Source: a virus
Taxonomy: Duplodnaviria > Heunggongvirae > Uroviricota > Caudoviricetes
Strand: one strand, 5' to 3'
IMG/VR virus record: IMGVR_UViG_3300049919_000418
Coordinates: 1 to 22,927 of that record
DNA length: 22,927 nt
Position numbers and translations under genes: made by a program
Notes under the pieces: generated by a model
Seen by the model: only the letters and a program-made list of their open reading frames with translations
Database searches by the model: none
Told to the model about the DNA's origin: nothing
In this document: piece by piece, positions 1-22,927 of the stretch
Position numbering within the stretch: the stretch's first letter is position 1
How the letters are laid out: each line of letters begins with the position of its first letter

Positions 1-342
1 ATTCCAAAGGGTCGCCCAAAAACAGGGAAACCGCCTTTCACTTGGGAATATTCTGCAATTGATGCCCTTAATTACGATAAAATGGGAGAAGTCCGCTGGT
101 CTTATTTGGATGATACCCTTTACGCTATTGAGAGATACAATGGCACAGGCTACTTGCGTTTTCATATAAATACACCTACCCCTTATTTGTGGGCGGGGTC
201 ATCTATCGAGAGGCCCGGAAAATACGTGGCAGACAATAAGTGGAGTTCAACCGCTCGGAGTAGCCAAATAGGTGTCGCCGCCATATTAAAAATTATGGAG
301 GAACGGGGCGTTGCAAACACGTCTTCACTCAAAAGAAAGTAA
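1..342 (+). CDS. Lysozyme-family (COG5526-like) endolysin, C-terminal part (5' partial)
   Basis: Frame is open from base 1: IPKGRPKTGKPPFTWEYSAIDAL...ERYNGTGY...PTPYLWAG...GKYVAD...SSQIGVAAILK. This matches the PKGRP/ExYNGxGY/PYLW/GKYVAD pattern of COG5526 proteins. The ATG at 82 is internal. Confidence 0.85.
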   Translation: MPKGRPKTGKPPFTWEYSAIDALNYDKMGEVRWSYLDDTLYAIERYNGTGYLRFHINTPTPYLWAGSSIERPGKYVADNKWSSTARSSQIGVAAILKIMEERGVANTSSLKRK

Positions 343-395
343 ATTCTTTTTTACCGAAAAAAAGTAAAAAATATTGTAATTATTTGCTCCTTAAA

Positions 396-401
396 GTGTA
401 A
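396..401 (+). promoter_or_regulatory. GTGTAA putative late promoter element
   Basis: Intergenic, 9 nt before ATG 411; recurs before six other gene starts. Confidence 0.65.
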
Positions 402-410
402 CCTTGGTAT

Positions 411-1157
411 ATGATTATGATGTTGGCTGATATAATAAGCGGTTTAAAAAAAATCACAGAAGATTACAAATTCCTTCCGGAGGCCGCTGGAATAATTGGC
501 TTGCTTTTGTTGGTTTTTAAAAGGGGGAGAAGGTGGATTATGGGCTTTATAAAGGGTTTATATACTTGGATTGTATTTCCATTTAAAAGTCAAGACGTTC
601 GAACGGAAATTTTGTCAGAAATATCCGGCATAAAAACCGAACTTCAAAAAAATACCAAAATATCTGAGGAAACAGCAAAGGAGGTCGCCAGCCTTAAATC
701 TTTGGTTGGCCACAATGGCGGCGGCGGACTGCTTGACATGGTGGGCGAGCTTATTGGTTGGCGCTCAAGCGAGTTTTGGCTTCGAGCGCAAGTTGGGTTT
801 CTATGTGATGGGGAAGGAAGAAACATTGATGTAACGCATGCGTATAGTATTTTGCTGGGGCTTTCAAGCAAAGCGGACCTTACGGGGATTAGCTGGAAAA
901 GCTACACAGACAGAGATCGGTCCACAAGTTATTTAAATGAATTTAAAGACGCCGCATCAAGACGGGAAACCTTTCGCGGGAAAATAGAACTTTTCGACAT
1001 CAACGCAATTTCCAGAGGCTTCTGGATTATTGTTGCTCACCCTATCTCAGCGGAAAAGGCCAAGGCTGTTCGCTATGTAGGTTTCGCTTACCCCGCAGAC
1101 GACGTGTCTAGGGCTATAGCTAAAGCATATAATTGGCCACTTGTAGTGCCGATTTAA
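411..1157 (+). CDS. Holin-like membrane protein with C-terminal PAS-like domain
   Basis: Hydrophobic segment FLPEAAGIIGLLLLVF followed by KRGRR, a coiled-coil stretch, an NGGGGLLD motif, then FLCDGEGRNIDVTHAYSILLG...DLTGISWKSY, resembling the PAS pattern (D-x-x-G, V-N-x-A, LG, ELxG-x-x-W). Lies directly after the endolysin. Confidence 0.6.
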   Translation: MIMMLADIISGLKKITEDYKFLPEAAGIIGLLLLVFKRGRRWIMGFIKGLYTWIVFPFKSQDVRTEILSEISGIKTELQKNTKISEETAKEVASLKSLVGHNGGGGLLDMVGELIGWRSSEFWLRAQVGFLCDGEGRNIDVTHAYSILLGLSSKADLTGISWKSYTDRDRSTSYLNEFKDAASRRETFRGKIELFDINAISRGFWIIVAHPISAEKAKAVRYVGFAYPADDVSRAIAKAYNWPLVVPI

Positions 1158-1165
1158 GTCATCTT

Positions 1166-1951
1166 ATGGCAACAAAGAAAACACCAAAATACGCTTCCAT
1201 TAACGAAGTATCTAACCTTAACCCAAAAACAAATAAAAGATCTGCGGCGCGGCGTCCCGACACCTCACCCTATGTCTGCTCCAACAAAAAGCAGGGATTG
1301 AGCTTTAACATCGATTGTAAAATCCCTTGGACAGAAAAGCAATTGGACTTTTTTGATTTGGTCGCGGATAAAGAATGTAAGGTTATCTTTATAAGCGGGC
1401 CTGCTGGCGTTTCTAAAACTTTAATATCTGTCTATACGTCTTTACTCCTTTTAAAAGAGAAAAAGGTTTCGGAAATTGTTTATGTCAGGACGGCAATTGA
1501 AAGCGCAAGCAAATCCTTGGGCGCACTACCCGGAACTCTTGATGAAAAACTATCTGTTTACATCGAACCAATATTGGACAAACTTGAAGAAATTATCGGC
1601 AAGGAGAACTCCAAAAACCTGTTAGAGCGTGGACTTGTAACTGCCCGACCGATCAACTACCTTCGTGGCTGCCAGTTTTCGAGTAAGGCTATAATTTTTG
1701 ATGAAGCTCAAAACTCTACAATGTCCGAAATGACCACATTCCTAACTCGTATTGGGGAATTCAGCAAGATTTTTATCTGCGGCGATCCTTCTCAGGCAGA
1801 TATAAGAGACAGTTCTTTCGAAAAGACCCTTAGACTCTTCGATAATATTGAAGCGGAGGACAACGGAATCTTTATTTTTGAATTCGATGAGGAAGATATC
1901 CTTCGCTCTGAGATTCTCAAGTTTATCGTAAAAAGACTGAAACAGGCGTAA
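1166..1951 (+). CDS. phoH: PhoH-family ATPase
   Basis: Walker A GPAGVSKT, LGALPGTLDEKL, YLRG, Walker B IIFDEAQN, LTRIGE, GDPSQAD, EDILRS. ATG 1166 is preferred over the TTG at 1133, which overlaps the upstream gene. Confidence 0.95.
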   Translation: MATKKTPKYASINEVSNLNPKTNKRSAARRPDTSPYVCSNKKQGLSFNIDCKIPWTEKQLDFFDLVADKECKVIFISGPAGVSKTLISVYTSLLLLKEKKVSEIVYVRTAIESASKSLGALPGTLDEKLSVYIEPILDKLEEIIGKENSKNLLERGLVTARPINYLRGCQFSSKAIIFDEAQNSTMSEMTTFLTRIGEFSKIFICGDPSQADIRDSSFEKTLRLFDNIEAEDNGIFIFEFDEEDILRSEILKFIVKRLKQA

Positions 1952-1972
1952 ACCATTAAAAATCAATAGAGG

Positions 1973-2005
1973 GGGCGGGCTTTTTCCGAAAGCCCGCCCT
2001 TTTTT
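1973..2005 (+). terminator. Rho-independent terminator
   Basis: 11-bp stem GGGCGGGCTTT/AAAGCCCGCCC followed by T6, just after phoH. Confidence 0.9.
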
Positions 2006-2056
2006 GCATTTTTTTAAAATAAATCAGGAATAACCTCTCACAATCGGGTATATTAA

Positions 2057-2062
2057 GTGTAG
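2057..2062 (+). promoter_or_regulatory. GTGTAG variant of the late element
   Basis: One mismatch to GTGTAA; intergenic, between the terminator and the 2093-8271 operon. Confidence 0.3.
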
Positions 2063-2092
2063 GATAACAGTTAGGGACACAAACAAAACAAT

Positions 2093-2542
2093 ATGAAATA
2101 CATTTCTTTGCAAAAATACGACCAAGAGTTTTCTGGTCAAGGCGTTAAATATCGACTTTTCTACAACCCAAATGATACGGTTGCCATCTTCGAGCCGGGT
2201 TTTGACGACGACATTTGGCCTTACATTATGGAAAAGGGGTTTGCTCTTAAAGAGTCTGGATTTATCATGAACGCTGAAAATGCGGCAATCATTCGCGAAT
2301 TCATTGCGCAGCAAAAAGGAGAAAAAGAAGTTTTAGAGAACATCAAGGTTGATTCCTTTGTTACTCCCAATCTTATAGATCCGCATCCTTATGGTTTGGC
2401 CAAGGTGGCAACTCCTCAACTTGGCCAAGATAAGTTGGAGAATTGGATTTTTGAGTTGGAGTCAAAACCAACCGTTGCGAAACTTGCGGTTATCCTTAAA
2501 GAGATTCTACAAGAGTTTGAAACATCCCGTAGCCAAAGATAA
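2093..2542 (+). CDS. Hypothetical protein (149 aa)
   Basis: A-rich leader; TAATG stop/start overlap with the next gene; no recognised motif. Confidence 0.8.
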   Translation: MKYISLQKYDQEFSGQGVKYRLFYNPNDTVAIFEPGFDDDIWPYIMEKGFALKESGFIMNAENAAIIREFIAQQKGEKEVLENIKVDSFVTPNLIDPHPYGLAKVATPQLGQDKLENWIFELESKPTVAKLAVILKEILQEFETSRSQR

Positions 2543-2835
2543 TGAAGATTTTTTGCATGTCATGCGGACGAGGTTCGGAATATATTGGCGAGCACAATAA
2601 ACCCGACGCCTGTGTTTGTGGCGAGGATTTTAATAACCCGACCTTGGAAGCTTCACCCTCAACTTCAAAAGCGACCACCCCCCATCAAAAACGAAATACA
2701 CCACGGGGAAGTGATGTGAAATCCTTTGTTATTGAAGGAAAAAAATTCGATATTATGGCCTTGGCCAAGTCATTAACGCCTGAATTTGTCGTGGGATATG
2801 CACCCGACACTCAAGAAGAATCCTTAAAAGAGTAA
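2542..2835 (+). CDS. Small zinc-ribbon protein
   Basis: N-terminal FCMSCG...ACVCG; coupled to neighbours on both sides. Confidence 0.7.
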   Translation: MKIFCMSCGRGSEYIGEHNKPDACVCGEDFNNPTLEASPSTSKATTPHQKRNTPRGSDVKSFVIEGKKFDIMALAKSLTPEFVVGYAPDTQEESLKE

Positions 2836-2836
2836 T

Positions 2837-3523
2837 ATGTTACATAGCTTCGAAGATAAGATAGACGCGGTTAATCATGAAATTGCCAAAAGAAGGGGGA
2901 AGTGGAGGTTAAACGCCCTATCTTATATCGACTATGATGATATCTCTCAAATTTTAAGAATCCACATTCATGAAAAGTGGGCGCTTTGGGATCAGGCTCG
3001 TCCGTTGGAACAATGGTTGAATAGGGTTATTACCTATCAACTTATTAATTTGGTTCGAAACCATTACGGAAGAGTCGCGCCGCCTTGTAATGGTTGCTCT
3101 CATAACATATCAAACGACTTTTGCTCGTTTACTCCAAGCGGTTCCAAGTGTGACGAATGCCCGCTTTATAAGAAATGGCAATCAAAGGCGCAAACAGGAT
3201 ACAATTTAAAGCTCGCCGCTTCCATTGATTCCGAGGATTTCGTTGAACCGAAATCATCCTCTACTGATTTTTCGGACCATATCGATTACGATTCCTCTTC
3301 TCAAAAGCTTCATGATTCAATGCGGAAAATACTTCCAGCGTCCCAATATAAAATTTATGATCTTTTGATTGTTCAAAATCTGTCAGACAAAGAGGTCGCC
3401 CTAGAGCTTAAGTTGCGTTCATCGGAACGTGGGCGCTGTCCGGGCTACAAACACCTTAATGATATGCGTAACAAATTCTATGAGCTCGCCAAAAAAGTAA
3501 TTCAAAACAAAGACATACTATGA
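2837..3523 (+). CDS. ECF-like RNA polymerase sigma factor with Cys-rich insertion
   Basis: Region-2-like DYDDISQILRIHIHEKWALWDQARPLEQWLNRVITYQLINLVRN; region-4-like LPASQYKIYDLLIVQNLSDKEVALEL; C84/C87/C96/C105/C108 lie between them. Confidence 0.75.
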   Translation: MLHSFEDKIDAVNHEIAKRRGKWRLNALSYIDYDDISQILRIHIHEKWALWDQARPLEQWLNRVITYQLINLVRNHYGRVAPPCNGCSHNISNDFCSFTPSGSKCDECPLYKKWQSKAQTGYNLKLAASIDSEDFVEPKSSSTDFSDHIDYDSSSQKLHDSMRKILPASQYKIYDLLIVQNLSDKEVALELKLRSSERGRCPGYKHLNDMRNKFYELAKKVIQNKDIL

Positions 3524-4611
3524 ATAAAGGTGATCTAGGATATGTGCAAGCGGTTATTGATCAACGTCAATATAACCTAACTTTTGCCCAGCAAGCGTTT
3601 ATACAGAAAAACGCAGACAAGTTTTCTCTCGTCGAACTCATGCAAAAAACTTTCAAGGAGCCATCTTTGAATGAAAGAAGTGTTGAGTATGACGAAATTC
3701 GTAAGTATGTCGCAAAGGTTAAGCGGGGAACAGCTATTGTTTCATTTACGGAAGATCAAATAGCATTTATTGAGGGCAATTCCTCAACAATGAAGCCATT
3801 CGAGCTCGCAAAAAACATCTTCCCCAATCGCGCGGATTTAAAACCTCTTTCCGCCGAACCGCAGATTATCAGTGAGTATCTAAAATCTATCGGGCTTTTA
3901 GGTTCTGACGGTAAGGATAATGACGATTACAAGCCCCCGAAGGCCGCAGCTTCATTGGTTAGAAAAATTAATCAGGCGGATACTAACGCAAATTTTGACG
4001 CAAACGACCTTACCCCTGCGCAAAAAAAATGTGTTGAGTCTTTGCGATCCTATCTTCAGTCCATTCGCTTTATTGGATACATGAAGATTTTTGAAGAGGC
4101 GGATATGAAAGATATGTTCGAAGAAGAGTTTGTTAAAGGCACATACGATAAACACGATTTAAACTCCGAAGAGCTTAACATGTATATCAACCTTTGCGCC
4201 GAATACGTTAACATTCACCAAGTCCACAGAAACAAGGTTATCATTGAAAACAAAATTAATAACGCTCTTGTTGGCGATGGGGACGATGATTCAAAAAAAC
4301 TCTACATGACTTGGGTGGATCTTTTGCAGCGTCGCGAAGACGATCTTCATAAAAGCAAGAAACGCGCCGAAGACCTTCAGGTTAAATTGAGTTCCACGCG
4401 TTCAGTTAGGCTTAAAAGCATTGCTGATGCAAACGAATCCTTAAGTAAGTTTGTTGAAGAGTGGAAGAGTGAGGAGGGCCGCAAGAGAATGTTGAAAATC
4501 GCTGAGGCTCAAAACCAATTGGTTAAAAATGAATTGGGCCGCCTTGAAAATTTTGAGGAATACATCGCAAATATTCGCGGTGTAGGTCAGCAAGAAATTC
4601 TTAGAAATTAA
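3520..4611 (+). CDS. Tandem HTH-like/coiled-coil protein, candidate terminase small subunit
   Basis: Two similar N-terminal units (LTFAQQAFIQKN.. / FTEDQIAFIEGN..), long C-terminal coiled coil, two genes upstream of terL. Function is inferred from position only. Confidence 0.45.
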   Translation: MNKGDLGYVQAVIDQRQYNLTFAQQAFIQKNADKFSLVELMQKTFKEPSLNERSVEYDEIRKYVAKVKRGTAIVSFTEDQIAFIEGNSSTMKPFELAKNIFPNRADLKPLSAEPQIISEYLKSIGLLGSDGKDNDDYKPPKAAASLVRKINQADTNANFDANDLTPAQKKCVESLRSYLQSIRFIGYMKIFEEADMKDMFEEEFVKGTYDKHDLNSEELNMYINLCAEYVNIHQVHRNKVIIENKINNALVGDGDDDSKKLYMTWVDLLQRREDDLHKSKKRAEDLQVKLSSTRSVRLKSIADANESLSKFVEEWKSEEGRKRMLKIAEAQNQLVKNELGRLENFEEYIANIRGVGQQEILRN

Positions 4612-4616
4612 CTCCC

Positions 4617-5561
4617 ATGGATTTTACATGCAAAATATGCGGCCTAGGGTTCAATTCCTATCGGAGCCTACACAATCATTTGGCCAAGGTTGAGAATACG
4701 GCTCAAAAGGAATATTATGAAAAATACTTCCCGAAGTTTGACCTTTTCAACGGAAACCCGATTCCCTTTTCAAGGGTTGAAGATTATTCCACTCGACTTT
4801 TCATAGATAAGCGGTCTGAGTTCGCCTATCTTAGGCGCAATGGGCTACAGGCGGTTTCTGGAGACGTTTTAATGAAGCAGTTGGCCGACTGCTCCGCAAA
4901 ATCAAGAGGAAGGCTTCCAACATACTGTGAGTGGAGGTCTTCAAAAAACCTACGCTACGATTTCATGGACAAGGAGGGTTTTTTCCTTGAGTTTGTTGAG
5001 CGGGCGCGGGCGAATGGTATTAATTCTAATTTTGATTATTCCGCTCGTTGGTTGCAGTTTGAATCCAAAGAATGCGAAATTCTTGTTGATACCCGGGAGC
5101 AACAACCCCTTTTTGATTGTGAAAAAACTACAATTAATGTTGGGGACTACACACTAAGTAAAGAAAACTACAACGGAGTTCATGTTGACCGTAAATCCAA
5201 AGCGGACTTTATCGGAACCTTTACAAAGGGGTTGGATAGGTTTAGAAAAGAGTGCGAAAAAGCACGGGCTATGGATATAACTATTGTAGTCTTAATAGAG
5301 GAAACATATCAAAAATGCTTCACTTATCTTCCTTTAAAATTTACAAAACAAAAAGTTACAGGTGAGAGTGCGTTTCATGGGTTGCGTAAAATTTCCCGCG
5401 AATTCCCGGAGGTTCAATTTTTGTTTGTTGATGGGAGGGAAGAGGCAAAAGAATATATTAAAATGCTTTTAAATAATAAAAACATAATCGAATCGGTAGA
5501 TCTTCAGTTCATGTATGAGCTTGGGGAGCTTGATATTAAAATTGTGGAGGACTCATTATAA
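4617..5561 (+). CDS. Zinc-finger + ERCC4 (XPF/Mus81/Hef-like) structure-specific nuclease
   Basis: N-terminal CKIC-x12-H; C-terminal ILVDTREQQP, GDY, VDRKSKAD, RFRKE, matching the ERCC4 DxRE / GD-x(n)-ERK-x3-D motifs. Confidence 0.85.
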   Translation: MDFTCKICGLGFNSYRSLHNHLAKVENTAQKEYYEKYFPKFDLFNGNPIPFSRVEDYSTRLFIDKRSEFAYLRRNGLQAVSGDVLMKQLADCSAKSRGRLPTYCEWRSSKNLRYDFMDKEGFFLEFVERARANGINSNFDYSARWLQFESKECEILVDTREQQPLFDCEKTTINVGDYTLSKENYNGVHVDRKSKADFIGTFTKGLDRFRKECEKARAMDITIVVLIEETYQKCFTYLPLKFTKQKVTGESAFHGLRKISREFPEVQFLFVDGREEAKEYIKMLLNNKNIIESVDLQFMYELGELDIKIVEDSL

Positions 5562-5562
5562 T

Positions 5563-8271
5563 ATGGCTTGGCAGGAGGGTTACCATACTTTAAAAGATCC
5601 GTTCCTTACGGATACCAATAAAAAATTAGGATTAATTGAGGGGGAAATCAGTTCAAGAGACGCTCAGGTTTCTTTTGCAAAATTTTGCTGTGCAAATCCA
5701 GCTTTTGCAGCCAACCTTTTGATGGGCGTAGATATCTATCCGTTTCAAGATATTATGCTTCGAGCAATGAATAGCCGCGATTATTTTCTCGGTGTCGCAG
5801 GTCGAGGACTCGGGAAAACGACTATCGCGGCGATATTTGTTCCTCTTTATGCTATTTTTAACCCCGGAGTGACAATCGGGATTACCAGCTCAACTTTCCG
5901 TCAAGCAAGATCGATATTTTCTAAAATTGAAAGCATGGCATACTCTGAGGGGGGTAAATATCTTAGGCAGTGCTTGGTTGGCAAACCTAGCCATAGAAGC
6001 GATGCGTGGGAAATGCAAATTGGACAATCCAAGATTGTTGCAATTCCGCTTGGCTGTTTTGGCGCGAATAGTCGTGTTAGATCTGACCGGGGCCTTGTTA
6101 AAATTGAAGATTACGCAAAGGACGAACCCAATAGTTGGGAGAACTCCCCGCTATCTGTGGACACTTTAAAGTCTCGCTCTAGGGCTTCTCACGTTTTGAA
6201 CGCAGGAAAACAAAAGTGTTACGAAGTTATTACTAAAAAAGGCTTTAAGGTAACGGCTGGAGAAAACCATGAATTTTTAGCTTATAATGGGGAAGAATTT
6301 GTTTGGAAAATTTGCTCTCAGCTTAACTTTCAAGATAGAATTCTGCTTAGTAAGCAAAGGTATGAATGCTCGCAGCCTGAATACAATTTAGGGTATGATC
6401 TTGGATATAAATACGGTTCGGAGCAATTTTTCTCTTCAGTTCAAGAGGAGCGTATTTTCAGTTGCACCAAAGAGTTCGGAAAGGGCTTTCTATCTGGCCT
6501 TTTTGAAACAGGGGTAAAGTCTTTTAAGAGGGCGAGCGGCGATCAAGTTTGGACTCTTAAATTGGCTAACGAGGAAATTGCGTTGAACATTCAACAGTAT
6601 TTACTGTGCTTTGGCATCGTTTCTTCAAGAATAAGCAATTCAATTAAATTAAATTATAAAAATATCCGCGTCTTTGGTAAGGAAATTGGGGATGGTAAAA
6701 GCCATTTCTTTGAAAAACATGCCAAAAAAATCAAAGTTAGAGAAAGTGTAATTGCCGCCGCACCAAAAAGGAGGGTCAAGCATGGGTTCGGAAAAGACTT
6801 TTTTATTGATTGCGTTAGAAATGTTACTCCACTGGGTGAAAGGCAGACCTATGATCTGCGCGTTCCTGTAGAAAATAACTATATCGTAAATGGATTTTGT
6901 AGTCATAATTCAGGCGATAAAATTCGGGGATATCGTTTTAATTTATTGGTTATTGACGAACTTTTGCTTTTATCCGAAAAGGTCATCAATGAAGTTCTAC
7001 TTCCCTTCATGGCTATTCAGATTGATCCGCGTGAACGCCAAAAGGTTCGCGAGGCGGAAATCGAACTTATTGAGGCTGGGCTTATGAAGCCGGAAGACAG
7101 GACGATATTTCCGAATAATAAACTTATTGGGCTTACCTCCGCAAGTTATGAATTTGAATATCTTTATGAAATGTATAAAGACTATTCTGAGAAAATCAAC
7201 GATCAATCGGCCAAGAACGTTTCTCACGCTATCATGCAAATGAGTTGTGAAATGGCTCCGGTCGGCCTTTATGACGAAAGCAACGTTGAAAACGCCCGCA
7301 AAAGTTACTCCCGCGCTCAGTTCGACCGAGAATATATGGCCAAATTTACTGGCGACAGTTCGGGGTTCTACTCTGCAAAGAAGCTGTATGAAATAAGCCT
7401 TAAAAAGGGTGAAAGCCCAACAGTTAAAATTAAAGGGGACGGCGCGAAGAATTATTTGCTAGCTATTGACCCGAACTATGACGCGTCCGAAACGTCTGAC
7501 GATTTCGCAATGACAATTTTTGAGGTAGATGAGGACAACCAACATGGATATATGGTTCATGGTTATGCTGTCGCGTCTTGCTCCCTCTCTGAGCGAATGG
7601 ACTACGTTCGATATATTTTTGATAATTTTAACATTGTTTATATGATTGTCGATAAAGCGGGTGGAGCTAAATTTGTGAAGGATATTAATGATCTTGGGGT
7701 TTTACCGTTTGCTTTGGACTTTTTTGACGCTGAATTTGAAGTATTCGATGAGGAAGAAATGTTTAAGGCTCGCCAATCTTATAACAATGGGGGCAAAGTA
7801 AAGCGTATTGTTCATTCTCAGTATTTCAGCGCTCAGTGGATTAGAACGGCTAACGAAAGCCTTTCTGGCGCAATTGACGGCAAAAGAATTTGGTTTGCCG
7901 CGCCTACGGAAGCTGAGGGAGTTAATTTTGATGACATCCCTATCCAAAAACTCAAGTTCAACGAAACTGAGATTTACGGAAACAAAAAGGAAGATCTTGA
8001 AACCAAGCGAATCGACTTTATTGATAATCAGAGTTTGGTTATTAGTAAAACAAAAAATCAGTGCGCCCTTATTGAGGCTACAACAGGGGCAACCGGAACC
8101 CAAAGGTTTGACCTTCCGTCCAACCTTCAGAAACAGACGGGTCCAACAAAAACACGTAAAGACTCTTATTCCGCACTTGTTTTGGCTAACTGGGGATTAA
8201 TTTGTTACTTTGCCCTGCTTAAGACTCCTGAGAAGAAAAAAAACATGTTTAAGGCTAGATTTTTAGCTTAA
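5563..8271 (+). CDS. terL: Terminase large subunit (intein-containing; 902 aa precursor, about 617 aa spliced)
   Basis: Walker A AGRGLGKT, IRGYRFNLLVIDE Walker B, LTSA coupling motif, RNase H-like LAIDP...DDFA...RKDSYSA. GGAGG at 5546-5550 precedes ATG 5563. Confidence 0.95.
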   Translation: MAWQEGYHTLKDPFLTDTNKKLGLIEGEISSRDAQVSFAKFCCANPAFAANLLMGVDIYPFQDIMLRAMNSRDYFLGVAGRGLGKTTIAAIFVPLYAIFNPGVTIGITSSTFRQARSIFSKIESMAYSEGGKYLRQCLVGKPSHRSDAWEMQIGQSKIVAIPLGCFGANSRVRSDRGLVKIEDYAKDEPNSWENSPLSVDTLKSRSRASHVLNAGKQKCYEVITKKGFKVTAGENHEFLAYNGEEFVWKICSQLNFQDRILLSKQRYECSQPEYNLGYDLGYKYGSEQFFSSVQEERIFSCTKEFGKGFLSGLFETGVKSFKRASGDQVWTLKLANEEIALNIQQYLLCFGIVSSRISNSIKLNYKNIRVFGKEIGDGKSHFFEKHAKKIKVRESVIAAAPKRRVKHGFGKDFFIDCVRNVTPLGERQTYDLRVPVENNYIVNGFCSHNSGDKIRGYRFNLLVIDELLLLSEKVINEVLLPFMAIQIDPRERQKVREAEIELIEAGLMKPEDRTIFPNNKLIGLTSASYEFEYLYEMYKDYSEKINDQSAKNVSHAIMQMSCEMAPVGLYDESNVENARKSYSRAQFDREYMAKFTGDSSGFYSAKKLYEISLKKGESPTVKIKGDGAKNYLLAIDPNYDASETSDDFAMTIFEVDEDNQHGYMVHGYAVASCSLSERMDYVRYIFDNFNIVYMIVDKAGGAKFVKDINDLGVLPFALDFFDAEFEVFDEEEMFKARQSYNNGGKVKRIVHSQYFSAQWIRTANESLSGAIDGKRIWFAAPTEAEGVNFDDIPIQKLKFNETEIYGNKKEDLETKRIDFIDNQSLVISKTKNQCALIEATTGATGTQRFDLPSNLQKQTGPTKTRKDSYSALVLANWGLICYFALLKTPEKKKNMFKARFLA
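6055..6909 (+). mobile_element. Intein (285 aa) with degenerate LAGLIDADG domain
   Basis: Begins CFGANSRV after AIPLG; block B VTAGENHEF; ends TYDLRV...NYIVNGFCSHN followed by +1 Ser. Removing it gives AIPLG-SGDKIRG. Confidence 0.95.
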
Positions 8272-8284
8272 TAAGAAATTATTG

Positions 8285-8290
8285 GTGTAA
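8285..8290 (+). promoter_or_regulatory. GTGTAA putative late promoter element
   Basis: In the 29-nt intergenic gap, 10 nt before portal ATG 8301; ATTGGTGTAA is identical to 10121-10130. Confidence 0.7.
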
Positions 8291-8300
8291 CTAAGTATAT

Positions 8301-10130
8301 ATGGAAATAATTAAGGAGGAAAATTTAATTAAGAAGAGCTTTAATTCGCCTAAAATGGTTGCCGACGCTTCCTTGTTCGGGATGGCGTCCTCAAGAGCGA
8401 AAAACAAGGCCGCTGGAGCAGCGGCGTCTTCTGATATTAGCGGACTGCTTTGCAATATAAGCAGCGGTGTAAGCCCCTTCGCTTATCAAAATGGCGATGT
8501 TAATGTTCGTGACGCGATTCTTCTTTGCCAAAAAGCGTATTGGAATGTTTCTATTTTTAAGTTATCTATTGATATTATGTCGGAGTTCTCCAACTCTCCC
8601 ATTCACTTTGTTGGCAAAAATAAGGCTTCTGTTCGATTCTTCGAGGATTGGTATGAGAAAATTGGGGGGTGGAATCTTGGGGACCAGTTCTTCCGCGAAC
8701 TTTTCAGAAGCAGTAATGTTATCCTTTATAAGGTTGAAGGCGAACTAAAAGATCTTAAAAATAAGCCATTGGCGAAAGTTCCTATTCGCTACATTGTCTT
8801 GAACCCTGCCGATATTGCTTGCGAATCATCTGCCAATTTCCTTCACGGATCATACAAAAAGATTTTAAATGATTACGAAGTTCAAGTTTTAAAAAATTCA
8901 ACCGATCCAAAAAACTTGGCTCTCAAAAAGAGCTTACCAAAGCAAGTTCAAGATGATATTTCAAAAGGCGTATCAACTGCCATACCGCTTAAACCGGACG
9001 AAATCATCACCGCTTTTTTTAAAAAACAAGACTACGAGCCAATGGCAGTGCCGATGTATTTTTCAGTTCTTTTTGATATTAATTTAAAATTAGAATTCAA
9101 AAAGGCGGAACAATTAATTTCCCGCGCTTGTGAGTATATGATTCTCCTTATCACGGTTGGAGATAAGGACAACGGTGTTGATGATGAGCTTGTTGAATCT
9201 ATTGAAACTCTTTTCAAGACAGAAAGTGTCGGACGGGTGCTAGTTTCCGACTATACGACTAAGATGGATTTCATTATTCCGGATCTTGCCAAAATTCTTG
9301 GCCCAACAAAGTATGAAGCGGTTAACGCGGATATTTCCAACGGACTAATGAACATTTTCTTCGGGGAACAAAAATATGCTGACTCCATGCTTAAAATGAA
9401 GGTTTTCCTTGAGAGGCTTAAAGAGTCGCGCAAAGTTTATTTAAATTCATTTTTGATTCCTGAAATGCAGAGGATCTCGAAAACACTAGGCTTCCGTGAG
9501 TGCCCAACCCCTGTTTTCGAGGACGTTGATCTTAAAGACGAGGTTGAATACATGAAACTTTATAACCGTTTGGCGGAACTTGGCTTCCTAACGAACGAAG
9601 AAACCATTACGGCCTATAAAACCCATGTTCTGCCAGAACAATATGATAGCATTGTTTCTCAGGAGAACTTTAAAACCAATAAGAAGAAGGGCCTTTACGA
9701 ACCTGTTGGAAAAAAAGACGCGCTAGCTAAACCCGCTGGAAGACCAACGGGAACGCCCCAAAAGCAAAAGAAAAAGAAGGTTACCCCTGTTGGAAGCGGA
9801 AGCGACAATACAAAAACCTACTCGGTCACCAAGCTAAAAGATGTTATTTATAAGGCGGACGAATTAATTGACTCCGTTATGGATTCCTATAAAACAAAAT
9901 TCAATATTTCCCGCGCAAGCAAAAAACATAAAGATATCGCCCGCAATACCGCGTTTGCAATTATTCAAAATGAAAAAATGGAGGATTGGACGAGATCGAT
10001 TGAAGCGTATATTGAAAACCCAATGAAGCAAGGCCCGATTGGCGAACTTGTCGTTGAGGAGGCTAGCAGCCATAGCCTTGATTTTCGCTCTGCAAGCTTA
10101 TTGTTTCACACGCTCGATGAATTGGTGTAA
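8301..10130 (+). CDS. Portal protein
   Basis: 609 aa, between terL and the prohead protease, largely helical, with a GRP-containing low-complexity segment (AGRPTGTP) as often seen near portal C-termini. Confidence 0.85.
   Translation: MEIIKEENLIKKSFNSPKMVADASLFGMASSRAKNKAAGAAASSDISGLLCNISSGVSPFAYQNGDVNVRDAILLCQKAYWNVSIFKLSIDIMSEFSNSPIHFVGKNKASVRFFEDWYEKIGGWNLGDQFFRELFRSSNVILYKVEGELKDLKNKPLAKVPIRYIVLNPADIACESSANFLHGSYKKILNDYEVQVLKNSTDPKNLALKKSLPKQVQDDISKGVSTAIPLKPDEIITAFFKKQDYEPMAVPMYFSVLFDINLKLEFKKAEQLISRACEYMILLITVGDKDNGVDDELVESIETLFKTESVGRVLVSDYTTKMDFIIPDLAKILGPTKYEAVNADISNGLMNIFFGEQKYADSMLKMKVFLERLKESRKVYLNSFLIPEMQRISKTLGFRECPTPVFEDVDLKDEVEYMKLYNRLAELGFLTNEETITAYKTHVLPEQYDSIVSQENFKTNKKKGLYEPVGKKDALAKPAGRPTGTPQKQKKKKVTPVGSGSDNTKTYSVTKLKDVIYKADELIDSVMDSYKTKFNISRASKKHKDIARNTAFAIIQNEKMEDWTRSIEAYIENPMKQGPIGELVVEEASSHSLDFRSASLLFHTLDELV
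10125..10130 (+). promoter_or_regulatory. GTGTAA putative late promoter element overlapping the portal stop codon
   Basis: 11 nt before ATG 10142. Confidence 0.6.
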
Positions 10131-10141
10131 TAATTAATTAT

Positions 10142-11653
10142 ATGAAGTTTAAATATAAAACTAAATTTGAATCAACCGCCAAATATAATTTTGGAAAATG
10201 GAAGGAAGCCAAGGCAAGCACAGAAGTTTTTGCGCCATTGGACGATTTGAGGTCTTTGCTTCCTGACGACGAAAAAATTAGCGACAACCCAGACCTTCTT
10301 TACACCAGCTTCAACGCTGCCGTTGCGAATTTAATTAACGCTAACGACCATGGCATGACAACTGAAACCGCTCTTGCTGTTTCCAAATATTTTGTTGATC
10401 GCCACATGAATATCGAGCACTGCCGTTATGATGTTATTGGGCACATTATTAGTCAAGGGTTCAGCTCTTTTGGCGACAATAAAATGCTCAAGGAGTCCGA
10501 ATTGATTGGCTCGCAAGAACCCTTTAATATTTGCCTAGGCTCGGTTGTGTATAAAATTGTTCGCGAGTATATGGCCGAAGTTATCGAAGAGTCTGGCGAT
10601 AAGGATAGCCCGTATTACGGATGCGTTAGCACCTCATGGGAAATCGGATTTAACGAATTTGATATTGCTTTAGGTAGTAAACGATTGGCTGACGCGGAAA
10701 TTATTTCGGACCCCAAACGAGTCGCTGAACTCACTCAATATTTAAAAATGGAGGGGGGGACAGGATTTATGCCAAATGGAACGCCTGTTTATTGCATTAT
10801 TAAGGGAGACGCCCGCCCGCTTGGCTGCGCGTTTACCGGCAATCCGGCTGCGCCAGTAAAGGGCGTATTTGTTCCGACTTCAACCGAGAACGAGGAAGAC
10901 CCTAAAAATCCCGATAGAGAACATTGCTGTTCAACAGACCCCAAAGTTCCCGAAATTTTACCCGAAAAGGAAGAAAAGGCCTCTTTGGAGGGTGAAAATG
11001 ATAATAATTTATTAAATAACATTGAAATTAATTCACAAACTACTAAAAATACTGTAAATAAGAATATGAAATTGACATCCACAGAAGATATCACTCCTGA
11101 GTTCATGAAGCAAGCGGACGCGTCCGTTGTTAGAGACTTCATTTCGGTTGAGCTTGAAAAAACAAGCAAGACCTTCTCCGAGCAAGTCGCAGCAGCAGAA
11201 AAAGACAAGGCGGCTGTTGAAGCAACCCTTGAAGCAACTAATAAAACTCTTTCCGAAGTTCAAACCAAGCTTGATGAACTCAACAAGCAGGTTGAAGCAA
11301 AAGTTAAGCAAGAAGCATTCAACTCCCGCATGGACGAAGTTTCTTCTACGTATGAATTGAATGACGCACAACGCGCAGCAGTTGCTTCCCAAATCAAAGA
11401 ACTTGACTCCGATGGTTATACCGCTTGGAAGTCCAACGCAGAACTCTTCATGGCGAAAAAAGTTGTTGCTTCCGCAAAGGAAGAAACAGTTGTTGTTGAA
11501 GACGAAAAAGAAAAAGAAGCTGCCGCAGCACTTAAAAATGCAACTGCTTCTGAAACCCCAGCACTTACAAACAGCACTTCCCCGGAATCGGGCAGCGAAA
11601 TCTCCAAGCTTATTGGAAGCCTCGCAGGTGCGATCTCAATCAACAAACAATAA
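10142..11653 (+). CDS. Prohead maturation protease-scaffold fusion
   Basis: N-terminal NANDH, MNIEH..DVIGHI and STSWE segments (candidate His/Ser catalytic residues), an acidic linker, then an Ala/Glu/Lys-rich coiled coil. Lies between portal and capsid genes. Confidence 0.75.
   Translation: MKFKYKTKFESTAKYNFGKWKEAKASTEVFAPLDDLRSLLPDDEKISDNPDLLYTSFNAAVANLINANDHGMTTETALAVSKYFVDRHMNIEHCRYDVIGHIISQGFSSFGDNKMLKESELIGSQEPFNICLGSVVYKIVREYMAEVIEESGDKDSPYYGCVSTSWEIGFNEFDIALGSKRLADAEIISDPKRVAELTQYLKMEGGTGFMPNGTPVYCIIKGDARPLGCAFTGNPAAPVKGVFVPTSTENEEDPKNPDREHCCSTDPKVPEILPEKEEKASLEGENDNNLLNNIEINSQTTKNTVNKNMKLTSTEDITPEFMKQADASVVRDFISVELEKTSKTFSEQVAAAEKDKAAVEATLEATNKTLSEVQTKLDELNKQVEAKVKQEAFNSRMDEVSSTYELNDAQRAAVASQIKELDSDGYTAWKSNAELFMAKKVVASAKEETVVVEDEKEKEAAAALKNATASETPALTNSTSPESGSEISKLIGSLAGAISINKQ
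11066..11653 (+). CDS. Probable nested in-frame scaffold protein (195 aa)
   Basis: In-frame ATG (MKLTSTEDIT) preceded by an intergenic-looking AT-rich tract and CTGTAA-N8-ATG; coiled-coil product. Confidence 0.55.
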   Translation: MKLTSTEDITPEFMKQADASVVRDFISVELEKTSKTFSEQVAAAEKDKAAVEATLEATNKTLSEVQTKLDELNKQVEAKVKQEAFNSRMDEVSSTYELNDAQRAAVASQIKELDSDGYTAWKSNAELFMAKKVVASAKEETVVVEDEKEKEAAAALKNATASETPALTNSTSPESGSEISKLIGSLAGAISINKQ

Positions 11654-11674
11654 TCTTTTAATAAATAAAAAACT

Positions 11675-12259
11675 ATGGATATTACATCAAAGCCAAATTT
11701 GAAGCCTTACCGCAACTACAACGAGCACGACGTTATCGATCTTTTCGCTCACGTTGACGGTGTTGCTAACAAAGGTTCTCTTGTCGGAATCACCACTGCA
11801 AATGGAAATACTAACGTTTGGAATGGTGCTGGCACCCCTCCGACCCCTCATGTTGCAGTTTATGGGCAAATCGCAGGTGTTCCAACCCGTGCATATGCAG
11901 CTCGCCACCACGTTACTTGGAAGGTAAAGAACACCTCCAGCGGTGAAGTTCCACTTGGAATTCTTCTTTTCGACGTTCGTGAAAACAACCCTTTCGGTGA
12001 AAAGCTTATTTTCCGCCCTCGTCACGAACGATACGAAAACGACATTATCGTTTCCGGTGAAGCGGCACTTGTTGTTACCCGTGGTATTTTCTCTGTCAAT
12101 GGTTTTGTCGGAACTCCCGGCCCAAACTCTGGTGCGGTTCCCTCCACGACTTCCGGTCAAGTGTTGGTTACAAATAACGTAACTGGTGTCGCAAACGTTG
12201 GTAAGTTCCTTACCTCCGCAGACCCAGACGGTTATGCACTTTTCAAACTTGAACTGTAA
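11675..12259 (+). CDS. Capsid decoration/stabilising protein (putative)
   Basis: 194 aa, Gly/Val/Thr-rich beta-type sequence immediately upstream of the capsid gene, the position of lambda gpD-like genes. Confidence 0.6.
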   Translation: MDITSKPNLKPYRNYNEHDVIDLFAHVDGVANKGSLVGITTANGNTNVWNGAGTPPTPHVAVYGQIAGVPTRAYAARHHVTWKVKNTSSGEVPLGILLFDVRENNPFGEKLIFRPRHERYENDIIVSGEAALVVTRGIFSVNGFVGTPGPNSGAVPSTTSGQVLVTNNVTGVANVGKFLTSADPDGYALFKLEL

Positions 12260-12297
12260 TCAATAACCCCCAAACTTCTAAAGAATAACAAATTATT

Positions 12298-13416
12298 ATG
12301 ATTAAATTAAATATCAGTAAAGACTCAGAGAAAGTCAAGGATTTGACTAAGCTCATGGTTCTTGCCTCAAAGGATGGGGAATCCGGTCGCCAAGCACGCG
12401 AAGCTATTGCAGCTTTCGCAGGTCCGGTGATTACTCAAGTTCTCCAACAATTCGCAACCCACCGCGCTTTCTATACTCAGTATAGCTACAACTTCGGTGA
12501 AGTTCCAACCATTCCACTTGACAACTTCACAGGAAACTCTGAAGGACTCATTAGCATCTGGAGTTGCTCAACTCCGGGCGGTCTTGCCACTAACCACATC
12601 TCCGGTGGTGATGAGTTTAGAATGACCACATTCCCATACGACACGGCACTTAGTATGCTTAAGCGTAACGCGGAACAAGGTCGTTTCGAACTTCTTGTCT
12701 CTGGTCTTGAGCGTATGGCGCAAGAGCTCATGATTAAGGAAGCGTATCAAGCTTGGAGCACAATGCTTCTTTCCCTTGGTGCTGCAAGAACTAACGGCTC
12801 CCCGCACCTTATCTCCGCAACCACACCTAACGTTTTCCAACTTGACGACGTGAACCGCTTGAAAACGAAAGTTTCTCGCCTTCGCAACTCTTGGTTGGGC
12901 GGAACTCCGACCCAAAAGGTTGGACAAGGATTCACTCACTTAGTTATTTCCCCGGAAATCGCAGAGCAAATCCGTGGTATGGCTTACAATCCACAAAACG
13001 TTCGTGCTGGTTCATTCACCACAAGTGGTGCAACAGCGATTCCTCTTCCGGATCAAATCCGCATGAGCATCTTCAACGAATCCGGTCTGCTTAGCATTCC
13101 GGGTGTTGCCAACTTCGTTCAATTGAATGAGTTTGGTGTTGGACAAGCTTACAACGCGCTGTTTGACAATGGTTATACAGCAGGTGGCGGCGAACCAGCC
13201 TTCGCAAGCGCAACTGACGAGCTTATCCTTGCGGTTGACCTTAGCCTTGACGCAGGTGTTCAAATGACCGCAAGTGATTCGGAACGCAGCTCGCAACTTA
13301 AGGTTGAAGAGGACGATCAGTTCACGAAAAGAAGCGGTCGATTCGGCTACTTCGCAAGTCTTGAGACGGGGTACTCGTGGCTTGATTCAAAAACTTTGTC
13401 AGGAATTATCGTATAA
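12298..13416 (+). CDS. Major capsid protein (HK97-fold expected)
   Basis: 372 aa, synteny, strongly biased codons (TTC, AAC, GGT, GTT), THLVISPE segment typical of the HK97 A-domain strand, followed by a strong terminator. Confidence 0.85.
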   Translation: MIKLNISKDSEKVKDLTKLMVLASKDGESGRQAREAIAAFAGPVITQVLQQFATHRAFYTQYSYNFGEVPTIPLDNFTGNSEGLISIWSCSTPGGLATNHISGGDEFRMTTFPYDTALSMLKRNAEQGRFELLVSGLERMAQELMIKEAYQAWSTMLLSLGAARTNGSPHLISATTPNVFQLDDVNRLKTKVSRLRNSWLGGTPTQKVGQGFTHLVISPEIAEQIRGMAYNPQNVRAGSFTTSGATAIPLPDQIRMSIFNESGLLSIPGVANFVQLNEFGVGQAYNALFDNGYTAGGGEPAFASATDELILAVDLSLDAGVQMTASDSERSSQLKVEEDDQFTKRSGRFGYFASLETGYSWLDSKTLSGIIV

Positions 13417-13438
13417 CTCGATAGTAACTAACGAGTTA
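13414..13438 (+). other. Hairpin overlapping the capsid stop codon
   Basis: TAACTCG-A-TAG-TAA-CTA-A-CGAGTTA: 7+3 bp stem with one A-A mismatch. Confidence 0.6.
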
Positions 13439-13446
13439 CAACAATT

Positions 13447-13475
13447 GAAAGGGTTAGAAATAACCCTTTCTTTTT
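13447..13475 (+). terminator. Rho-independent terminator
   Basis: Perfect 10-bp stem GAAAGGGTTA/TAACCCTTTC, GAAA tetraloop, T5 tail. Confidence 0.85.
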
Positions 13476-13509
13476 AACTATTAAGGAAACAAGATACGGT
13501 CTATTTGAT

Positions 13510-14397
13510 ATGAAATATAATTGGTCAACAGAGGAAGAAAATATAATTAAAAACAAATATAAAACTTTGCGGCGCGGAGTTAAAGAGTTGTTGCCGTTGC
13601 TACCGGGAAGAAGCGAACGGGCGATTATCTTGAAAGCTAAAAAAATGGGAATTCGGAGAGATACGTGTGGAATGCGATTTTTATACGATTTTGACTTTTG
13701 GAAAATTTACAATCCAGTTAATTGTTATTGGGCAGGAATGGTTGCGGCAGATGGCTGCATTTATCAAAATAAAAATTTAGATAGCTATACGTTTTCTTTT
13801 GGGCTACAGGAAAAATACCAAATTGAGAAATTTGTAGAAGATACAAAAAGCGAGTATGCCATTCATAATAAACCCGTTCGTGAGAATGAAGCGCCAATGT
13901 ATTATGCTCGATATACAGCTTCAAAGGAGTGGCAGAGCGATTTAAAAAATAACTTCAATATCGCGCCGCGAAAAAGTTGGAATATGCCCGCCCCAACACA
14001 AATTCCAAAAGATTTGTTTAAATACTTTTTAATTGGTTTCATAGATGGCGACGGACACATTGCAATTAATAAACGAAAAGGCTCGGGTTCCTCTTGTTTT
14101 GTTTTTAAAATAGCTTTGGCTACAAGAGAAGTATTGGATTACATTAAAGAATGGGCTGACGTAGAATACCCTTCACCAACGAAAAGAAGCGTTAGGAATT
14201 ATTGCTGTGAAGACAAAATTTATTATCACTTTACAATAGGTGGGCTTGCCGCATGCAAAATGTATCTTAGTCTTCGGCAACTTATCCCTGAGAAGCATCT
14301 TTCCCGTAAATGGGATGTGCCAGAATACGTCGATTACTGCGAAAAACGTGTCAAGGCTTCACAAGACAAGCAAAAAAGTGTAACGCATATTATATGA
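13510..14397 (+). CDS. Free-standing two-motif LAGLIDADG homing endonuclease with N-terminal Myb/HTH-like domain
   Basis: YWAGMVAADGCI and FLIGFIDGDGHI motifs with catalytic Asp intact; N-terminal WSTEEENII...LPGRSERAIILKAKKMGI; more AT-rich than the capsid gene. Confidence 0.9.
   Translation: MKYNWSTEEENIIKNKYKTLRRGVKELLPLLPGRSERAIILKAKKMGIRRDTCGMRFLYDFDFWKIYNPVNCYWAGMVAADGCIYQNKNLDSYTFSFGLQEKYQIEKFVEDTKSEYAIHNKPVRENEAPMYYARYTASKEWQSDLKNNFNIAPRKSWNMPAPTQIPKDLFKYFLIGFIDGDGHIAINKRKGSGSSCFVFKIALATREVLDYIKEWADVEYPSPTKRSVRNYCCEDKIYYHFTIGGLAACKMYLSLRQLIPEKHLSRKWDVPEYVDYCEKRVKASQDKQKSVTHII
14378..14383 (+). promoter_or_regulatory. GTGTAA putative late promoter element
   Basis: 10 nt before ATG 14394, inside the last codons of the endonuclease gene. 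Confidence 0.65.
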
Positions 14398-14711
14398 AAC
14401 AAAATGTATTTAAATACGTAACAGACGGAACAAGCGCAAAAGATGCTTCATCCGTTGATCAAATGTTTGGCATCCGAAAGGTTTTAAACCTTCCCTATCA
14501 AACCTCGGCTCAGTTAGAATCCGCCCTAAAAGGAATGAATCTTGCTGACATTCAGAAATTAGCCGTAACCTTTGGAATCAAACCGGCCTCCCATCGCCCT
14601 CAACTTGTTCGAGCCTGTATCGACCAATTTAATAGGCTTACAAAAACATACGGCGCGGCCAAGGAACAGACTTCCGAGGTTTTGCCAACATTTGACCCTT
14701 CAAAGTTTTAA
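14394..14711 (+). CDS. Small protein with HeH/SAP/Rho-N-like helical motif (105 aa)
   Basis: LKGMNLADIQKLAVTFGIKPASHRPQLV resembles the helix-extended-helix pattern. Start moved from 14310 to ATG 14394 (ATGA overlap, GTGTAA-N10). Confidence 0.6.
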   Translation: MKQNVFKYVTDGTSAKDASSVDQMFGIRKVLNLPYQTSAQLESALKGMNLADIQKLAVTFGIKPASHRPQLVRACIDQFNRLTKTYGAAKEQTSEVLPTFDPSKF

Positions 14712-14725
14712 TTCATTAAATTAAA

Positions 14726-15253
14726 ATGGATTATATAACTCCAGAGCAACAATCAGATTGGGCGGCGGAACTATTGGAATCCGTTGGCGATTCTTCGTCT
14801 TCAATTAGCTCGGTTGTGCAATGGCTTCGCACCAACTTAGGGGAGTTGAATGCAAGATTGTCCACATCTTTTACTCTATCCGAGGATAATAATATTGAGC
14901 CAGCCCTAAACGACATTCAGGCGGGCATTTATAATGAATTGTTTATTTGTTTTTGGCTGAAGAAAAAGGCCCGAACAACCCTTGGCGCGATGGAATACGA
15001 TTGGGTAGAAATGCAGGGTGAGGATCAGGGCAGCATTAAGCGCGTCAGCCATACTGCTAAAGCTGCCGCGTATCAAAGCATGGCAAAGGACTGCGATTCC
15101 TCCATCAAAGAGCTTGTAAAGGTTTACAGGGGCGGAAATTTCGCCCGCCCTCGACAATTAACGTTCAACAATCGCCGCTCAACCCCAATGAATATCCATT
15201 GTGCTTGCTTCTCGTGGTCTGATTTAAATCCGGTAGGAAGATACCTTCACTAA
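14726..15253 (+). CDS. Putative head-tail adaptor
   Basis: 175 aa, helical, first of four neck-position genes; synteny only. Confidence 0.5.
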   Translation: MDYITPEQQSDWAAELLESVGDSSSSISSVVQWLRTNLGELNARLSTSFTLSEDNNIEPALNDIQAGIYNELFICFWLKKKARTTLGAMEYDWVEMQGEDQGSIKRVSHTAKAAAYQSMAKDCDSSIKELVKVYRGGNFARPRQLTFNNRRSTPMNIHCACFSWSDLNPVGRYLH

Positions 15254-15696
15254 TGGGAAGCCTTCAAGAAGAGTGCAACGCCGCAATGACTTTGGTGTTC
15301 GATCAGTTCGCACGCGAAGACCTTGTTACTTTTTACAAAAGCGCGGCTGAAGAAATTGTTTTTTCTGACCCTAATTGGAATGCGGATTTTGGAGACGCCT
15401 ACTCTCTGAATATAGTAAAAACGGCACAAAAAAGAGACATCAAATGCCGAATTTTCTACTTCAAAGACAGCGAGGTTTTGAAGTCCCTTGACGGTGACGA
15501 AAACATTAGCCTTAAGTTGGCGTATCCCATTGCAAAGGTTCGCATTCAAATCAAAAAAGATGACTTCGGGTGGCTAAAGGACGCGAAGGCATTTTACGTT
15601 CTTGGGGATAAGTTCGTCAAGGAATCTGACTGGCGAGGAATTGGCATGCTTGCCCAAATTGATCGATATGAAATTATATTAAGAAAGAATCAATAA
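15253..15696 (+). CDS. Putative head closure (stopper) protein
   Basis: 147 aa, beta-rich, TAATG-coupled to the previous gene; synteny only. Confidence 0.5.
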   Translation: MGSLQEECNAAMTLVFDQFAREDLVTFYKSAAEEIVFSDPNWNADFGDAYSLNIVKTAQKRDIKCRIFYFKDSEVLKSLDGDENISLKLAYPIAKVRIQIKKDDFGWLKDAKAFYVLGDKFVKESDWRGIGMLAQIDRYEIILRKNQ

Positions 15697-15718
15697 TATA
15701 AATATAAATGAAGAAATC

Positions 15719-16258
15719 ATGATGCGAATTCTAACTCGCCGAGTTGCGCCGATTCTTCGTGAAATTCTTGAAGAGCGATTTGAAAGTGCCAAAGCCGAAC
15801 TTTTGGATGCCGTTAGAAGTCATCCGATTAGCGTAGATATAATGTCTCACGCGCCGTCTTCCAGACTAAATTCCTCCCGTGGAACGCTATTCGGATTTCT
15901 TGGGTTTAATAGCGGCGATGATCCCGTGGGGGTTCTTGTAGATTTTTTGGATACGAACATAACCTTTAGGCCGAATAGTTCAACAAGCGGAAAGCTTTTT
16001 TCCTCGTCTGTTTTTTACCCAGATAAAAAAAGTTTCAATACCAAAGAATTCGAACTTGAATGGACCGACCAAGGGTGGCCGATTATGATTGAAGAAGGTA
16101 TTTCCGGTCTTCCCTATTATTTGAATAAGGAAAATTCAAAGGGCCGATCAAGCGAGGGTATTCAAGTTAATGGCAATGAAATTCGATCAACAGATTGGGC
16201 CGGATATTTATACCTTACCCCTTTAATCGCCGATTTTAGAAAAAATCTTTTATTATGA
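15719..16258 (+). CDS. Putative neck/tail completion protein
   Basis: 179 aa, IEEG and YLTPL segments reminiscent of HK97 gp10-like neck proteins; synteny. Confidence 0.4.
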   Translation: MMRILTRRVAPILREILEERFESAKAELLDAVRSHPISVDIMSHAPSSRLNSSRGTLFGFLGFNSGDDPVGVLVDFLDTNITFRPNSSTSGKLFSSSVFYPDKKSFNTKEFELEWTDQGWPIMIEEGISGLPYYLNKENSKGRSSEGIQVNGNEIRSTDWAGYLYLTPLIADFRKNLLL

Positions 16259-17094
16259 CACAAGTTTTTGATCAGTTAGTAGTATCCTCTTTTAAGGAGT
16301 ATCTTGACCATAGGATTGCTTTCAAGCTTCAAGCTTGGGAAAATATTGCCGCGCCATTGTTCCTTGACCAAGGAGACGATAGGTTAGTCGGTTATAAAAA
16401 AATAGGTATGGGGCCTAAGCAATGGCTTTACGACTCTTCTATCGTCGGCGCAACAATTGCTGACCCGGCTCAATTTTCCCATGTTGATTGGAAGGCCGCT
16501 AAAACTGATTTTAGAAACTCTAGGTTTATTGTTCCTGCGAGCGTAACGGCTACGCTACCAACATCCGCGACTCTAGCTGTGAAACATTTTAATTCTTATG
16601 TTACATCAAAAGATGATGAAGAATTATATCAAAATACTATTTTTGAATTCGAGCCTGAAATGAGGGTTCAAACGTCTTCCACAAAAGCGGACTCCTACCA
16701 TTCTCCCTGTTATTTCATCAAATCTGCCTTTACGGATAATGAGGGCTTTTCGTTGGGAGGGCTAGATAAAACTGTCTTTAAAATGAAAGTAACTTGTTTT
16801 TGTAAAACTGAAACTGAACTTCTTAGTTTGGGGTCTGTTTTTCGTGATTTAAAAAATACCACAATGGTTCTTTTAAGTTCGACTCCATTGAACGAATTTA
16901 ATGATTTAAAGGCTCGCCCGTGGAATTTTACAACCGCTGTTGGCGCTTCCGTTTCGGCTGGAAACCCTACCATTCACATTGACTCAGCAACATTTAACCC
17001 AATCAAAAGCGACAACATTAACTCAAAGTTAAAAAATGTTTATGTTGGGCTCGCCAATTTTACTATTTTTGTTGTAAGGAGCCCTAGACAGTAA
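16255..17094 (+). CDS. Putative tail terminator protein
   Basis: 279 aa, directly before the tail tube gene; C-terminal half contains PCYFIK and FSLGG; synteny. Confidence 0.45.
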   Translation: MTQVFDQLVVSSFKEYLDHRIAFKLQAWENIAAPLFLDQGDDRLVGYKKIGMGPKQWLYDSSIVGATIADPAQFSHVDWKAAKTDFRNSRFIVPASVTATLPTSATLAVKHFNSYVTSKDDEELYQNTIFEFEPEMRVQTSSTKADSYHSPCYFIKSAFTDNEGFSLGGLDKTVFKMKVTCFCKTETELLSLGSVFRDLKNTTMVLLSSTPLNEFNDLKARPWNFTTAVGASVSAGNPTIHIDSATFNPIKSDNINSKLKNVYVGLANFTIFVVRSPRQ

Positions 17095-17096
17095 AT

Positions 17097-17113
17097 ATAT
17101 TTTTTTAATTTAA
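17097..17113 (+). repeat. 17-nt direct repeat copy 1 (ATATTTTTTTAATTTAA)
   Basis: Identical to 20299-20315. Confidence 0.7.
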
Positions 17114-17135
17114 AATACACAAAAGGGTTCTTTTG

Positions 17136-17141
17136 GTGTAA
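17136..17141 (+). promoter_or_regulatory. GTGTAA putative late promoter element
   Basis: Intergenic, 22 nt before tail tube ATG 17164. Confidence 0.65.
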
Positions 17142-17163
17142 TATAACATATACCTAAAACTTT

Positions 17164-18288
17164 ATGCCTAGACTTAGAACAATTTATAACAACGAAGCAC
17201 TTCTTGTTGGACCTTCTCCAGCTACGGGCGCACACACCACTTCAAACATTAAGAAGATTCACCGTGTTCAATCGGTTGGCAATTCTATTGAATATGCGCT
17301 TGAAAATATCAATGAACTTGGTAAAATGGCGGCTATTGACAGAATCAACTCCGATGGTTCCGACAGCAAACTTGACTTTTCTTACTATGTTACCGACTTC
17401 GAAAATGAAGCCAACCTTGGATTTACAATCTCCTCAACTACATCCGCTATCGGATCTATTGCGGATAGAACTCAGGACGACAAAAACTACTTCCGCGCCG
17501 TTGCTGGAGAAGGACTTGACGCTAACGGACTAGGCCCTGCGTCTGTCGCCGTTTTGGCCGTTGGTAATGGATTTATTGCTAGTTACGGTATCGAAGCTGC
17601 CGTTGGCAGTTTCCCTATGGCGACTCTAAGTGTTCAGGGACTAAACACCGCTTCTTATAGCACGGGAAGCGCCCAAAGGATTCCTGCGGTTGATCCTAGC
17701 ACAGCCCAAAAGGCTGTTGGCAACTTCACTCTTCCAACCATTCCGTTTTCTAGCGGACTTAAGCCAAGCGTTATTAGACCCGGCGATGTTAAGGTAACAT
17801 TCAGCAACGCAGGAGCAGGTCTTTTCCAAACGCTTGATACCAACCTAATTGTTCAAAAGGCTAGTTTCAACTTTGACTTTAACCTTGAAGCAATTAACAA
17901 ACTTGGCGCTCGCATGTCCATTTCCCGTGAAGTTCAATATCCAGTTGATATCGACATCAGCATTGAGGCCCTCATGGGTGACCTTACTGCGGCAACCGGC
18001 ATGGTTGACTTTATGTGTTCCGAACCTACAACGGACATCACATTTGACTTCTACAAGTCTGCTTGTGGAGTTGACGGTCCAACCGCAGTTGCTTCTGATA
18101 TCTTCGCTAAGTTCATCATCAAAAATGCTAAACTTACCTCTCAGGATCTTTCCGGATCTATTGGGCCAAGCAGCACGGTCACTATGAAATTCTTGTCCCA
18201 AATCGGCGCATCCAATGATACGGCAAACGGACTTTTCTTCAGTGGCGTTACTGGTTATTCGGGTGCCTCTACGCTGAAGTCTCTGTAA
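17164..18288 (+). CDS. Major tail tube protein
   Basis: 374 aa, Ser/Thr/Gly-rich beta sequence with RVQS and INELG segments; capsid-like codon bias; own terminator; upstream of chaperones and tape measure. Confidence 0.75.
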   Translation: MPRLRTIYNNEALLVGPSPATGAHTTSNIKKIHRVQSVGNSIEYALENINELGKMAAIDRINSDGSDSKLDFSYYVTDFENEANLGFTISSTTSAIGSIADRTQDDKNYFRAVAGEGLDANGLGPASVAVLAVGNGFIASYGIEAAVGSFPMATLSVQGLNTASYSTGSAQRIPAVDPSTAQKAVGNFTLPTIPFSSGLKPSVIRPGDVKVTFSNAGAGLFQTLDTNLIVQKASFNFDFNLEAINKLGARMSISREVQYPVDIDISIEALMGDLTAATGMVDFMCSEPTTDITFDFYKSACGVDGPTAVASDIFAKFIIKNAKLTSQDLSGSIGPSSTVTMKFLSQIGASNDTANGLFFSGVTGYSGASTLKSL

Positions 18289-18313
18289 ATACAAACAATA
18301 TAATTAAAATACT

Positions 18314-18340
18314 AAAGCCCCGGACCTCCGGGGCTTTTTT
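18314..18340 (+). terminator. Rho-independent terminator
   Basis: Stem AAAGCCCCGG/CCGGGGCTTT, 4-nt loop, T-run. Confidence 0.9.
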
Positions 18341-18394
18341 ATTGGGTGGGCGCGGCGATATTTAATTATTTTTTGTTCACTTTTATTTTTTAAT

Positions 18395-18400
18395 GTGTAA
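18395..18400 (+). promoter_or_regulatory. GTGTAA putative late promoter element
   Basis: Intergenic, after the terminator, 29 nt before ATG 18430. Confidence 0.65.
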
Positions 18401-18429
18401 CGTTAGTTAGGTTTAAGGTTTAAAACGTT

Positions 18430-18696
18430 ATGGAATACAAAGAAATTATCAGGCATTCTGCAAGGACGAAGCTAATTGAGCTTGCCAAATCATTTCTTGA
18501 TATTGTTGACGAATTAAAAAAAGAGGACATCTCAAAAGTGGACAAAATGCTTGCCATAGCCGAAGAAAACGGGCTTGGAGAGCAAACTAAACATTTGCGA
18601 CCCTTTCTATTTCTAATAGATGACAGTAAAAAGGAGATAATTAGGAAAAGAGTTTTAGATCTTACCAATGAATTGATTAGAGAATTGGAAAATTAA
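18430..18696 (+). CDS. Small helical hypothetical protein (88 aa)
   Basis: ORF fills the gap after the promoter element; charged helical sequence ending RKRVLDLTNELIRELE. Confidence 0.75.
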   Translation: MEYKEIIRHSARTKLIELAKSFLDIVDELKKEDISKVDKMLAIAEENGLGEQTKHLRPFLFLIDDSKKEIIRKRVLDLTNELIRELEN

Positions 18697-18710
18697 GGAA
18701 TAAGGAAAAT

Positions 18711-19394
18711 ATGCGAATTTTATATAAATTTACCCACAGATTAAAAGACGGAAAAGAAGCTATTTTGGCGCTTAGGAAACCAACTCGCTTGGAGCTTGAT
18801 GACAGTGACATGATGTTCTCAAAGTTTCAATCTGAATGCATTCAACGCGGCATTCTTACGAAGGAAATGCTTGTCAAAACAATTAAAAACTTTGGCGGCG
18901 TTTTGTCAAATAAGGAGGAAAAAGAATACTCCAAGATCTTTGGTAGCTTTGTTGAGGCGAAGCAAAAGCTTGATAAGGCTAAAAACAAAAAAGAGCGCGA
19001 AACCCTTCAAAAGGAAATCGACCTTTACTATAGCTCTTTACGGGATATCGAAATGGAACATGAACACCTTTTTGATCGCACTGCGGACGTTATCGCTCGG
19101 AATAAGACCATTATGCACCTTGCGCTGTTGATTGGAATGATTGACAAAAAAACCGACGAAAACGACGATCCCGTTTGGGAGCCGCTTTTCAAGGGTGATG
19201 AGTTCGAAGAGAGGTATGCTGATTTTTCCAACAAAGAGGAGGAAAATCCTGACGATACCAATAATATGCTTTCCCGCATAAGTCTTTTTACTACTTTTTG
19301 GTATTATGGCGACAAATCCATCAACGAGGAAAATTTCAAAGAATACGACGAGTTGACACGGGCGGATTTTTATGATCTTATCGCGCCTGAATGA
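18711..19394 (+). CDS. Putative tail assembly chaperone, paralog A
   Basis: Between tail tube and tape measure; LRKPT motif; AAGGA-type RBS. Confidence 0.6.
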   Translation: MRILYKFTHRLKDGKEAILALRKPTRLELDDSDMMFSKFQSECIQRGILTKEMLVKTIKNFGGVLSNKEEKEYSKIFGSFVEAKQKLDKAKNKKERETLQKEIDLYYSSLRDIEMEHEHLFDRTADVIARNKTIMHLALLIGMIDKKTDENDDPVWEPLFKGDEFEERYADFSNKEEENPDDTNNMLSRISLFTTFWYYGDKSINEENFKEYDELTRADFYDLIAPE

Positions 19395-20299
19395 ACCTAG
19401 GCTTGCTTAACGAGGTTAGGCTTGGCCGAACAAAATCTTCGAAGGGTTGGATAAGGCATCCGACCATAACAGACGAATCGTTTCTTCAGGAGCTTGATGA
19501 AAAGTTTCTCAAACTAGCTGTCAAAAGAAAAATACCTCTCGAAAGGGAGGCTCTTGCTGCCGCGAACAAAGCGGGAACTTGGACGGACGCGAACCAAAGG
19601 GATTTGGATTCTAGCGAAGCTTATTTAGCCAGACTTCAAGAAAGCTATGAGAAAATTATTGAGGCCCAAAAGAAATCAATTCTTGAAGCCCTTAATGAAG
19701 CGTCCATAAAGGTTAGAAACCTCCGCGACAAAAAAGATAAAGCTATCGGGAAAACGGCGGAAGACCGCGCCTCAAAGCTATCTATAGAGCGATATATTTT
19801 AAGTTTATTTTATCGTGATGAAAAATTATTAATCAGGTCTTGGGATGACGAGGGGGCTGAAATGTTAGAGCAATCCGCCGTTGACGCCGCCTTTAAAGAA
19901 TTTATGCTTTATCGCGCTAAAATTGGAGACGATAACCTGCGCGAACTGGCATGCTCAACTTTTTGCCAAAATCTTTACGCCGTTTCGGGCAATGGGTTTT
20001 ATTTTTATGGCCGGAGCATAGTGGACCTTACCTGCCTGCAACAAAGGTTTTTGCTTTTGATGGAGAATTATAAAAATATTATTTCAAATATAAGCGGCAA
20101 GGTTTCCAGTAAAACGTTGTCGGATTGGCGCGAACTTGATAAGTGGGCCGCTTCATCCGAAAACGGTCGCGAACAACTTGAAAAGGATTGGGGCTCGCCG
20201 CAGGGAACAGGAGCCCTTTCCAGAGAAAGCATCATGAAAGCCTCTATGCTTGAGAATCCAGAGGCAAGCGCGAAAGCTGTTCAAAAGTTGGTAAATTAA
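19391..20299 (+). CDS. Putative tail assembly chaperone, paralog B with C-terminal extension
   Basis: IRHPT motif; aligns with paralog A over about 135 aa; ATGA overlap; immediately before the tape measure gene. Confidence 0.6.
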   Translation: MNLGLLNEVRLGRTKSSKGWIRHPTITDESFLQELDEKFLKLAVKRKIPLEREALAAANKAGTWTDANQRDLDSSEAYLARLQESYEKIIEAQKKSILEALNEASIKVRNLRDKKDKAIGKTAEDRASKLSIERYILSLFYRDEKLLIRSWDDEGAEMLEQSAVDAAFKEFMLYRAKIGDDNLRELACSTFCQNLYAVSGNGFYFYGRSIVDLTCLQQRFLLLMENYKNIISNISGKVSSKTLSDWRELDKWAASSENGREQLEKDWGSPQGTGALSRESIMKASMLENPEASAKAVQKLVN

Positions 20300-20315
20300 T
20301 ATTTTTTTAATTTAA
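20299..20315 (+). repeat. 17-nt direct repeat copy 2 (ATATTTTTTTAATTTAA)
   Basis: Identical to 17097-17113. Confidence 0.7.
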
Positions 20316-20327
20316 TAGGATAAAAAA

Positions 20328-20333
20328 GTGTAA
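20328..20333 (+). promoter_or_regulatory. GTGTAA putative late promoter element
   Basis: Intergenic, 35 nt before tape measure ATG 20369; part of the palindrome GTGTA-A-TACAC. Confidence 0.65.
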
Positions 20334-20368
20334 TACACAGTAGGCAAAGGTTTTGCAAGGTAAGGTGT

Positions 20369-22927
20369 ATGTCAGAAACAGTTAAATTTCCATTAGATTT
20401 CGATTCGTCCCCGGCCTACGCCTCGGTTAACCGTTTGGCCAGCTATACCCAAAAGAAACTTGGGTCGATTAATGTTGGCGGCGGCACTGGATTCGCGAAA
20501 GCAAACCGTGAAGCTCGGGCGTTCAGCCAAACCCTTGAATTCGCGAACGACCGTATGGTTGCGTTTGCGGCAACCACATCCATTGTTTATGGAGTTGGCA
20601 AAGCGTTTTTATCCCTTTATCAGAACGCGTTAAAGGCCGAGCAGGCGTTGGCTAACATTCAGGTTAACGTCAAGGTTACCAACCAAGAAATGACCACATT
20701 AACGTCCGACCTTTTCAAGGCCGCGAACGCTACCGGAAATTCCTTTTACGTTGCGGCGGAAGCGGCAGCGGAATTTGGGCGTCAAGGTCTTAAAGTGGCG
20801 GATATTGCAAAAGCTACTTCTTCCGCGCTTGTTTTGACTCAGATTTCGGGCATGGATGTTGCGTCAAGTGTTAAAACTCTAACTGCGGCAATCAACACCT
20901 TCGGTAAAGACGCCATCGGCTACGAAGGTCTTGTCAATAAGATGGCCGCAGCCGACACCAACTTTGCGGTTAGCTCCAAAGACATTGCTGAAGCGATCAG
21001 TCGTGTTGGTTCCACCGCGAAAGACGCGGGCGTTAACCTTGACCAACTTATTGCGGCTGTTACCTCCGTTCAGCAAACAACGGCCCGTGGCGGACCTGCT
21101 ATCGGTAACGCCTTCAAAACCATTTTCACCAAGCTTCAAAGCGATGAAACTGCGGCGGCGCTTGAGAATGTTGGTATCGCGACAAAAGATTCTGAGGGGA
21201 ACTTTTTGAACGCAATTGACGTATTAAAAGATCTTGCACAGGGCTATGACAATCTAACCGATTCCCAACAAGCAAACGTTTCCAAAAAAATTGGTGGCGT
21301 TTACCAAATCAACATCGTTAAAGCCTTAATTGGTGATCTCGCCAAATCTACAAGTGCATACGGTCAAGCGCTTGGCATTGTTGGGAGGGCGCAAAACGAA
21401 GCGTTCATTAAAAGTGAATTTTTGGGCCGTACCTCTCTAAATAAAATTAATGAGGCTAAAAACGGATTCGTTCAGCTTGGCGCGGCAATTGGAAAACTTG
21501 GGGTAAACTCCTCTGTTGGGGATTTGGCATCCCAATTTGCCGATTTAACATCAAGCATTGGTGAAGCTTTAAACAAAGACCCAGAAACGGCAAGCGCTGG
21601 AGAAAAAATCGGACAGTCGGTTGTTAAAGGGGTTATCAACGCAATTAGCGGACCCGGACTAGCACTGCTCGCGGTTGGACTGGCCAAGCTTTCCACCTCT
21701 ATTTTTGGTCGCTTCACCAAAGACATTGGCGGAACCCTTTTGGGCAAAGGCCCCGAAAAAACCGTTTCAAAAATGGGGGGGATTATTGAGGAAAATAAAC
21801 AGCGCATTATTTCCATTCAAAACGAAAGGGTTTACAATGCTTCTTTGCTGCAAGGAAACACTGCTCTTCAACAAAGGCTTGCGCTGGTAGCTAAAATAGC
21901 TTCCTCTTCCATGGCTCAAGCTGCCGCTCCAATCATGGGAACCAACTCTGGAACAAGAATCGTTCCTAGAAAGGCGTTTGCGGGGGGTATGATCCCTGCG
22001 GTTAACCGTGAGGCCCGCGACATCAACAAAGGCGTTGGCGGGGCCGGTATGGGGGCAAAGCCTGCCATTAAGAAGATCCGCATGAGTCAGGGCGGAAGGC
22101 CCGAGAATGTTGTTGTCAATAGCCACGAAGTTATTGTTCGGGATTACCTTGGAACTGGCGCGGACGCCGTATTTAACAAAAACATGATCGCCCAAGCTGG
22201 CGGCATGGACAAGGTCAAAGAACTTGGAAAAATTGAAAAGGTTTCTGGAAGCGTAAACACCTTCGCAAGTGGTTTAAAGCCTAAAATTAATGCTTATAAG
22301 TCTGGCGGCGGAAGAGCATGGACAACAGAAAACGGGTCTTTCTTAAAAGTTTACAACCAAAAAGATAAAATTGATGTTGATTTAATTACAAGCGCCAAAA
22401 AGGGCGACGGGCGATTACTCTTTAATAGACTTCTTGACGTATCGAAGCGAATGAAAAAACCTATTCATTCGCAAACCTTGTTGAGTCAGAGAGCGGACTG
22501 GGGAAAAATGTCGGGCAAGAAAACAAATTTTGATAAATTAAAAGTTCTTTACCCACAATTAGCTTGGCGCGACCAAAAGGGAGTAAAAAATGAAATGATG
22601 TTCGGAGTTAGAGAAAAGGGCGGTCTTGACTCTGCTTGGCATAAGGACACCTCGTTAAGAACTGTTAAAAAGTATGTAAACAAACTTTCCCCTGACGAGT
22701 TCTCAAGAAAAAACTTTAACTTTTTAAATTTAAAAACAAGGAATAACTTTGCAGGCGGATACACTCCAAAGTCCGCTTCTTCCCGCATGCTCTCTGGACG
22801 CAACGGTTTCCAATCCGAATGGATCAAAAGCAAAGCTAAACAAAGCGGCCTACCTCTTTCCAAAAACGGTTTCCCTCAAAACCCGGAAGACGCACTAAAA
22901 ATGGCCGACTCTTTCCGGGGTCTTTAC
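20369..22927 (+). CDS. Tape measure protein, TP901-type (3' partial, 853 codons in window; not in ORF track)
   Basis: Manual translation MSETVKFPLDFD...AAEFGRQG...FAVSSKDIAEAISRVGSTAKDAGV...TARGGPAIGNAFKTIFTKL...LTDSQQANV...; Ala/Gly-rich PhageMin_Tail-like core; no stop codon found up to the window end. Confidence 0.93.
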   Translation, partial: MSETVKFPLDFDSSPAYASVNRLASYTQKKLGSINVGGGTGFAKANREARAFSQTLEFANDRMVAFAATTSIVYGVGKAFLSLYQNALKAEQALANIQVNVKVTNQEMTTLTSDLFKAANATGNSFYVAAEAAAEFGRQGLKVADIAKATSSALVLTQISGMDVASSVKTLTAAINTFGKDAIGYEGLVNKMAAADTNFAVSSKDIAEAISRVGSTAKDAGVNLDQLIAAVTSVQQTTARGGPAIGNAFKTIFTKLQSDETAAALENVGIATKDSEGNFLNAIDVLKDLAQGYDNLTDSQQANVSKKIGGVYQINIVKALIGDLAKSTSAYGQALGIVGRAQNEAFIKSEFLGRTSLNKINEAKNGFVQLGAAIGKLGVNSSVGDLASQFADLTSSIGEALNKDPETASAGEKIGQSVVKGVINAISGPGLALLAVGLAKLSTSIFGRFTKDIGGTLLGKGPEKTVSKMGGIIEENKQRIISIQNERVYNASLLQGNTALQQRLALVAKIASSSMAQAAAPIMGTNSGTRIVPRKAFAGGMIPAVNREARDINKGVGGAGMGAKPAIKKIRMSQGGRPENVVVNSHEVIVRDYLGTGADAVFNKNMIAQAGGMDKVKELGKIEKVSGSVNTFASGLKPKINAYKSGGGRAWTTENGSFLKVYNQKDKIDVDLITSAKKGDGRLLFNRLLDVSKRMKKPIHSQTLLSQRADWGKMSGKKTNFDKLKVLYPQLAWRDQKGVKNEMMFGVREKGGLDSAWHKDTSLRTVKKYVNKLSPDEFSRKNFNFLNLKTRNNFAGGYTPKSASSRMLSGRNGFQSEWIKSKAKQSGLPLSKNGFPQNPEDALKMADSFRGLY

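Follow-up and report, generated by a model that had tools for sequence, protein, structure and literature searches.

The tape measure protein (TMP) of this uncultured freshwater phage carries, after its helical ruler core, an array of modules that are fenced by a recurring junction peptide and are exchanged at this peptide between relatives, and the array probably is swappable injected cargo. The window, the whole analysed stretch of DNA of 22,927 nt, is part of a 67.7-kb contig with a terminase, PhoH and a tail module (Pfam, PHROG). It holds the first 853 of the 2,383 amino acid residues of the TMP (20369..22927, plus strand), and the full gene extends beyond it (G000:C1:42437-35286, minus strand). 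The N-terminal core, residues 74 to 405 (20588..21583, plus strand), was matched by TIGR01760 with 113.9 bits, above the curated cut-off of 28.8, and the core was also matched by PF10145 with 117.5 bits (E 9e-34, cut-off 33.2) and the protein by the TMP families of PHROG. Judged by these matches, it is a member of the TP901-type TMP family. In cultured phages only the helical core was matched, at 24-29% identity among the 25 of 237 matches listed.

The TMP gene lies downstream of the terminase within the tail module, where the adjoining genes were assigned by position only. Two ORFs of 227 and 302 residues (18711..20299, plus strand) occupy the usual position of the tail assembly chaperones, and an ORF of 374 residues (17164..18288, plus strand) that of the major tail tube protein. 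None of the three was matched in Pfam, PHROG or NCBIfam, as was the case for most of the scanned head and tail genes between the window positions 8301 and 19394. The 374-residue ORF has six viral relatives, and their loci also carry a TMP. The large terminase subunit (5515-8271) contains an intein and a LAGLIDADG-like domain, and a free-standing LAGLIDADG endonuclease gene (13510-14397) directly follows a 372-residue ORF in the capsid position. The phage group is poorly sampled, with no relative in GTDB and no close one in culture.

Eleven of the 24 listed freshwater runs contained at least half of the sampled words, three of them possibly being source runs, and the contigs from eight other runs that cover parts of the cassette zone agree with it at almost every letter. 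As the sequence recurs in independent assemblies from freshwater, that of the TMP is not an assembly artefact. The strain in run X7 has a mosaic TMP: its ruler core (L001:13128-14485, about residues 1-437 of the TMP) differs at many positions that are spaced in threes, while in the cassette zone (10245-12531) there are hardly any differences besides one in-frame deletion of 15 nt.

An earlier note on this DNA had described three FA[G/S]GxxP motifs in the TMP. All three were found in the open frame from 20369, with FAGGMIP at residue 537 (21977..21997), FASGLKP at residue 632 (22262..22282) and FAGGYTP at residue 794 (22748..22768, all on the plus strand), and the spacings of 95 and 162 residues were confirmed. 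The rest of the 2,383-residue frame holds a fourth, full copy, FAGGFVPNFARG, at residue 862 and a weaker one, LATGGIP, at residue 1065. The C-terminal 12 residues of the TMP (G000:C1 ~35325-35289) end in AVAAGFTPNLKG, which looks like a further degenerate junction motif. By composition, 0.004 copies of F-A-[GS]-G-x-x-P are expected per whole protein, and at least two copies were observed in none of 20,000 shuffles. As the pattern was picked after the fact, the family of relatives provides the stronger test.

The TMPs of 80 of the 139 IMG/VR core matches and of six loci reached via a neighbouring gene gave 78 distinct frames, including the query. Their commonest repeated 5-mers were GFVPN, FVPNF and VPNFA, and the family consensus A/S-x-G-[FYH]-[VI]-P-N-[FY]-A was present in 234 strict copies. 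A motif profile gave at least one hit in 69 of the 78 frames, with 0 to 13 copies per relative, and two hits in the 557,949 residues of a shuffled control. The other long frames of these loci, 276,530 residues in total, contained no copy, and neither did the rest of the query genome. The codons of the motif vary synonymously (identical 0.54 against 0.47 expected, n = 2,216), and selection therefore acts on the peptide and not on the DNA. The residue before A-x-G is variable (A 221, F 73, K 64, L 59 and R 42 of 591).

In the query, only the copy at residue 862 passed the family profile with a score of 33; the copy at residue 794 scored 3.8 and those at 537 and 632 were below 0. The copies in the window were identified with the family motif because of their position in alignments with the canonical copies of relatives. 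The first one, degenerate and disordered in the model, aligns with the first family motif; the second, also degenerate and with a pLDDT below 50, aligns with the family copy that follows module 1, and the third with RAAGYVPNF of P0014. The conserved core of the motif, G-[FYH]-[VI]-P-N-F, is mostly hidden in these degenerate copies. With FA[G/S]GxxP, the left half of the family motif had been seen.

The DNA alignments between relatives show that the junction peptide marks points of DNA exchange. Inside the motif zone, 61 of 95 non-redundant alignment ends were located within 10 residues of a motif, 57 of them on either side of the alignment, against 11% at random, and 34 were more than 10 residues away from any motif. 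At the protein level the ends were less sharp, with 30% near motifs versus 12%. L059 corresponds to L027 plus a module-2 homologue, spanning motif 848 to 1009, L069 to L065 (98% identical) plus one module, and L064 to L035 minus a P-loop module. In P0031, the closest relative with 45% identity across the N-terminal ~630 residues, an additional HExxH module is placed between modules 1 and 2. The 232 inter-motif segments of 62 TMPs fell into 94 clusters with changing order, and the 426 segments of 117 TMPs into 147 clusters, 96 of which were singletons; TMP length correlates with the number of motifs (r = 0.79). The motifs had been proposed to be cassette junctions between swappable domains, and both the clusters and the DNA alignment ends agree with this, as relatives gain, lose and swap segments at the motifs. 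P0053 and P0054 are TMPs with module 2 and an HExxH domain and no recognisable junction motif, possibly a lineage whose code is a different one or has been lost.

Module 1 (21989..22258, plus strand) is a fixed, folded entry domain of about 90 residues with an invariant Glu587 (22127-22129). It was predicted as a compact domain, both flanking motifs being disordered in the model, and had no match among solved structures. Module 1 had been counted as cargo, which was not supported, since in 56 of 69 IMG/VR relatives it opens the array as a fixed domain. For modules 1 and 2, structure prediction bore out independent folding, and BLASTP agreed that the modules are unlike each other and unlike the core, with no pair below E 0.18. 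The suggested link to lambda gpH held for a C-terminal module (gpH 731-788, E 3e-9) that is kept in 44 of 117 relatives and is absent from the query. For module 1, HHalign gave a probability of 3.5-17% to this lambda-like module, and no profile hit to gpH or pb2 was obtained.

Module 2 (22283..22738, plus strand) is a mobile cassette with a predicted GNAT alpha/beta fold (AlphaFold pLDDT 94.9). The top 50 fold matches were dominated by GNAT-superfamily titles, and AcrVA5 (PDB 6IUF), at 16% identity, was among the tied best, within 1 Z of many GNATs. A module 2 profile had 81 hits, and 49 of the 61 large ones carried a TMP core. Homologues were found in about 50 other TMPs in slots 0-7 and were fenced by the motif on both sides in 43 of 56 cases (12% at random); among 69 unselected relatives, four have the module. 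One family member hits Pfam GNAT (E 4e-6), and the invariant Gly, Pro and Arg are retained at 21-35% identity. The canonical GNAT motif A is R/Q-x-x-G-x-G/A. The query module departs from it with K-K-G-D-G-R, its CoA-binding loop (K-K-G-D-G) being two residues short. The full loop is present in the homologues of P0031 and P0045, and an acidic residue (D or E) is found in the loop of 37 of 43 members. Going by the model, module 2 may be an acetyltransferase, possibly an inactive one because of its short, acidic loop. P0026, P0029, P0030 and P0041 are proteins of 281-460 residues without TMP core or motif, in which a module-2 homologue is followed by Gly/Ala-rich hydrophobic stretches; they had no Pfam hit and may serve other phages as ejection or pilot proteins.

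Module 3 (22769..22927, plus strand) is a small cassette of about 60 residues, which ends 8 residues beyond the window at the full motif copy of residue 862. It had no family match, and its homologues, which 4 of 116 other TMPs contain, vary in position. The query TMP itself thus contains one recognised enzyme fold, with the remaining modules unassigned. As to the hallmark domains named for polyvalent proteins (MPTase, LPD families, DarB/ArdC types), it carries no HExxH motif, and Pfam gave no LPD hit.

For the cargo of the relatives, 127 segments chosen from the 232 were scanned against Pfam. Ten had a hit, three of them at the curated cut-off (the P-loop domain AAA_33 twice and an SprA-related domain). 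Whole-length scans of twelve giant proteins gave GNATs in one and a poly(A) polymerase head in one. In P0021, a motif-bearing protein of 3,779 residues, residues 259-391 are a poly(A) polymerase/CCA-type nucleotidyltransferase head (E 9e-12). HExxH is present in 14 of 117 TMPs, and the Walker A and HExxH motifs of these other cargo modules are intact. Some clusters may, by their motifs, be kinase-like, HAD-like and nuclease-like. Across the family, chains with at least two unrelated effector-type domains occur, in variable architecture. The TMP of L023 has three HExxH cassettes, and a cassette of this TMP (13340-14083), with weak hits to DUF2441 and sigma-70 region 4, is a candidate transcription-hijacking module.

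The array resembles the polyvalent proteins of Iyer et al. 2017 (PMC5512222), where many unrelated effector domains are joined in one virion-associated chain of variable architecture; their domains include GNAT, zincin HExxH peptidase, kinase-like and nuclease-like ones. Like them, the query protein is encoded among virion genes, here as the TMP gene. In its passages on virion carriers these are MuF, portal and head proteins, a role that the tail ruler has in the query family. The main text of PMC5512222, whose online supplements may list such proteins, does not use the word 'tape', and no recurring junction peptide is described in the parts on these proteins. By analogy, the TMP array would act as an injected polyvalent protein that forms part of the tail ruler, and its delivery with the DNA would follow from TMP biology. 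With the TP901-type TMPs (TIGR01760, PF10145) the query family shares the N-terminal ruler core, the gene position and the presence of extra enzyme domains in the TMP. In TMPs that carry cell-wall hydrolases (P1 Sit, TM4, SPbeta YomI), the known additional domains degrade the wall and are fixed, whereas those of the query family look cytoplasm-acting and stand in a variable internal array. Our literature searches found no published description of the junction motif or of the module array.

T5 pb2 is cut after R1127, as given in the cleavage passages of PMC10038345. The site reads FVPR|AEGGMMYP and is similar to KAF-AGGMIP of the query. On the family motif profile the T5 site failed with -6.6, and pb2 was unmatched by the module profiles, so that the link to T5 is a visual likeness. 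In T5 pb2 and lambda gpH, as described, A-x-G-G motifs are found near a small Glu-bearing module as in the family, and the T5 cut lies just before AEGG. They have a single C-terminal cut, whereas the family has up to 13 internal motifs around exchangeable domains. For lambda gpH, passages of PMC12617516 state that the cleavage mechanism is unknown and the site unmapped, and they propose that gpH* spans the envelope.

The cassette zone is preceded by a hydrophobic stretch at residues 421-445 (21629..21703, plus strand; Kyte-Doolittle 1.7 over residues 421-439), a candidate membrane-spanning segment. Among 105 TMPs, such a stretch was found before the first motif in 77, after the array in 52 and inside it in 9. 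A second hydrophobic region of the query (residues 1210-1276) is below the hydropathy threshold. The array sits mid-ruler and is followed by about 1,300 residues of the TMP. Folded domains would not fit a tail lumen that is shared by 3-6 chains, and the cargo must therefore travel unfolded or be stored elsewhere. After ejection the ruler would insert in the inner membrane and, since the array lies just past the hydrophobic segment, leave the modules on the cytoplasmic side, with access to acetyl-CoA and ATP. We infer this delivery because TMPs are ejected, because lambda gpH* is suggested to reach across the envelope and because the hydrophobic stretch precedes the array in most of the TMPs.

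In the host, a protease would cleave either immediately ahead of A-x-G, the side on which T5 pb2 is cut, or at PNF|A. The candidates are module 1 with its invariant Glu587 or a host protease; no protease domain was found in the query TMP or in the four following genes. That the array is a payload which is ejected with the ruler and cut at the junction peptide, freeing enzymes such as the predicted acetyltransferase in the host, is a proposal that we believe about as much as we doubt it. Its extended form seems unlikely to us: module 1 would be a new protease that reads G-F-V-P-N-F-A and releases up to a dozen exchangeable effectors, including an AcrVA5-like acetyltransferase that would disarm host defence ahead of all phage gene expression, and the system would be widespread in uncultured aquatic phages. 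For the exchange of cassettes, the 30-nt coding stretch of the peptide would offer enough microhomology.

AcrVA5 is a phage anti-CRISPR acetyltransferase, and Rac belongs to phiKMV-like phages. Rac is described as a phage GNAT acting on the host RNA polymerase in passages of Iyer et al. 2021 (PMC7824862), in which the TMP is mentioned once, as a DNA conduit. By analogy with both, the target of module 2 may be a host defence or transcription protein. Module 2 differs from AcrVA5 in being about 60 residues longer, in its short CoA loop and in its place inside a structural protein, and Cas targeting is not implied.

Instead of being released, the swappable injected modules could stay attached to the membrane-inserted ruler with the enzymes active there, and the peptide would be a binding or folding signal for a tail chaperone, the tube wall or the register of the 3-6 TMP chains. 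We regard this as possible, if doubtful. It would explain why the strongest conservation is in the hydrophobic G-F-V-P-N-F run and not at a fixed P1, why no protease was found and why hydrophobic stretches lie on the flanks of the array; cleavage inside mature particles, according to passages of PMC12617516, has been demonstrated only for T5 and lambda, once each. Processing is favoured by the T5 cut, which precedes a similar A-x-G, and by the predicted disorder of the motifs beside module 1. Moreover, one motif per domain boundary suits processing better than regularly spaced chaperone sites, because the motif-to-motif spacings in the family range from about 25 to over 500 residues.

Cutting could also take place at tail assembly in the producing cell, where the array would be excised, its late-acting enzymes would work outside the virion and the ruler would be an expression vehicle. 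The T5 and lambda TMPs are described as being cut during morphogenesis, and the tail tube is a poor fit for folded domains. The position of the array in the middle of the ruler speaks against such an excision, which we hold to be quite improbable: the cut piece of T5 and lambda, as described, remains in the particle, and the cargo types match those given for injected polyvalent proteins (PMC5512222). Still less credible is a passive role, in which the peptide would be no more than a joint where recombination is tolerated and the modules, as decayed domains, would tune the tail length, as the correlation of TMP length with motif number, the many singleton clusters and the atypical CoA loop of module 2 might suggest. 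The motif is conserved at the protein level and not at the DNA level, module 2 keeps a confident fold with its invariant residues, and Walker A and HExxH are intact in other cargo, all of which argue against passive inserts.

If the modules are injected cargo as we propose, the TMP would provide a tail-based route of pre-emptive counter-defence beside the known head-based ones. The junction peptide gives a boundary rule for splitting giant unannotated TMPs into domains, and the clustered segments of the 117 proteins are mostly unnamed candidate early effectors. For the old question of lambda gpH cleavage, the repeated peptide predicts a bond and offers natural candidate sites in the hundreds.
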